Below are positions 1-64,000 of a DNA stretch of 64,000 nt, in pieces. The position numbers were made by a program, and so were the translations under genes. The stretch lies in the NCBI GenBank assembly GCA_963758295.1, contig CAVWUU010000004.1, positions 768,001 to 832,000 of the forward strand, read 5' to 3'. A model generated the notes under the pieces. That model made no database searches. It saw only the letters and a list, made by a program, of their open reading frames with translations, and was not told where the DNA came from. Origin of the DNA: Candidatus Eremiobacteria bacterium. GTDB taxonomy: Bacteria; Vulcanimicrobiota; Vulcanimicrobiia; Vulcanimicrobiales; Vulcanimicrobiaceae. Position 1 is the stretch's first letter, and every line of letters starts with the position of its first letter.

Positions 1-578
1 GCGAGCGTCGTTAGCGGATCGAACTCAGCCGTGCGTTGCAACGCTTGATACATGCGTTGGTTTTGCACGGCAATCGCGAGATAATGGCCGATGGCGGCAA
101 TCATGTCTACGTCATTCGTGTCGTACGCATTCGCTCGGGGGCTCTGCACGGAAAGCGCGCCGATGACTTCGCCCGCGGCGCGCATCGGCACAAAAATCGC
201 CGAAACGCTGTCGTTAGTCCAAGGACGGTCCTGATTGATTGCGTGCGAACCGCCGGGAGCCCATTCATCCGGCGCATTTCCCCAAATGATGCCGCCCGAT
301 TCAATGGCCGCCCGAGCGCGCGACTTTGGTGACAGTTCGATGTGGGGATAGCGGCGAATTTCACCGTGATCGTAAAAGTATTCGATCGCGTGATTGCCGC
401 TTGCGTTTGCGAGCGCTATAAACACCACCGACGAGTCGATGTGTTCGGCCAGCATTCGGGTGAGACGATCGAAGAGATCACCAAGGGAAAGGTCGGCGGC
501 AAGCAATGTTGCGGCTTGCTTTAAAAGCAGCCGTTCCTTGGTATGAGGCCGGTCGAACGCGGTAATCCGATCCTTCAT
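1..578 (-). CDS. GAF-domain diguanylate cyclase (GGDEF), truncated by window edge
   Basis: Manual translation from ATG 578: MKDRITAFDRPH...LAIAVQNQRMYQALQRTAEFDPLTTLA; GAF C-terminal helix followed by the DxLT motif that precedes GGDEF domains; frame stays open off the edge. Confidence 0.75.
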   Translation of the reverse strand, partial: MKDRITAFDRPHTKERLLLKQAATLLAADLSLGDLFDRLTRMLAEHIDSSVVFIALANASGNHAIEYFYDHGEIRRYPHIELSPKSRARAAIESGGIIWGNAPDEWAPGGSHAINQDRPWTNDSVSAIFVPMRAAGEVIGALSVQSPRANAYDTNDVDMIAAIGHYLAIAVQNQRMYQALQRTAEFDPLTTL

Positions 579-654
579 AAGAGATACCCTGACACCCGGC
601 CTTCGTTTCCCTCGGGTAAAGGCCCGCCTCGAGATGGTAAGTTTTCTGCAAAAG

Positions 655-678
655 AAGGCCGCCTTCGCAGGCGGCCTT
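655..678 (-). terminator. Intrinsic terminator downstream of the histone-like gene
   Basis: AAGGCCGCC/GGCGGCCTT hairpin followed on the minus strand by TTCTTTT. Confidence 0.7.
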
Positions 679-684
679 GCAGTT

Positions 685-1581
685 TTAGCGGCGCTTACGC
701 CCTTTTGAAGATGACTTCTTTCGCGGAACTTTCGCTCCGCCGCGGCGGGCTTCGGAGAGCCCGATCGCAATCGCCTGCTTGCGATTCTTCACTTTCGGTC
801 CCTTGCGGCCGGAACGAAGCTTGCCTTCTTTCATCTCGTGCATCGCGCGCTCGACCTTGCGGCCGGCCTTCGGGCCGTATTTGCGTCCCGAGCTCTTTTT
901 TGCGGAAGAACTCTTCTTGCGCGAGGAGCTTCCCTTACGCGAAGAACTCTTCTTGGCCGCGCTCTTCTTTCGGCTTGAGGTCTTCTTGCGCGTTGACGTT
1001 GATTTACGGGCAGAAGTCTTACGCGTGCCGGCTTTCTTGCGGCCGGTGGCTTTCTTTCTCGACGTGCCGGATTTCGCGGACGTCTTCTTCCGGCCATTCG
1101 ATGCTTTCTTCCGAGTGCCAGTCGATTTTTTGCGTGCGCCGGTCGACTTTTTGCGTGCGCCGGTTGACTTTTTGCGTCCGCCGGTCGACTTCTTCCGAGC
1201 GCCGGTCGACTTCTTCCGAGCGCTGGTCGACTTCTTGCGGCCGCTGGAACTCTTCTTACGGGTCGACGTCGATTTCTTGCCTCCGCCGCGCCCAGCTGTT
1301 TTAACTTCATCCGGATCGGTCTTGCCGATTCCGGTTTCGTCGTGCCCCGCTTGCACGAACTTGTTGAAGCGGCCATTGGGATCGTAAAGAAAACCAAGAC
1401 CGCTCACATCGAATATCTCAAAGAAGTGGTCCCAGGTAATCGGCTCGAGACGCTCGTCGCGGTCACCGAAGTCGATACGCAGCATTCCGCCCGTCCCTTC
1501 TACTTGAGCGGGACGGCCACCATTGCGCTCTACCCACTCTTGGATTTCGTCGTGATCGGTCGTTTGGCGTGCACTTGCCAA
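685..1581 (-). CDS. Lys/Arg/Ser-rich histone-like protein with N-terminal small globular domain and C-terminal DUF6496-like domain
   Basis: TTG start with GGAGG RBS; N-term TTDHDEIQEWVERNGGRPA; central KKSTGAR-type heptads; C-term KVERAMHEMKEGKLRSGR...KQAIAIGLSEAR. Confidence 0.85.
   Translation of the reverse strand: MASARQTTDHDEIQEWVERNGGRPAQVEGTGGMLRIDFGDRDERLEPITWDHFFEIFDVSGLGFLYDPNGRFNKFVQAGHDETGIGKTDPDEVKTAGRGGGKKSTSTRKKSSSGRKKSTSARKKSTGARKKSTGGRKKSTGARKKSTGARKKSTGTRKKASNGRKKTSAKSGTSRKKATGRKKAGTRKTSARKSTSTRKKTSSRKKSAAKKSSSRKGSSSRKKSSSAKKSSGRKYGPKAGRKVERAMHEMKEGKLRSGRKGPKVKNRKQAIAIGLSEARRGGAKVPRKKSSSKGRKRR
1121..1280 (-). repeat. 21-bp coding tandem repeat (KKSTGAR heptads)
   Basis: gtcgactttttgcgtgcgccg-like units repeated about 8 times with period 21. 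Confidence 0.85.
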
Positions 1582-1644
1582 ATCAAACCTCCTCTAGAGG
1601 AATAGTACTTCGTGTAGGTACCCAACGCTCGACCGTCCTCCAAC

Positions 1645-2232
1645 CTATCCTTGACTCTTCTGTCCGCTCTCGAACAAATCAAGGCGATACGTCGCTGCCT
1701 CGTGATGCGCGCAAAGCCGAAGACCCGACGCATAGAAACTTTCGTGGACTTCTTCTGCGGTCGTCGCATGCCCGTGCACCGGCGGAGTCCAATGCACGAG
1801 TAAAACTTGTCCACCCGGATTCAAGGAGCTTACGATCGCGTTCCGCGTTGCAAGCAAATCCCGGCGGTCCAAATAAAAGCCGACTTCGCAAAACGTCACG
1901 AGATCGAAGCACCGGCCACTTGGGAAGTCGCGGGGAACGGCTCCTACTGCAAACTGAACGTTTGCTAAAGCCTTGCAACGATCACGCGCGCGCTCTACCG
2001 CGTCCGGCGAAACGTCCATCGCATAAAGTGAACCGCACCGCGCGGCAAGCATCTTCGTGAACACGCCGATGGAGCATGCGATCTCAATCGCACAAGCGTA
2101 CGACCCGCGAAGCACACCGATCGATCGATTGTATTTCTCCCGCTCGTACTCGCTGTTCTCGAAGTTCCAGGGATCCCGCTCTCGGCGGTAGAGGTCGATG
2201 AAGTACTGGGGATCGACACTGCGCGCACACAT
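1645..2232 (-). CDS. NodS-like SAM-dependent methyltransferase
   Basis: DPWNFENSEYEREKY, EIACSIG SAM motif, FDLVTFCEVGFYL; start set at ATG 2232. Confidence 0.85.
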   Translation of the reverse strand: MCARSVDPQYFIDLYRRERDPWNFENSEYEREKYNRSIGVLRGSYACAIEIACSIGVFTKMLAARCGSLYAMDVSPDAVERARDRCKALANVQFAVGAVPRDFPSGRCFDLVTFCEVGFYLDRRDLLATRNAIVSSLNPGGQVLLVHWTPPVHGHATTAEEVHESFYASGLRLCAHHEAATYRLDLFESGQKSQG

Positions 2233-2237
2233 GGTAA

Positions 2238-2957
2238 CTATTTTCCTTGAGCCGCCTCTCGTTCGGCTTCGTCCGGGCCGCCGCAAATGAGAAAATGCAC
2301 GACGACTGCCGCCAGCGCGCCGACGACCGGGCCGACGGCATAGATTGGGACGAGGTCCCAACGGCCGCCGAGGATCTGCGGCGCAATGGAGCGTGCGGGA
2401 TTCATCGATGCGCCGCTAATCGGGCCACCAAAGAATCCGCACGCCGCGACCACGAACCCGACGGCTAAAGCGGAATCTTTGCCGACAACCGCTTTTTCCG
2501 TCGCCGTCATGAGGATCGTAAGTACGACAATGAACGTTAAAACGATTTCCACGATCGCCGCTTGGAAGAACGTAAATGAGACGCCCGGATGGCTCGCGCC
2601 GAGAACCATATTCTGTCCGTAACACCATAGGACCGCATATGCGGCGAGGAACGCACCGACAAACTCCGCTACGAGGTACGCGAGCGCCATTCGCCCCGGA
2701 AAGACGCGCGCCAACCAAAAACCGATGGTCACGGCGGGATTCACGTGCGCGCCGGACGTTTCGGCAAAAGCGTAGATAACGACGGCAGTGATGAGTCCAC
2801 GCGCGAGCCATCGCGAAACGTAGTCGACGTCATGGGTGGTGTAATACGGGATGTCGACGGACGTCGCCGTCAACGTCACCATAAAGGTTCCTACGATTTC
2901 CGCAAACAGCTTTTGATAGATGCCCGGATTGTGTTTCTTGTCTTTATTCCTTCGCAT
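2238..2957 (-). CDS. MIP family channel (aquaporin)
   Basis: Two NPA motifs (SGAHVNPAVT, GASMNPARS) and six hydrophobic segments. Confidence 0.92.
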   Translation of the reverse strand: MRRNKDKKHNPGIYQKLFAEIVGTFMVTLTATSVDIPYYTTHDVDYVSRWLARGLITAVVIYAFAETSGAHVNPAVTIGFWLARVFPGRMALAYLVAEFVGAFLAAYAVLWCYGQNMVLGASHPGVSFTFFQAAIVEIVLTFIVVLTILMTATEKAVVGKDSALAVGFVVAACGFFGGPISGASMNPARSIAPQILGGRWDLVPIYAVGPVVGALAAVVVHFLICGGPDEAEREAAQGK

Positions 2958-3926
2958 TTAACCTGCGCGTGACGTTTCTAAGACCGATTCCAGTTCTTGT
3001 AGTACTTCGTGGACCGAAATTTCAGCAAGACCCGGATCGACGGCGGCTGCATGAGGATCGCCGGTGCGTCCGTGCCAGATCGCTCGATGATGCCGGCGCT
3101 CGCGCGGCGGCCCCCAGCGCGCCGGGCTCATAGGTCCGAACAGCACGACCGACGGTGTTCCCACCGCCGTGGCGACATGGGCCATTCCCGTATCCCCGCA
3201 TACCACCGCTTGCGAGCCCGCTACGATGGATGCAAGGTCTTCTAATGACGTATGCCCAGCAAGCACCACATTCATATCAAGGCCGGCGTTTCGCGCGATG
3301 ATGCGGCACCGGCGGAACTCGTTGCGATTGCCGGTGAACGCCAGACGATAGCCGCGTTTGCGCAGTTGCGTAGCGAGATCGATCCAAGATTTCACGGGCC
3401 AACGCCGGGACTCACTCGAAGCGCCGGGATGCAACAAGATGGCGTTGTAAGCGCGCGCGGATCGGGCCGGCACCCGGAGATCTAAATCGTGGGCGTTCGC
3501 GGGAATGCCGCTCTCTTCGAGCATCCTGCACCAGCGGTTTACTTCATGTTCGTCGTCACGCCAAACCGGGCCGCCGGCGGGTATTCCAACCTCGTCGTTC
3601 TTGAAGGCGATGAACCGGCGCGGTTCGGTTTCCAAAATCACGCGATGGCTTTGCGGCCCGCTCCCGTGCAAGTTCACCGCTACGTCGGCGCAGTGAAGCG
3701 CCGGATCGAGCGACGCAAGGGGCGCCGTATCTACGACTTCGTCAATGCAGTCGCCGCACAGTTTCGCGAGCGGTGCAAGGGCAATCGGCGCCGCGAGGAT
3801 GCGATGGTGGCTTGGAAAAGCACGCGCAAGTGCCCGATAGGCGGGGACGCCGGTCAAGAAGTCGCCGAGTCCGAGAGGACGTACCAGCACGAGGCGCGGT
3901 CGTTGCGTCGTGATAGCGGCAATCAT
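2958..3926 (-). CDS. Glycosyltransferase family 9 (heptosyltransferase-like)
   Basis: GLGDFL, HPGAS..SRRWP, CGDTGMAHVATAVGTPSVVLFGP; ATG overlaps upstream stop (ATGA). Confidence 0.9.
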   Translation of the reverse strand: MIAAITTQRPRLVLVRPLGLGDFLTGVPAYRALARAFPSHHRILAAPIALAPLAKLCGDCIDEVVDTAPLASLDPALHCADVAVNLHGSGPQSHRVILETEPRRFIAFKNDEVGIPAGGPVWRDDEHEVNRWCRMLEESGIPANAHDLDLRVPARSARAYNAILLHPGASSESRRWPVKSWIDLATQLRKRGYRLAFTGNRNEFRRCRIIARNAGLDMNVVLAGHTSLEDLASIVAGSQAVVCGDTGMAHVATAVGTPSVVLFGPMSPARWGPPRERRHHRAIWHGRTGDPHAAAVDPGLAEISVHEVLQELESVLETSRAG

Positions 3927-5137
3927 GATGCTTGCGCTGAAAACGCCTGTTGAACGATGACGCGCTGATAAACTTCCTGCGTTTCCGCGGCGATGCGCGT
4001 CCAACCGTAACGCTCGTTCGCGCGGCGCGCTCCGGCTATGCCGAGCGAGATGCGCAGACGTTCGTTCTGTAAAAGTTTTCGAATGGCTTCAGCCAGCGCG
4101 ATAGGTGAGCGGGGCTCAACGTGAATGCCCGTGACGCCGTCGACGACGCTATCTACAAGTCCGCCGACCGACGCAACAACGACCGGCACGCCGCACGCCA
4201 TCGCTTCCAACGGGACGATGCCGAACGGCTCGTACCACGGGTAGCACACCACGATGTCAGCCGAGCGCAACAGCCGCGGCATCGACGTGCGTTCGACCCG
4301 CCCGCGGAATTCGATCCGTTCTTCCACGCCAAGCGAACGCGCAATATCGCGAAGGCGGCACGCTTCGGGATCGTTCCAAAGGTGGTCGCGATCGGGACCA
4401 CCCGCAATGACCAACTCCGCATTCGGCAACATCCGTAGAGCGGTGATGGCATCCGCAATGCCCTTACGTTCCACCAAACGGCTCACCGATAAAATGCGCT
4501 GTGTTTTGCGATTGCGCGACTCCGTCGGCCCGAGCGCCGAGAAGTGGGACAGATCGACACCGCACGGAACGACGGTGATGTCGTTACGATTCGTCCCCAT
4601 GCGCACGAGTTCGAAGGCTTCCGCGCTCGCGGTCGCAACGATGTGCGACGCTTCACGTGCGATCCGTTCTTCTTCGAGTAAACGGCCCTCCGGGCTCGTG
4701 TCCTTGTTGCCTTGATGCCGCTTCTTCTCGATTCCGAGTGCGTGGAACGTGTGCACGACCGGAATGCCCATCGGCCCCGCGGCGTCTAGCGATGCTTTGC
4801 CGGACATCCAGAAGTGCGAGTGCACGACGTCGGGACGCCAATCGGTCCAGCGCTGCGTCAATTGTTCGGCGAATGCCGGCATGTACTGAAGCAGGTGATC
4901 TTTTTCGATGTTGCGCGGCGGACCGGCGTCGATGTGATCGACCTGCACGCCCGTACAAAAAGGTACCGTCGCCGGAAAACGTTTATCGTCGCGACGGGTG
5001 TAGACGCGCACTTCGGCGCCTTGACGCGCCATCGCTTCGGCCAACGCTGCTACGTGAACGTTTTGGCCGCCCGCGTCGACGCCGCCTAGCACGGCCAACG
5101 GGCTTGCATGTTCTGATACAAACGCAACTTTCATCAT
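3923..5137 (-). CDS. Glycosyltransferase family 4 (MshA-like)
   Basis: SEHASPL..GGVDAGGQNVHV, HSHFWMSG, EPFGIVPLEAMACG. Confidence 0.92.
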   Translation of the reverse strand: MMKVAFVSEHASPLAVLGGVDAGGQNVHVAALAEAMARQGAEVRVYTRRDDKRFPATVPFCTGVQVDHIDAGPPRNIEKDHLLQYMPAFAEQLTQRWTDWRPDVVHSHFWMSGKASLDAAGPMGIPVVHTFHALGIEKKRHQGNKDTSPEGRLLEEERIAREASHIVATASAEAFELVRMGTNRNDITVVPCGVDLSHFSALGPTESRNRKTQRILSVSRLVERKGIADAITALRMLPNAELVIAGGPDRDHLWNDPEACRLRDIARSLGVEERIEFRGRVERTSMPRLLRSADIVVCYPWYEPFGIVPLEAMACGVPVVVASVGGLVDSVVDGVTGIHVEPRSPIALAEAIRKLLQNERLRISLGIAGARRANERYGWTRIAAETQEVYQRVIVQQAFSAQAS

Positions 5138-6063
5138 ACCATCTCCCCAATTAGCCGGTCCCAGTCAGCGAGAAACCGTTCTACCCCGAAACGCTCGCGC
5201 GCGTATTCACGCGCACGCATTCCCATGTCCATGCAGCGGTCCAGATCGTTAAGTAAGTCGCGGCTTGCATCCACCAGCTCCGCGACATTTGTAGAGATGA
5301 CACCGGCGCCGGCCGGAACCGCGTACGGGACTTCCGTAGTGGCAAGCGCGACTACGGGCATGCCGATTTGCATTGCTTCGATCAGCGAAAGGCCCAGCGA
5401 CGTCCACCGAATCGGATGAACGTAGATCCGGCGGCGTCCCAATTCTTCGTGCAGGCGATCTTGCGGTAGATTCTCGATGCCGCCCATGGGCGCCGCATCC
5501 ATTCCAAAAACGTCAACGGGTGCGACCGCATCGAAGCGCGCAAGCAAATCCGTCCCGGTAACGCGGGCGCGCCGGCGGGCTTCGTTGATCACCACGGCGC
5601 AGCGCGCCAGTTCACCGGTATAACGGTGGCCCGGGTCCACGATTCCGTGCTCGATAACGTACGTGCGCGCATCGCCGCAATCCCAGAACAACTCATTGAA
5701 ATGAGTTACGTGCAGGACCGGCACGTTTTCCACCTCGGCCATCGGGTGACGCATCTCGTTGATGCGTCCCTGCGGCGCATTGTGTTCCAGGTACACCGCG
5801 GGAATATCGACACCCGGTGTCTTCCCAAGCCACTGCTTTACGAGTTCGTATTCAGTGGGACGCTGCAAGATCACGAGATCGAGGTGTTGATCTGCGAGCG
5901 CATCGGGAGATAGTTCGACGACGCTCTCCGGCCAAGCCCAGGTTTCGGCTCTCCCACGTCCATCCGCACTGCGGTCGGGCAGCACGGGAACGAAATATTT
6001 ATGCGAGCCTTGGACGAACGCCGTCATCCAGGAACCGTGGATATGCCACGCGAGGATGTTCAT
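5134..6063 (-). CDS. GT-B fold glycosyltransferase (family 4-like)
   Basis: WHIHGSW N-terminus, TSLGLSLIEAMQIGMPVV; translationally coupled. Confidence 0.85.
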   Translation of the reverse strand: MNILAWHIHGSWMTAFVQGSHKYFVPVLPDRSADGRGRAETWAWPESVVELSPDALADQHLDLVILQRPTEYELVKQWLGKTPGVDIPAVYLEHNAPQGRINEMRHPMAEVENVPVLHVTHFNELFWDCGDARTYVIEHGIVDPGHRYTGELARCAVVINEARRRARVTGTDLLARFDAVAPVDVFGMDAAPMGGIENLPQDRLHEELGRRRIYVHPIRWTSLGLSLIEAMQIGMPVVALATTEVPYAVPAGAGVISTNVAELVDASRDLLNDLDRCMDMGMRAREYARERFGVERFLADWDRLIGEMV

Positions 6064-7073
6064 CAGGCGGCTACCATCCTAGGGACCAGCGAACGTACTG
6101 CATCAAGCACGGCTTCCGGCGTCACGTCGCGCAAACACGGTTGACCCGGAATAGGACAACTGTGCGCGCGGCATCCCGCGCACGAGATTTCCTGATCGCC
6201 GAGCAATACGTAAGGAACCATCCAGGGGCGGAAACGGGCCGCCGGAATCGTCGGCGGAAATATTTCTACGACGGGGGTGCCCGCTGCGGATGATACGTGG
6301 GTCGCAGCAGTATTGCCGCACACCACTACCGCGGCTTCGCGAACGATTGCGGCAAATTCCGCAAAAGTGGTCGATCCGGCGGCGTTGCGAACGCGAGGGT
6401 TCGTTCCGGCGACAGCCTTCGCCAATTCGCGTTCATCGGCACTGCCCGTAACGACGACGTCAAAACCGCTTTCCGTCAGCAGCTCGACGAGGGCGCGATT
6501 TCCTTCCAATGACCAGGCACGCGCCGGCACCGTGCAACCGGGATGAACGACGACATAGCCGTTTCCGAACGAAACGTTTGGTAGCGGCCGCATCGCAAGG
6601 CGAGCGTCGTCGCCGGGCGGTAGCTGATAACCCATCGCGTTCGCGAGCGACAATGCGCGTTGAACCTCGTGAATGTCGTCTTCGACGTGATGCCGCACGT
6701 CCAGTAACGACCCCGGATAATCGACGCTGATCGCGCCGATCCGTTCGACGCCTGCCATACGCAAGAGCAGCGCCATCGGCAATGGGCTTTGGTGGAACGA
6801 CGTGAAGATGACGGCTTCATCGAAGCCGCGGCGCATAGAGCACACGAACGAATCGACATCGTCGGCTTGCACCGGTCGCGGATCGGCGTCGATCCATGCC
6901 GCCTCCCAAACGACTACTTCGTCGACGCACGGAAGCATTTTCGCAGCAGCTTCGCCACGCGGGCCGCAAACCAGCGTCAGGCGGTCGCACCCGGCGCGCA
7001 AAGCGCGCAACGCCGGACCGGCAAGCAAAACGTCGCCGTTGTTATCCTGCCGTGTCGCGATTACGCTCTTCAC
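6063..7073 (-). CDS. Glycosyltransferase family 9
   Basis: RQDNNGDVLL, HPGCTVPARAW, GNTAATHVSSAAGTPVV, C-terminal CxxC..CP motif; GTG start. Confidence 0.88.
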   Translation of the reverse strand: MKSVIATRQDNNGDVLLAGPALRALRAGCDRLTLVCGPRGEAAAKMLPCVDEVVVWEAAWIDADPRPVQADDVDSFVCSMRRGFDEAVIFTSFHQSPLPMALLLRMAGVERIGAISVDYPGSLLDVRHHVEDDIHEVQRALSLANAMGYQLPPGDDARLAMRPLPNVSFGNGYVVVHPGCTVPARAWSLEGNRALVELLTESGFDVVVTGSADERELAKAVAGTNPRVRNAAGSTTFAEFAAIVREAAVVVCGNTAATHVSSAAGTPVVEIFPPTIPAARFRPWMVPYVLLGDQEISCAGCRAHSCPIPGQPCLRDVTPEAVLDAVRSLVPRMVAA

Positions 7074-7074
7074 G

Positions 7075-7596
7075 TTAAACGCGTCCTTTGACGACGCGGC
7101 GCACGGCATCGAGAATATCGTCGGCGACGACGGGCGCGTTCTCGATTTCCGCTTGCCTCGTTACGGCCGTAGGCACGAGGACGCCACGTGCGCCCGCCGC
7201 TTCCGCCGCTTCCACGTCGGCGCCTATATCGCCGATCACGACGCAACGTTCCGTAGGAATTCCGAATCGCTGGGATGCGGCGACGATCAACCCAGGTTCC
7301 GGCTTGCGGCAATCGCAGCCGTCGCCCACGCCGTGCACGCAGACGAACCATCCGTCGATGGGTCCGGCGAGTTCCTCGATTCGCGCGTGCATGCGGAACA
7401 GGTCGTCTTCATCCAGACCGCCTGCTGCTACAGCCGGTTGATTCGTAACGACGCCGACCGCATAGCCCCATTCGCGCGCGAGTGCGAGCGCGTCTCCGGC
7501 ATGCGGCATTAATTCGATTGCTTGGGGGTCGAAGTTCTGCGGACGATCCACGATGAGCGTTCCGTCACGGTCAAAGAGAATCGCGCGATCTTTCAC
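7075..7596 (-). CDS. HAD-IIIA phosphatase, GmhB-like (heptose 1,7-bisphosphate phosphatase family)
   Basis: FDRDGTL, VVTNQ, CVH...CDCRKPEPG, IGD. Confidence 0.88.
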   Translation of the reverse strand: MKDRAILFDRDGTLIVDRPQNFDPQAIELMPHAGDALALAREWGYAVGVVTNQPAVAAGGLDEDDLFRMHARIEELAGPIDGWFVCVHGVGDGCDCRKPEPGLIVAASQRFGIPTERCVVIGDIGADVEAAEAAGARGVLVPTAVTRQAEIENAPVVADDILDAVRRVVKGRV

Positions 7597-8573
7597 GCCG
7601 CGTCCTCCCGCAGCAACGAAGGCAGCTTGGCAAAGCCTCGAACTTTGTGATAAACGGCGGCGAACGGAATCGCCGCGCTCGTCGCAGCCATCGTCGCGAT
7701 TTCATCGACGGTCCGGGGTCCCGGGGCTATGCGGCGCCATGCAAAATCCGCCGTCAGTCCAAGCCAAATCGCAGCCGCGCTTAGCGCAAGCGGTCTGCGC
7801 CGTTCGAGTGCCGCCGCCAACGCAATGCCGGCGCTCAAAACGGTTGCGGCATGAAGTGGGAATCGCCCGCGAGGCGAGCGCGCTAACGTCCGCCATTGCG
7901 GACCATGAAGTGCGCGCATCAGCACGTCGTCGGCATTTCCGCGTTGCAGTTTCACGCTGATCCAACGGCTTGCCGGCTGCACGGGATGGTATGCGTGCCG
8001 GCGGCCGGTCTCTAGCGTGTAACCGGCGCGCTGCGCTCGAATCGCTAAATCCGCGTCTTCGCGATACGCGCGCTTAAAACGTTCGTCGAAGCCTTGAAGC
8101 TGTTCTAAAACGGTGCGACGGTACGCCATATCCGCCGTAATCCAACTGGAGGTAGCCAAACCGCCGACGTTGCGCTCCCAATCGGTAGCACTGCGATCGA
8201 CGGGAAGCGGCACATCGATTTGCGCCTGAATTCCGCCGGCGTCTTTACCCGCGTCAGCGAGATCACCGCGCAGATCGGCCGCCCAATTGGCGTCCACCAC
8301 CACGTCGTCGTCGAGAAAGCAAATCCACTCGCTCGTCGACGCCCGCCATCCGGCGTTTCGCGCCGCTGCCGGGCCACGGCCGCCGCTGCATACTATCTTG
8401 ATGCGTGTTGCGAACTCGGCAACACGCTCGCCGACGTTCAGCGGGGCACCCTGCTTGCGATCGTCAACCAAAATTATTTCTTCGGCGTCACGCGCATTGG
8501 CTCGCTCAAGGGAATCGAGAAGCGAACATAGCGAGGCGCGCCCGATGGTCGGGACGACAATACTGTACGTCAC
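7593..8573 (-). CDS. Glycosyltransferase family 2
   Basis: YSIVVPT, GPAAARNAG, FLDDD, GFDERF..AYREDADL; GTG overlaps upstream TGA. Confidence 0.9.
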   Translation of the reverse strand: MTYSIVVPTIGRASLCSLLDSLERANARDAEEIILVDDRKQGAPLNVGERVAEFATRIKIVCSGGRGPAAARNAGWRASTSEWICFLDDDVVVDANWAADLRGDLADAGKDAGGIQAQIDVPLPVDRSATDWERNVGGLATSSWITADMAYRRTVLEQLQGFDERFKRAYREDADLAIRAQRAGYTLETGRRHAYHPVQPASRWISVKLQRGNADDVLMRALHGPQWRTLARSPRGRFPLHAATVLSAGIALAAALERRRPLALSAAAIWLGLTADFAWRRIAPGPRTVDEIATMAATSAAIPFAAVYHKVRGFAKLPSLLREDAA

Positions 8574-10240
8574 GGTGCTACGGCAAAGGCTCCATTCGTC
8601 TTGGCTCGAGAAAACGCGCGATCGCGGCGAATCGCGAAGGGCCCGATGGCAAGTAAGTCGACCGGCGCCGACCCGAAACATTCCAGTGCGTCGCGAGGAT
8701 CGTCGACCATGGGACGGCCGGCGGTATTCAAACTCGTATTAATGACGACGGGCGTGCCGGTAAGCCGCTCGACCTCATCGAGCATGCGCGCGACGAGGGG
8801 CTCTTGTTTACGATCGACACTCTGGACGCGAGCGCTGCCGTCTACGTGCACCGCTGCTGCAATTTTGTCTTTCCAGCCCTCGCGTACGCTGTGCGTGAAC
8901 AACATGTACGGAGACGGAAACTGCCCGACGAACAGCTCCTCCGCGCGCTCCGCCAAAACCATCGGCGCGACGGGGCGGAATTGCTCGCGGCCTTTCACGT
9001 CGTTCAAGCGTTCGAGATTTCGCGCGTAACGGGGGTTTGCAAGAAGGCTTCGGTGTCCGAGCGCGCGCGGGCCAAATTCGCTTCTTCCTTGAAACCATGC
9101 AACGATGCCGTCCTCGGCGATCGTCCGCGCAACTTCGGCCGCAATGTCGTCGCAGCGTTCGTAAGGAATTTTCGCTGCCTGCAACAACTGCTCGAGTGCA
9201 GCATCGTCCCACTCACGCCCAAGCGCCGCTGAATGCATGGGTTGAACGGGGTCGCCGTACCGCTCCGCGATGAATAACGCAGCGCCGAGCGACGTTCCCG
9301 CGTCGCCGGCGGCGGGCTGGACCCACACTTCTTCGTAAGGGCCCTCGGCCGCAATTCGCCCGTTCGCAACGCAATTCAGCGCAACGCCGCCCGCCATTGC
9401 CAGATAACGCTCGCCGGTTTGCGCGTGCAGCCATCGCACTAAGTCAAGCATGACTTCCTCGACACGCAATTGCACGCTCGCCGCAAGATCGGCATGTTCG
9501 GGAAGAAATGCCTCGCCGTCTTTACGGAACGGGGCAAACTCGTTGTAGTTCAGCTGGACGACGGTGAAGCTTCCGCCGTGCACCTGGACGAGCTCGCGCA
9601 AGCGCTCGATGAAACGCGGTTTCCCGTACGCCGCGAGGCCCATTACCTTATACTCATCGGACGACCGGTGAAATCCGAGGTGCGCGGTCAGCTCTTCATA
9701 AAGCAAACCGATCGAATGGGGCAGCTCTTGCGTCGAAAGGATGGAGAGCTTTCCATTGCGCGCTACGCCAAGCAAGGCCGAAGAACGTTCGCCCCGGCCG
9801 TCGAGTACAAGCACCGCGCACGATTCGAATCCGGCCGCAAGATAAGCAGATGCCGCGTGTGCGACGTGATGAGGAACGAACTCTACTTTGGCACGCTCGA
9901 TCCCCGGCAAAGCCGTTGCGAGAAATTTCGGGAATCGCCGCGCGTAGAGCGTACGCAATCCTTCCCATTCGTCGCTGGTGAGATCTTCGGCGAGTGGCGG
10001 AGCCAAATCGGGATCGTAGGAGTAGGCCACGACGTCGACGTCGGAGGGCTTGAGGCCCGCGTACGACAGCGCCCAGCTTGCCGACGCGACCGGCAGTTCC
10101 CATGTGCTGAACGGCACGCACGGCTTGCCATGTTTGCGCCTGCTGAATCGCTCCTCTTCTGCCGCCGCGACGATGCGTCCGTCGGATATTAGAGACGCCG
10201 ACGTATCGTGAAACACGGCATTGATTCCGAGAACGTTCAC
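8570..10240 (-). CDS. Carbamoyltransferase, NodU/CmcH family
   Basis: HDTSA, EEERFSRRKH, HHVAHAAS, GGVALNC, EFGPRALGHRS, KGREQFRPVAP, NTSLN. Confidence 0.95.
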   Translation of the reverse strand: MNVLGINAVFHDTSASLISDGRIVAAAEEERFSRRKHGKPCVPFSTWELPVASASWALSYAGLKPSDVDVVAYSYDPDLAPPLAEDLTSDEWEGLRTLYARRFPKFLATALPGIERAKVEFVPHHVAHAASAYLAAGFESCAVLVLDGRGERSSALLGVARNGKLSILSTQELPHSIGLLYEELTAHLGFHRSSDEYKVMGLAAYGKPRFIERLRELVQVHGGSFTVVQLNYNEFAPFRKDGEAFLPEHADLAASVQLRVEEVMLDLVRWLHAQTGERYLAMAGGVALNCVANGRIAAEGPYEEVWVQPAAGDAGTSLGAALFIAERYGDPVQPMHSAALGREWDDAALEQLLQAAKIPYERCDDIAAEVARTIAEDGIVAWFQGRSEFGPRALGHRSLLANPRYARNLERLNDVKGREQFRPVAPMVLAERAEELFVGQFPSPYMLFTHSVREGWKDKIAAAVHVDGSARVQSVDRKQEPLVARMLDEVERLTGTPVVINTSLNTAGRPMVDDPRDALECFGSAPVDLLAIGPFAIRRDRAFSRAKTNGAFAVAP

Positions 10241-10396
10241 TACTCGCTTACTCGTCCTTCGTAAAAGGGGGTACTTCTAGAGCGTCGTTTCCCATAAATA
10301 TTATGATTAACGCCTCCCGGTGTCCGAAACATAACAATGTTGTCGTATGCGCGATTAAAGCGTCTGAGCGAGACGTGAGATGGCAACGAGCCATGC

Positions 10397-11713
10397 ATGC
10401 ACACCGTCGCCGTCTGCGGAACCGGGTACGTCGGACTTGTCACCGCCGCATGTCTGGCATATATCGGGAACGACGTCGTCGCCTACGACACGGACCATAC
10501 GAAAATTGCGACGCTACGCCGGGGCGAGATTCCGTTTCACGAGCCGAATCTGGAATCGATCCTGCGCGCAGCAACGGCGAACGGACACCTACGTTTCACC
10601 GCCTCGCCGAAGGAAGCGCTCGAAGCGCGCGAGATCGTCTTCATCGCAGTGGGCACTCCAGTCGGACCGCTCGGTGACGCTGATCTAACGTACGTGCGGC
10701 AAGCCGCCCGCGACATCGCGCGCTATGCCACCGGACCGATGCTCGTAGTCAACAAATCGACCGTTCCGGTAGAGACCGCAGATCTCGTCGCACGTCTGCT
10801 TGAGCGCGATGGCGAAGGCCGGCTCTTCACGGTTGCTTCCAACCCTGAGTTCCTGCGCGAAGGAACGGCTATCGAAGACTTCATGCGTCCCGACCGCATC
10901 GTGATCGGAACGCACGACGAGTCGGCCGCTGCGTTGCTTCGCGACCTCTATTCAAAGTTCGACGCGCCGGTGCTCGTGGTAGATCCGCACACCGCGGAAA
11001 TGATCAAATATGCCGCAAACGCGTTCTTGGCGGCGAAAATCTCTTTCGTGAACGAGCTTTCGACGCTCTGCGACGCCGTCGGCGCCGATATCGATGACGT
11101 GCTCCGCGGCATTGCTTACGATCACCGCATCGGCCGACAGTACATGCAGCCCGGAATTGGGTTCGGCGGCTCCTGCTTGCCTAAAGACGTAAGCGCGCTT
11201 ACGCACGTAGCCCGTGCACACGGCATTGAACCGACAATGCTGGATGCAATTGCGGATGTGAACCGCCGCCAGGTAGCTCGGGCTATCCGGCGCGTCAGCG
11301 CCGAATGCGGCGAACTCGACGGATCGACGGCGGCCGTCTGGGGACTTTCCTTTAAAGCCGAGACGGACGACATTCGCGACTCACCCGCGGTTGCGCTCGT
11401 GCAAGCCTTACTCTCGCAAGGCGTCGAGGTGCGCGCACACGACCCGGCCGCAATGAAAAACGCACGGCGCATTTTCCAGGATCGCATCACGTACGCTTCA
11501 TCGCCGTACGACGCGGCCGAAAGCGCCGATTACCTCATCGTGGCGACCGTATGGCCTTCCTATAAAACGGTTGACTGGCGCTACGTCGGGGAATTGTTGC
11601 GCACACCCCGGGTCTTTGACGTGCGAAACGGCCTGGATGCCGCTATGTTGCGGGCGATGGCTTTCCAATATTTCGGTATAGCACGTCCGGACCGCACGAG
11701 GATTCCAAAATGA
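10397..11713 (+). CDS. ugd: UDP-glucose 6-dehydrogenase
   Basis: GTGYVG, SNPEFLREG, GFGGSCLPKD, GLSFKAETDDIRDSP. Confidence 0.93.
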   Translation: MHTVAVCGTGYVGLVTAACLAYIGNDVVAYDTDHTKIATLRRGEIPFHEPNLESILRAATANGHLRFTASPKEALEAREIVFIAVGTPVGPLGDADLTYVRQAARDIARYATGPMLVVNKSTVPVETADLVARLLERDGEGRLFTVASNPEFLREGTAIEDFMRPDRIVIGTHDESAAALLRDLYSKFDAPVLVVDPHTAEMIKYAANAFLAAKISFVNELSTLCDAVGADIDDVLRGIAYDHRIGRQYMQPGIGFGGSCLPKDVSALTHVARAHGIEPTMLDAIADVNRRQVARAIRRVSAECGELDGSTAAVWGLSFKAETDDIRDSPAVALVQALLSQGVEVRAHDPAAMKNARRIFQDRITYASSPYDAAESADYLIVATVWPSYKTVDWRYVGELLRTPRVFDVRNGLDAAMLRAMAFQYFGIARPDRTRIPK

Positions 11714-12651
11714 ACGCACTCGTAACCGGCGGTGCCGGGTTCCTGGGCTCCCATCTGTGCGAGGCGCTCTTGCGGGAAGGCCACAACGTCGTAGCGGTAG
11801 ACAGCTTACTGACCGGCGATCTTTCCAATATCGCGCCGCTGCTCGAGGACGACCGGTTCCGGTTCGTGCATGCAGACGTTAGCGAGACGCTGCCTAAGCC
11901 CGACCGGCTCGACGCGATCTTCCATTTTGCATCGCCCGCAAGTCCAATCGACTATGCCGAACGTCCGTTAGAAACGTTGCGCGTCAATTCGCTTGGGACG
12001 GAAAGATGCTGCGCGCTTGCCGCAGAGCGAGGCGCCCGGCTTCTATTTGCGTCAACTTCGGAAGTCTACGGCGACCCTATGGAACATCCGCAACGCGAAA
12101 CGTACTTCGGCAACGTGAACCCCAACGGCCCCCGCTCTTGTTACGACGAAGCCAAGCGTTACGGCGAAGCGATGATTGCCGCTTTCCAAAGAACGCAGGG
12201 GCTCGACGCTCGCATCGTTCGAATCTTTAACACGTATGGACCGCGCATGCGGCGCAATGACGGCCGCGTCGTTCCGGCGTTCGTTTCCCAAGCCCTTGCG
12301 GGCGCGCCGTTCACCATCTTCGGGAACGGATTGCAGACCCGCTCGCTCTGCTATGTCGACGATCTGGTCGAAGCGATCGTTCGTTTCGCGACGATCGACG
12401 AGCCGAAGTATCGAGTGATCAATATCGGCAACGAGCACGAAGTAACCGTCTTGGATATCGCGGCCCTTGTGGCGGAGCTCTGCAACGTTCCCTTACGGCT
12501 TGACACCCGGCCACTTCCCGAGAACGATCCGCTCCAACGCCGGCCCGATTTGACCCGCGCACGTGAAGCATTACGATGGTCCCCAAGCACGCCGCTGCAA
12601 GCCGGCATGCTAGCGACGGTAGATTGGTTCAAAACCGCCGTACCGGCATGA
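11710..12651 (+). CDS. UDP-glucuronate decarboxylase-like NAD-dependent epimerase/dehydratase
   Basis: TGGAGFLGS, ASPASP, STSEVYGDP, CYDEAKR, RIFNTYGPRM. Confidence 0.92.
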   Translation: MNALVTGGAGFLGSHLCEALLREGHNVVAVDSLLTGDLSNIAPLLEDDRFRFVHADVSETLPKPDRLDAIFHFASPASPIDYAERPLETLRVNSLGTERCCALAAERGARLLFASTSEVYGDPMEHPQRETYFGNVNPNGPRSCYDEAKRYGEAMIAAFQRTQGLDARIVRIFNTYGPRMRRNDGRVVPAFVSQALAGAPFTIFGNGLQTRSLCYVDDLVEAIVRFATIDEPKYRVINIGNEHEVTVLDIAALVAELCNVPLRLDTRPLPENDPLQRRPDLTRAREALRWSPSTPLQAGMLATVDWFKTAVPA

Positions 12652-13520
12652 ATGCAAGCGCTCAAACTACCCTAGTTATCGCAACACGCAACCGCGTAGG
12701 CCGCCTGCTACAGACACTCGCATCGCTAGAACCGCTCGAAGAATTAACCAGCATCATTGTTGCCGACAACGGTTCCACCGACGGAACCGCCGAAGTCGTC
12801 CGCTCGCAATTCCCAGCCGTAAACATATTGCGACTTCCCGTCAACGTGGGCGCATTCGCTCGAACGATTGCCGCGCGGTTTGTGCGAAGCCCGTACATCG
12901 CGTTTTGCGACGATGACACGTGGTGGCTTCCGGGGTCCATTGCTACGGGAACCGACGTTCTCAACCGGCACCCGCAAATCGGCGTGCTAAACGCCTGCGT
13001 AAAGATCGGTCCGACCGAACGCGTCGATGAAGCTTGTAAGGCGATGGCAAGCGGAGCCGGCAGCGATGACTTGCCCGGCGCGCCGATTCTCTTCTTCCTT
13101 GCCGGTGCATCGCTCATGCGGTCGCAGGCTTTCCTTGCGTGCGGCGGCTACGAACGCCGGTTCCTTATTGGCGCCGAAGAGACTCTGCTTTCGCTCGACA
13201 TTCAGCGGCGAGGCTGGCTCGTAAGGTACGTTCCATCGATGATCGTTCGCCACGATCCCTCACCGATCGAACGAAACGATGCAATGCGACGCCGCTTAGT
13301 AGTGAGGAATCGCTTATGGGTAGCGTGGATGCGTTACGCGCGCGCAAGCGCTTGGCGCGCGACGCTTGAAACGGCGCGTTGCGCGCGCACGGACCGCCAC
13401 GTTCGCGCTGCGTTTCTTCGTGCTTTGGCCGGCTTGCCTTGGGCAATGCTTCATCGACATCCCATCGATCGAGCCTTACAGCAGCGCGTTGATGCCATTT
13501 GGAGTCTGGAAGCGCAATGA
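12648..13520 (+). CDS. Glycosyltransferase family 2
   Basis: VIATRNR, DNGSTDGT, FCDDD, GAEE; ATG overlaps upstream stop. Confidence 0.88.
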   Translation: MNASAQTTLVIATRNRVGRLLQTLASLEPLEELTSIIVADNGSTDGTAEVVRSQFPAVNILRLPVNVGAFARTIAARFVRSPYIAFCDDDTWWLPGSIATGTDVLNRHPQIGVLNACVKIGPTERVDEACKAMASGAGSDDLPGAPILFFLAGASLMRSQAFLACGGYERRFLIGAEETLLSLDIQRRGWLVRYVPSMIVRHDPSPIERNDAMRRRLVVRNRLWVAWMRYARASAWRATLETARCARTDRHVRAAFLRALAGLPWAMLHRHPIDRALQQRVDAIWSLEAQ

Positions 13521-14761
13521 TTGCGGCGTTCGCGGGGCATCCGAGCGTTAGCGCGGGCGATCGCCTCGCCTTGCACGTTTCTACGGACCGCCCGTGCACG
13601 GTGCGTTTCGTGCGTGCCGGGCGGCTGGCCGAAACGATGCGCGAATACCGCGGCTCGCCCGTGCCTGCTGCGAACGCAACCACCAACGAGCCCGGAACTC
13701 CATACGATTGGCCGGCGCTTTCATACGAGATTCCGGATACCTGGCGATCGGGCGTCTATACGGCGATTCTTGAAGAAGGGACGTATCCGCCGCTCAATCG
13801 TCTTGATGCGCGGGAGGGACGGGCGCTCTTTATCGTCCGGCCCCGTTCCCCGCAAGCGTCGATCCTTTATAACGTTCCGCTTTTCACGTATCACGCATAT
13901 AATGTTGCGCACGATCTGAGCGACGACCACACGTGTCTCTACAACCACTGCAAATCGGTAACGCTGGCGCGCCCTGGGGGAGGCAACGGCGGACACCTAT
14001 GGGATGAAGGCAACGTCGACGTTTACGATCCGGAGTCGCCGCGTCAAACCTTCGCTCACTGGGATCAACCGGCGATTCGGTGGCTCGAATCGCACTTCGC
14101 CGAAATAGACTACGCTTGCGATCTCGACTTGCACGAAGACCGCGCAGCGCTCGGAGCGTACCGCTTGCTTTTATCGTTCGGCCACCATGAGTATTGGACG
14201 AAAGAAATGCGAGCCGCACTTCGCGAGCATATCTCCGGCGGCGGCAATGCGGCGTTCTTCACCGGCAATACGTGCTATTTTCGCGTCACGTATGACGGAG
14301 CAAAGAAAAGCATTGCGCGTGACGGCCGCTGGGAGGATGACCCCGAGGAACGCACGTTCGGAGTGAGCTACCGTTTCGGCGGAGGCAAGTGGCGCGGCGG
14401 GCGGCCGCCGACGGGATTCAACGTGCACTCGGCATCGCATTGGATTTACGAAGCTTGCGGAGTGCAAGGCGGCGACGTCTTCGGTGACGATGAGCGATTG
14501 ATTGGGTATGAGTTCGATGGCGTCCCAGACGAACCGTCGAGCGATTTTTCGTTACTCGCTCAACGCCGCATAACCGACTGGCCCGTCAATGACGGCAGCG
14601 GCGAACTTAACGGTGGCCGTGCGAGCCTCGGGATTGTCGAGAGCGGTTCCGGAACGCTTTTTTCCGGTGGAACGGTCGACTGGGCACGTGTGCTCGCTGC
14701 AGGCGAACCTATCGTCGACCGGATCACGCAAAACGTAATACGGCGACTTTCTTCTTCCTAA
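13517..14761 (+). CDS. N,N-dimethylformamidase beta-subunit-like domain protein
   Basis: TYHAYN, GHHEYWTKEMR, FFTGN, GYEFDG, GTVDW motifs. Confidence 0.75.
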   Translation: MIAAFAGHPSVSAGDRLALHVSTDRPCTVRFVRAGRLAETMREYRGSPVPAANATTNEPGTPYDWPALSYEIPDTWRSGVYTAILEEGTYPPLNRLDAREGRALFIVRPRSPQASILYNVPLFTYHAYNVAHDLSDDHTCLYNHCKSVTLARPGGGNGGHLWDEGNVDVYDPESPRQTFAHWDQPAIRWLESHFAEIDYACDLDLHEDRAALGAYRLLLSFGHHEYWTKEMRAALREHISGGGNAAFFTGNTCYFRVTYDGAKKSIARDGRWEDDPEERTFGVSYRFGGGKWRGGRPPTGFNVHSASHWIYEACGVQGGDVFGDDERLIGYEFDGVPDEPSSDFSLLAQRRITDWPVNDGSGELNGGRASLGIVESGSGTLFSGGTVDWARVLAAGEPIVDRITQNVIRRLSSS

Positions 14762-14772
14762 GGAGCAACACG

Positions 14773-15510
14773 ATGGAAATGATGACGCGCGAAACCGGCA
14801 CAATCGGCGGCGCGCCAGCAACTTTGAGCGGCGCATACGTCGTGACCGGCGGCGCTGCGGGGCTCGGAGCGGCAGTCGCCGCAGCGATCGCACGAGCCGG
14901 CGGTACCCCGGTGGTTTTCGACGTGCGAAACCCCGGTGGTGAAGGCGCCAACTTCCATGAAGTCGACGTCTCGAATGCAAACGCCGTGGCACAGGCGGTG
15001 AACGAAGCGGCAAAAAAGCACGGCGGCCTCTCCGGAATCGTCGCAAATGCCGGCATCGACGCGTGCGGCCCGTTCGACAAAGTACCGTTCGAAGATTGGC
15101 AGCGTGTCATCAATGTAAATCTGATAGGCGTTGCAGCGTTGGCACGCGCCGCTCTGCCGCATCTTTTGGAAGCACCCAATGGACGAATCGTCAACGTCGC
15201 CTCGACGCTCGGCTTGCGCGCGCTCTCCGATGCGTCTGCTTATTGTGCTTCGAAATTCGGCGTCGTTGGATTTACTCGCGCGCTCTCAGCGGAGCTAGCC
15301 GGCAAGATCGGCGTTACTCTGCTGCTTCCCGGCGGAATGTCGACTACGTTCTTCGACGGACGTGAAGAGAAATATAAGCCGGGCCCCGACGCAAAGCTGA
15401 ACAAGCCGGAATATGTCGCGAATGCCGTGGTTTTCGCGCTTTCACAGCCTCGCGGATGCGACGTCAAAGAGTTGCTGATCACCCCGAATACGGAGACGTC
15501 TTGGCCATGA
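14773..15510 (+). CDS. SDR family oxidoreductase
   Basis: TGGAAGLG, ANAG, YCASK. Confidence 0.92.
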   Translation: MEMMTRETGTIGGAPATLSGAYVVTGGAAGLGAAVAAAIARAGGTPVVFDVRNPGGEGANFHEVDVSNANAVAQAVNEAAKKHGGLSGIVANAGIDACGPFDKVPFEDWQRVINVNLIGVAALARAALPHLLEAPNGRIVNVASTLGLRALSDASAYCASKFGVVGFTRALSAELAGKIGVTLLLPGGMSTTFFDGREEKYKPGPDAKLNKPEYVANAVVFALSQPRGCDVKELLITPNTETSWP

Positions 15511-15884
15511 TCGACCGGCAAAGCTCGTTTGAGACCGCGTTGAACGAACACCTTTCGGCGATCTCCTCGCGCGACATCGAGCGCTTTGCGAAAACGCTGC
15601 ATCCCGACGTCCGGCTCGTTGGACCGACCGGATCGATCATCCAAGGGTATGACGACGCCGTTGCGGCGCATCGTGGCTGGTTCGCGGAAGGCGGCTGGAG
15701 CTTCGAGCCGAGTGTGCTCTGGAGCGGAGAACGCGGCGATACGGCATGGGCGCTAACGTCGGTGCGCTACACTGTGCCGAATAAGCTCGACCGGTTCCTT
15801 TTGTTCTTGCTGTTCGTTCGCGCAGGCGATACGTGGAAACTGATCTACGATCAGAACACCTCGTTTACGAATACGCACTTATGA
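15507..15884 (+). CDS. NTF2/SnoaL-like domain protein
   Basis: About 125 aa with NTF2-like pattern ending WKLIYDQNT; ATG overlaps SDR stop. Confidence 0.75.
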   Translation: MIDRQSSFETALNEHLSAISSRDIERFAKTLHPDVRLVGPTGSIIQGYDDAVAAHRGWFAEGGWSFEPSVLWSGERGDTAWALTSVRYTVPNKLDRFLLFLLFVRAGDTWKLIYDQNTSFTNTHL

Positions 15885-15915
15885 CGGCTCGGACGCCTCC
15901 GTTATGGCGTTGAAG

Positions 15916-16752
15916 CTAGATTGTCAACGGCGTTTCGATTCCGCCTTCGGAAGCAAGCGCCGTTTCGACAATCTCATCGATTGCTTCATAGCATGGACAA
16001 GCTTCTCGCTCCAACCGTTCGCGATCGAGAATCTGGACAAGCCCGTGATGCACGCGCACGATTCCTCGTCGCTGCAAATCGGAGAAGGCAAGCGAAACCG
16101 ACGGACGGCGGATCGCCGCTACGTCCGCAAGCTGTTGGTGCGTTAAAGAGACCTCGGGCTTCCCGGTTTCGTCCATGATCCAAAGCAGCCAACGCGCAAG
16201 GCGCTTGTCCACGTTATGTTCGGCGTTGCACGCGAGCCGGCAACAACTGATCGTGAAGGCCGCATACGTGGAGCGAAGCAGCATGCGACGAAGCGGATTG
16301 CGCATTGAATCGCTAATTGCATCGAATGCGGCGATACTCAAGCGCCAGGCGCTCCCCGGGGAGAGCACGATCGTGCGCAAGCTGTTGTTCGACAACTCGA
16401 GAACGCGATATAAGCCGACTACGCCTCGGCGCCCGACCGTGAGCACCGACGTAGGCCGCTCCGTATGCGTCGTGTCGCTCCAAGACCACAGCAAGGCGTC
16501 GACCGGAAAGTATAAGAACTCCCCGCGCTCCTCCGGCGAAGCCAGCTCCTGGCCCCGATGAAGGAACAGGCGCCGAAGAAAGGGCGAGAGTTTCGCAATT
16601 TCTTCGCGCGGCAAGCCATCAAGTAGCCGATTGCCGAAGACCGGTTGTACTTGCGGGTTGTACGAAACTATTCCACGGGTCGATCCTCGCAGATCGTACA
16701 TCTTGGCCCTCCGTGACATGTATTTACCGCGAACGGGGTCGATAGCAAACAT
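15916..16752 (-). CDS. Crp/Fnr family transcriptional regulator
   Basis: NRLLDGLP, HNVDKRLARWLL, LTHQQLAD..RRPSVS HTH, ACPCY tail; start uncertain. Confidence 0.88.
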   Translation of the reverse strand: MFAIDPVRGKYMSRRAKMYDLRGSTRGIVSYNPQVQPVFGNRLLDGLPREEIAKLSPFLRRLFLHRGQELASPEERGEFLYFPVDALLWSWSDTTHTERPTSVLTVGRRGVVGLYRVLELSNNSLRTIVLSPGSAWRLSIAAFDAISDSMRNPLRRMLLRSTYAAFTISCCRLACNAEHNVDKRLARWLLWIMDETGKPEVSLTHQQLADVAAIRRPSVSLAFSDLQRRGIVRVHHGLVQILDRERLEREACPCYEAIDEIVETALASEGGIETPLTI

Positions 16753-16802
16753 TCAGGTCGGTAAGCGGACGCGCGGATGCGCTTGACGAATCGCTTTTTC
16801 CC

Positions 16803-17288
16803 ATGACGGACTATGAGTTGCTGGCGCAGCAAGCGGAACACTTGCTTGCGGGCGAATCCAACTTTCTCGCTAATGCCGCCAACTTTGCGTCGTTCGTCTA
16901 TCACGAAATACCGCAGCTCAATTGGGCCGGGTTCTACTTCGTTGAAGAGAATGGCGACCTCGTGCTCGGTCCCTTCAACGGCAGGCCTGCCTGCACGCGC
17001 TTACCTAGCGGCCGCGGCGTATGCGGCGCGTCATTCGTGCGCAACGAAACCGTCGTAGTCCACGACGTTCATGCCTTTTCCGATCACATCGTTTGCGACA
17101 GCGCGTCCAAAGCCGAAATCGTCGTGCCTCTGCGAGACGGAGAATGCGTCTACGGCGTTTTTGACATTGACAGTCCGCTCGCCGGCCGTTTCAACCACGC
17201 CGATCGTGCCGGGATAGAGCGGCTAGTTGGAGTGTTTCTTAAGACCGCGCAAAATCGCCGAGCAGTTGTCGCACATCACAGCCGGTAA
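16803..17288 (+). CDS. msrC: GAF-domain free methionine-R-sulfoxide reductase
   Basis: NWAGFY, LGPFNGRPAC, GRGVCG, HIVCDSASKAEIVVP, DIDSP. Confidence 0.88.
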   Translation: MTDYELLAQQAEHLLAGESNFLANAANFASFVYHEIPQLNWAGFYFVEENGDLVLGPFNGRPACTRLPSGRGVCGASFVRNETVVVHDVHAFSDHIVCDSASKAEIVVPLRDGECVYGVFDIDSPLAGRFNHADRAGIERLVGVFLKTAQNRRAVVAHHSR

Positions 17289-17553
17289 GCGCGTCCACGT
17301 ACTCCCAACTCGTCAGCACGCCGAACCATTCACGCCAGACCGCGAAAACCGCTTTCGGATCGCGCCCAGGGAGGGCGCGCAGTAAGCCGTCACTCGGTTC
17401 GGATGCACACTGTTGCCGGTTCCAGAGCCAGTTGCGCCAGTAAACGTCTGCCTTTTCGCAGACGTCTTGCAGAACGGCCAACTGGAAATCCATGTCGCTT
17501 CGGCTATGCGGATGAGGAGACCGAAGAGTCTCATGGATCATCATGCGGATCAC
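17239..17553 (-). CDS. Hypothetical protein (uncertain)
   Basis: Largest ORF filling the msrC-ppa gap; Trp-rich; no recognised motif; overlaps msrC 3' end. Confidence 0.3.
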   Translation of the reverse strand: MIRMMIHETLRSPHPHSRSDMDFQLAVLQDVCEKADVYWRNWLWNRQQCASEPSDGLLRALPGRDPKAVFAVWREWFGVLTSWEYVDALTGCDVRQLLGDFARS

Positions 17554-17659
17554 CTCGTCCTGCTATTTTACTCCATTGCCTGCTTGGCGCGAGAAGTCCA
17601 TTGAATCGAAACGCAGCATCCACTTTAGTCTCGCGCTTCTTCCGGGTACGAGCAACCTA

Positions 17660-18199
17660 ATGGCACAGGACTATACGAAAATTCCACCGTTCGTAGCGGG
17701 CAAGCGGCGAATCTACGCGGTGATCGAAACGCCCGCATTCACCCGGCACAAGTACGCGTACGATTCGCAGTTCGAAGTGATGAAACTCCATCTCACGCTC
17801 CCCGAAGGACTTGAATGGCCTTATGACTATGGGTTCGTGCCCGGAACGCTCGCCGAGGACGGCGATCCCATTGATGTTCTGCTATTGAACGACGCGTCCA
17901 CGTTTACTGGATGCCTGGTCGAGGCGCGTTTGCTCGGCGTTATCAAGATAAAGAAAAACGGCGTAGAAAACGACCGGCTTATCGCCCGGCCGCCGCGTCG
18001 TAAAGGCGTTGCGCTCTCGACAGACGACTACAAAGATATCGACGACGTCCCAAAAGCGACGTTGCGCGGGATCGAGCGGTTCCTCGTAGAGTACTCCGAA
18101 GAAGCGGGAAACAAAATTGATTACGGCGGTACGGGAAATCGCGAGCAAGCCTTTGCGATGCTAGAGAAAGGCGTTAAAGCTTTCGAAAAGCGCGAGTGA
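17660..18199 (+). CDS. ppa: Inorganic pyrophosphatase (family I)
   Basis: YDYGFVPGTLAEDGDPIDVL, ENDRLI. Confidence 0.88.
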   Translation: MAQDYTKIPPFVAGKRRIYAVIETPAFTRHKYAYDSQFEVMKLHLTLPEGLEWPYDYGFVPGTLAEDGDPIDVLLLNDASTFTGCLVEARLLGVIKIKKNGVENDRLIARPPRRKGVALSTDDYKDIDDVPKATLRGIERFLVEYSEEAGNKIDYGGTGNREQAFAMLEKGVKAFEKRE

Positions 18200-18364
18200 T
18201 GCGGGTATAGTGCGAGCATGCAAAGCTCGTGCCCTCGTGGCGATACGTTTGGATGCTTTCGCGCACGCCTCTGCTAAAGGATCACATTTTTCAAACGCTC
18301 TGCGGCCGGTTGCTCGTGCATCGGTATCCGGCACGCCTCCAACGAACGTAAGATTAGGGGAACG

Positions 18365-19006
18365 ATGGCCAACGAACACCACAGCCTCGCAACGTACGTT
18401 AGCGATATGCTCGCGTTGGAGCGGCATATACGCATCCCGTTCGACACGCAGCGCAACGATCATGATTTCAAGGAGTTCAACGACAGTTATCAGCTCGTAA
18501 CGCGTCTTTCGGCGCTATCAGATACTCATATCGACGGCCTGAAAGCCATGCTCGACGCCCTCGGCGGCCAGGAGGCCTCTCCGATCAAGAGTGCCGTGAG
18601 CGAGATCGAAGGCGCGGTTGCCGGCGCTATCGATAAGGTTCGGAAAACCAAAGTATCGAAGGCGCTTCGCGACGACTACACGGCGCTCTCGCTTTGCAGC
18701 GTCAGCTATTCAGCGCTGCTCTCCACCGCGAACGCGTTAGGGAACAGCGAGGTCGCCGCTCTGGCGCAGCGGTTCCTTCAAGACTACGCGCAGAGCGTGA
18801 TGGATATCGGCGAAGCGATGCCGTCGATCGTCGTACAAGAATTGCGCGCGATCGATCTCGACGTCGACAGCAGCACCGTTGAAGCGAGCCGCCAACAAGT
18901 CACCGCAGCTTGGCTCGCATCCCGCCAGGGCCGCGATGAAACGACGACGTCTCGCGGCACGGTCGGTTCGACGCCGTTGCGAACGGACGTCGACGTTCCG
19001 CTCTAG
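18365..19006 (+). CDS. Ferritin-like four-helix protein (uncharacterised)
   Basis: [27 protein letters not shown]; helical pattern. Confidence 0.7.
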
Positions 19007-19416
19007 TGCGTATCTCGTGCGAAGTTCAGCGAGAGCGAGTTGATGCAATACCGGGTGCCTAACGGACCCGGACCGTCATCGAAAACGTGGCCGAGGTGCG
19101 AGTCGCAACGCTTGCAGCGCACCTCGGTGCGTACCATTCCGTGGGCTCGGTCTTCCAAGAGGCGCACGTTCTGTTGTTCGCTCGGTTGCGTGAAACTGGG
19201 CCACCCGCAGTGCGAGTCGAACTTCGAGTCGGATTTGAACAGTTCGGCGCCACACGCGCCGCACAAATACGTTCCGTCATCGCGCATCTCCAGCAACTCA
19301 CCGGTAAACGGCCGTTCCGTTCCCGCTTCGCGCAAGACATAGTAGCGCTCCGGCCCAAGTTCGGAGCGCCACTCGGCGTTGCTTTTTACAACCTGCGGTT
19401 CAGTATCGTGTTTCAT
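19003..19416 (-). CDS. msrB: Peptide methionine-R-sulfoxide reductase
   Basis: [30 protein letters not shown]; start ATG 19416. Confidence 0.95.
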
Positions 19417-19536
19417 CTCACTCTTTGAACGCCGCTCAGCGCCAACCGGATGCATTCCGGCAAACGAGCGCAGGCTTCGAAGTTTAGAGCGTGGCTGCTT
19501 GCGGATAAGGTGCAAACATCGTACGACCAACGGAGG

Positions 19537-19890
19537 ATGGCGAGCATCTTGAAAATTCAACGGTTTTTCGCAGCGGCCGTGTTTGCGGCCCTGACCGTAA
19601 CGCTGCCGAGCTATGCCCTCGCGCAGACGGCAACCGACACGTCGAACCCAACCGATACATCGAGCCCGATGACGACCGCAACTCCCGCGCCGGTGGATAC
19701 CAGCGGCGCAACCGCGTCCGCGGTGCCGGCGGATCAAACCGGAACGACGACCGGAACCGGAACGACCAGCACAACGACGACGGACAACTCGGGCGGCGGC
19801 CGCTGGGGCTGGCTGGGATTGATCGGCCTGCTCGGACTTTTCGGCCTGCGCGGGGGTTCTTCGTCGAGCACGACGACGTACAACCGATAA
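19537..19890 (+). CDS. Thr-rich secreted protein with WGxxGxxG C-terminal motif
   Basis: Signal peptide ending ALA-Q, Thr/Asp/Pro low-complexity core, [17 protein letters not shown]. Confidence 0.8.
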
Positions 19891-19896
19891 AAAAAT

Positions 19897-19937
19897 AATG
19901 AAGAACTCCCCGCGTTTTGCGCGGGGAGTTCTTCATT
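19897..19937. terminator. Bidirectional intrinsic terminator
   Basis: AATGAAGAACTCCCCGCG/CGCGGGGAGTTCTTCATT perfect stem between convergent genes, A/T flanks. Confidence 0.85.
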
Positions 19938-19961
19938 TTATCTATGTGTGCGTTCGCGCTC

Positions 19962-20762
19962 TCAATGTTGTTCGTAGAAGTGCACGTTAGGGAGAGTAAC
20001 CGGATACACCGGTCCCACTTCGACGAAGACTACTTCGTACGAGTAGATCGGAATGTTGTTTGCATCGGTGCCGTAAAACGTCAAGTCTTTTGCGGGTACC
20101 GTGCCGTGTCCGGAATCGCCTCGATACAGCTGGCCCGTGGTGAAGATGCGGACCGGTCCGCTGAAGGGTCCGAACTGGTTCGCATTTACCGTAACGCCCC
20201 AGATATCGAACATCGTCTTGAGGGTGTACATCGTGGCGGTAATAGGAAGGTTCTGCGGGTTAGGATCTTCGACGTGAATGAGTCCGCTCGCGTCGTGGCT
20301 GTGAATGTGATAGAAGCACGTCGCGTAGTTGACGAATCCGCGGCTATCTGCCGCATGCGGGTCCTTCATGCCGATCGCCGCCGGCGTCGCGACTTGCTTT
20401 CCGTTTACGAAAATGCCCAGGTAGAAATGAACGTGGTAGTTATTCGACATGGTGGGATCGCAGGAAACGCCGTCGACGGTCTGCCCTTGACCGCCGTTGC
20501 TCGAATCGCCGCGATTTGGATTGAATTGATCGGCCTCGCCGATCACTCCACCGGGCGTTGTAACCAAGGTTTGAGATGAAGCCCCGGGTGGAGCGGGTGT
20601 TGGAGTGGGAGGCGCAGCAGTGCCCGGAGTCGCAGGGCCGCCGGGTTGGTTGGGAACGACGCCGGGAGACGAATTTCCGGCTCCGCCGCCGCCTCCGCAA
20701 CCCGAAAGCAACGCGACTGCCGCGAATACTGCCAGCGCGAACTGCGGCAAGTATCGCTTCAT
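19962..20762 (-). CDS. Lipoprotein of unknown function, His-rich core
   Basis: Lipobox LLSGC, Pro/Thr linker, YHVHF and CFYHIHSHDASGLIHVE. Confidence 0.8.
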   Translation of the reverse strand: MKRYLPQFALAVFAAVALLSGCGGGGGAGNSSPGVVPNQPGGPATPGTAAPPTPTPAPPGASSQTLVTTPGGVIGEADQFNPNRGDSSNGGQGQTVDGVSCDPTMSNNYHVHFYLGIFVNGKQVATPAAIGMKDPHAADSRGFVNYATCFYHIHSHDASGLIHVEDPNPQNLPITATMYTLKTMFDIWGVTVNANQFGPFSGPVRIFTTGQLYRGDSGHGTVPAKDLTFYGTDANNIPIYSYEVVFVEVGPVYPVTLPNVHFYEQH

Positions 20763-20930
20763 GCCCCGTATCGTGACGAATCGTTCGAGAGCGCCGAAAG
20801 GCCCGCGCGGGCAGCTTCGTTGGGGCTTTAGTCGCAAAGCTCGGGCTTTTAGGCTCGAAGAAAAACCGTGCGGCCGCCCTGGACTTCAAAACATAAACCG
20901 CACGGCTAATCGCCATGCGGCCTTTCAAAC

Positions 20931-21005
20931 TGGAGCCGTTGACGGGGATTGAACCCGTGACCTCATCATTACCAATGATGTGCTCTACCACTGAGCTACA
21001 ACGGC
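20931..21005 (-). tRNA. tRNA-Thr(GGT)
   Basis: GCCGTTGTAGCTCAGTGGTAGAGCACATCATTGGTAATGATGAGGTCACGGGTTCAATCCCCGTCAACGGCTCCA cloverleaf with CCA. Confidence 0.97.
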
Positions 21006-21210
21006 AATTTCCGGCGCTTTACGTACTCCAGAGCACAGAACTCCCCCTACCGGCCGGGGTGCTTTTGTTTAGTCGAAACCGCTGCGCAAAACGAGTGCCG
21101 CGATTGACCGTTGCGGTGGACGTGCACACGCCACGCAGCAATCAGATCGTAACCGTGATTTTCGCCATTAAGCCGGCGTACGAAACGGAATTGCCAACTG
21201 GGTGGCACAA

Positions 21211-21284
21211 TGGAGCGGGCGGCGGGAATCGAACCCGCGCTGTCTGCTTGGAAGGCAGAAGCACTACCACTATGCAACGCCCGC
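21211..21284 (-). tRNA. tRNA-Gly(TCC)
   Basis: GCGGGCG acceptor, loop CTTCCAA, GGTTCGATTCC, CCA end. Confidence 0.97.
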
Positions 21285-21292
21285 ATAGAAAC

Positions 21293-21380
21293 TGGTGGGC
21301 AGGGCTGGATTCGAACCAGCGTAGCGCGTTAGCGCGCCAGATTTACAGTCTGGTGCCATTAACCACTCGGCCACCTACCC
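21293..21380 (-). tRNA. tRNA-Tyr(GTA)
   Basis: Loop CTGTAAA, long variable arm, GGTTCGAATCC, ACCA end. Confidence 0.97.
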
Positions 21381-21400
21381 ACGCGTCACGGCACCACGGT

Positions 21401-21429
21401 ACGATACCACGGGCCCGGAGTCCTCGCAA
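21401..21429 (-). promoter_or_regulatory. Sigma70-type promoter of tRNA cluster
   Basis: TTGCGA-N17-TATCGT with TG extension, 20 nt upstream of tRNA-Tyr. Confidence 0.55.
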
Positions 21430-21433
21430 GGCC

Positions 21434-21880
21434 TTAAGCCGTGAGCGGCGCGTTGTATTTGTAGAAGTGTCCTTCACGCGTCCAGCCGGCCTTTTCGTAG
21501 ACCGCTTGCGCCGTGAAATTGTCAATCGCCGTTTCGAGAAACATGCCGGTCGCATGAGTTTCGCGCGCCAATGCAATTGCCGCGTTCAGCAGCATTGTCG
21601 CCGCTCCGGTTCGCCTCGCAGACGGTGCAACGAAAAGGTCTTCGAGAATCAAGGCCTTGCCGAGATGCACCAAACTGTACGTCGGAAAGAGCTGCATGAA
21701 GGCAATGGGGTTTGCGTCCTGTGTCGCAACGTAGACGACGCTGCTCCCATTCTGAAGGTGCTCCTGCATAAATTGCCGCTCCGCTTCAGGATCGGAGTCC
21801 TGTTTGTAAAATCGGCGATAACCCCACACGAGGGGCAATAAGCCCTCGAGATCGTCCAGGTCCGCTTTGCGAATCTCCAT
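21434..21880 (-). CDS. GNAT acetyltransferase
   Basis: LEDLFVAPSARRTGAA, NFTAQAVYEKAGW. Confidence 0.9.
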   Translation of the reverse strand: MEIRKADLDDLEGLLPLVWGYRRFYKQDSDPEAERQFMQEHLQNGSSVVYVATQDANPIAFMQLFPTYSLVHLGKALILEDLFVAPSARRTGAATMLLNAAIALARETHATGMFLETAIDNFTAQAVYEKAGWTREGHFYKYNAPLTA

Positions 21881-21969
21881 ATTGCGTAAGTACTTCTTCA
21901 AACCTTAAAAATACTACGCCCCGCCGTTCGAACGAAGCGGCGGGGCGCATGACGTTCGTTCCGGAAACC

Positions 21970-24900
21970 TTACATCCGAATCTTCACGTTGAAATAGACC
22001 GAGAATGGGTTAAGCGTTGAACTCGTGGCGTCGTTGTACGTGCCGAAAACCGGTTCGTACGGATACTGAAGGAAGGTCTGCACGTTGTCGCCGGGGTTGT
22101 ACACGTTGCCCGTCGGGTTCACCAGCTCCTGACCCACCGGTCCGTAACTGCACACGTTCTTGCTCCAGTAATACGTGAATCTGGTTTGCTGGCCGCCAAA
22201 GCACGTGCTCAGCAGATTTGCGAACGTGACATTCGCCGACACGCGCGGGCTGAAGTCGTACGAGATACGCAAGTGTCCGAGCAGTTGAGCCGGCTGCCGG
22301 AAGGCCCCGATGGCATCGAATTGCCCCGTGTACGGATCGGGGATAGAGGAGAGTTGTGCGGTGCACGAAGTCGCATCATACGGCGAGCCTCCGGCCGCAC
22401 CGTATGGATAGCGCGGGTCGGCGGTCGTCGAACTTGCCAACCCGGCGGTGCACGACGTCGGATCGATGCCGGGCGTGGTTTCCGGTGCGCCGTAGCGATT
22501 GCCGGCCACGTATTGGAAGGACGGCGAGATTGCGAGCTTGTGTCGTTTGTACTGCAAAATCAACGTCGCAACATACGGATACGTGTACGCATTAACACCG
22601 CTCCCTACGCCGCCGGGGATTGTCGAATAAGGAAGATAGCTGGCGTTCGGATCGAGCAAGTACTGCCCGGTTCCCTTCCAGTATGGATTTGCAATCGAGC
22701 CGGCAGCGCAGGTTGCATCGGCGGTGCCGCTTGTCGTATAGCACGGTGAAGCCGGCTGGCCGTTTGCCGTCGCTCCGCACATTGCTTGCCCGAACTGCGT
22801 CTTTCCAGCTAACGCGCCTCCCGGCGCGCAGTCCTTCGTAAACGCATTATAGTTCGCGATATCGGCGTTGATGGGGCTTAAGATCGTCGTACCGTTCCCG
22901 AGATTGCTGAACTTCAGATCAGCGTAGGTATACGCAAAGCCGACTTGTGCAGCGAACCCGTCGCGATCGAAGCTACCCTTCGTGAAGGCGAATTCGAATC
23001 CGCGCGACGTTTGCTGTCCGGCGTTCAGACCGGAGACGAAGCCCTGTTTGATGTTCAGATAGAAGTTTTCGATTTGATCGTGGGTCTGCCGGAAGAACGG
23101 CGTAAGCTTCATCGACATGTCGGTGCCTTTGAAGTGATGCTCGAGCGAAAGATCGGCGTTATACGAAACCGGAGGTCGCACTTCATGGCCCGGGGTACGG
23201 AAGTTCAGCGAATAGAACTGTGCCAGCTGATCGGGCAGATTTTGATTGAGCGCATCGTATTGCTCGTAAGCGGCCGACGGCTGCTCGATGTACTTGCCGA
23301 AGCTCGCACGTACCACGGTATCCGGGCTCACCGTATAAGTCGTTCCGATGCGAGGCTGGAAGATATTGTACGTAAACGTCTGGCTCGCAATGTTATTCAG
23401 CTGCGCGTTAACGTATTGCGGCCCCGCGGACGCACAAGGATTGGTAATCGGAATCGAAGACCCGTCCGCAAGCAGCGTCTTATCGTACAGCGTCAGATTC
23501 TGCGAGTCGTAACACGTGTCGTTATTGAACGCGTTGAACCAGAAGGCACGCGCGGGAGATCCCGTCGTATTATCGCCAATGTATTTATACTGATCTAACC
23601 GAACGCCGAGGTTGATCAAAAACTTTTCACTTGGACGCCATTCGTCCGTAAGCGAATAGCCGGTAAACACCGGCTTCACGGTATTGTACTTACCGGAAAG
23701 CCCATTCTCCACCGTGTAGAGCGCGCACGGACCCGAGCCGCACGTATAGGTAGATAGCACCGACGACGTAAGCGGATTGCCGTTGGCATCCGCAATCGTC
23801 GGCGTCCCGGCCGTCTGCGTTGCCGCATACGTGCCGGCGAGCGACGCGAAAGTTGCGGCGGTTCCAATGCCAACGGTGTTTCCGGTACCGCAGGTAGTTG
23901 CTGCGGCCGGGCCGCCGGCGCCACCGAGCGCATAGCACGTGCCGCTCGTGAGATCGTTCGGGTTGACGACGACGGCAAAGCTATCCGCCGTATCGTAGAC
24001 TTGATCGCTGTTCATACGCAGCGACGTCGCCGTGACGTACGAGGCTGCGGCTTGTACGAGATGCTTGGAACCAAACTGCTTCGTGAAGTTGGCGCTAACG
24101 CCGCGAGTGTGCGAGTTCAACTCATAGTCACCGGAATCGTAGCCGGTGATGGGTTGCCATGAAGAAACGGCGCCGGCAGCATTATAATCGGAGTAGTACG
24201 TGTAGCCGTATACTCGAAGGAACGAGTCGCTGCTGAAGGCGTGCTGGTATTGGAGCTTCGCTATCGCCTGATTGTTATATTGTAAATCGCGCGTATTCAA
24301 CGGCAACGACGCCCCGAAGTCGCGATTCTGCGGCGATGACGGGAAGAAATACGGCACGACTTGCGACGCGCTCGCATCGGTCATGAAGGCTCCGAGTGCG
24401 CCGTTGTACTGGTAGCTATCGACGTACGACGGCGTCCCGTATTGTAAATTGTAGAGGCCTTCGTCCAGGGCCGAAATGTACAGCGGCGTCTGGATGGAGT
24501 CGTTGTCGTAGAGCAGTTGGACGTCATCGTGCAGGCCGCTGTTCTTATGCGGGATGGCAATGTGAAAATTGAAGACCGCAGTCCGCTCGAGAATGCTCTT
24601 CGGATTGTTGCCGAAGGCCGGCGGCCCAAGGACGTATCCGGCCGCGCCGGCTTGGCTCACGTTCGGAACGCCGTTGGTAAAGCACGATGGCGGAGCGGGC
24701 GTCCCAAGGGGCTGTGCGCAGTAGTCTACGGGCGGCCCAAACTCGTTTGCAAGACCGGCACCGTCGAATTGATCGATGTAGCGATGTTCTTGATTGAAGC
24801 CACCGATGCCGACGTAGTAGCTGAAGCGCCGGTCCGGCGTCGCGCCGCCGGCTTCGAATTGGAGACTGTGATAGTACGTCGGCGCGCCGACCGTTCCATC

Positions 24901-25680
24901 GAACGAAGCGTACCCCGGCGAGGTGCCGGTCTTAATGACTTGGTTGATGAAGCCGGCGAGACCCTGCGCTTCCGCGTCGGCCGGCGCAGCGCCGGTATAG
25001 ACTTGCAATTCCACTTGGCCGAGCGACGATGCCGAACCCGACGGATAATTGTCGAACGCGCGGTTGACCGGAATACCGTCGAACTCGTATCCGACTTCGC
25101 TCGAATCACCGCCGCGAACGTGAACGGCCTGATTGTATCCGTTCTGATTCGACGGCACGTAAGCGCCGGGAACCGAGGCGATAGCGGAATACGCGCTATT
25201 TAGATTTCCGCCGCCGCCCAGGACGTTCGTGCGTTCTTGTTGCGCGGCGTTCACGGAGTAAAGATCCGCCGTCGTGCCCGAGCGCACCAGATCGCCGGCG
25301 CTGTGCGAGGTGACCGTTGCAATCGTCTTAAGCGATTTGCGCATGGTTATCGGAACGATTTGCGAAGCGTCCGCAAATACGGCAATGCCCGAAAGCGCAA
25401 GGTTGTCGAAGCCGTTCTTTTGGACAGCAATAGTGTACTCGTCGGGCGGGAGCGAGACGAAGGCGTAATGTCCGCCCGCATCCGTCGTTACCGTAACCGT
25501 TTCCGAGGGACTTGTCGCCGTGACCGCGGCGCCCGCAATCGGCGCACGCGACTCGTCGGTAACGACGCCACTTATGGTTCCCGTCGTTCCCGCTAGAGTC
25601 AATGCCGGGACGGCAGTTAGGACAAACGCACAGGTCAGGACCGTGGTGAGGATCTTCCGAAGGGATCGCCAGGATAACAT
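21970..25680 (-). CDS. TonB-dependent receptor with N-terminal carboxypeptidase-regulatory-like domain
   Basis: Signal peptide, GTISGVVTD, plug VRGG..GYEFDGIP, NLGVRLD, QPRIG, C-terminal beta-strand VYFNVKIRM. Confidence 0.9.
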   Translation of the reverse strand: MLSWRSLRKILTTVLTCAFVLTAVPALTLAGTTGTISGVVTDESRAPIAGAAVTATSPSETVTVTTDAGGHYAFVSLPPDEYTIAVQKNGFDNLALSGIAVFADASQIVPITMRKSLKTIATVTSHSAGDLVRSGTTADLYSVNAAQQERTNVLGGGGNLNSAYSAIASVPGAYVPSNQNGYNQAVHVRGGDSSEVGYEFDGIPVNRAFDNYPSGSASSLGQVELQVYTGAAPADAEAQGLAGFINQVIKTGTSPGYASFDGTVGAPTYYHSLQFEAGGATPDRRFSYYVGIGGFNQEHRYIDQFDGAGLANEFGPPVDYCAQPLGTPAPPSCFTNGVPNVSQAGAAGYVLGPPAFGNNPKSILERTAVFNFHIAIPHKNSGLHDDVQLLYDNDSIQTPLYISALDEGLYNLQYGTPSYVDSYQYNGALGAFMTDASASQVVPYFFPSSPQNRDFGASLPLNTRDLQYNNQAIAKLQYQHAFSSDSFLRVYGYTYYSDYNAAGAVSSWQPITGYDSGDYELNSHTRGVSANFTKQFGSKHLVQAAASYVTATSLRMNSDQVYDTADSFAVVVNPNDLTSGTCYALGGAGGPAAATTCGTGNTVGIGTAATFASLAGTYAATQTAGTPTIADANGNPLTSSVLSTYTCGSGPCALYTVENGLSGKYNTVKPVFTGYSLTDEWRPSEKFLINLGVRLDQYKYIGDNTTGSPARAFWFNAFNNDTCYDSQNLTLYDKTLLADGSSIPITNPCASAGPQYVNAQLNNIASQTFTYNIFQPRIGTTYTVSPDTVVRASFGKYIEQPSAAYEQYDALNQNLPDQLAQFYSLNFRTPGHEVRPPVSYNADLSLEHHFKGTDMSMKLTPFFRQTHDQIENFYLNIKQGFVSGLNAGQQTSRGFEFAFTKGSFDRDGFAAQVGFAYTYADLKFSNLGNGTTILSPINADIANYNAFTKDCAPGGALAGKTQFGQAMCGATANGQPASPCYTTSGTADATCAAGSIANPYWKGTGQYLLDPNASYLPYSTIPGGVGSGVNAYTYPYVATLILQYKRHKLAISPSFQYVAGNRYGAPETTPGIDPTSCTAGLASSTTADPRYPYGAAGGSPYDATSCTAQLSSIPDPYTGQFDAIGAFRQPAQLLGHLRISYDFSPRVSANVTFANLLSTCFGGQQTRFTYYWSKNVCSYGPVGQELVNPTGNVYNPGDNVQTFLQYPYEPVFGTYNDATSSTLNPFSVYFNVKIRM

Positions 25681-28640
25681 TAGCGGTGCTCCTCTAGGAA
25701 TGCATTGTACATCGCCAGCGCTCGTTCGAACTCCGTTCGCACGGCTTCGGCTTCACGGTAGTGTGGCGGCAGAGGCGGCCCCTGCGAAAGCCCAACGGTT
25801 CCGGCGAGAATCGTAAGCCTTTCGCGCAGGCGGTCGGGCACGAGTTGATCGTCTTCCGAGTTTCGAATGCCCGAGGTAAATGCGTGACGGACGCGCTCCA
25901 CGGCGGCAAGTTTTTCGCCGGTTGCGTGCACGCGAAGCGCATCGAGATGGTTGAGCGCGATGTCGATTTGATTCAGTTCGCCGTAGAGCTCCCGGATAAA
26001 CTCATAGCGGGAGACGTACTGCGCTTGCGTCCAATGCGCTCGCGGGTCCGGATGAATTTCGAGCGGCTGCGTCAGCACGTCCGGACCCGCTCGTAAACGC
26101 ACGCTGTATTTTCCAGGCACGGCGGCCGGTCCGTCCGAGGGCCCCTGATTCCAATCGCCGGTATCGTGCCATGGGACCGGCGGCGCATAAGCTAGATTCC
26201 AGGTGACCCGATTGAGACCGGGGTCGTTCGGTCCCGTGAAATGGCGCACGACCGACCCTTTTTCGTCTAGAATCTCGATGACCGGCGCAATCGTGGCTTT
26301 TGACGGAAGATAGTACGAAATAGCCGCCCCGTACGGTGGATCGAATGCGGCAAATTCGCCCGCGGGTGCGCAGCATTCGGTATCCCACGTTCCGTAAGAA
26401 CTCTTCCACCAGTAATACCACGCGTAGGTAGCCGGTGGCTGGAATAACATGGGCGCACGCGACTGCTCGGCCGCGGCAAGCTCTTCGATGGGCGTCAAAT
26501 CGTCGAAGACGTAAACGCCGCGTCCATGCGTGCCGGCGACGAGCGCCCGCGCTTGCGGTTGAACGCGCAGGTCGTGGACCGAAACGGCCGGCATATTGAG
26601 CTGCATCGGCCGCCAATGCGTGCCGCGATCGATACTGTACCACACTCCGCGTTCCAAGCCGGCATAAAGGACGTCGGCATTTTGCGGATCCTCGCGCACG
26701 GTGCGCGCGATGTCGCGTTTCGGTAATCCGTTCACGATGGCATACCAGCTTCTTCCCGCGTCGTTCGTCTCGATCACGTATGGCCGGCGATCTCCCATTA
26801 AGTGCCGGTCGACGACCGCATAGGCACGATCGACGGAAACGCGCGAAGGTTCGACTGTTTCGACGCGTCCCCACGGCGCTATCCACGACGGCGTAACGTT
26901 CGACCAGTGTACGCCGTGATCGACCGTTCGCTGAATCAATCCGTCATCGGTTCCCACCCACAGCACGTTTGCATCGACCGGCGAGGGAGCGATATCCAAA
27001 AGCGTATCGTAGAATTCGGCGCCCGAAATATCGGTGTTTATCGCCCCGCCCGAGAGCTGCTGCTTACTCGGGTCGTTGCGCGTGAGGTCGGGGCTTATCT
27101 CGGTCCACGTGCGGCCGCGATCCCGGGTTTCGAAAACGACGTTTCCGCCGAAGTATGCGACGCCCGGTTCCTTTGGCGAGAACGCAACCGGAGCTTCCCA
27201 ATTGAAGCGGTGCTTGAGCCCGGCAAGCGCGCGTCCGTTCGTATCGGTAACCTCGGGTGAAATATCGAGATTCTGCCGCGATGCGTAATCGTAAATGCCA
27301 AGCTGCCCGTTGAGCTCGTTGACGCCGACGTTCCAAACCGCTTGCGGATTGCCCGGTTCGGGCACGGCCCACACGCCGTCGGAGTCATTCGCTACGTCGC
27401 GCCAATCGGCGTTAAGCAATCCGAGCGGGCTCAAGCTCAGGTTCGGGGCGCAAAACGAATCGTCGTCCTGCATTGCAGCGCACACGTGAAACGGATTTTG
27501 CTCGTCGTAACCCACGTGATAAACCTGTGCGAGCGTTACGTTGAATCGCCAATCCCACGTTCGTCCGCCGTCGTTGGAGATCGGCGCCCCGCCGTCGTCC
27601 GCCTCGATGACTCGCCGGCCGTCGCGCGAGATCCACAAGCCGTGATGATCTTGATGCACGGCGTCGGTGATGTCGTGAAACGTCTTGCCGCCGTCGCGCG
27701 TCTCAATCAAGTTTTCGGATGAAAGAAAAACGTGATCGCGATTGGCGGGATCGACTTCCAAGCGGCTCATGTAGAACGGGCGCTGGTCGATCAACGTGTC
27801 GCGCGACATCAGCCGCCAGCGTTGGCCGCCATCGTCGGAACGCCAGAGCAGGCCGGCTTTCGACTGTATCAACGCGTAGACGCGATTCGGGTCGCCCGGC
27901 GCAACTGCAACACCGATTCTTCCCATAAGGCCTTGCGGTAAGCCGCGTCCTGAAAGGTGCTTCCATGTGGCTCCGCCGTCGTTAGATTTATAAAGGCCGT
28001 CTTCGGGGCCGCCGCTCGCGAACGTCCAAGGCTTACGCCGGAATTGCCATGCGCCGGCGAATACCGTCCGGCCGTCGCGCGTCGCAGCAAGATCGGAAAT
28101 GCCGCTTTGGGGTCCAACGTACAGCGTCCGTTTCCAATGCGCGCCGCCATCGGTCGTGCGATAGACGCCCCGATCGCTCGAATCGGCGAACGGATCGCCG
28201 AGCGCGCCTACAAGCGCGACGTTTGGGTTCTGCGGATCGACCGTAATGCGCGAGATGGCGTAGGTGTTTTCGAGCCCGGCATTCCGCCAGTGCGCGCCGC
28301 CGTCGCGCGAAATCCAAACGCCGTCACCGTAAGAAGCGTCGTTTCGCGGATTCGATTCACCGGTTCCCACCCACACGACGTTTCGATTCGACTTTGAGAC
28401 CGCGAGCGCACCGATGGCGCCCACAGATGACTGCGGCCACACGTCATTCCACGTGAGGCCGCCATTGGTCGTTTTGAACACTCCGCCACCGGCGGAGCCG
28501 AAATAATAGAGGAGCGAATCGCCGTCGCTGCCGCCCACCGCCGTGACGCGTCCTCCAGCCCCGGCGGGTCCAATCGCCCGCCAAGGTGGTGTCGCCGCGG
28601 ATCCTCGCGCGCTGCAGGCGGCTCCAACGATCGCCGCCAC
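25680..28640 (-). CDS. BNR/VPS10 (sortilin-like) beta-propeller protein, glycosyl hydrolase-like
   Basis: WRAIGP..GGRV, repeated SxDGGxTW Asp-boxes, RFNWEAP, GTHGRG; true start may be a few codons upstream. Confidence 0.88.
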   Translation of the reverse strand: MAAIVGAACSARGSAATPPWRAIGPAGAGGRVTAVGGSDGDSLLYYFGSAGGGVFKTTNGGLTWNDVWPQSSVGAIGALAVSKSNRNVVWVGTGESNPRNDASYGDGVWISRDGGAHWRNAGLENTYAISRITVDPQNPNVALVGALGDPFADSSDRGVYRTTDGGAHWKRTLYVGPQSGISDLAATRDGRTVFAGAWQFRRKPWTFASGGPEDGLYKSNDGGATWKHLSGRGLPQGLMGRIGVAVAPGDPNRVYALIQSKAGLLWRSDDGGQRWRLMSRDTLIDQRPFYMSRLEVDPANRDHVFLSSENLIETRDGGKTFHDITDAVHQDHHGLWISRDGRRVIEADDGGAPISNDGGRTWDWRFNVTLAQVYHVGYDEQNPFHVCAAMQDDDSFCAPNLSLSPLGLLNADWRDVANDSDGVWAVPEPGNPQAVWNVGVNELNGQLGIYDYASRQNLDISPEVTDTNGRALAGLKHRFNWEAPVAFSPKEPGVAYFGGNVVFETRDRGRTWTEISPDLTRNDPSKQQLSGGAINTDISGAEFYDTLLDIAPSPVDANVLWVGTDDGLIQRTVDHGVHWSNVTPSWIAPWGRVETVEPSRVSVDRAYAVVDRHLMGDRRPYVIETNDAGRSWYAIVNGLPKRDIARTVREDPQNADVLYAGLERGVWYSIDRGTHWRPMQLNMPAVSVHDLRVQPQARALVAGTHGRGVYVFDDLTPIEELAAAEQSRAPMLFQPPATYAWYYWWKSSYGTWDTECCAPAGEFAAFDPPYGAAISYYLPSKATIAPVIEILDEKGSVVRHFTGPNDPGLNRVTWNLAYAPPVPWHDTGDWNQGPSDGPAAVPGKYSVRLRAGPDVLTQPLEIHPDPRAHWTQAQYVSRYEFIRELYGELNQIDIALNHLDALRVHATGEKLAAVERVRHAFTSGIRNSEDDQLVPDRLRERLTILAGTVGLSQGPPLPPHYREAEAVRTEFERALAMYNAFLEEHR

Positions 28641-28668
28641 CGCGACCCATCGTTTTAAGATGATCGCG

Positions 28669-29784
28669 TCATTGCTCCGTCATCATCGCACGATAATGTC
28701 TATCGAAAGCGGCAAGCAATCCTTCCGCGTTCGCATACGGTCCCGGCGCGTACGCCTTCGATCTCACGCCGGCTTGCGTCAATTCGCTCACGTGCCAATC
28801 TTGACGGTTCGTCAGATCCCAAAAGTCGACCGCGTCGCTGGGATCGAACTCGGGCGCTTCCATCGTTTTCGGATCGAAGAGCCACAAGCAATCAATCTCC
28901 GTTCGACTAACGCTCCGCGGGTTGACGTAGTGCACCATTACATAGTCGGGATGCAAGCTCAATAACATCGACGGGAAGATCGTGTAGTAATAGATGCGAT
29001 CCAGCTCCGCGCCGCTCACGTCGCCGACCGGCGGCCGCGATGTTGCGCCCGACGTCGTCAAGCTTGACCCATGCTTGCGCAATTCCGAGTATCCGCCGAG
29101 GAAGGGACCATCCTCGAGATCGTTGCGGCCGCTCTCCGAAGGCGAAAGCTTGTCGAGTTGCGGGTGGACGAGCGGGCAGTGATAGCACTCGGAATAATTT
29201 TGGAAGATGAGTTTCCAGTTCACGCCCAAGTCGTAATGAACCCTCCGCGCCGTGCGCAGCTCGCCGATGTGCCAACGCGCAAACCGGTTTAGCAGCGGCG
29301 CGAAAGCAACTTCAAACGGCCCCGGGTCGTCACTTATGTTGACGAAAACAAAGCCTTCCCAAAGTGCAACGGCGGCATGCTGCAAAGGATAATCGCCGGT
29401 AGAGAATCCCGGAACGTCGTTCATGTTGCGCGCAACTTTCAACGCACCGTCGAGGCCATACGTCCATGCGTGGTACGGACACTGAATCGAACCGCTGAAG
29501 TGCCCGCTCGGGACTTCGCACATCTTCGTGCCGCGGTGACGGCAGACGTTGTACAACGCGCGTACAGTATTGGACGCGTCGCGCGTCACAATGAGATTTT
29601 CGCCGGCGACGTCGGCTAAAAAGTAGTCGCCCGCCTTGGGAATCTGCTCCTCGCGTCCGGCGCATAGCCAGTCGCGCGCAAATATGCGCTCGCGTTCCTG
29701 CACGAACACTTCGGGCGAGACGTACCAGCGCGCGTCGAGCGTATGCGCGCCGGCTCCGACGGTAGGTTTGACGAAGGTGGCCAT
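28669..29784 (-). CDS. Rieske non-heme iron oxygenase alpha subunit (glycine betaine/choline oxygenase-like)
   Basis: NVCRHRG...CPYHAW Rieske motif; NWKL..NYSECYHCPLVH; QD. Confidence 0.92.
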   Translation of the reverse strand: MATFVKPTVGAGAHTLDARWYVSPEVFVQERERIFARDWLCAGREEQIPKAGDYFLADVAGENLIVTRDASNTVRALYNVCRHRGTKMCEVPSGHFSGSIQCPYHAWTYGLDGALKVARNMNDVPGFSTGDYPLQHAAVALWEGFVFVNISDDPGPFEVAFAPLLNRFARWHIGELRTARRVHYDLGVNWKLIFQNYSECYHCPLVHPQLDKLSPSESGRNDLEDGPFLGGYSELRKHGSSLTTSGATSRPPVGDVSGAELDRIYYYTIFPSMLLSLHPDYVMVHYVNPRSVSRTEIDCLWLFDPKTMEAPEFDPSDAVDFWDLTNRQDWHVSELTQAGVRSKAYAPGPYANAEGLLAAFDRHYRAMMTEQ

Positions 29785-29918
29785 GATTCGCTCCCTAGCC
29801 GAATATTGTTCGGAAATTCGTGCGAAGGGACCGCTATCCTTCGGGGCGTAAGTCCGTTTCACCGAATGTCATTCGGAGAACCTGTGCCTCGCGGCGTACA
29901 ATTGTGAGGGAGGCGCCT

Positions 29919-31439
29919 ATGGCGGCCGGCGGCCGGCAGTCCTTCACTGCCGGGCTTTTTGCAACCGCAAACCTCGAGATGCTCCGCTCACTTGGAGAGC
30001 GGCGCATCTTACGACGCGCCCTGGGCGGACTCGACGTCTTGTCCATCGGCCTTGGCGCAATGATCGGCGGCGGCATCTTCACCACCATCGGCCCGGGCGT
30101 GAAGATGGCCGGCCCGGCAATTCTCCTCGCTTACGTCTTGGCAGCCGCGGCGTGTTTCTTTGCTGCTCTTGCCTACGCGGAACTCGGTTCGATGGTACCG
30201 ATTGCCGGGAGCGCCTATACCTACGCCTACGTCACGCTCGGCAAACTCATCGCGTGGCTCATCGGCTTTTCGCTCGTCTTCGAATACGGGATCAGCGGCG
30301 CGCCGATCGCGCAGCAGTTTTCCGGCGGCATTCAAGATTTACTACGTCAAGCTTTTGGATGGCACACTCCCTACTGGATGCAGCGCTCGCACCTCCTCAT
30401 CAGCGGACCGTGGTGGCAACCCTCGAGTTGGGATCTAGTGCATTCGCAATACGACGTCGTCGGCGCGGCCTTCATCATCGTGCTGGCGACTCTTTTGACG
30501 ATCGGCATTCGAGAAACCGCGATCGCCAATCACCTGCTCAACGTATTGAAGCTCGTCGCGCTCGCGGTCTTCATTGTCGCCGGAGTTACGCTGATTCATC
30601 CGCAGCTCTGGCACCCGTTTTTTCCACTGGGATGGGGCTCGCTCAAACCGTTTTCCGGCGGCGCAGGCGTCGGAATCATCCCGGCCGCGGCGCTCGTATT
30701 CTTCAACTACATCGGCTTCGACAGCACGACGACCGTGGCCGAGGAGTGCCGGAATCCCGCTCGAGACTTACCGTTCGGCGTGATGGGCTCGCTCGTGATC
30801 GGCACGGTGCTCTACTGCGCTGTCGCGGCCGTGCTCGTTGGTATCGTCCCGTGGCAACAGGTCGACGAAACCCATGCGCTGGCGCGCGCATTGGAACCGC
30901 TGCACAATCCGTTCGTCAACTGGGCGATCATCATCGGCGTGCTGGCGGCGACGGCGAGCGTGGCTATTTCCGCCGTACTCGGGCAAACGCGTATCTTCTA
31001 CGTAATGGCACGTGACAAGATGCTGCCGCCCGCTTTTGCGACCGTCAACCGCCGCTTCAAGACGCCGGCTCGCATGACGGTATTCGTGGGGCTTTCCATC
31101 GCAATTCTGACGCTGATCGTTCCGCTCGATAATCTTTTGACGCTGGTGAACATCGGGACGCTCTTTGCGTTTGCCGTCGTTTGCGGCGGAGTTATTTACC
31201 TTCGATATAAGCGCCCCGATATTCCGCGCGGCTTTACCTCGCCGTTCGTGCCTTGGTTTCCGCTGCTCGGAATTTTGCTTTGCGCCGCGCTCGCGGTTTA
31301 CGGCCTCGACCTGACAACGTGGGCCTGGTTCATCGGCGCGCTGCTCCTGGGTCTCGTTATTTTCTTCAGTTACGGATATCGCAAGTCGAATCCGGACGAA
31401 ATCGTGCCGGTCGAAGAACCGGAAGCACTCCTGGACTAG
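29919..31439 (+). CDS. APC family amino acid permease
   Basis: GAMIGGGIF, YAEL...GSAYTY, YIGFD, EECRNP; about 12 TM segments. Confidence 0.92.
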   Translation: MAAGGRQSFTAGLFATANLEMLRSLGERRILRRALGGLDVLSIGLGAMIGGGIFTTIGPGVKMAGPAILLAYVLAAAACFFAALAYAELGSMVPIAGSAYTYAYVTLGKLIAWLIGFSLVFEYGISGAPIAQQFSGGIQDLLRQAFGWHTPYWMQRSHLLISGPWWQPSSWDLVHSQYDVVGAAFIIVLATLLTIGIRETAIANHLLNVLKLVALAVFIVAGVTLIHPQLWHPFFPLGWGSLKPFSGGAGVGIIPAAALVFFNYIGFDSTTTVAEECRNPARDLPFGVMGSLVIGTVLYCAVAAVLVGIVPWQQVDETHALARALEPLHNPFVNWAIIIGVLAATASVAISAVLGQTRIFYVMARDKMLPPAFATVNRRFKTPARMTVFVGLSIAILTLIVPLDNLLTLVNIGTLFAFAVVCGGVIYLRYKRPDIPRGFTSPFVPWFPLLGILLCAALAVYGLDLTTWAWFIGALLLGLVIFFSYGYRKSNPDEIVPVEEPEALLD

Positions 31440-31457
31440 AAAGGTCTCCTTACGGAA

Positions 31458-33041
31458 ATGGCAAGCAAATACGACGCGATCATCATCGGCGGCGGGCACA
31501 ACGGCCTCGTGACCGCGTGTTACTTGGCAAAAGCGAAGTGGAAAGTGCTCGTGCTGGAACGCCGCTACATTGTCGGCGGAGCTTGCGTCACCGAGGAAAC
31601 GTTCCCCGGTTTCAAAGTTTCGACTGCAGCGTACGTAAACAGCCTCTTCCGCCCGGAGATCATTCGCGATCTCAACTTGAAGTCGTACGGTTTTGAAGCC
31701 ATCGAACGCAATCCGGCGTCGTTTTCTCCGTTCCTCGATGGCCGGTACTTGATGCTCGGTCGCGATCGCACGAGCGACGTCGCGGAAATCGCGAAATTCA
31801 GCACACGCGATGCAGAAGCATATCCACAATACGAGGCAATGCTCGAACGCGTCGCGGCCGTCATCGAGCCGACATTGACGCAGATTCCGCCGAACGTACT
31901 CAAGCCGGGCCTCGGTGATCTCCTGAACATGGGGAAGATGGGCCGCGCGATGCAAAAGATGGGCCCGGCGATGAACGAGGCGATCGAAATGCTCAGCGGT
32001 GCGGCACGCCCAATCCTCGACCGCTGGTTTGAATCCGAAGAGTTGAAAGGCACGATTGCTACGGATGCGATCATCGGCGCGTTCATGGCGCCTTCCATGC
32101 CCGGCACCGCTTACGTCCTTTTCCATCACGTTATGGGTGAAACCAACGGCAAGAAAGGCGTGTGGGCCTACATGCGCGGAGGCATGGGCGGCTTGACGCA
32201 ATCGCTCGCGAAGGCGGCGAAAGATTTAGGCGTGGAGATTCGGACCGAAGCCGAAGTCGCTAAGATCCTTACGAAGAACGGCGCCGTAACCGGCGTTGCA
32301 CTGACCAATGGCGACGAGTTTCATGCCAAGAAAGTGGCCAGCGGCGTCGACATGCATCTGACGTTCGAGAAGTTTCTCGATCCGGCGACGTTGCCGGCAG
32401 ACTTCAGCGCCGCCGTCGGTCGCATAACGTACGATAGCGCCTCCGTTAAAATCAATGTTGCGCTCGATCGCCTGCCGAGTTTCACCGCGTTGCCGGGTAA
32501 CGATCCGGGGCCGCAACATCACGGAACGGTGCATCTGTGCCCGGACCAAGACTTCATCGAACGCGCGTACGACGACGCAAAGTATGGCTATCCTTCGAAA
32601 GAGCCCGTCGTGGAATGTACGATGCCGTCGTCTCTCGATTCGACCGTAGCGCCCGCGGGCAAACACCTGATGTCGATGTTCGTTCAATATGCGCCGTACA
32701 AACTTAAAGACGGCCCGTGGACGAACGAGATCAAAGAAGATTTTGCGAATCGCTGCTTCAACATCGTCGAACAGTACGCGCCGGGATTCAAAGATTCGAT
32801 AGTGGACAAGCAGATTCTGAGTCCGGTTGACATCGAGTCGACGTTTGGACTCACCGGAGGAAACATTTTCCAGGGAACGATGCCGCTGCACAATCTCTAT
32901 ATGTTCCGGCCGGTTCCCGGTTATGCAAATTACAAGACGCCGGTCAAGAATTTGTACATGTGCGGGGCGGCGGCGCATCCCGGCGGCGGCGTAATGGGCG
33001 CGCCTGGATGGAACGCTGCGCGTGAGATGCTGAAAGGATAA
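31458..33041 (+). CDS. FAD-dependent oxidoreductase, phytoene dehydrogenase/PYROXD2-like
   Basis: IIGGGHNGL, GGMG, GGNIFQG, HPGGGVMGAPGWNAA. Confidence 0.9.
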   Translation: MASKYDAIIIGGGHNGLVTACYLAKAKWKVLVLERRYIVGGACVTEETFPGFKVSTAAYVNSLFRPEIIRDLNLKSYGFEAIERNPASFSPFLDGRYLMLGRDRTSDVAEIAKFSTRDAEAYPQYEAMLERVAAVIEPTLTQIPPNVLKPGLGDLLNMGKMGRAMQKMGPAMNEAIEMLSGAARPILDRWFESEELKGTIATDAIIGAFMAPSMPGTAYVLFHHVMGETNGKKGVWAYMRGGMGGLTQSLAKAAKDLGVEIRTEAEVAKILTKNGAVTGVALTNGDEFHAKKVASGVDMHLTFEKFLDPATLPADFSAAVGRITYDSASVKINVALDRLPSFTALPGNDPGPQHHGTVHLCPDQDFIERAYDDAKYGYPSKEPVVECTMPSSLDSTVAPAGKHLMSMFVQYAPYKLKDGPWTNEIKEDFANRCFNIVEQYAPGFKDSIVDKQILSPVDIESTFGLTGGNIFQGTMPLHNLYMFRPVPGYANYKTPVKNLYMCGAAAHPGGGVMGAPGWNAAREMLKG

Positions 33042-33046
33042 GGAAG

Positions 33047-33844
33047 GTGGATTCGCGGCTGTCTACCGTCGTTCTCGACGACGGAACTGCAACGACGGTC
33101 GAACGCTGGGGCAGCTCCGGTCCGGTGATGCTGTGCGTGCACGGCATGACGAGCTCACGAAAATCGTGGATGCGCTTAGCTGCCCGCTACTGCGATCGCT
33201 TTCAAGTCTTCGCGTACGATCAACGCGGGCACGGCGACAGCGCCGCAGTTTTTGGTCCGATGACCCTTGACCGCGGCGTGCGCGACCTGGAAAATGTCGC
33301 GGCCGCCGTGGGCGGCGCCGACGTGCTGGCCGGACACTCGTGGGGCGGGGCAGTCGTCATCCGTGGCGGCTTACGCGTCGACGCAATGGCTATCGCGGCC
33401 ATCGATCCGATGATCGTACAGGTCGATAGCTCGTGGTACGACGAGTACGTGCAAGAATTACGCGAGAGCTTTGCGCTGGGCGGCTCCGAACGCGACACGG
33501 CAACGCGCGTGGAATACGCCGGCTGGCACCCTGAGGACGTCGAGGGCAAAGTTCACGCCGTACACTCCATGACGGTCGATCCGATCGCAAGGCTTTATAG
33601 CGAAAACGTCGGCGGCAATTGGGATCTTCGCGAGGAGATCGCGACGTACGGCAAACCGTTACTTCTCGCAATGGCCGGCTCCGAGGGAAGCATCGTTCCC
33701 GCGGAAGTCGTTGAGGAAGTGCAGAGCAACCATTCATCAAACGTCCGCATCGAAACATTTCACGAACAAGGCCACAACCTTTATCGAACGGATTTCGAAG
33801 CTTTCGCCTTAACGCTGGATCGCTTTTTAGCGGACGTCCTTTAA
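33047..33844 (+). CDS. Alpha/beta hydrolase
   Basis: HG, DQRGHG, GHSWGG nucleophile elbow, C-terminal His. Confidence 0.9.
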   Translation: MDSRLSTVVLDDGTATTVERWGSSGPVMLCVHGMTSSRKSWMRLAARYCDRFQVFAYDQRGHGDSAAVFGPMTLDRGVRDLENVAAAVGGADVLAGHSWGGAVVIRGGLRVDAMAIAAIDPMIVQVDSSWYDEYVQELRESFALGGSERDTATRVEYAGWHPEDVEGKVHAVHSMTVDPIARLYSENVGGNWDLREEIATYGKPLLLAMAGSEGSIVPAEVVEEVQSNHSSNVRIETFHEQGHNLYRTDFEAFALTLDRFLADVL

Positions 33845-34738
33845 ATCCGTATCCGGCTCGCGAAGCATCGAATCGGCGCCGTAGCTTGGCAACAGCAGCC
33901 GCGCGTTTGAATCCGGCGTAGGCTCGAAGCTGATCGTCAAATCGTAAAACGTGCGGTCGCGTTCCATCGCAATGGGCTTTAGCGCCGACTCGGTCAAGAT
34001 ATACAGCGCCCCGTCGCGCTTGACGAAATCGACGCTCCACGGAATTCGGTCGAACGGCGCCACGGTGAAGTTTCCGGACACGATCGCTTTGACCGGCGTG
34101 AAGTCGCCGGTCCCAACCCACAGTTCGCGCAAACGATTGCTTTCCGGGTCCCGGCGCGGCTTCAATAGCAGATGGTACGCATCTCCGCCGTCAATGGAAT
34201 CGGTTCCGGCGACGGTGATGTCGTAACGTTGATCGCGCGTGGTAACGGCCGCGATGACCGGAAGTTTGGTAGAAAGATCGGATTGTTGCGGCTGCGCCGC
34301 GGGCGGCTCGACCAAACCAAAGGAATACGCCGGCGCGAGCAGCGGCACACCGATCAAATCCGGGTCGGGGTCTTTCCGCCCGAATGGGATGCTTCTTCCG
34401 CCGCTTCCGCCTCGCGCGATAGAGATGGTGATGTCGAAATGGAAGTTAACGCCCTTCGGAACGTGCGGCGTTTGCGCTTCTTCTTCGCTCAGGGCATCGA
34501 CGCGGACGTCGTTGTCGCTTGGAATCCACTGCCCGCGATAGTGACGTGCTACGGGCTTGCCCGCTTCCGTGGCGTTCATCACGATGCCGTAGCGAACGAT
34601 CTCCGGATACTGCTGTGCCGCGCAAACGTCACGCGCGCGCTCGTAGATCGCGTAGCCGTCTAACGGCGCGGCGGCGCTCGGCTCACTCCAGCCTGCGGCA
34701 ATGAGCAGCCCCGTAGCGAGTGCAAGTCTACCGCGCAT
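33827..34738 (-). CDS. Secreted hypothetical protein
   Basis: Signal peptide; beta-rich AYHLLLKP...RLRELWV segment. Confidence 0.7.
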   Translation of the reverse strand: MRGRLALATGLLIAAGWSEPSAAAPLDGYAIYERARDVCAAQQYPEIVRYGIVMNATEAGKPVARHYRGQWIPSDNDVRVDALSEEEAQTPHVPKGVNFHFDITISIARGGSGGRSIPFGRKDPDPDLIGVPLLAPAYSFGLVEPPAAQPQQSDLSTKLPVIAAVTTRDQRYDITVAGTDSIDGGDAYHLLLKPRRDPESNRLRELWVGTGDFTPVKAIVSGNFTVAPFDRIPWSVDFVKRDGALYILTESALKPIAMERDRTFYDLTISFEPTPDSNARLLLPSYGADSMLREPDTDLKDVR

Positions 34739-34998
34739 GTATCACACCTTCTTCGATATTTAGCACCTTACTTTCTTAATAGGGCGGAATACCCAGCGCG
34801 GGCCATGTCGCTCAAAAAAAGCACCAAGGCCTGCCAGCTTAGGAAGGCGCCTTGTCCGCTCAATCCGTAGCACTCCTTAGACCTTTTTGCCTCACCGAAG
34901 TCGTGCCCGGAGAACGTAGTCGTCGTTGACTCGACCGCGCGGCTATTGCTCTCCAATCGACTTCCTCGATCGTATGGCGCTCAGGAGAGGAATCCGCA

Positions 34999-36606
34999 GT
35001 GAGAATCAAGGCATCTTTATTAGCGGCGCTCGTGGTTGTGCCGCAGATCGTCGCACCGGCTCACGCGCTCGCGCAGATGAATAACAGCCGCAACGGCTGC
35101 ATGAATCAATGGCTCTTCAACGGAGTTTGGCGCGCGCAGGTAACCAAAGTCGAGCCGGTCCTCAATAACGGCAAACAAGTCGGCTGGCAAGTTACGCAAT
35201 CGTGGCGTAACGGCACCGGCCGTGAACTGGCGCCGGCAGATTCTTCTTTACTTCCGGAGCAGCTGGTGCTCGGCAGCGGCGCAAAACTAGAGGCCGAGGG
35301 CCACAATCAGGAAGGCCTCGCATTCAATACGTTAGCGCCCTCAGGGCAATTTGCGTACACCCAGGTATTCTACGGCAACAATATGACGGTGGATCCGAAC
35401 GATAAGCCGAAGGCGGTCGAAGTCGCGTTTGATAACAAAATCGTTTCCACGTCGAACAAACCGCACTTCACATCGAATCAGTATAACTTCGATTACAATC
35501 TAACGTGCGTCGCGAGCGGCGCGGTCGCAGCTGCGCAAGGCGGCTCGACGCAATTGGCGGCCCAGAGCGGCTGCATGAATCAATGGATGTCCAACGGCGT
35601 CTGGAAGATGCGCGTAACGAAACTCACGCCGTATCCCGCCGGCGGAAAACCTGAAGATCAAAACGGCTGGCTCGTAACGCAGACCTGGGTCAATGTCACG
35701 AATATGAAAGTCTATCCGGGCGGTTTACCCGACGTCCCGAACCGCGTGGCGCCGACCAACGTAAGCGATGAATTTCTCGCGACGAAGAACGGCAATAACG
35801 CTTCGTCGTTTAATACCGTTGGCGGCTTTCATATCGGGCAGCGTAACGTTCCATTCGCACCCAACACTGCTTACACGTTCGATCAGCTCATCGCATGGAA
35901 CCCGTTCGACCGGACCGATATGCCGATTCGCTTACTCGTGACGTTCGATAGTGCGACACAGAGGAAAGTAAAGCTCGCTATTCCGGTGCCGCAATATCAC
36001 AGCCCCGCGAATTTCCGCATAGACCTAACTTGCGGAGACGGCGCCGTCGCCGTGGAGCCGCAGCAAAATGAAGCGGCGCAACGGCCGAATACGCAGCAGC
36101 AGCCAACGCCATCCGTTGCAGCGGCGCAAACGCCGTCGAGCAACAAGAACGGACTGACAGTCGATCCCTGCGCGATGCTGAGCCAGTCCGACGTGGCGTC
36201 GGCGCTTGGAGTGGGCGCGGCGACGGTTGGCAAGCCACAACATACGTCGCCGAACGAGTGTGCGTGGGCGGTGGCCTCGCATGCCGGCGCACCGGCACAA
36301 GACGTCGTTCTGGTCGCACAATCCGTTCCCACTACGGCCGCCTGTCATGGTTTGTCTTGCCTTAACGCGGTGGCCTCGGCGTTGGGATCGCATGTCGTGC
36401 CGCAATTGCCCGGCGCGTTCGCCGAGGCGTTCAACGATGCACAGATGATCTCCGGACTCGGAGACAAGGCGTCTTGGAAAGACGGAAAGCTTACGGTTCT
36501 CCGAGCGGACATGGCTTTCCAACTTCTCGTTCATGGAACGTCGTCGCGGGGGCTCGCTACATCCGAAACACTGGCACGCGACGTTCTGCTTCACGTGACG
36601 CCCTAA
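34999..36606 (+). CDS. Secreted protein with two tandem Cys-bracketed domains and a distinct C-terminal domain
   Basis: Signal peptide; GCMNQWLFNGVWRAQVTK and GCMNQWMSNGVWKMRVTK repeats; DPCAMLS...GLGDKA C-term. Confidence 0.8.
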   Translation: MRIKASLLAALVVVPQIVAPAHALAQMNNSRNGCMNQWLFNGVWRAQVTKVEPVLNNGKQVGWQVTQSWRNGTGRELAPADSSLLPEQLVLGSGAKLEAEGHNQEGLAFNTLAPSGQFAYTQVFYGNNMTVDPNDKPKAVEVAFDNKIVSTSNKPHFTSNQYNFDYNLTCVASGAVAAAQGGSTQLAAQSGCMNQWMSNGVWKMRVTKLTPYPAGGKPEDQNGWLVTQTWVNVTNMKVYPGGLPDVPNRVAPTNVSDEFLATKNGNNASSFNTVGGFHIGQRNVPFAPNTAYTFDQLIAWNPFDRTDMPIRLLVTFDSATQRKVKLAIPVPQYHSPANFRIDLTCGDGAVAVEPQQNEAAQRPNTQQQPTPSVAAAQTPSSNKNGLTVDPCAMLSQSDVASALGVGAATVGKPQHTSPNECAWAVASHAGAPAQDVVLVAQSVPTTAACHGLSCLNAVASALGSHVVPQLPGAFAEAFNDAQMISGLGDKASWKDGKLTVLRADMAFQLLVHGTSSRGLATSETLARDVLLHVTP

Positions 36607-36804
36607 GGCAACAGTGACGTGTTGCCGGCTTGGCCGCCTGAATCGCGTTCATCACTATGCGCAACGCACGATCGCAGCGAATCTCGCATGACTCCAACGT
36701 ATCGCGGATTAAATCGCGGGAACGCCGGGGCGGCCGATAGCGCCCTTTGCGCTGCCCAGGAGCCTCGTGGAGCTTGTTGAAGCGATGGAGCCGTCCCCAG
36801 ACAC

Positions 36805-36886
36805 GCCGACGTGGCTGAGTGGTTGAAGGCACGACACTTGTAATGTCGCTCGAAAGACACCGCCGGTTCGAATCCGGCCGTCGGCT
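36805..36886 (+). tRNA. tRNA-Thr(TGT) with long variable arm, no encoded CCA
   Basis: GCCGACG/CGTCGGC acceptor, CGACA-CTTGTAA-TGTCG anticodon arm, 13-nt variable region, GCCGG-TTCGAAT-CCGGC T arm. Confidence 0.85.
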
Positions 36887-36939
36887 ACGATACTTTTCTA
36901 GGCGTAACCCCAGTTCGCATGAACCCTATAGGAGGCTTT

Positions 36940-37088
36940 ATGCGCATCGGTTCGCAGGAACATAGAGAGCTCTTCTGCCGTTCGTTTATCCATACGCATG
37001 AGCCGTGCCGGCCCAAAGATCTCCCTGGCCTAAACTCGATAAAGCGTCCATCGAAGTTCTTCAATCGATTCACGGGCCTCTAGAGTGA
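36940..37088 (+). pseudogene. Remnant of ferritin-like domain gene
   Basis: GGAGG RBS; MRIGSQEHRELFCRSFIHTHEP..DLP then frameshift to WPKLD..LQSI; only about 50 codons. Confidence 0.6.
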
Positions 37089-37891
37089 AATTGCGCGGAA
37101 AGGTTGCAATTCTTACCGGTGCCGCCGGCGGAATCGGATCGGCCGCTGCACGCGCCTTCGCCCGCGAAGGCGTCATTACGATCCTCACCGATCTGCCCGC
37201 CGCAGCTCCGGTGCTCGATGCGCTGGTAGAAGACATCGCGTCAAACGGCGCAACGGCGCTCGCTATCCCTGCGGATATTACGAGCCGCCCGCAAATCGAC
37301 CGCCTCGTTGCGGAAGCGATAAGCCGCTTCGGCCGCATCGACATTCTGGTGAACGTCGCCGGAATCGGATCTGCGCCTTCGCTTTCCGAGAGCACCGACG
37401 AAGAACTGGAACGCGTCGTTCTCGTCAATCTGCTCGGAAGCGCGCGAACCATTCATGCGGTGCTGCCCATTATGAGAGCGCATCGCAGCGGCGCGATCAT
37501 CAACATCGGTTCGATCGCCAGTCAAAGCGGGGTGATGGGCATTTATTCCGCATCGAAATTCGGGTTGCGTGGACTCAGCGATAGCGTGCGCCGTGAGGTG
37601 CGCAGTTGCGGCATCGGCGTCACGCTGATCGATCCGGGGTTCGTCGCGACGCCGATGAACCCGGCGATGCAAAACCTTCCGAAGCCGGAGATCGTGGCCA
37701 ACGCCATCGTCAAAGCCGTCATTTCGCCGCGGCGTCATGTCATCGTGCCGGCCTCGTATCGTCTTCCGGTTTTTCTTGCCAAGGCTTTCCCAGCGTTCAC
37801 CGACCTTGTCTTTGGTAACGCCAGAATCCAAGACCGCCTTAATAGAGACGCCAGGGCAGCGAGAGCCACGGCAAAAACTCCGCAGCCATGA
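37085..37891 (+). CDS. SDR family oxidoreductase
   Basis: TGAAGGIG, NVAG, YSASK. Confidence 0.92.
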   Translation: MKLRGKVAILTGAAGGIGSAAARAFAREGVITILTDLPAAAPVLDALVEDIASNGATALAIPADITSRPQIDRLVAEAISRFGRIDILVNVAGIGSAPSLSESTDEELERVVLVNLLGSARTIHAVLPIMRAHRSGAIINIGSIASQSGVMGIYSASKFGLRGLSDSVRREVRSCGIGVTLIDPGFVATPMNPAMQNLPKPEIVANAIVKAVISPRRHVIVPASYRLPVFLAKAFPAFTDLVFGNARIQDRLNRDARAARATAKTPQP

Positions 37892-38715
37892 CAGGCCGCG
37901 TCCTAATCACGGGAGCGTCCACGGGCATCGGCGCGGCGGCGACCACGGCGCTTGCCAAGGACGGTTGGCGAGTTTACGCGGGAGTGCGAAACGCGCATGA
38001 CGCAAACGCTCTGGCGGCTGCGTCGGCCAATATCACGCCCGTGTCACTGGACGTCACGAGCGAGCAACAGATCAACGACGCGTTCGAGACGGTAGCGTCC
38101 GTCGAAACGAATGTAGATGCGGTAATCAACAACGCCGGCATTGCGCTTGGCGGTCCGCTCGAATACTTTCCAATTGAAGAATTCAAGCGGCTATTCGAAA
38201 CGAACCTCTTTGGCGCACTTGCGGTAACGCAGAAATTTCTGCCGATGCTTCGCCAGGCACCATCGCCGCGTTTGATCTTCGTCGGTTCCATTCAAGGCCG
38301 GCTGGCTATGCCGTACATTGCGCCGTATAGTGCCTCCAAGTTTGCGCTGCGCGCTATGGCGGACGCGCTGCGCGTCGAGCTCGCGCCGAAAATCGTCGTG
38401 TCGCTGATCGAGCCCGCGTCGGTCAAGACGCCGATTTGGCGCAAAGGCCGGGAAACGAGCGAAGCGATGAGAGGGCGCATTCCGCCCGATGCGCCGGAGC
38501 ATTATTTCGGCGCAATAGAGGCCGTTTTGCAAGAGACGGAATATCAAGAGCGCAACGGGATGCCGGTCGAGCGCGTAACAGCCGCGATCCGGCACGCGCT
38601 TTCCGATCGGCCGCGCGCTACGTATCTCGTCGGTGCATCGGCACGCGCGGGCAGCATTGTTGCCTTGCTTCCCACAGCGTGGCGAGACTGGTTGCTGCGA
38701 CGTTCTTTCCGATAA
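37888..38715 (+). CDS. SDR family oxidoreductase
   Basis: TGASTGIG, NNAG, YSASK. Confidence 0.92.
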   Translation: MTGRVLITGASTGIGAAATTALAKDGWRVYAGVRNAHDANALAAASANITPVSLDVTSEQQINDAFETVASVETNVDAVINNAGIALGGPLEYFPIEEFKRLFETNLFGALAVTQKFLPMLRQAPSPRLIFVGSIQGRLAMPYIAPYSASKFALRAMADALRVELAPKIVVSLIEPASVKTPIWRKGRETSEAMRGRIPPDAPEHYFGAIEAVLQETEYQERNGMPVERVTAAIRHALSDRPRATYLVGASARAGSIVALLPTAWRDWLLRRSFR

Positions 38716-38735
38716 AGGGTCAACGAAAACATTTC

Positions 38736-39080
38736 ATGCAAGAAGTCCATCCGAAGTGGCTAAAAAGCGGCCTCGTCCTTGTTTGCGAGCGCTGTTCCAA
38801 AGAACGCATTCCCGAAGAAACGCCCCTCATCGCCGAAAAAATGGGCGACTTCAATTTGCGTGACTGGCTGAAGAAAGAACTCAAGCAAAACGACGAGTGG
38901 GGGCCGGTTCGCGTTATCTCGACGAGCTGCATGGACGTCTGCGCAAAAGGCAAAGTCACCGTTTGTCTAGATCCGAAAAACGGTGACTCGCCCGAAGTAG
39001 TGATCGTTGATCCGGTCGCGGAAAAGCATGAACTATACGGAAGAATCGTCGACCGGCTCGGCCGCAAAGACGGCCGGTAG
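38736..39080 (+). CDS. Thioredoxin-like (2Fe-2S) ferredoxin domain protein
   Basis: VLVCERC ... TSCMDVC four-Cys pattern. Confidence 0.7.
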   Translation: MQEVHPKWLKSGLVLVCERCSKERIPEETPLIAEKMGDFNLRDWLKKELKQNDEWGPVRVISTSCMDVCAKGKVTVCLDPKNGDSPEVVIVDPVAEKHELYGRIVDRLGRKDGR

Positions 39081-39081
39081 G

Positions 39082-39411
39082 TTACACCCCGGCAGGTTGG
39101 CGGGAAACGTTCCCGCGAGCTTTCGCCGCTTTGTTCAATCCGATTTTTAGATCTTCGACGTTCATGACCGGGAAGAATTCGATCCTGGCTCCGGCGTGCA
39201 AGAACCAAGGTTCGGCAATGACAGGAATTTCGGACTGGTCTATCAGATCGAAGACAAAAAGCGCCGTTCTCTTTCCGTCCTCGGGATAGAAATATGCAGC
39301 TTCGGGCTTAACGCGTTCCATGAACCCTTGAATCAACTCCGGAAGTAATCCGCTCGAAACCGCGCCGTTGCTCCGGTCCGTGTCCATCGAGATTCTTAGT
39401 AGCGTCCGCAT
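39082..39411 (-). CDS. Small conserved protein (DUF3303-like)
   Basis: KPEAAYF..DGKRTA..VFDL..IP.IAEPWF..GA.IEF.PVM. Confidence 0.7.
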   Translation of the reverse strand: MRTLLRISMDTDRSNGAVSSGLLPELIQGFMERVKPEAAYFYPEDGKRTALFVFDLIDQSEIPVIAEPWFLHAGARIEFFPVMNVEDLKIGLNKAAKARGNVSRQPAGV

Positions 39412-39531
39412 AATGCACCTCGTAAAGAGAAGCACACCTCGCGCATACAATCGTAGCATAGGAGAGTGGGGTAATGCGTGACTTCGCGGGACGCGCGCAT
39501 CATTAAAGGAGAAATTGGCAAGACTGCGTCG

Positions 39532-40420
39532 CTAGCCGGAAATCGATTCGGCACGGAGGTGGGTCTCTTCGGTGTGAGGTGAAGGCTGTTCGGATTTGAG
39601 GGTGGACATGTCGATGGTGAAGCGGTATTTGACGTCGGATTTGAGAAGGCGTTCGTAAGCGGCGTTGGCGTTTTGTATGGGAATGACTTCGACGTCGGCG
39701 GTGATGTTGTTGGCGCCGCAAAAGTCCAGCATTTCTTGCGTTTCGCGAAGGCCCCCGATGTTGGAGCCGGAGAGACTGCGACGTCCGGTGATGAGTGCGA
39801 AGGCGGTAACGCTTAGCGGTTTTGGCGGAGCGCCTACGAGGGTCAGGTTGCCGTCGCGGCCGAGGAGTTCTAAGTAAGCATCGATGTCGTGGTCGGCGGA
39901 AACGGTGTCGAGAATAAAGTCGAAGGTTCCGACGTACGCGTCCATCTCACCGGCGTTGCGAGAAACGACGACTTCATCGGCGCCAAGGCGGAATGCGTCG
40001 GCCTTTTTGTTTTCGGAAGTCGTAAAAACGACGGTATGGGCGCCGAACGCTCGCGCGAATTTAACGGCCATGTGGCCAAGGCCGCCGAGGCCAACGACGC
40101 CGACTTTTTTGCCTTTTGTGACGCCCCAGTGACGCATCGGCGAATAGGTCGTGATGCCGGCGCATAGCAGCGGTGCTGCCCCGGCGGGATCGAGATTTTT
40201 CGGCACGCGCAACACGAAGCTCTCGTCGACGACTATGGAGCCGGAATATCCGCCGTACGTTACGCCGCCCAGGTGCTTGTCGGAACCGTTGAACGTTAGC
40301 ACCATATTCGGACAGAAATTTTCGTAATCGTCTTTGCACTGATCGCACGTTTTGTCGGAATCGACGGGGCAACCGACGCCCACCATTTCACCCGGTCCGA
40401 ATTTGGTGACCGCCGATCTC
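39532..40420 (-). pseudogene. 5'-truncated Zn-dependent alcohol dehydrogenase (cinnamyl ADH/YahK-like)
   Basis: APLLCAGITTYSP, GLGGLGHM, DVKYRF present; homology starts at SAVTKF, lacking the N-terminal Cys and GHE zinc ligands. Confidence 0.8.
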
Positions 40421-40434
40421 GTTCCCGGCAAAAC

Positions 40435-40463
40435 AAAAAAACCGCTCTTTCGAACGGTTTTTT
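40435..40463 (-). terminator. Intrinsic terminator of sigH
   Basis: Minus strand AAAAAACCGTTC-GAAA-GAGCGG followed by a T run. Confidence 0.85.
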
Positions 40464-40485
40464 CGCAGATTGTTGCAGCTGTTTC

Positions 40486-41133
40486 CTACTGAAACTCGAA
40501 CTCCGCGAGGTTCTTTTCGATCTTCCGCTTCACGCGCTGCAGAGCGTTGTCGATCGACTTCACGTGACGGCCGAGGTCACGAGCCATCTCCTGGTAGCTC
40601 TTGCCCTCGAGGTAGGACTCAAGCACCTGCGATTCCAGCTCGGAAAGATTTTGGCGAATGCGCTGCCGGATGTCGTCGGAGACTTCCTGCGTTACGACCA
40701 GTTCCTCGGGATCCGAGGTTTTCTGCGACGCCATAACGTCGAGCAGCGTACGTTCGCTGTCCTCGTCGTAAATCGGCTTGTTCAGCGAGATGTACTGGTT
40801 GAGCGGAATGTGCTTCTGACGCGTCGCGGTCTTGATGGCCGTGATGATCTGGCGCGTGATACATAACTCCGCGAACGCGCGAAAACTCGAAAGCTTGTCC
40901 GCTTTGAAGTCGCGCACGGCTTTATAGAGGCCGATCATACCTTCTTGGATGATGTCCTCGCGGTCCGCACCGATCAGGAAGTAACTCTTGGCTTTGATCC
41001 GGACGAAATTTTTGTATTTGTTCAGGAGATACTCCATCGCCAGGTTGTCGCCCGATTTCGCGATGGCAACGAGATCTTCGTCCGCCCGCTCGTTGTACTC
41101 CAAACCATCCGAAACGGGATGGGTCATAGCCAT
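40486..41133 (-). CDS. sigH: RNA polymerase sigma factor SigH
   Basis: YFLIGADREDIIQEGMIGLYKA, RQKHIPLN, KSIDNALQRVKRK. Confidence 0.95.
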   Translation of the reverse strand: MAMTHPVSDGLEYNERADEDLVAIAKSGDNLAMEYLLNKYKNFVRIKAKSYFLIGADREDIIQEGMIGLYKAVRDFKADKLSSFRAFAELCITRQIITAIKTATRQKHIPLNQYISLNKPIYDEDSERTLLDVMASQKTSDPEELVVTQEVSDDIRQRIRQNLSELESQVLESYLEGKSYQEMARDLGRHVKSIDNALQRVKRKIEKNLAEFEFQ

Positions 41134-41211
41134 AGTATTTTGTAAGCCTCGTGGTGTCGATACGCCGAAAAAACGCAGGCCGTAGCCCGTCGAACGCGGC
41201 ACATCCACGCA

Positions 41212-41240
41212 ATTATAGGAGGGGGTCCTCCTCCCGTCAA
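41212..41240 (-). promoter_or_regulatory. Sigma70 promoter of sigH
   Basis: TTGACG-N17-TATAAT; spacer contains a GGAGG/CCTCC inverted repeat. Confidence 0.75.
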
Positions 41241-41315
41241 GCGTATTCCGCGGAGGCTTTTTGCTAAGCTAGCAGTTCGAATTTGGGCCAAGCTGCTGAG
41301 GAAGCAGTGCCCTGC

Positions 41316-42167
41316 TTAGCCGGAGACCCGGGCGGCCTCACGTTGCCGGAGCACTTCATACAGTAGGACGCCGGCAGCCACGGAAGCGTTGAGCGATTCG
41401 GTCTTGCCCCGCATTGGGACGCTGACCAGGTAATCGCACTCGCGACGGACCAGCTGCGCCAGCCCTTCGCCTTCAGCGCCAATAACCAAAGCCAGATCCC
41501 GGTCGAAATCGGCTTCGCCCATGGGCACGGACCCTTCTCCGGCATCGGCGCCCGCGATCCAGATTCCGGCCTTCTTTAGGGTTCGGATCGTTTCGTTAAT
41601 GTTGGACACCCGCACGACCGGGAGGTACGTTGCCGCGCCCGCGGCGGCTTTCCGGACGGTGGCATTCACGCCGGCGGAGCGCCGCTCAGGAAGGACGACT
41701 GCCGTGGCGCCCGAGCACTCAGCCGTGCGGATGATTGCACCTACGTTGTGCGGATCGGTGAGGTGGTCAAGGAGCACGAAGAGCGCCGGAGAGGTCCCGC
41801 GTTCCCTCAGGACCTCGTTTAGGTCGGCGTATTGGAACGGCGGCGCCATGGCGACGACGCCCTGATGCGTTTTGAACGGAAGCTGCGTGAAGAATCCACG
41901 ATCCTCGAAACGCACGGGGATGTTGCGTTCTTTCGCATCGGCGATGATCTTGCGCAGCAGCGGATCGCGTTTGCGTTCGTCGGATACGTGAATGCCGCGC
42001 AACGGTTCGTCCGCATTGAGCGCTTCTTCCACGACGTGAATGCCGTACATCACGTCATCGAAATCGAGTTTTGGTTTCGGCCGGCGCGGCGCACCGCCGC
42101 CGAACTTCGGCTTCGGTCTGCCGCCTTTCGGCTGATCGCTCGACCGATCTACGCGACGACGGTCCAA
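41316..42167 (-). CDS. rlmB: 23S rRNA Gm2251 methyltransferase
   Basis: HQGVVA, DPHNVGAIIRTA, IGAEGEG, SLNASVA; TTG start after AAGGGG. Confidence 0.93.
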   Translation of the reverse strand: MDRRRVDRSSDQPKGGRPKPKFGGGAPRRPKPKLDFDDVMYGIHVVEEALNADEPLRGIHVSDERKRDPLLRKIIADAKERNIPVRFEDRGFFTQLPFKTHQGVVAMAPPFQYADLNEVLRERGTSPALFVLLDHLTDPHNVGAIIRTAECSGATAVVLPERRSAGVNATVRKAAAGAATYLPVVRVSNINETIRTLKKAGIWIAGADAGEGSVPMGEADFDRDLALVIGAEGEGLAQLVRRECDYLVSVPMRGKTESLNASVAAGVLLYEVLRQREAARVSG

Positions 42168-42562
42168 GTGGTCCCCTTTCCCCAAAGTGCTTTGCACTTC
42201 GGGGACCCCAGAGCTTTAACAGCACTGCGCGCTTCGCGCTGCGCGCCCCCACGGGCAAAGCCCGCGGGTCCCCACTTCACGACAAGACGGTCCAAGTGGT
42301 CCCCTTTCCCCAAAGTGCTTTGCACTTCGGGGACCCCAGAGCTTTAACAGCACTGCGCGCTTCGCGCTGCGCGCCCCCACGGGCAAAGCCCGCGGGTCCC
42401 CACTTCACGACAAGACGGTCCAAGTGGTCCCCCTTTCCCCAAAGTGCTTTGCACTTCGGGGACCCCAGAGCTTTAACAGCACTGCGCGCTTCGCGCTGCG
42501 CGCCCCCACGGGCAAAGCCCGCGGGTCCCCACTTCACGACAAGACGGTCCAAGAGGTCCCTT
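42158..42562. repeat. Three tandem copies of a 128/128/129-bp palindromic unit plus partial fourth boundary
   Basis: gacggtccaag units start at 42158, 42286, 42414, 42543; identical apart from one C in a homopolymer. Confidence 0.95.
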
Positions 42563-43979
42563 CCTTTGAGTCTTTGATGGCGATGCCGCAGCGCATGAGG
42601 GCGTCGCGGAGGCGGTCGGAGGCGGCGAAATCTTTGCGCTCGCGCGCTTCACGCCGCACGTTGATGACGTTTTCGAGGGCTTGTTCGGGCGTTTCGCCGT
42701 TGAACGGAATTTCCGTGCCGAGTTCGGCGCGTAAGCGCTCCAGCAAATCGACCGGCAACAGGGCTTCGGCTTCTTTAAGCCACTCTTCGTTCGGTTCGAG
42801 TCCGAGCAGCCACAGCGCGCGTTCGAATTCGCAACGGCCGCCGGCGTTCTCCACAACCGCCCATTGAAGCAGTTCAGCGAGCGCAACCGACGTATTCATA
42901 TCGTCGCTCAACGCAGCTTCCATCTTTGGCAGCAGTGTTTGCTCGTCGCGCTTCGGCAGCACCGGATCGAACGGAACGAGACGCCGGTACGTCTTCTTCA
43001 ACCGATCCAGCGTCATCATCGATGCCGCAAGCGACTCGTCGGTAAAGTTCATTACCTTGCTGTAGCCCGTCGATAAAAACGTCAAGCGAATCGCCTGCGG
43101 GTCGTGCCGCGCAACCAAGTCCGAAAGCGGCTCGAAATTGCCCAGCGATTTGGACATCTTGCGTCCGTCGAAATTTAGCAAACCGCCGTGAACCCAGAAG
43201 TTCGCCATTGGCGGATGACCCATGAGCGGCTCGCTTTGCGCGATTTCATTTTCATGGTGCGGAAAGATCAAATCCGCGCCGCCGCCGTGGATATCGAATC
43301 CCATGCCGTCGGGGTCGAGCAATGTTTTAGACATTGCCGAGCACTCGATATGCCAGCCGGGGCGTCCTTCGCCATATCCCTCAAACGTCCAGAACGGCTC
43401 ACCGGGTTTGGCAAATTTCCACAGGGCAAAATCGAGGGGGTTTTCTTTATGCTCGTCGACTTCGATGCGCGCGCCCGCTTCGAGCTCTTCGATGTTGCGA
43501 TTGCTCAGCTTCCCGTAAGCCGGAAACGTGCTGACGCGATAATAGATGCCGTCTTGCGAAACGTAGGCGTGTCCGCACTTTAGCAGCTCGAGGATCATCG
43601 CTTGAATCTGTGCGATGTACTTTGTTGCGTACGGTTCGACGTCGGGGTCGCGAACGCTGAGTTTCTTCATCGAAGCTTTGAAGCTGCGATAAAAACCCAT
43701 GACTATTTCGTGCCAGTCTTCGCCGGTTTCGCGCGCGCGGTTGATGCTGCGATCGTCGATGTCGGTAACATTCTGAACGTAGGTTACGTCGTAACCGCTA
43801 TGTTCCAGAAACCGGCGCAGCAGGTCGAAAAACAAGAACGAACGCGCGTGGCCCAAATGCGCTTCAGCCGACGGCGTGAGCCCGCAAACGTAAATACGAA
43901 CGTCCCGGCCGCGCAGCGGCTTGAACGTCTCGGTCTTCCGGGTGCGAGTGTTGTAGAGTCTTAAATCACCCACGACCAC
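42534..43979 (-). CDS. cysS: Cysteine-tRNA ligase
   Basis: YVCG, HLGH, GRPGWHIECSAM, KMSKS, DDMNT. Confidence 0.97.
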   Translation of the reverse strand: MVVGDLRLYNTRTRKTETFKPLRGRDVRIYVCGLTPSAEAHLGHARSFLFFDLLRRFLEHSGYDVTYVQNVTDIDDRSINRARETGEDWHEIVMGFYRSFKASMKKLSVRDPDVEPYATKYIAQIQAMILELLKCGHAYVSQDGIYYRVSTFPAYGKLSNRNIEELEAGARIEVDEHKENPLDFALWKFAKPGEPFWTFEGYGEGRPGWHIECSAMSKTLLDPDGMGFDIHGGGADLIFPHHENEIAQSEPLMGHPPMANFWVHGGLLNFDGRKMSKSLGNFEPLSDLVARHDPQAIRLTFLSTGYSKVMNFTDESLAASMMTLDRLKKTYRRLVPFDPVLPKRDEQTLLPKMEAALSDDMNTSVALAELLQWAVVENAGGRCEFERALWLLGLEPNEEWLKEAEALLPVDLLERLRAELGTEIPFNGETPEQALENVINVRREARERKDFAASDRLRDALMRCGIAIKDSKEGTSWTVLS

Positions 43980-44671
43980 GCTTCTTCGCTCTGGTCGGGT
44001 TCAATTTCAGCAAGGCGGTTTTCCATGTCATCTAAGCGGCGCTGCAATTGCCGGATCGCGTCGGCATTGGGATCTGGCAGATCGACCTGCGGACGGTCGG
44101 GCACGACCCGTACCGGCTTCCCGTCTTGCGCGACAACGTGCGCCGGAATTCCGACGACGGTTGCGTTGGGCGGCACGTCGCGAACGACCACCGAACCGCC
44201 GCCGACCTTCGCGGAATCACCCACGTAGATTGCGCCGAGTACCGCGGCGTTCACGCCCACGGTCACATTCTTCCCCAGAGTCGGATGACGTTTGCCGTGC
44301 GACAGACTCGTGCCGCCTAGGGTGACGCCCTGGTAAATCGTGCAGCCGTCGCCGACTTCGGCCGTCTCACCGATGACAACCCCCATGCCATGATCGATGA
44401 AGACGTTTTGTCCGATCTTTGCGCCCGGATGGATTTCGATGCCGGTCAAAAAACGCGCGATGTGCGAAAACCACCGCGGCAAGATCGGCACGCCCATGCC
44501 GTGCAATGCATGGTTGAACCGGTAGGCGGTAATCGCGTGAAAACCCGGATACGACAAGACGACGTCGAGCCAGCCGCGTACGGCGGGATCCCGCTGAAGC
44601 GGGACCCGCAGGTCGTTCATAAACGTCTGCAGCGGCGTGGGCATGTCGTTTAGTTTAACCGTTAAAGTCAA
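43961..44671 (-). CDS. cysE: Serine O-acetyltransferase
   Basis: RDPA, TGIEIHPGA, FIDHGMGVVIGET, KRHPT; start could be 44644. Confidence 0.95.
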   Translation of the reverse strand: MTLTVKLNDMPTPLQTFMNDLRVPLQRDPAVRGWLDVVLSYPGFHAITAYRFNHALHGMGVPILPRWFSHIARFLTGIEIHPGAKIGQNVFIDHGMGVVIGETAEVGDGCTIYQGVTLGGTSLSHGKRHPTLGKNVTVGVNAAVLGAIYVGDSAKVGGGSVVVRDVPPNATVVGIPAHVVAQDGKPVRVVPDRPQVDLPDPNADAIRQLQRRLDDMENRLAEIEPDQSEEAWSWVI

Positions 44672-45228
44672 GGCTTGGTTGAGTCAGGTGGTGTCGATTT
44701 GATGGGCTCGAAGGGCTTGCCGTCGGGACCGTACCGGATCGGTTCGAGCCCACGTCCATGCAAAAGCCGCGAATTTACGGCCCCAATTCGCATCAGCATG
44801 CGGTCGTGCCCGAGCAAGGGGAAAAGCAACTCCAAGGGCGGTCCCTCTTTCTGCCCCGTCAACGCCATGCGGGCGGCCGCCTTTGCATCGGCCGGGTCGA
44901 TGCCAAATTCTGCGCCGATGACCGGGATATCATGCTCTAGGGGCAGCCCGCGCAACTCTGGCTGCGAATCGACGTATTGACCGACGGCATCCAAGAAAAA
45001 CAAGACCTGCCGCGTTCGCAGCCGCTCGAGTTCAAGCGCCGGAATAACGCACGCTTCGGCGCGTAACGCTGCAACCGGCGCGAACGCGTCGTCGGTCGTT
45101 TGCAATTCCTTGCCGTACGCTTCGAGAAACGTGTCGATCCAGCGAAGTGCGGCGTTCGGAGCGGGATCCTCGAGAAATCCCCATCGTTGCATCGCCGTCA
45201 TGAGTTGCGCGTTGCTGACTTGTGCCAT
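44668..45228 (-). CDS. Stand-alone protein resembling the GluRS C-terminal anticodon-binding domain
   Basis: ARMALTGQKEGPPLELLFPLLGHDRMLMRI matches the GluRS C-terminal pattern; no HIGH/KMSKS; gltX position. Confidence 0.7.
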   Translation of the reverse strand: MAQVSNAQLMTAMQRWGFLEDPAPNAALRWIDTFLEAYGKELQTTDDAFAPVAALRAEACVIPALELERLRTRQVLFFLDAVGQYVDSQPELRGLPLEHDIPVIGAEFGIDPADAKAAARMALTGQKEGPPLELLFPLLGHDRMLMRIGAVNSRLLHGRGLEPIRYGPDGKPFEPIKSTPPDSTKP

Positions 45229-45233
45229 GGCCC

Positions 45234-45707
45234 CTACCGTTCGATGGCGGCAACCGCGTAGGCCGCAATGCCGCTCCCATCGCCCGTATACCCCATGCCT
45301 TCGCTGGTCTTCGCTTTGACGCTCACATCTTCGAGCCCGAGCCCAAGGCGGCGCGCCACGTTCTCGCGCATCGCCGCGATAAAGGGTGCGAGTTTCGGAC
45401 GGTCCACAACAATCGTCGCATCGATGTTGCCGATGCGATATCCCGCTTCACGAAGTTTGAATGCGCACGCTTCCAAGAGCCCCATGGAATCGGCGTCTTT
45501 CCACTGCGGGTCGTTATCGGGAAAATGCGCGCCTAAATCGCCGAGCGCCGCCGCTCCGAGCAACGCGTCGGAAATCGCGTGCGCCACAACGTCGGCATCC
45601 GAGTGTCCCAGTGCGCCGCGTTCGAAGGGAATTTCGATGCCGCCGAGCACCAGCCGCCGCCCTTGGACAAGACGGTGCGCATCAAAACCGTGCCCGAATC
45701 GCGTCAT
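45234..45707 (-). CDS. ispF: MECDP synthase
   Basis: GHGFDAH, GHSDADV, VKAKTSE. Confidence 0.96.
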   Translation of the reverse strand: MTRFGHGFDAHRLVQGRRLVLGGIEIPFERGALGHSDADVVAHAISDALLGAAALGDLGAHFPDNDPQWKDADSMGLLEACAFKLREAGYRIGNIDATIVVDRPKLAPFIAAMRENVARRLGLGLEDVSVKAKTSEGMGYTGDGSGIAAYAVAAIER

Positions 45708-46663
45708 TCGCGCACGCCCGCGTTTTCATCCCGGCCGGCATAGTGTGAAAATCGCGTTGCGAAAGTTGCGGTGCCGTCGGCGAACGCCTCGAACCGCGCC
45801 GTGAAACCGCGCAGCCGTTCCGACGGAATAAATGCGCGCACCCCAACGCCTTGCGGAAGATCGCGTTCGACGCCGTCGATTCGCGCACCGCGCGATTCGA
45901 GTTCCGTTCGAATGGCTTCCACCAATGCGTCGTCGGCGAAGACTTCGATAAAGAGCACTTCTTCTTCCGACGGCGAGTGCTCCATCCGTTCGCGTAAGAG
46001 CGCTTCGGCGCGCGCGACGTCTTCGGGATTCGTCACCTTGAAGTTCTCCGCTCCCGCGGGCACGACAACGACCTCGATTCCAAGTTGCTCGAGAAGCGCT
46101 GCGTCGTCGGTTGCGTCGACGCCGTTCTTCTGCGCTTGCGCGTGCGCGCGCACCAGATCGTTACGCATTGCAAACTGTGGCGTTTGCGCCGCCCAGAGCT
46201 CCCCGCGCGCGAGCGTTTGGCGCACCGTCATCGTTGCGGCATCGACGCGTTTGATCGTGTCGACGACCGGCGCGGCGAGCACGGCGGCGCGATTGCGCGA
46301 AACCGCATTCATGCCGGAACGCACGTCATGCGCACGAACGAGCGGACGCGCCCCGTCATGCACGAACACCGCATTACAACGCGACGAAAGGCCCAACAGC
46401 GCTTTGTGCGCGCTCTGCTGCCGCGTCTCGCCGCCCGCAACTACTCTCACGGGCTGATGCGGCGCGAGTTGTGCTGCGAGCATTTGCATCGGCTCGATCC
46501 ACTCGTCTTCGGTCGCGATCGCGATTTCTTCGACTTCCGGCATCGCGCCGAAGGTGCGTAACGACCAACCGACGAGTGGCAAGCCCGCTACTTCGACGAA
46601 TTGCTTCGGCCGGCCGAAACGCGTTCCACGGCCCGCTGCAACGATAAGAGCACCCCAGATCAT
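45704..46663 (-). CDS. ispD: MEP cytidylyltransferase with extra C-terminal domain
   Basis: AAGRGTRFG..KQF, HDGARP, AQTPQ, TDDA, NFKVT; about 95 extra C-terminal residues. Confidence 0.93.
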   Translation of the reverse strand: MIWGALIVAAGRGTRFGRPKQFVEVAGLPLVGWSLRTFGAMPEVEEIAIATEDEWIEPMQMLAAQLAPHQPVRVVAGGETRQQSAHKALLGLSSRCNAVFVHDGARPLVRAHDVRSGMNAVSRNRAAVLAAPVVDTIKRVDAATMTVRQTLARGELWAAQTPQFAMRNDLVRAHAQAQKNGVDATDDAALLEQLGIEVVVVPAGAENFKVTNPEDVARAEALLRERMEHSPSEEEVLFIEVFADDALVEAIRTELESRGARIDGVERDLPQGVGVRAFIPSERLRGFTARFEAFADGTATFATRFSHYAGRDENAGVRE

Positions 46664-47739
46664 CCGGCTTTATAACTTCCTTTGGGTTTGGCGAAGATCA
46701 AGCGTCCCGCGACGGTTTGCAGCACGCTCGTGACGATGACGTCGGTTGCTTCGCCGATGAGGCGGCGTCCTTGCTCGACGACAATCATCGTTCCGTCCTC
46801 GAGATAGCCCACGCCTTGGTGCGGTTCTTTGCCTTCGCGAATGACCTGCACGTGCAGTTCTTCTCCGGGAAGGACGACGGGCTTCACCGCATTTGCGAGC
46901 TCGTTAATATTCAGCACGGCCACACCTTCGACGTGCGCCACCCGATTGAGGTTATAGTCGTTCGTAACCAACCGGCCTTCGAGCTCCTGCGCCAGGCGCA
47001 CGAGTTTCTGATCGACGCTTCCGGCCGGCAAATCGTCGTAATCGCGTTCGTTGATGTCCAACGATGCGAGTTCTTGGAGGCGAGCCAACACGTCCAAGCC
47101 GCGGCGGCCGCGCGTGCGCTTGATCGGATCCAGCGAATCCGCAATCGCGTGCAGTTCGCGCAACACGAAGCGCGGCACCACTAGCGGGCCCTCGAGAAAG
47201 CCGCTTTGCACGATCTCTACGATGCGACCGTCCACAATTACGGAAGTGTCGACGATCTTGTGCGATCCGCTTGCCACGCCGTTGCGGCTCTTCGAAAACG
47301 GCAGGACCTGCGTCTTTGCGCCGACGCGCGCCCCAAGGTACGCGAAGAAAACGGCGACGATGAAGTAGAGCACGATCGCGACGTAACTTCCTGTGCGTCC
47401 GGCAATGGCACTGAACTCGAAGAGAATCGATTTGATGAGCAGCGCGATGCCGAGGCCCAAAATCAGGCCGATGGCGCCGCCGGCTATCTCCGCGGGCGCA
47501 AGCCGTTCGATCGCCCCTTCGGCGAGATTGAGCTCGTCTTCAAAAAAGCTCTGCGCGAGCGGCGCGACCAGCACGCCGATCACCGCGCCGATTACGGGAG
47601 CGAGAATCAGGAATGCCAACTGCAGGCCTTCGCTGGAAAAGTGCAGCGAGAGCACGTTCAAGTACATCTCGCGGCCCAGCAAAAAACCCGTGATGGCAAA
47701 GACGACGGCGAAAACGGCGCGCAGCACTGCGCCCGACAA
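46660..47739 (-). CDS. Membrane PIN/TRAM domain protein (YacL-like)
   Basis: Four TM helices, DTSVIVDGRI, RGRRGLD, TNDYNL, GYLEDGTMIVVE. Confidence 0.92.
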   Translation of the reverse strand: MSGAVLRAVFAVVFAITGFLLGREMYLNVLSLHFSSEGLQLAFLILAPVIGAVIGVLVAPLAQSFFEDELNLAEGAIERLAPAEIAGGAIGLILGLGIALLIKSILFEFSAIAGRTGSYVAIVLYFIVAVFFAYLGARVGAKTQVLPFSKSRNGVASGSHKIVDTSVIVDGRIVEIVQSGFLEGPLVVPRFVLRELHAIADSLDPIKRTRGRRGLDVLARLQELASLDINERDYDDLPAGSVDQKLVRLAQELEGRLVTNDYNLNRVAHVEGVAVLNINELANAVKPVVLPGEELHVQVIREGKEPHQGVGYLEDGTMIVVEQGRRLIGEATDVIVTSVLQTVAGRLIFAKPKGSYKAG

Positions 47740-47744
47740 ACCCG

Positions 47745-48875
47745 TTACTCGAATGTTACAAACGCTCCGCAGACATCGTTGGCGACGTATCGTCCCCGTT
47801 CGGTGAGGCGCAAGTGATCGCCGCTCACTTCCAGCAGGCCCGCTTCATTATAGGTGCGGACTACCGGCGCATAGCGCTCGAGCACGTCGATGCCGTACCG
47901 CTCTTTAAAGCTTGGCAGGCCGACCCCTTGCGCGGTGCGCAGGGCGAGCATGATCGCTTCACCGGTGCGCCGCAGCCCTTCGAGCTGCTCGCTTTCCGAG
48001 GGGATTGCCATCCCAGCTTCCGCCGCGCTCACGTACTCCTCAAAATCTCGTGAATGCACCGAGCGCACGCCTTTCCGGTACGACGCCGCTCCGACGCCTA
48101 AGCCGATATACTCGCCGTTCGCCCAATAGTTGGCATTGTGAGCGCTTTCGTGTCCGGGCCGCGCGAAGTTGCTGATCTCGTACTGAGCGTAGCCGCCTTC
48201 ACGCAAGGCGGAAATGGCAATCTCATAAAGGTCGGCCTCACGATCCTGATCCATGAACGCACGCGGCTCGCGATCGTGCCACGCCGCATAGGGCGTGCCT
48301 TCTTCGATGGTCAGGCCGTACGTAGAAATGTGGTCGACGCCAAGGGCGATGGCGGAGTCGAGCGTCCGGCGCCAAGATTCCGCCGTCTGCCCCGGGACGG
48401 CAAAAATGAGATCGATCGAAACCGACCGCATCGAAGCAAGGCGCGCCAGTTCCACAGCATCCCGCACTTGCTGCAGCGTATGTTTGCGCCCGAGGGTCGC
48501 GATTTCGGCCGGTTCGAAGGATTGCACGCCGATCGAAACGCGGTCGATGCCGGCCGCGCGGTACGTTCCAAAATCGTCCGGCCGTACCAGCTCGGGGTTG
48601 ACTTCTATCGAGATTTCCCGCATCGGACGTCCGCCGGAAAAGCGCTCGCGCAATCGCGTGACGAGCGAGGCAATCTCCGAGGAGTCATACGAATTCGGCG
48701 TGCCGCCGCCTAAGAAGATCGTTTCCGCGGCTTCGGGCGCTTCGCGCTCGAGTTCGCGCAGCAGTGCTTCGAAGTAGCGCGTAGCCGAACTGCGCCGCAT
48801 CGGCCACTTTGCGAAATCGCAATACGGACAGATGTACGGACAGAACGGGAGATGGACGTAAATGCCGAGGCTCAC
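47745..48875 (-). CDS. hemW: Radical SAM heme chaperone
   Basis: YVHLPFCPYICPYCDF, GGGTP, YEISNF, HNANYW. Confidence 0.9.
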   Translation of the reverse strand: MSLGIYVHLPFCPYICPYCDFAKWPMRRSSATRYFEALLRELEREAPEAAETIFLGGGTPNSYDSSEIASLVTRLRERFSGGRPMREISIEVNPELVRPDDFGTYRAAGIDRVSIGVQSFEPAEIATLGRKHTLQQVRDAVELARLASMRSVSIDLIFAVPGQTAESWRRTLDSAIALGVDHISTYGLTIEEGTPYAAWHDREPRAFMDQDREADLYEIAISALREGGYAQYEISNFARPGHESAHNANYWANGEYIGLGVGAASYRKGVRSVHSRDFEEYVSAAEAGMAIPSESEQLEGLRRTGEAIMLALRTAQGVGLPSFKERYGIDVLERYAPVVRTYNEAGLLEVSGDHLRLTERGRYVANDVCGAFVTFE

Positions 48876-48888
48876 GATTTCCTCGGGT

Positions 48889-49743
48889 CTAGTCGTCTTG
48901 AGCTACGAAGATCCCGACCGCGCCTGGTCCTCCATGCGTGGCAATCACCGGGCCGGCTTCCAATATATCCAGCATCAAAGGCTGCACGCCGCCGAGTCTT
49001 GCACGCAGTTTTTCGAGTGCCGCAGCCGCAAGCTCCGGCGCGTTGGTGTGCATTACCAAGAACCGTGCCTTCGCAACGTTGGTGGCAGCTTTGAGCGCGA
49101 GATCGAGCATGGTTTCTTGCGCGCGCGAAAACGTGCGAACTTGCGCTTCGGCGGCAACTTGGCCGTCTTTAAGGGCCAGCACCGGAACGATCTTCATCAA
49201 CGTACCCACAACCGCTTGGGCCTTGCCGATGCGTCCAGTGCGCTGCAAGTGCGAAAGATCCGACAGACACGCATAAAGCCGCTGCGTCTGCCGCTCCTTT
49301 TCGAGCGCCGCTAGGATCTGCGTCATCGTAGCGCGTTGACTAACCAGCTCCGCCGCGCGCATGACCATCATGCCGAGGCCGCCGGCCGCGCTCTCCGAAT
49401 CGTAAATTTCGATTTTCGCATCCGGGAAACGCTGCGCTGCCGCGCGCGCCGCATTGATCGTTCCCGACAGACGCGACGAAATGGTAATGCAAAGAATTTC
49501 ATCGCCCGCTTCGACAAGCGGACGGAACGCATCTTCGAACATCTGCGCGGTCGGCTGCGAGGTGATCGGCAGCGTCTTCTCGCTCTGCAACATCTCGTAG
49601 AATTGCGGGCGCGAAAGATCGACGTAATCGCGGTAACTGCGGTCGCCGAAAACAACGAAGAGCGGAACGACCGTTACGCCGAGCTGCTCCGCACGTTGCG
49701 GCTCGATGTCGGACGTGCTGTCGGTTACGATGGCAATCGACAA
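48889..49743 (-). CDS. DegV family fatty-acid-binding protein (FakB-like)
   Basis: IVTDSTSD, TSQP, SSRLSGT, GRIG, HGGPG. Confidence 0.93.
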   Translation of the reverse strand: MSIAIVTDSTSDIEPQRAEQLGVTVVPLFVVFGDRSYRDYVDLSRPQFYEMLQSEKTLPITSQPTAQMFEDAFRPLVEAGDEILCITISSRLSGTINAARAAAQRFPDAKIEIYDSESAAGGLGMMVMRAAELVSQRATMTQILAALEKERQTQRLYACLSDLSHLQRTGRIGKAQAVVGTLMKIVPVLALKDGQVAAEAQVRTFSRAQETMLDLALKAATNVAKARFLVMHTNAPELAAAALEKLRARLGGVQPLMLDILEAGPVIATHGGPGAVGIFVAQDD

Positions 49744-49746
49744 ACG

Positions 49747-50763
49747 TTAGGCTTCCTTGACGGCCAGGTGCGGCGCAACGAGTTCGGAGATCTTGCCGAC
49801 GACGTCGTGATCGACTTCCGCAATGGCTGCACCGATCGCGTGCTTGATGGCCCGCCGGCTCGCGCGTCCATGCGTGACGATACAGTTGCCGCGCAAGCCC
49901 AAAAGCGGCGCGCCGCCGTAGGTTTCGTAGTCGAACTTGCTGCGCAGTCCGCGAAGCGCCGGCGCGAGCAGTGCGGCGCCCAATTTTGTGATGATGTTTC
50001 CTTGCAGTAACGTGCCTTTGATGACCGAACCCAGGTCTTGAATCAGGCCTTCGCCGGTCTTCAACACGATGTTTCCAACGAACCCGTCGGCCACGATTAC
50101 GTCTGCAACGTTGTGAAACATGTCTTTGCCTTCGATGTTGCCGGTGAAATGCACGGGCGCTTTCTCGAGCAACTGCGAAGCTTCGAGCGTTTGCGCATTT
50201 CCTTTAGTGCGCTCTTCTCCAACGGAAAGCACGGCAACGCGAGGCCGTTCGATGCCGAGCACCGCCATTGCGTACGCGGAACCCATCAACCCGAACTGCA
50301 CCAGCCACTCCGGCCGGCAGTCGACGTTAGCACCGGAATCGAGCAGAACCGTCGGTCCGTTCAGTGCCGGCCAAACGGTCGCAATCGCGGGACGCGCGAT
50401 ACCTTCGATGGTACGCAATTTGATTAGAGCGATCGCCAGAAACGCACCGCTATTACCCGCTGAAACCACCGCATCGGCTTCGCCCGTCTTCACCAGGTTC
50501 ACGGCGATGCCGAGCGAAGTGCGATCGGCGCCCCGCAATGCTTGGGACGCGTGCTGGTCCATCGGGACCGCTTCGGGGGCGTGGACGATGCGAACTCGCT
50601 GCGCCGCTTCGCCCGTTACGAGTGGCCGGACCGCCGACTCGTCGCCGACCAGCGTCAATTCGGCATTGGGATACTCTCGTGCGGCGAGCAGAACGCCCGC
50701 GACGATTTCTTGCGGCGCATGATCGCCGCCCATGGCGTCGATGGCGATGCGTGGGTTACTCAT
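49747..50763 (-). CDS. plsX: Phosphate acyltransferase
   Basis: DAMGGDHAP, SAGNSGA, DGFVGN, YGGAPLLG. Confidence 0.96.
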   Translation of the reverse strand: MSNPRIAIDAMGGDHAPQEIVAGVLLAAREYPNAELTLVGDESAVRPLVTGEAAQRVRIVHAPEAVPMDQHASQALRGADRTSLGIAVNLVKTGEADAVVSAGNSGAFLAIALIKLRTIEGIARPAIATVWPALNGPTVLLDSGANVDCRPEWLVQFGLMGSAYAMAVLGIERPRVAVLSVGEERTKGNAQTLEASQLLEKAPVHFTGNIEGKDMFHNVADVIVADGFVGNIVLKTGEGLIQDLGSVIKGTLLQGNIITKLGAALLAPALRGLRSKFDYETYGGAPLLGLRGNCIVTHGRASRRAIKHAIGAAIAEVDHDVVGKISELVAPHLAVKEA

Positions 50764-52346
50764 CGAGTGAAATCCAATACTCCGCGTTTTTCATGCCGCC
50801 GTAATAATACTCGACGTCGGCTGCGTGCAAAGCGCTCCGAAAGCTCTTCGCTCAAGCGTTGGGCATCCTTTTCTTTCTGCGCTCCGCCGTAGTAAAGCGT
50901 GATCAGGCCGCCGTCGTTGGCACCCATGGCTCCGGCGACCGACGCAACGGTCTCGGCAACGCCGTCGCCGGTGTAAAGGGAACCGTCATACGTCCCTGCC
51001 GGCTTGCCTCGCGCAACGTTGACGCCGCCGAAGCCGGCGTCTTTGCCGGCAAAAAAGACTTGCGCGCTGCGAACGCGCTTCGATGCTTCGAGGATCACGC
51101 CGTCGTCGGCCGCGCCGTCCGTCGTCCCTCGCAAGGCAAAAAGTGCGGCGATACCGCCGACGATGTCGACCGTCGGGATGACGTGCAATTGCTTGTCGGT
51201 CAACTTGCGCACTTCGCTCGCCGCGAGAGCGACGTTCTTGTCGTTCACGAGCAGATAGACTTCGTTACCGAGCGTCTTGTTGATCGCCAGCAGCAAATCG
51301 CGGACGCTCGGATTCCTTTCGGCGCCGACCACGACTTCGGCGCCCAGCTCGCGCACGATTCGCTCGAATCCCGTTCCCGGAACGACCGCTATAATGGACC
51401 GGGGAACATCGGGCTTGTCGACGACCAGCACGTTGTGCTGCTGCTCCATGTTGTCGACTTTCACCCGGGTGAGCGTCCCGCACCGTGACGCGAGGTCTTG
51501 AACCTTCTCCGGATTATCCGTATGAATGTGCACCTTGATCGTCGGCGGCGCCCCAATCACCAGCAACGACTCCCCGCGCGACTCTAACTGATGGCGCAGG
51601 TCTCCTACGCTGCACGTAGCGGACTCCAACACGAACTCGGTGCAGTACTTATTCTCGCCGACCACTTGCTGTGTCGTAAAGACGTTCTGCCGCACCGGCC
51701 GCCGCGGGAAAGCGGTAGCACGGATCTTCGTGTCGGGCAGAAACCGCAGAATGCCCTCGAGGAAATAAACGAAGCCTGCGCCGCCCGAATCAACGACGCC
51801 CGCTTCTTTTAATACGGGCAGCTGCTCGGGCGTCCGATCGAGAGCCTCATTTGCCGCACGAAGCACGCCATTAGCGAGCCGGTAGAAATCCCGCTCGTGT
51901 AAGGCCAAATGATACGCCGCATCGGCGGCCGCCTGAGCCACGGAGATAATCGTGCCTTCGACCGGCCGCAGCAACGCATGCCGGGCCGCGCTCACCGCCT
52001 CACGCATGCCGGTCGCCAGCATAAACGTATCGATCTCGGAACGACGGCGCACGTGGTGCGCGAATCCCCGAAGCATCTGCGAGATGATCACTCCCGAGTT
52101 GCCTCGGGCGCCCATCAAGCTCCCATGCGCTGCAGCTGCCGCCACTTCGCTCAGCGGCGCATCGTGAAACTTGGCAGCTTCCAGCATGGCCGAGCGGACC
52201 GTAAGGTACATATTGGTCCCAGTGTCCCCATCGGGAACCGGAAAAACGTTCAAGTCATTCAAGACCGAGCGGTACTTCCGAAGAAAATACGTGCCGGCCG
52301 CGAGGAACTTGGCGTAGGCTCGACCATCGAGCGCGGTGATGTCCAC
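50756..52346 (-). CDS. DAK2 domain fatty acid kinase (FakA/YloV-like), apparent frameshift near 50825
   Basis: LNVFPVPDGDTGTNM, GARGNSG, YCTEF, KVHIHT; conserved tail DVEYYYGG..YWISLDE lies in another frame; GTG start preferred. Confidence 0.9.
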
Positions 52347-52381
52347 GGCCCCCCGTCTGCTATGAGCCACGATTGGAATCC

Positions 52382-52410
52382 TTGTCAACGCTCGTGGCTC
52401 GTGCTATTAT
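52382..52410 (+). promoter_or_regulatory. Sigma70 promoter of rpmB
   Basis: TTGTCA-N17-TATTAT with TG extension. Confidence 0.6.
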
Positions 52411-52489
52411 CCGGGGGTTGTCCTCACCGGCCCAACCGGTGAAGTGCGACTTTTGTCCAATTTAAGCTTATTTTAGAGGGATCCATTCG

Positions 52490-52681
52490 ATGGCGAAGCG
52501 CTGTGAAGTGTGTGGCAAGGGCCCGAAGGCCGGCAACAATGTAAGCCACGCCATGAATAAGACGAAGCGCCGCTGGCTGCCGAACCTTCAAGCCGTGAAG
52601 GTGAACGAGCGCGGTACCCACCGCACCGCCAAAGTCTGCACCCAGTGCCTGCGGTCCAAGCGCGTAACCCGCGCCGTCTAG
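52490..52681 (+). CDS. rpmB: 50S ribosomal protein L28
   Basis: [27 protein letters not shown]. Confidence 0.97.
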
Positions 52682-52724
52682 TTTCGTCCTGAGCTGGCTC
52701 GCCGGTCAGCATCATCAGCAAAGC

Positions 52725-52757
52725 AACCGCCGCGCCTATCGCGCGGCGGTTTTCTTT
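52725..52757 (+). terminator. Intrinsic terminator of rpmB
   Basis: AACCGCCGCGC/GCGCGGCGGTT stem then TTCTTT. Confidence 0.8.
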
Positions 52758-52775
52758 GCTTCTGTGGCGGCGCTC

Positions 52776-52947
52776 TTATTGTTCGTCTCTTGAGGGGCGG
52801 GATATCACGCTCCGGTCGCCGCCCGAAAATGCCCCTCGTGGGCATTTTCTGCTTGCGCCACTTTTGCGGCCCTCGCGCATCCTGCGCGCCGCAAAAGCTG
52901 GAGCACGCCCGGAGCGTGATAGCCCACCCCTCAAGAGGCAACAATAA
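52776..52947. mobile_element. MITE-like/structured element with ~40-bp imperfect terminal inverted repeats
   Basis: TTATTGTTCGTCTCTTGAGGGGCGGGATATCACGCTCCGG versus reverse complement of right end TTATTGTTGCCTCTTGAGGGGTGGGCTATCACGCTCCGG; two internal hairpins. Confidence 0.6.
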
Positions 52948-53131
52948 ACGCTATGCCGGCAACGCTCGTGCGCCGCGGAGGTATCGCGGGTGGAAGCGGG
53001 CCCAGAAAGGATGCGGCTCGACGGAATTGAGCGATTAGCGCAGAGAAGCCGGCTTTTCACCGCGAGGTGAGTGGCTGATGGACAGGTGCTGAGCGCAGAA
53101 TCTGACGTGATGCACGGGTGAGAGTCCACCG

Positions 53132-53566
53132 CTACTCAGCCGCAGCGCGCTCGAGAAGCGCCAAATCGGCTAAGGAGCGCGTGATCGATTCCGGTTCTAA
53201 AGTGACCAAATACTCGAGACGCACGTGCGAGGCGTCGATGGACTTGAGGAAGACAGCGCAGAGGACCGGCCCCCGGCGGCTGGGAGCAAAGGAAAGGCTA
53301 AGCAAGCCGCCGGCCATGGAGAATGAGGCCGGGGGGCCGTTTCCTGAGTTGATTTGGGATAGGTACGTTCGCATGTCTAGCAGTTCGGCTACGCTTACCG
53401 TCACGTCGAAGGTTGCGGAGACTGGGGCGGCTTGGGCGTGGACCCGGCACAGCAAGAGGTCTAGACCGTCGGGCTCGACGACTTCCGGGTGCTTGAACCC
53501 GAGGACTTCTAGGCGGACGTGCGGTTTTCGCTCGTCGCTTCCTAGGCGGACGGTGACCGGAACCAT
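53132..53566 (-). CDS. Hypothetical protein (loosely WapI-like)
   Basis: 144-aa ORF co-oriented with upstream operon; family resemblance weak. Confidence 0.6.
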   Translation of the reverse strand: MVPVTVRLGSDERKPHVRLEVLGFKHPEVVEPDGLDLLLCRVHAQAAPVSATFDVTVSVAELLDMRTYLSQINSGNGPPASFSMAGGLLSLSFAPSRRGPVLCAVFLKSIDASHVRLEYLVTLEPESITRSLADLALLERAAAE

Positions 53567-53575
53567 TTCTCAGTT

Positions 53576-54532
53576 CTACCCGTATTGCGTTTTGTGTTTC
53601 GGCGGCGCCATTTTCAAGCGGACGCTCTGGTCCGCGGGTGCCCGCAGTGTTTCAACTTCGACGCTGGACTTTTCGGCGAAACGAATGGCGCGCTCGTCTT
53701 CGACATGGTAGCCGAGCGGATTCCATTTCGCTAACGCAGCTACCGGATCGGCGCAGGCGCCGCCGTAGTTTGTCGTGTTGGCAACGGCGCGCGACGTTAG
53801 AGCGGTCGCAAGCACGGCGGCTGCGAACGGGGAACCGCCGAGTCCTGCGAACGTTGCGACGCTGCCCGCGAAGATGTCGCCGGCGCCGTGTGCCGGATAG
53901 ACCGGGAAGTAGGCGCCGTGAATCCGGTTGTAGCTGTAGCCGTTAGTGAACAGCGACGTCATACGGTGTTTTTCGGGCTGGCGGTCGAACGACGTGATGA
54001 TTACGGCTTGCGGGCCCAAATCGAAGACGCCATTGAGATACTGGAATTCTGAAACGTGGTCTCCGCCGGCGCCCATCAAGACTTCGGCTTCGAAGCGATT
54101 GGGCGTGACGATTTGCGCCAGTGGAATAAGCCAGTCGCGAATAGCGCGCGCGGTTTCTTCGCTGACGTAGAGGCCTTTTTTGAAGTCGCCGATCACCGGA
54201 TCGACCAGTACGACGCCTTTATAGTCGCGTAACGCCGTGGCTACGACGTCGACGTGTTCGGGCTTCGGCAGATAGCCGACGTGGATGATGCCGGGATGCT
54301 GAGCGACGAGAAAATTGACGTCGCGGCGAAGCTGCGCGGGATCGGAAGTGGTCGTGGTACGGCCGGGAATCGCGCCATGCGCGTTCGCGAATTGCGATTG
54401 CGCGAATACGACGCGCGCGCCAAGCGCGTTGGCAATCGCCGTCGTGGCTTGGTTTCCGAAAAAGCCCATACCGACGCTGTTCTGAATGCTTCCGATTAGT
54501 GGAAGAGGTTGCGCTTCGTCTACTGCCGTCAA
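53576..54532 (-). CDS. Pyridoxal kinase-like ribokinase-family protein
   Basis: VGYL, VDPVIGD, TPNRFEAE, HGAGDIF. Confidence 0.85.
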   Translation of the reverse strand: MTAVDEAQPLPLIGSIQNSVGMGFFGNQATTAIANALGARVVFAQSQFANAHGAIPGRTTTTSDPAQLRRDVNFLVAQHPGIIHVGYLPKPEHVDVVATALRDYKGVVLVDPVIGDFKKGLYVSEETARAIRDWLIPLAQIVTPNRFEAEVLMGAGGDHVSEFQYLNGVFDLGPQAVIITSFDRQPEKHRMTSLFTNGYSYNRIHGAYFPVYPAHGAGDIFAGSVATFAGLGGSPFAAAVLATALTSRAVANTTNYGGACADPVAALAKWNPLGYHVEDERAIRFAEKSSVEVETLRAPADQSVRLKMAPPKHKTQYG

Positions 54533-54545
54533 ATCCAGAACTTCC

Positions 54546-55538
54546 TCAGCTAAAGTGATCCCAGCCCGCTTGCGCGAGCGCTTCTTCGCGGCCGTCCTTC
54601 ACCAAGATAAGCCTCTCGTCCGCTTCGACGGTGCCGACCCGTTCCAATGGCCGGCTGAAACGCGCGGCGAAACGGCGCGACAGATGATCGAACGCTCGCG
54701 CCGCGACGGCTACGAGCAGTTCGAAGTCCTCGCCCCCGGCCAGCGCAAACGCCTCGGGATCTTCTTGCAGACGTTTTGCCGCCGCAACCGCCGAATCTGC
54801 GACCGGAACGCGGTCTACGCGCGCACCGACGCGGCTCGCGGCGCACAAACGCGCGAGATCGGTCGAGAGTCCGTCGGAGCAATCCATCATTGCACGAACG
54901 TTGCGGCTTGCGCCAAGCCAACGGCCTTCTTCGACGCGAGGAGCGGGCGCACGATGCGCCGCGAGAGCCTGCATTGCATTTGCCTCGTCGAGCGTCAGCT
55001 CGCCGCGCAATAACGCGAGACCGGCTCGGCTCGCCCCGAGCGGTCCGGTAACTGCGAGCACGTCGCCGGGCAACGCACCGGTGCGCGTTTTGAGATTGCT
55101 CGGACGCACTTCGCCCACGACCGTGATCGCAAGCGTCAGTACGGGCGCGCGGGTCAGATCTCCACCCACGATCGTGCAGCGGCTTTCATCCGCGCAGGAG
55201 ACCAATCCGCGATACAGATCGCGAACGTTGGGCGCGTCGTGCGCCGGAATGCCAAGCGCAATCGTCGCCAGGACGGGACGCGCGCCCATCGCCGCTACGT
55301 CGCTGATGTTTGCGGCCATCGCGCGGCGGCCGATCTCTTCCATCGACATCGATGCTCGGGTAAAGTGCACGTCTTCGACGAGCGCATCGGTGGTGATGAC
55401 GCTGCGTGCCGACCGCGACGGCTGCCAAACCGCTGCGTCGTCGCCGATCCCGACGATAATGCGGCCGCGCTCCCTGCCGGCAATGGCAGCGATCGCCGCG
55501 ACGATCTCGTCTTCGTTTAGCGGGGGTGCGGCGTTCAC
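54546..55538 (-). CDS. thiL: Thiamine-monophosphate kinase
   Basis: GIGDDAAV, NISDVAAMG, GGD, DCSDGL, GGEDFEL. Confidence 0.95.
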   Translation of the reverse strand: MNAAPPLNEDEIVAAIAAIAGRERGRIIVGIGDDAAVWQPSRSARSVITTDALVEDVHFTRASMSMEEIGRRAMAANISDVAAMGARPVLATIALGIPAHDAPNVRDLYRGLVSCADESRCTIVGGDLTRAPVLTLAITVVGEVRPSNLKTRTGALPGDVLAVTGPLGASRAGLALLRGELTLDEANAMQALAAHRAPAPRVEEGRWLGASRNVRAMMDCSDGLSTDLARLCAASRVGARVDRVPVADSAVAAAKRLQEDPEAFALAGGEDFELLVAVAARAFDHLSRRFAARFSRPLERVGTVEADERLILVKDGREEALAQAGWDHFS

Positions 55539-56197
55539 GCGGGAACGGCAGTGTGGCGCATCGTTTGCACCGCTGCACCGGGATTGCGCGTGCCAAAGAC
55601 GCTGGAGCCCATAACGATGACCCGGGCGCCCGCGTCGACCACCGCGCGGATGTTATCCTGGCCGACGCCCCCGTCAACCTCGAGTTCGCACGACGGATTG
55701 CGCTCGTCGATCAGCGCGCGGGCTTCCCGTAGTTTGACGATCGACCGCGGAATGAACTTCTGGCCGCCGAAGCCGGGATTCACGCTCATCACCAAAACGA
55801 AGTCGCAATCCTCGATGACGTCTTGCAACATCGCAACGGGCGTCTGCGGGCAGATCGAAATACCGGCTTTCACGCCGCGCGAACGAATATGTGTGAGCAG
55901 GCGCTGTGCGTGCGGCGTCGCTTCGTAATGGAACGTTACGATATTTGCGCCCGCATGGATGAACTCGTCGACGTAGCGCTCGGGCTCGACGATCATCAGG
56001 TGCGCGTCGAACGGAAGGCCGCTGAGTTTTCGCAAATCACCGATGATTTTCGGGCCCCACGTGATGTTCGGCACGAACTGTCCGTCCATCACGTCGAGAT
56101 GCAAGTAATCCGCACCGCCCGCTTCAACTTCGGCAATCTGCTCCGCGATGCGCGCGAAATCGGCCGAGAGCAGCGACGGCGCGATCTTGATCTCCAT
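55535..56197 (-). CDS. rpe: Ribulose-phosphate 3-epimerase
   Basis: APSLLSADF, HLDVMDG, MSVNPGFGGQ, EVDGG. Confidence 0.97.
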   Translation of the reverse strand: MEIKIAPSLLSADFARIAEQIAEVEAGGADYLHLDVMDGQFVPNITWGPKIIGDLRKLSGLPFDAHLMIVEPERYVDEFIHAGANIVTFHYEATPHAQRLLTHIRSRGVKAGISICPQTPVAMLQDVIEDCDFVLVMSVNPGFGGQKFIPRSIVKLREARALIDERNPSCELEVDGGVGQDNIRAVVDAGARVIVMGSSVFGTRNPGAAVQTMRHTAVPA

Positions 56198-57225
56198 TAC
56201 TTCCCTTTCGGCGACGGAGACGGCGAGGGCTGGCCTTCGTCATAGATTTTCACCGGCTCGCTTCCCAAGCGTGATTCGCCGGCCAGCTTGTCATCTACGT
56301 AGAAGTCCACGACCGACGTGCCGACGGCAGTCACGACGAAATCGAGCTTTTGCCCCGGCTGTGCGTAGGCGGTATACGCGTCGTACTGTCCCGTTGCGTC
56401 GCGAACGCGTAAAACGACCTTCACCGAATCGCTCGAGTTTGCATTGTCGTTAACCGGCACCGAAGCCAGTACGCGCACTTGACGGATGATATATCCCGAT
56501 TCGTTCGGACCTGCGCTCACGTCGAGCGAAACGGGCTCGTACGCGCCGATGCGCGCCCCTGCAGGCGTCGTTTGCTTCGCTACGATTCCGTGTTTCGGTC
56601 CGCTTTTTCCGAGCGGCGTCCACACGACTTGACCGAGCTTGATGTTGCTGCGCTCGGCAAGGTTGCGCGCGTCGTCGATTTTCATGCCGACAAAGTTCGG
56701 CACTTTCGCCGTGGGTGCACCGCCACGGCTCACGACGAGATTCACTTTGTCGCCTTCGAGCACGTTCGCGAGCGGCGCCGGATCCTGATTGATCACGTGG
56801 CCGTCAGGAACGATGTCGCTTTTTTGGTACGTAATTTTTCCGACTTGCAATTTGTTGCGCGCAAAATCCAGGTTCACTTCGCGCATCGACTGATATCGTA
56901 CGTCCGGCATCAAACGCGTGATGATGCCGTCGCTCACCACGAACGAAACTTGGCGTCCTTCGCGGACTTCCGTCCCCGGATCGGGACGCTGGCTGATAAT
57001 GACGCCCTTCGGATACCGGTCGCTTGTGGCGTGATCGATCACCGAAGCCGCAAGCTTCATACGGGTCGCCGCATTCGTTCCGTCCGTTGCGGTTTGGCCG
57101 ACGAACGAAGGAACGGTAACCGTGTCGGCGGGCGGCAGCAGAAAGTCGTGGATCTCCCGTCCGAACCAAACGACGACCGCTACGAACAGCGCGAGGACAA
57201 CCGGGAATACCCAGTCGCGCGGCAC
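56197..57225 (-). CDS. Membrane-anchored protein with three PASTA domains
   Basis: N-terminal TM; VPSFVG, MPDVRY, VPNFVG repeats with SQxPxxG; no kinase domain. Confidence 0.88.
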   Translation of the reverse strand: MPRDWVFPVVLALFVAVVVWFGREIHDFLLPPADTVTVPSFVGQTATDGTNAATRMKLAASVIDHATSDRYPKGVIISQRPDPGTEVREGRQVSFVVSDGIITRLMPDVRYQSMREVNLDFARNKLQVGKITYQKSDIVPDGHVINQDPAPLANVLEGDKVNLVVSRGGAPTAKVPNFVGMKIDDARNLAERSNIKLGQVVWTPLGKSGPKHGIVAKQTTPAGARIGAYEPVSLDVSAGPNESGYIIRQVRVLASVPVNDNANSSDSVKVVLRVRDATGQYDAYTAYAQPGQKLDFVVTAVGTSVVDFYVDDKLAGESRLGSEPVKIYDEGQPSPSPSPKGK

Positions 57226-57263
57226 GTAAGTGTGGACGATATTACGCCATTCGCGCGACGAGT

Positions 57264-58004
57264 TCAGGCGAGTGCCTCCATAGCGGCTTCCGAAACTTCC
57301 AGATTGCTAAAGCTGTGTTGCACGTCTTCGTTGTCCTCGAGCGCCTGAAGAAACGCGAGCGCCGCCGAAAGCTCGTTGCCTTCGGGGGACACTTTTTGCT
57401 TGGGCCGCATGCCCATGTAGGCGTCGGAAACTTTCACGCCGGCGTCGCGCAGCGCATCGCGCGCGCTTGCGAGCATCGCCACCTCTGCGTAGATGAAACT
57501 GACCGGATCGTCGTATTCGAGATCGATTACGCCTTCCACGAGCGCCGCTTCCGTAAGCGCGTCCTCGGATTTGCCTTGCGTTTCCACTTCGATAATTCCA
57601 ACCGGATCGAACATCCACCCGACGGACCCCGTCTCGCCGAGATTCCCGCCGTGCTTCGTGAAGATGAATCGAAGCTCGCCCGCCGTCCGATTGCGATTGT
57701 CGGTAGCCGCGTCAACAACAACGGCGAGGCCGTGCGGGCCGTAGCCTTCATACCGCAGCTCTTCGATCTCTTTCTCGCCGGTGCCGCCGGAGCCGCGTGC
57801 GATCGCCCGCTTGATATTATCTTGCGGCATGTTGTTTTCGCGCGCTTTTTCGACCGCGAGCTTGAGGCGATGGTTCGATTCGGGGTCGGGCGAGCCGCCT
57901 TTGGCCGCAAGCGCGATCTCTTTACTCAATTTCGTGAAGAGCGCGCTGCGCTGCGAATCGGTCTTGCCCTTATCGAGCTTGATGTTTTGCCATTTACGAC
58001 CCAT
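57264..58004 (-). CDS. YebC/PmpR family protein
   Basis: KWQNIK, YEGYGP, TDNRNRT, GSVGWMF. Confidence 0.95.
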   Translation of the reverse strand: MGRKWQNIKLDKGKTDSQRSALFTKLSKEIALAAKGGSPDPESNHRLKLAVEKARENNMPQDNIKRAIARGSGGTGEKEIEELRYEGYGPHGLAVVVDAATDNRNRTAGELRFIFTKHGGNLGETGSVGWMFDPVGIIEVETQGKSEDALTEAALVEGVIDLEYDDPVSFIYAEVAMLASARDALRDAGVKVSDAYMGMRPKQKVSPEGNELSAALAFLQALEDNEDVQHSFSNLEVSEAAMEALA

Positions 58005-58017
58005 AGAAATTCCTTCG

Positions 58018-61000
58018 CTACCCTGGTCCGACGACCCACTTGTCGATCCACATCCGCTCGTGCCAGGCCTGCCACGGCAACGGCATAGCGGAGAGGATCG
58101 GATAGAAAAATACGAACGCGACGCCGATGGCGACGACGGTCGCGGCCACCGCCGCGATGCCCCACTTCCTGCCGGTTTCGCCCCGGCTCGTCGACCATCG
58201 GTACAAGCGTTGCAACACGATGGCGTTGCACAAGCAGATTAGCGGAATGTCGACATAGAAATGATACGCGAACGTGATGCGGGGCGACTTCATCCACGGC
58301 AGCCACTGCAGCAAGTACGTTAGTACGATCAACGCGTAAGCCTTGCGCCGCTCTTTCCACGCCAAGAAGCCGACGAGCGGAACGGCTATCAAGCCGAACC
58401 ACAGCAAGAGCGGGTTGGGCATCGACGTTACTTCCTGGACGCAGCACCCGTGCGGATCGCTTTGATTCGCGCGGTGGTCCTGGTAGAAGTACGCAATCGG
58501 CACGTAGTCGAGCGGCCACTCCCACCACTTCGACGAGTACGGATGCGTAGCCGTTAGCGTATCGTGGTACTCGAACATCGAGTACTGGCGATAGACCACG
58601 TCGTTGACGTTGTGAATTTCGCTCGGGTCGGGCGAATGCCGCACGAGGTCCGGAACCCACACGAGCCCGTAAACCGTCGCCGCAACAAACACGATTGTAG
58701 CCAGCGCGCCGTCCAAACGGAAGCCGCGCGGATTCCCCCACAGCGCCGGCCGTCCTTCCGAAAAGAGGCGCTGCAGCCACACGAAGATCAGCACGATAAA
58801 GCTTACGCCGAAGCCCATTACGCCGTACCACTTCGCGCTAACGAGCAAACCGAGCGCGACGGTGAACAGGATGAGCCACAGCGTCGCGGAGCTGCCGTTC
58901 TCTTTCCCGTCGGCCGTGCGAATCTCGTTCTCCGCATAGGTGGCGTCGCCGTCCGGCGACTCGTACGTCACCGACGCATCTTTCCGATAACGAATCGTAA
59001 CGTCGCCATCTTGGGAAACGAATTCGCCTCCGCGGATTTGCGAAAGCGCGCCGCGGCGCGAATTGACGATTTTGCCGGCGGGATTTGTTTCGAATCCGCC
59101 GCCGTCCGGCGTGTAGAATGCGATCCCGTCGGCGTCGCTAAGCGCGTATGATCCTTCGGCAAACGTGAGTTCGCGCTGACCGTCAGCCGCGAAAAGCCGG
59201 ATGTACAAGACGTACCGGACGAGCAGATAACATCCCAGCGCAACGTAAAGCGCCGCGATGATGCTCGTGGCGCGGTCGAGCGGAGACCACGCCAACCTGA
59301 TGAGCGCGGAGACGATCGCACCGGCCAGAATCGAGGCGACGGCGCCGCCAACATAGGCCCACGTCGGAACGTTTACGTGGCGGCGCACTTCGACTTGTGA
59401 AGAGATCCAGAAGCGATAGAACGCGTAGACTGCGAGCAGCGAGAAGAATACGACGAACCCTTCGGGCGTCGCAATACGCGACTGCACGAAGTGCATGCCG
59501 TCGAAAATGAGGAACAGCGCCGCGATTCCCGCGAAAATCGTCGAACCGGTTACGCGCTTGGCGAAAACGTAGAGCAGCATCACGACAAGCGCGCCGAACA
59601 CGACGTCGAGGAAACGCCAGCCATAGGCGTTGTCGCCGCTGGACATGTGGCCGAGGATGGCGTTCATGAACGTCCATCCACCGGCGCCGTGCCCCGCCGG
59701 CATTCCGCCGAAGAGCATCACGGAAAACGTTACGAGCAGCTTCGAAAGCGGCGGGTGGGTGTTTTCGTAAATCCGCAGATTCTGCAGATACTCTTCGGCG
59801 GCGCGCGCGAAATAAATTTCGTCGAAAATCTTATCCGCGGGATACCAATAGTTGACGAACGACAGCACGAAGCTGAAGATGCCGAGCGCCCACATCACGA
59901 CGTAATCGAGCGGCTTGCGCATTCGCGCCAACCCCTCGAGTGGATCGAACCAGTTCTGGGCCTTGCTCCACCAAGATTGCTCGACGGCCTGCGGCGTCGA
60001 CGATTCCGGCTTTCGCTCCGTCTCGGCGTCGGCTGCAGAGAGTTCGGCCGTCGGAGCCGATCCCAAGAATGCGTAGCCGAGCGCGAAGAACGTGCCGACG
60101 GCAACAAGCGAGTAGAACGAGGTGAGCGGGCCCCACAGATTGCGCGGATCGACACCGGGCGTCTGAACGGTCATCACTTGGAGGTACTGTAGCGAGTACA
60201 CCAAGTTCGCGTAGAGCACGATCGAGAGCGCAATCGCTCCCCAAAGATAGCGCCGCGCCAACGGAACGCAAGCGATCGCAAAGGTCAGTCCGTCGAAAGA
60301 TATAGCGCTCGTGCATGCGCGTGGAAAGCACGAAGAACGCGATCAGGGCCACCGCGCTCGATTCCAGCAGCGCACCGGGGCTGCGCTCTTGGGCGTAGCG
60401 CCAGACGATTAATGCAAGCGCGGCCACTACCAGGCCGATTCCCCAATAGTACATTGGGAACGTGACGATGAATCCTATCGGGCTGTTATCCGCCTTCCAG
60501 AAAGCACCGTCGGTCGACCACGTGTTCAATGACCAAAGATTGAACGCATTGACGCTGTTGTACGAGTAGACACTCGAGCCGAATTCGTAGCGTTGCAAAA
60601 GCCAATGGACGAGCGCAATGGGATTCGTTGTGGGATGGAACGGAACGGCCAGCAGCAATCCAAGCACGATCGCCGAGACGATACCGATTGCCGTCGCGCG
60701 CACGCGCAAAGCGCGCCGCCCCGGATCGACGAACGCGAACGTGATAAATATGCGGAATCAACACCGCCGCTTGCGGCTTGATCAAAAGCGAATATGAAAA
60801 GACCAGCCATGCGGCAACGATCGACCACGTCGCCTTGCCTTCGGCGTCGTCGTCCGAGCGCAACAACAGGTAGGCCGCTAGCAAGGCGAGGCCTCCGGCG
60901 ATGGAATCGACCTGCCCCCATTTGGCCGAAATGAAGATCGTCGCCGGATTCAAGACGTAAAGTGCCGCAGCGCCGAACGCGATGGCGGGACGCGCGAAGC

Positions 61001-61370
61001 GGCAGCCGATGCGGTAGATAATCCAGCCGACGCCGAGGTCTGCCAGCACGGCGGGCAGTTTCACCAGCACCTTCAGCAGGCCGAGGTTGGTATCTTGGGG
61101 CCGGAAGAACTGCCAAATATGGCCAACGACGGCGAGGACATAGAAGTAGCCCGGCGGGTAATCCGCAAACCGCGTCTTGGCATAGAAGTTCGCAAGCCCG
61201 TTGTCGACGAGCGACATGGTCCATGCTTCGAACGTCTGGACGTCGTTTTTGAAGCCTTCGTCGCCAAGGAACAGCGCGCGCAGCAAAAAGCCCACGACGA
61301 GCAGCGCCGGCAGAGCCCAGGGGAGCGTACGCTCCCAGACGGACGTTTGGACGTTCGCCCTAGCGTTCAC
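58018..61370 (-). CDS. Fused lipid-carrier-dependent glycosyltransferase (GT-C) plus protein O-mannosyltransferase; two apparent frameshifts (~60752, ~60296)
   Basis: DYPPGY, WGQVDS, KPQA, MHERY then FDEIYF, ENTHPPL, HPYSSKWWEWP; removing one base at each site joins three ORFs; GGAGG plus GTG 61370. Confidence 0.8.
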
Positions 61371-61399
61371 GCGCGTGTTGTCCTCCGGTATCGACGAAA

Positions 61400-62380
61400 C
61401 TAAGCGACGGGTTCGACGAGCGTTCCCATCAGAAACTCGCGCAGCGTCGGAATCTGAATGGGCCTCGACAACCGCCATAGGTTCTGCGGCGGCACGCCGG
61501 GCGGCCTCTCTCGCGCCGAGTTCATCCAATGCCGACGACGACTCGCTCCACCTGCCCGGACGTCAGCTCGCCGCCGCCCGCGTACGCCTCGCCGATGGCT
61601 GCGGTGGCCGCCGACGGCGTCTGTGCGAGCGCCCAAACAACGGGATACGTCCATTTGCGCCGGGCGATGTCGTTGGCCACAACCTTGCCCGTCGCGTCGC
61701 TCGAGGCCCAAATGCCCAGAACATCGTCACGGATTTGGAATGCGACGCCGTAAGCGTGTCCGAGTTTGCCGTACTGGGCGAGCAGCGTTGCGTCGCGTTT
61801 CGGCGCATTGCGCGCCCAAGAAGCACGACGGCTTCGAAAAGCGCCGCCGTCTTGCACGCGATCATGTGGTAATAGTCGTTCAGCGCCACGTGCGTGGCCG
61901 TTTCAAACTGCAGATCGAGCGACTGCCCATCGCACATGATGCGGTGCGCCTCGTGCAGCATTTCGACCATCCGCATCACGCGTTCGGCCGTAAGCTGTTT
62001 GCGCGCGCGCAGCAACGTGAGGAAACTCACCGCGCACATCGCGTCGCCGGCATTGATCGCGCTGCGGCACGCTGTAGAGATTCCACAGCGTCCGTTTGCC
62101 GTGACGCATTTCGTCTCGATCCTCGATGTCGTCGTGGACGAGCGAGTAATTGTGCAAGATTTCGACGGCTGCCGCGGCGTCAAGACAATGTTCGAGCGGC
62201 GCTCCGAGAGCGAGACCGGTGCGCATAACGATTTGGGGACGCAAGCGTTTGCCGCGGCGAGCCGGTCCGTACGGTCCGTAACCGAAGTGATACAAAAGCA
62301 TATCGGAGATCGTGCTCGATCCCCGATAGGCCGTTATTCGTTCTTCGAGGTAGGCTTCGAACCGGTCAGACGGGTTGACG
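61400..62380 (-). pseudogene. Polyprenyl diphosphate synthase with multiple frameshifts (possibly sequencing error)
   Basis: GKRLRP, HDDIEDRD, AINAGD, GQSLDL, KTAALF, FQIRDD found across different frames; start uncertain. Confidence 0.8.
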
Positions 62381-63208
62381 GCTGAGCTCCTCCATGCGGC
62401 GCTCGACCTGGTCGACGAGCCACCCGGGCGTTGAAGCGCCGGACATCAAGCCGGCGACCTTCACGCCTTCGAACCAATCCGCTTGTAATTCATCGGGGCC
62501 TTCGATGTGATGCGATTTCGCACCGTGAATTTCCGCAAGCTCCGCGAGATGCTTCGTATTCGCCGAGGTCTTACCGCCGACGACAACCATGACTTCAACT
62601 TCTTCCGACAAGCGAAGCGCTTCGCTCTGGCGGTTGTTCGTGTCGGTGCAGATCGTATTGACCGCGCGCACTTCATAGTATTTCGCCGTCAGGGCTTTCA
62701 CGATGTCCGTGAAACGTTCGCGCGAGTAGGTCGACTGCACGACGACGCCGATGCGGCTGCCGCGCGGAAGCTTCTCGACATCTTCGACGGTCTCGATGCA
62801 CCACGCGCTGGGAACGTGGCTGAGCGTCCCTTTGACTTCCGGGTGGTTCGGATCGCCGATAACGACGATCTTATAACCGTCGCCCTTTAACCGCTCCGCC
62901 TGCACGTGAATCTTCGTTACCATGGGGCACGTGGCATCGATGACTTCGAGGCCCTTGGCCTTGGCCTTATCGAAGACTTCGACGGGCAAACCGTGCGCAC
63001 GAACGAAAAGCGCGCCGCTATCAACGTCGTCGACGGAGCCGGCGTTTTTCAGGCCCTTCGATTCCAGAGACGCAACCATTTGAGGATTGTGCACTACGTG
63101 GCCGAGCGTCGTAACGTCGTCGCGGCTGCCGATGGCCTCTTCGGCCTTCTTCACCGTGATGGCGACGCCGAAGCAAAACCCTTGCGTCTTAGACTTCCGA
63201 ATTTCCAC
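62366..63208 (-). CDS. ispH: HMBPP reductase
   Basis: GFCFGV, VHNP, RAHG, DATCP, HPEV, TICT, SGASTP; GTG start. Confidence 0.96.
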   Translation of the reverse strand: MEIRKSKTQGFCFGVAITVKKAEEAIGSRDDVTTLGHVVHNPQMVASLESKGLKNAGSVDDVDSGALFVRAHGLPVEVFDKAKAKGLEVIDATCPMVTKIHVQAERLKGDGYKIVVIGDPNHPEVKGTLSHVPSAWCIETVEDVEKLPRGSRIGVVVQSTYSRERFTDIVKALTAKYYEVRAVNTICTDTNNRQSEALRLSEEVEVMVVVGGKTSANTKHLAELAEIHGAKSHHIEGPDELQADWFEGVKVAGLMSGASTPGWLVDQVERRMEELSRQPV

Positions 63209-63794
63209 CGATGCTCTTCTCCAGCGCGCGGATAGCGCCCATGACTTCATCGGTGAACTTCGCCAAATCTTCGCGAGTTGCTTTCCGTCCCGGCGGAAGC
63301 GACATCGGCTTTCCGAAAGCGACTTTGATCTTACCGAGCTGCTTGGCCTTTTCGGACCCGATGATGGCCGCCGGCACGACGGGCGCCTTGGCGAGCGAGG
63401 CGAGCAGTGCAACGCCTTGGCGCGCCTCCTTCTCGCCGCCGACGTTCCGGCCGCCTTCCGGAAAAATGCCGATGCACCCGCCTTCGCGCAGCACTTCGAC
63501 GGAGCGCTTGATGGCTGCGGCGGCGCTTCCTTCCCGGTCCACGGGATACGCGCCCACGGCGCGAATCGCCGGCCCGAGCACGGGAATTTCGAAAAGCTCT
63601 TTCTTCGCCATGTAACTGATCCGCCGAGGTGCGAACGAACCCATCACCGGCGGATCGAGAAATGAGACGTGATTGCAGGCAATAATGAGCGGTCCGGTCC
63701 GCGGAATATTCTCCGCGCCGGCCACCTTCGTACGCCAGACGACGAGCGAAACGCCATGAATGATGTTGCGCGCTGTCCAGTAGAGCAAATTCAT
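63189..63794 (-). CDS. plsC: 1-acyl-glycerol-3-phosphate acyltransferase
   Basis: NHVSFLD, FPEG. Confidence 0.92.
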   Translation of the reverse strand: MNLLYWTARNIIHGVSLVVWRTKVAGAENIPRTGPLIIACNHVSFLDPPVMGSFAPRRISYMAKKELFEIPVLGPAIRAVGAYPVDREGSAAAAIKRSVEVLREGGCIGIFPEGGRNVGGEKEARQGVALLASLAKAPVVPAAIIGSEKAKQLGKIKVAFGKPMSLPPGRKATREDLAKFTDEVMGAIRALEKSIGGNSEV

Positions 63795-64000
63795 CGCGGA
63801 AGCTCCACGATTTTCACGATTTCATCTATGACCTCGGCGGCCTTGAGCGAGCTTGAGTCCACGACGTGTGAATCCGGTGCCGGAACGAGCGGCGAAACGG
63901 CGCGATCGCGGTCGAGGCGGTCGCGTTCCTCGATTTCTTCCGCCAAACGGTGCGCGCTGACGTCGACTCCAGCGGCAAGTAACTGAGCGCGACGGCGCTC
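63791..64000 (-). CDS. cmk: Cytidylate kinase, C-terminal part
   Basis: Manual translation ERRRAQL...ERDRLDRDRAVSPLVPAPDSHVVDSS; stop overlaps plsC ATG. Confidence 0.88.
   Translation of the reverse strand, partial: ERRRAQLLAAGVDVSAHRLAEEIEERDRLDRDRAVSPLVPAPDSHVVDSSSLKAAEVIDEIVKIVELPR

Follow-up and report, generated by a model that had tools for sequence, protein, structure and literature searches.

A stand-alone GluRS anticodon-binding domain with a lineage-specific tail in the gltX slot of a Candidatus Eremiobacteria genome

Background

What occupies the gltX slot between ispF and cysE when the gene found there encodes no catalytic domain? The question was raised by an ORF in a window of 64,000 nucleotides (the whole stretch of DNA analyzed here) from a Candidatus Eremiobacteria bacterium. 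An initial annotation had read this ORF as a stand-alone GluRS anticodon-binding domain (ABD), the mirror image of catalytic-only GluQ, and had proposed either a split GluRS subunit or a repurposed tRNA-binding factor. Free-standing pieces of aminoacyl-tRNA synthetases (aaRSs), among them GluQ, YbaK, AlaX, Trbp111 and HisZ, have repeatedly uncovered new biology. GluQ-RS (YadB) is a catalytic-only GluRS paralog that glutamylates the queuosine of tRNA-Asp, and the Trbp111/Arc1p-type proteins and HisZ are free-standing, aaRS-derived tRNA-binding or regulatory proteins.

The ORF and its neighbors

The ORF starts with ATG and encodes 186 aa plus a stop, with no internal stops. It begins 5 nt after the stop of ispF, and its own stop overlaps the longest frame of cysE (the earliest possible start) by 4 nt. 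Its intactness and its position between these two genes, both claimed in the initial annotation, were borne out by the ORF list and by Pfam-confirmed neighbors (Table 1), and the quoted tail (HGRGLEPIRYGPDGKPFEPI) was recovered letter for letter. The C-terminal pattern quoted alongside it was right in content, but its spacings were 1-2 residues off: the ORF reads TG-x3-GP, with five residues before LLG and six before RI.

Table 1. Features of the block within the window
Feature	Position	Strand	Evidence
Stand-alone GluRS anticodon-binding-domain (ABD) gene	44668..45228	-	ORF list; PF19269; AF2 pLDDT 93.4; GluRS fold matches
ABD core, aa 1-156, eight helices = GluRS domains 4 and 5	44761..45228	-	2cfo_A superposition, T. 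thermophilus profile alignment, column counts
Lineage-specific C-terminal tail, aa 157-186 (HGRGLEPIxYGPxGxPF...)	44671..44760	-	Invariant columns, pLDDT
ispF, upstream of ABD gene	45234..45707	-	PF02542 (YgbB/IspF), 217 bits
ispD with EFG_C-like C-terminal extension	45704..46663	-	PF01128, 197 bits; PF00679, 33.4 bits
PIN+TRAM membrane protein, first gene of the block	46660..47739	-	PF01850, PF01938; upstream of ispD in relatives too
cysE, downstream of ABD gene	43961..44671	-	Hexapep and SATase_N matches
cysS	42534..43979	-	PF01406 (tRNA-synt_1e), 360 bits

The sole Pfam family matched by the ORF was PF19269 (Anticodon_2), with aa 28-149 aligned to positions 13-138 of the 141-position model. 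The score of 24.0 bits reached the gathering cut-off of 23.6 by a narrow margin, and relatives of the ORF scored 26.8-32.5 bits. No catalytic-domain family (PF00749 included) was matched using the Pfam and TIGRFAM profiles, as had been supposed from the ORF alone. TIGR00464 scored 15.7 bits, far under its cut-off of 290, with model positions 348-464 alone covered. A functional glutamate--tRNA ligase (TIGR00464, EC 6.1.1.17) was rejected, given that the Rossmann domain with HIGH and KMSKS is missing.

Homologues of similar length were found in 1092 protein clusters at E ≤ 1e-3. With these clusters and a dN/dS far below 1 (see below), the ORF is not a chance frame. An ESM Atlas search with the protein returned clusters of its own family and nothing else. 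No T-box or other leader came out of an Rfam scan of the 64-kb window, in which four tRNAs were the only elements, and a promoter and terminator scan gave signal no higher than in shuffled sequence.

Fold and anticodon-block residues

The AF2 model of the protein (pLDDT 93.4, 8 helices) was compared with known structures, a check that the initial annotation had suggested, and a clear GluRS fold match was obtained. Residues 1-159 aligned with residues 322-485 of 2cfo_A (Z 15.6, rmsd 2.6 Å, 156 aligned), and Foldseek ranks 1-40 (up to E=0.4) were all GluRS. VIA Z scores ran from 15.6 to 8.4 for 25 GluRS entries, with one class I LysRS at 8.5, and dropped to 3.2 or less for unrelated structures.

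The family profile matched GluRS chains in the PDB (8jpv, E=5e-7) and aligned with residues 390-465 of T. thermophilus GluRS. The R-x-A-L-T-G-x3-x-P-x-L...L-L-G...R block, which in the ABD core includes R120-x-A-L-T-G-x3-G129-P-x-L132, fell on T. thermophilus residues 435-462. Hardly any variation was seen in the part held in common with residues 435-447: R120 was kept in 44/45 rows, T124 in 43/45, G129 in 44/45, L132 in 45/45, R143 in 43/45 and R147 in 45/45. The ORF is a complete GluRS anticodon-binding domain (domains 4-5) followed by a 30-aa tail; this identity, taken jointly with the evolutionary origin described below, is held with high confidence.

The same slot in related genomes

Across Baltobacteraceae and a sister family, the slot was found to hold a series of states: intact GluRS, eroded fused forms, stand-alone ABD, and clean loss. 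Full-length GluRS stands in the slot in G168, G151, G055, G193, G170, G137, G089 and G077, so that gltX-slot occupancy was confirmed at exactly the position claimed. In G156, an equivalent full-length GluRS lies immediately upstream of cysE, and its upstream flank lies beyond the resolved sequence. The ABD ORF descends from the ancestral occupant of the ispD-ispF-[gltX]-cysE-cysS slot, a GluRS.

Among 121 fused relatives, HxGG and KxSK were both kept in 15 and both lost in 41. In 39 fused forms without either motif, 14 invariant columns were counted in aa 1-262 versus 70 in aa 263-444. In a tree built from 49 ABD rows, at least two changes are required to explain the stand-alone state, and the intact fused forms of G089 and G156 sit, in unresolved order, at the base of the new-type clade. 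The branch leading to the new-type ABD is long, at 1.02 substitutions per site, and dates from when the ABD was part of an intact fused enzyme. Among those Baltobacteraceae that have a noncanonical Pseudomonas/Chlamydia-type GluRS, the catalytic domain has been lost independently at least two times, by way of catalytically eroded fused intermediates.

The same tail was found on the full-length enzymes of G089, G156 and G168; it arose on a still full-length enzyme. The description of the tail as novel in the initial annotation therefore stands insofar as the tail is lineage-specific, but not as a property of the stand-alone form.

The ABD gene was cleanly deleted from 42/44 genomes of genus g4 and from 6/6 of genus g25, and no significant ABD remnant was detected in the ispF-cysE gap of ABD-less genomes (best E 0.014). 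Where the gene has parted from ispDF (genus g2), it still adjoins cysS or cysE-cysS, and cysE/cysS are tightly coupled to it in nearly all examined gene-bearing loci. The new neighbors at rearranged loci were uninformative (an AAA_16/TPR protein, ribose-5-phosphate isomerase (RpiA), an EamA transporter and a GntR-aminotransferase).

The working GluRS of the genome

Searching the genome for PF00749 returned one significant match, inside a full-length GluRS located elsewhere that carries its own ABD. The source genome is 82% complete, and PF00749 is also single in most family genomes that are at least 90% complete. A GluRS split over two genes was not supported, since the PF00749 search of this 82% complete genome found no separate catalytic-only GluRS gene. 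The question posed in the initial annotation about the genome's other gltX was thereby answered, and its proposal of a split subunit found no support.

The best match of the genome's GluRS was P. aeruginosa GluRS (E=4.7e-183). Enzymes of this noncanonical Pseudomonas/Chlamydia type are missing in ten family genomes (best identity 36-38%), and the in-slot gene is a fused GluRS in all eight of those ten that were checked. All examined genomes in which the ABD stands alone, is eroded or is missing carry the Pseudomonas-type GluRS, and intact in-slot enzymes were found, among examined genomes, only where this GluRS is lacking. This distribution points to displacement of the in-slot GluRS by an acquired noncanonical GluRS, an acquisition that was likely the trigger for loss of the catalytic domain. 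As G089 and G156 indicate, the new-type ABD plus tail is older than the arrival of the Pseudomonas-type enzyme.

The genome contains gatB together with genes for tRNA-Gln (CTG, TTG) and tRNA-Glu (TTC, CTC), and no GlnRS was found in it. Given that there is no GlnRS, the Pseudomonas-type enzyme, now the sole GluRS, works with GatCAB. When the working GluRSs of 17 ABD-bearing and 12 ABD-less sequences were compared, no fully discriminating column was detected. A Lys-rich C-terminal GluRS extension was considered as a feature co-lost with the ABD and rejected, since the extension is missing in ABD-bearing G114, G192, G160 and G136.

Selection, tail and charge

ABD dN/dS was 0.032-0.089 in 9/11 pairs, with the remaining two at 0.17 and 0.25; these values are comparable to ispF and cysE, and dN/dS was higher (0.23-0.45) in the genus with fused eroded forms. 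Across 13 genomes, the ABD averaged 66.9% pairwise identity, and the essential GluRS averaged 55.6% in its own ABD and 74.0% in its catalytic domain. In a locus-level examination, 34/36 stand-alone copies were intact, the exceptions being a frameshifted copy (G196) and one without the tail (G063). Pseudogene status was contradicted by the low dN/dS in 9/11 pairs and by the 34/36 intact copies. The ABD plus tail is under strong purifying selection and so serves a function for which aminoacylation is not required. The initial annotation had reckoned with the case that relatives carry a full gltX here and that this ORF is decaying; a full gltX does stand in the slot of some relatives, but the ORF shows no decay and ranks with the best-conserved genes in its block.

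Ten tail residues were invariant in 42 new-type rows (H157, G158, R159, G160, L161, G167, P168, G170, P172 and F173). Tail pLDDT was 74-84 in the stand-alone model versus 45-49 in the fused model. Both the tail and the most newly constrained segment (P63-L97) lie beyond the canonical anticodon block. The protein is acidic, with a median net charge of -9 and a pI of about 5 across 35 stand-alone rows; the ORF of the source genome has a net charge of -6 and a pI of 5.1, compared with +3 and 9.2 for the domain's counterpart in the working GluRS of that genome. Such acidity is unusual for a free RNA binder.

Proposed function and rival explanations

The reading preferred here, though only tentatively, is that the ABD protein may act in trans, without catalysis, to read anticodon loops of the tRNA(Gln) type. 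It would have kept the ability to bind the anticodon stem-loop of a tRNA in trans, most likely one of the tRNA(Gln) type (YUG), and would handle tRNA(Gln) non-catalytically, perhaps by holding or escorting it, in the indirect pathway that converts Glu-tRNA(Gln) into Gln-tRNA(Gln). Its invariant tail would add a further contact to RNA or serve as a peptide for docking to an ancestral partner. The tRNA(Gln) type is favored because of the column equivalent to T. thermophilus T444, where GluRSs that read tRNA(Glu) have Thr/Ser: it is Gly in the in-slot lineage and Ser in five other canonical GluRSs and in the Pseudomonas-type GluRS. G417 of H. pylori GluRS2, the site of its G417T switch, presumably corresponds to this Gly versus Ser column, although no statement of that equivalence turned up in the literature searched.

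The near-invariant anticodon block was counted in favor of retained tRNA reading. Against it stand the acidic charge of the protein, the higher ABD dN/dS in the genus with fused eroded forms, and the position of P63-L97 and the tail, which would fit a new protein interface equally well. Genera g4 and g25 are without the ABD gene and their GluRS has no distinguishing column, so the indirect pathway runs there without the ABD. In H. pylori, GluRS2 picks tRNA(Gln) mainly via the acceptor stem, and its ABD is, according to the authors, nearly useless for discrimination (PMC2777447). A repurposed tRNA-binding factor, as the initial annotation put it, is plausible as a reading of the protein from its sequence. 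The more specific version, in which the ABD would recognize tRNA(Gln) and the tail would dock to GatCAB or to the acquired dimeric GluRS, is unlikely. If that docking were true, it would amount to a natural heteromeric aaRS/transamidosome with recognition and catalysis in genes of different origin, and tRNA specificity would come from a separate polypeptide.

Because the ABD protein is acidic, the main rival to tRNA reading is a protein-binding adaptor. Here the ABD plus tail would be an adaptor or regulatory subunit of an ancestral enzyme (e.g., GatCAB, CysRS/CysE or glutamyl-tRNA reductase), much as HisZ serves HisG, with tRNA binding lost or secondary; we consider this somewhat unlikely. 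An adaptor would account for the acidic surface, for the branch of 1.02 substitutions per site grown while the parent enzyme was still intact, and for the newly invariant P63-A64-L65, L67-E68, L70-R71 and R73 on to L95, which lie with the tail beyond the anticodon block. The low tail confidence in the fused model is what a docking peptide would show, the age of the ABD plus tail relative to the Pseudomonas-type GluRS (G089 and G156) would make the partner an ancestral one, and the gene keeps its cysS or cysE-cysS neighbors away from ispDF in genus g2. However, that adjacency is ancestral synteny and may be inertia, the new neighbors in rearranged loci name no partner, the enzymes listed are candidate partners, and the nearly invariant anticodon-block residues would be superfluous for a pure protein adaptor.

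Other readings are less probable still. The free distal domain of E. coli GluRS reportedly stimulates the C-truncated enzyme (Dubois et al. 2009), and the ABD might likewise dock on a catalytic GluRS, whether catalytic-only or dimeric and noncanonical, and present tRNA(Gln) to its active site. In P. aeruginosa GluRS, whose type the genome's enzyme shares, each ABD reads the anticodon of the other protomer's tRNA (PMC12088422). Such a trans specificity subunit is nevertheless improbable: this genome, like most in the family, has one PF00749 domain, the working GluRS has its own ABD, the ABD plus tail predates that enzyme, the GluRSs of ABD-less genera are indistinguishable, and the Lys-rich extension does not follow ABD presence. 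The retained anticodon-block residues and the tight coupling to cysE/cysS would also suit a regulator that binds an anticodon-arm mimic in mRNA, for example that of the cysE-cysS operon, and so controls expression in the way that ThrRS controls its own mRNA. With intergenic spaces a few nucleotides long and the four tRNAs as the only Rfam elements of the window, this is likewise improbable. Least credible is a functionless relic heading for loss, to which the deletions in g4 and g25, the frameshift in G196 and the missing tail in G063 would lend themselves; the low dN/dS (0.03-0.09 for most pairs) contradicts it, as do the 34/36 intact copies, the 1092 clusters of similar length and conservation better than that of the essential GluRS ABD.

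Should the ABD protein prove to bind tRNA(Gln) or some component of the transamidosome, the indirect synthesis of Gln-tRNA would gain a new non-catalytic player; with any other ligand, the protein would be a new pseudo-synthetase.

Relation to known systems

The ABD protein is classified within the known class of free-standing aaRS-domain paralogs, as a new form. Nothing in the literature searched was found to describe a class Ib GluRS anticodon-binding domain as a free-standing protein; one review (PMC5388404) has one sentence on free-standing anticodon-binding fragments in general. The family offers an unusually complete series within one bacterial family, from active enzyme to folded pseudo-enzyme to isolated domain to loss, and thus a clean natural experiment on what an isolated ABD can do and on the dismantling of a two-GluRS solution for tRNA(Gln).

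Compared with the ABDs of bacterial GluRS (PF19269; Thermosynechococcus ND-GluRS 2cfo and T. thermophilus GluRS 1gln/1j09), the whole-domain fold is alike (Z 15.6 and 12.7), the R-x-A-L-T-G...P-x-L...L-L-G...R block is held in common, and the ORF descends from a full GluRS at the same locus. Unlike them, it has no catalytic domain, is acidic, and carries the 30-aa invariant tail and the newly invariant P63-L97; at the sequence level, its resemblance to canonical ABDs is close to the limit of detection (24 bits). With GluQ-RS/YadB it shares the keeping of one GluRS half as a separate gene (PMC3927822 and PMC5388404), but GluQ is catalysis without an ABD and the ORF is an ABD without any known catalysis, so that the mirror image drawn in the initial annotation holds at the level of architecture. 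Its ancestor shared GlnRS-less genomes with another canonical GluRS and had Gly where that partner has Ser, presumably in the G417T column, which would make it comparable to the H. pylori-type GluRS2 (PMC2777447); GluRS2 itself is an active enzyme.

In E. coli, too, a GluRS ABD, the free distal domain, reportedly acts as a separate polypeptide (Dubois et al. 2009), although it is a laboratory construct that needs a catalytic-only partner, and the PF00749 search found no such partner in the source genome. Trbp111/Arc1p-type proteins, the YqeY/GatB-tail domain (PMC1865053) and HisZ are similar as aaRS-derived, non-catalytic modules for tRNA handling or enzyme regulation, but they have other folds and origins, none deriving from the class Ib GluRS helical ABD. 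The noncanonical dimeric GluRS of P. aeruginosa and Chlamydia is the type that replaced the in-slot GluRS, and its ABDs work across subunits (PMC12088422); it forms a separate lineage, 36-38% identical to in-slot and other canonical enzymes, and is not the parent of the ABD ORF.

Gene neighbourhood

The open reading frame (ORF) listing places an intact 186-aa frame between ispF and cysE, in the slot that gltX occupies in the order ispD-ispF-gltX-cysE-cysS. As the initial annotation had proposed, it is a stand-alone domain resembling the anticodon-binding domain (ABD) of glutamyl-tRNA synthetase (GluRS). The ABD ORF is gene 4 of a same-strand block that opens with a PIN+TRAM protein. Its start lies 5 nt from the ispF stop, and at its other end it shares 4 nt with the longest frame of cysE. 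The wider block (40486-47739) continues past cysS with two genes that we take to encode an RNA methyltransferase-like protein and a sigma factor. This order presumably resembles the Bacillus yacL-to-sigH gene order and thus fits an in-slot GluRS as the ancestral resident.

Features of the gene block and the full-length GluRS of the same genome
Feature	Position	Strand	Basis or remark
PIN+TRAM protein	46660-47739	(-)	Pfam
ispD	45704-46663	(-)	Pfam
ispF	45234-45707	(-)	Pfam
ABD ORF	44668-45228	(-)	PF19269
cysE	43961-44671	(-)	Pfam
cysS	42534-43979	(-)	Pfam
Tandem repeat	42158-42560		128 bp, 3.1 copies, 98% matches
RNA methyltransferase-like gene (presumed)	41316-42197		
Sigma factor gene (presumed)	40486-41208		
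Working GluRS	G000 contig C2:155687-157201 (locus L001)		Sole GluRS found in genome

The tandem repeat is located between cysS and the next gene downstream. The last 40 or so residues of the cysE product, up to a terminal WVI, form a coiled-coil-like extension, to which Pfam coiled-coil matches were weak. At its C terminus the ispD product is extended by about 95 aa that match EF-G domain V (PF00679, 33.4 bits, cut-off 27.9). This extension was also seen in genomes G172, G118, G159, G119, G196, G089, G145, G029, G122, G150, and G077; many other relatives have ispD without it, and extension and ABD do not track one another. In genus g2 and genome G130 (loci L025-L032), the ABD gene is parted from ispDF and has a divergent large AAA_16/TPR protein as its upstream neighbour.

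Domain identity and predicted fold

The sole family match of the ORF was to PF19269 (24.0 bits, cut-off 23.6; positions 13-138 of the 141 in the model), and the NCBIfam gltX model matched it only over model positions 348-464. A profile built from 45 family members retrieved GluRS chains from the PDB (top chain 8jpv, E=5e-7), and residues 390-465 of Thermus thermophilus GluRS aligned with its positions 75-150. The AF2 model (pLDDT 93.4, pTM 0.87) has eight helices and ends in a short, hairpin-like tail (pLDDT 74-84). Comparison of this model with known structures gave a clear match to the GluRS fold: Foldseek ranks 1-40 in the PDB, all those to E=0.4, were GluRS, and VIA-align returned 25 GluRS entries with Z from 15.6 to 8.4, one class I LysRS at 8.5, and unrelated rows at 3.2 or less. 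The top VIA-align match superposed model residues 1-159 on 2cfo_A 322-485 at an rmsd of 2.6 Å. By the predicted fold and the profile alignments, the ORF spans GluRS domains 4 and 5, from first helix to last, plus about 30 residues. The tail string in the initial annotation matched exactly; its C-terminal GluRS pattern held in content, though not in its spacings.

Glutamylation machinery of the genome

The genome, which is 82% complete, encodes one full-length GluRS on another contig (428 bits to TIGR00464) with its own ABD, and no second catalytic domain was found in it by PF00749. The other gltX is thus full-length, and the earlier suggestion of a split GluRS subunit fails because the only PF00749 catalytic domain sits in this enzyme. 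We assign the ORF to the GluRS-ABD domain family, and neither to GluRS nor to split GluRS. Also present are gatB and genes for tRNA-Gln (CTG, TTG) and tRNA-Glu (TTC, CTC); GlnRS was not found in the 82% complete genome.

The best match of this working GluRS was Pseudomonas aeruginosa GluRS (5tgt/8vc5, E=4.7e-183), and it bears a Lys-rich C-terminal extension of the SKKxxxxWKK type. It belongs to the noncanonical dimeric subfamily whose ABDs each read the tRNA on the other protomer, and which supplies the sole GluRS of Chlamydiia, organisms without GlnRS (PMC12088422). The groups named for this subfamily in section 8 of that paper are Chlamydiia, proteobacteria, Holophagae, and Ca. Uabimicrobiia, with Eremiobacterota not among them. 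In genus g117 the Pseudomonas-type GluRS is in two pieces, adjacent or separate (G237:C1:484234-485672; G264, two contigs), which may reflect either a frameshift or a break in the assembly.

Distribution

The search at E<=1e-3 yielded 1092 protein clusters of similar length. Among the 120 clusters listed, identity was 72-90% and length 175-202 aa, and sources, where named, were Candidatus Baltobacteraceae, Aquilonibacter, or Eremiobacterota. When 1.84 billion representatives were searched by HMMER without an index, only 49 matched at E<=1e-3, and the ESM Atlas returned the family's own clusters and nothing beyond. The ABD family is lineage-restricted. Including the unpublished genomes G128 and G178, matches occurred in 75/201 genomes of the phylum and in 65/113 of the window's own family (63/63 outside two genera, 2/44 in g4, and 0/6 in g25). 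Public annotations read 'hypothetical protein', 'Anticodon binding domain', or 'glutamyl/glutaminyl-tRNA synthetase'.

Contents of the slot in relatives

Intact full-length GluRS with canonical HIGH/KMSKS motifs and a divergent, tail-less ABD was found in the sister-family genomes G151 and G055, in genus g28 (G193, G170, G137), and in G077. Two genomes, G089 and G156, encode an intact GluRS fused to the remodelled, or new-type, ABD (61-67% identical to the window ORF) with its tail. The G089 enzyme lies between ispF and cysE, and that of G156 directly upstream of cysE-cysS, with no ispF match in its upstream flank. In the sister family, the intact GluRS of G168 also bears the tail, behind an ABD of 45% identity. 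Fused proteins of genus g2 show stepwise erosion of the catalytic motifs: HVGA and KLSKR in G121, HVGS and KLSRQ in G053 and G198, KLSSA in G099, no KMSKS in G117, and neither motif in G127. Stand-alone ABDs occur in 54 family genomes, the window's included (36 examined at locus level, 18 inferred from open frames <300 aa); of the 36, G196 carries a frameshift and G063 has no tail, the remainder being intact. In five ABD-less g4/g25 genomes, cysE follows ispF after 18-712 bp, with no ABD remnant detected.

New-type ABDs were carried by 162 database proteins longer than 326 aa, 121 of which were aligned for motif classes. HxGG and KxSK were both kept in 15/121 and both motifs were lost in 41; 27 had HxGx with KxSx, 15 had HxGx with KMSKS lost, 8 fell in other mixed classes, and 15 were N-terminally incomplete. 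Across 39 fused forms with both motifs lost, 14 columns were invariant in residues 1-262 versus 70 in 263-444, and the eroded catalytic part is predicted to fold (block pLDDT 87-97 over residues 1-310). Such forms are, on these models, folded pseudo-enzymes (pseudo-GluRSs). This set without either class I motif, P0123 and 38 others like it in alignment A3, is predicted to combine a Rossmann-type domain with the ABD (mean pLDDT 89), and some such proteins bear the database label 'glutamate--tRNA ligase family protein'.

Order of events

The phylogeny of 49 ABD rows (maximum likelihood, rooted on g28) leaves out G196 (frameshift) and G077 (no tblastn ABD match). New-type sequences formed one clade (100/100) on a stem branch of 1.02 substitutions per site, with the intact fused G156 and G089 unresolved at its base. 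The stand-alone state required at least two changes, in a clade of 33 and in G165 plus G011 within the fused g2 clade. This placement of fused and stand-alone forms puts ABD remodelling and tail gain before the protein ceased to be an enzyme, with later and repeated loss of its catalytic domain.

The working GluRS was searched for over 131 family genomes and matched in 128, mostly at 57-76% identity; about 118 of the 131 carry the noncanonical Pseudomonas/Chlamydia type. Identity was no higher than 36-38% in ten genomes (G089, G077, G156, G257, G137, G170, G193, G224, G231, and unpublished G260). All 8 of these that were checked have a fused in-slot GluRS; the checked set leaves out G224 (contig edge) and G260, and motifs were inspected in members other than G231 and G257. 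A further canonical GluRS is encoded elsewhere in the low-identity genomes. The Pseudomonas-type GluRS is present in all genomes examined whose ABD is stand-alone, eroded, or absent, and these usually show a single PF00749 match. Ancestors would have had two canonical GluRSs and would then have acquired the noncanonical one, a direction that we infer; one canonical GluRS would have disappeared, and the in-slot GluRS would have lost catalysis, retaining ABD and tail. Acquisition of the noncanonical GluRS is the likely trigger of catalytic loss.

Selection and conservation

Nei-Gojobori dN/dS for the ABD was 0.032-0.089 in 9 of 11 genome pairs, the remaining pairs giving 0.17 and 0.25. Values for ispF (9 pairs) and cysE (10 pairs) were 0.028-0.206 and 0.030-0.231. 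Several dS values were >1.5 and near saturation. In 13 genomes with both proteins, mean pairwise identity was 66.9% for the stand-alone ABD, 55.6% for the working-GluRS ABD, and 74.0% for its catalytic domain. Over 42 new-type rows, 44/186 positions were invariant, including tail residues H157, G158, R159, G160, L161, G167, P168, G170, P172, and F173. In genus g2, omega was higher for the catalytic part (0.33-0.68) than for the ABD (0.23-0.45) in 8/8 pairs; for the intact enzymes of G089 and G156, both values were equal (0.17 and 0.19).

Possible function

The ABD ORF may bind tRNA. The block homologous to T. thermophilus residues 435-462, which we take to line the anticodon pocket, is nearly invariant. 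The column of T. thermophilus T444, to which G417 of Helicobacter pylori GluRS2 presumably corresponds, is Gly in 44/45 in-slot-lineage rows, versus Ser in the second canonical GluRS of five genomes and in the Pseudomonas-type GluRS. This difference points to a parent enzyme that read tRNA(Gln) within a GluRS1/GluRS2 pair. Other observations count against tRNA binding: the protein has an acidic composition (median net charge -9, pI about 5, against +3 and 9.2 for the working-GluRS ABD), two genera dispense with the gene with no visible compensation in their GluRS, and in H. pylori the choice of tRNA(Gln) by GluRS2 depends mainly on the acceptor stem (PMC2777447).

The same acidity would suit a protein-binding role, which the ORF may have instead, as would a newly fixed surface outside the canonical block and a tail that may resemble a docking peptide, modelled with low confidence in the fused form. 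Any such partner should be ancestral, because the new-type ABD and tail are older than the acquired GluRS.

A full-text literature search found no description of the ABD family. Trbp111, YqeY, and HisZ are free-standing aaRS-derived tRNA-binding or regulatory modules and would be most alike in function, but the ABD differs from them in fold and origin. Orphan aaRS domains are a known class, to which the ORF adds a new variant with a putative role in tRNA or protein binding. That a GluRS ABD can act as a polypeptide of its own reportedly has a laboratory precedent (Dubois et al. 2009). In architecture the ABD ORF is the complement of GluQ-RS, in agreement with its earlier description as the mirror image of GluQ.
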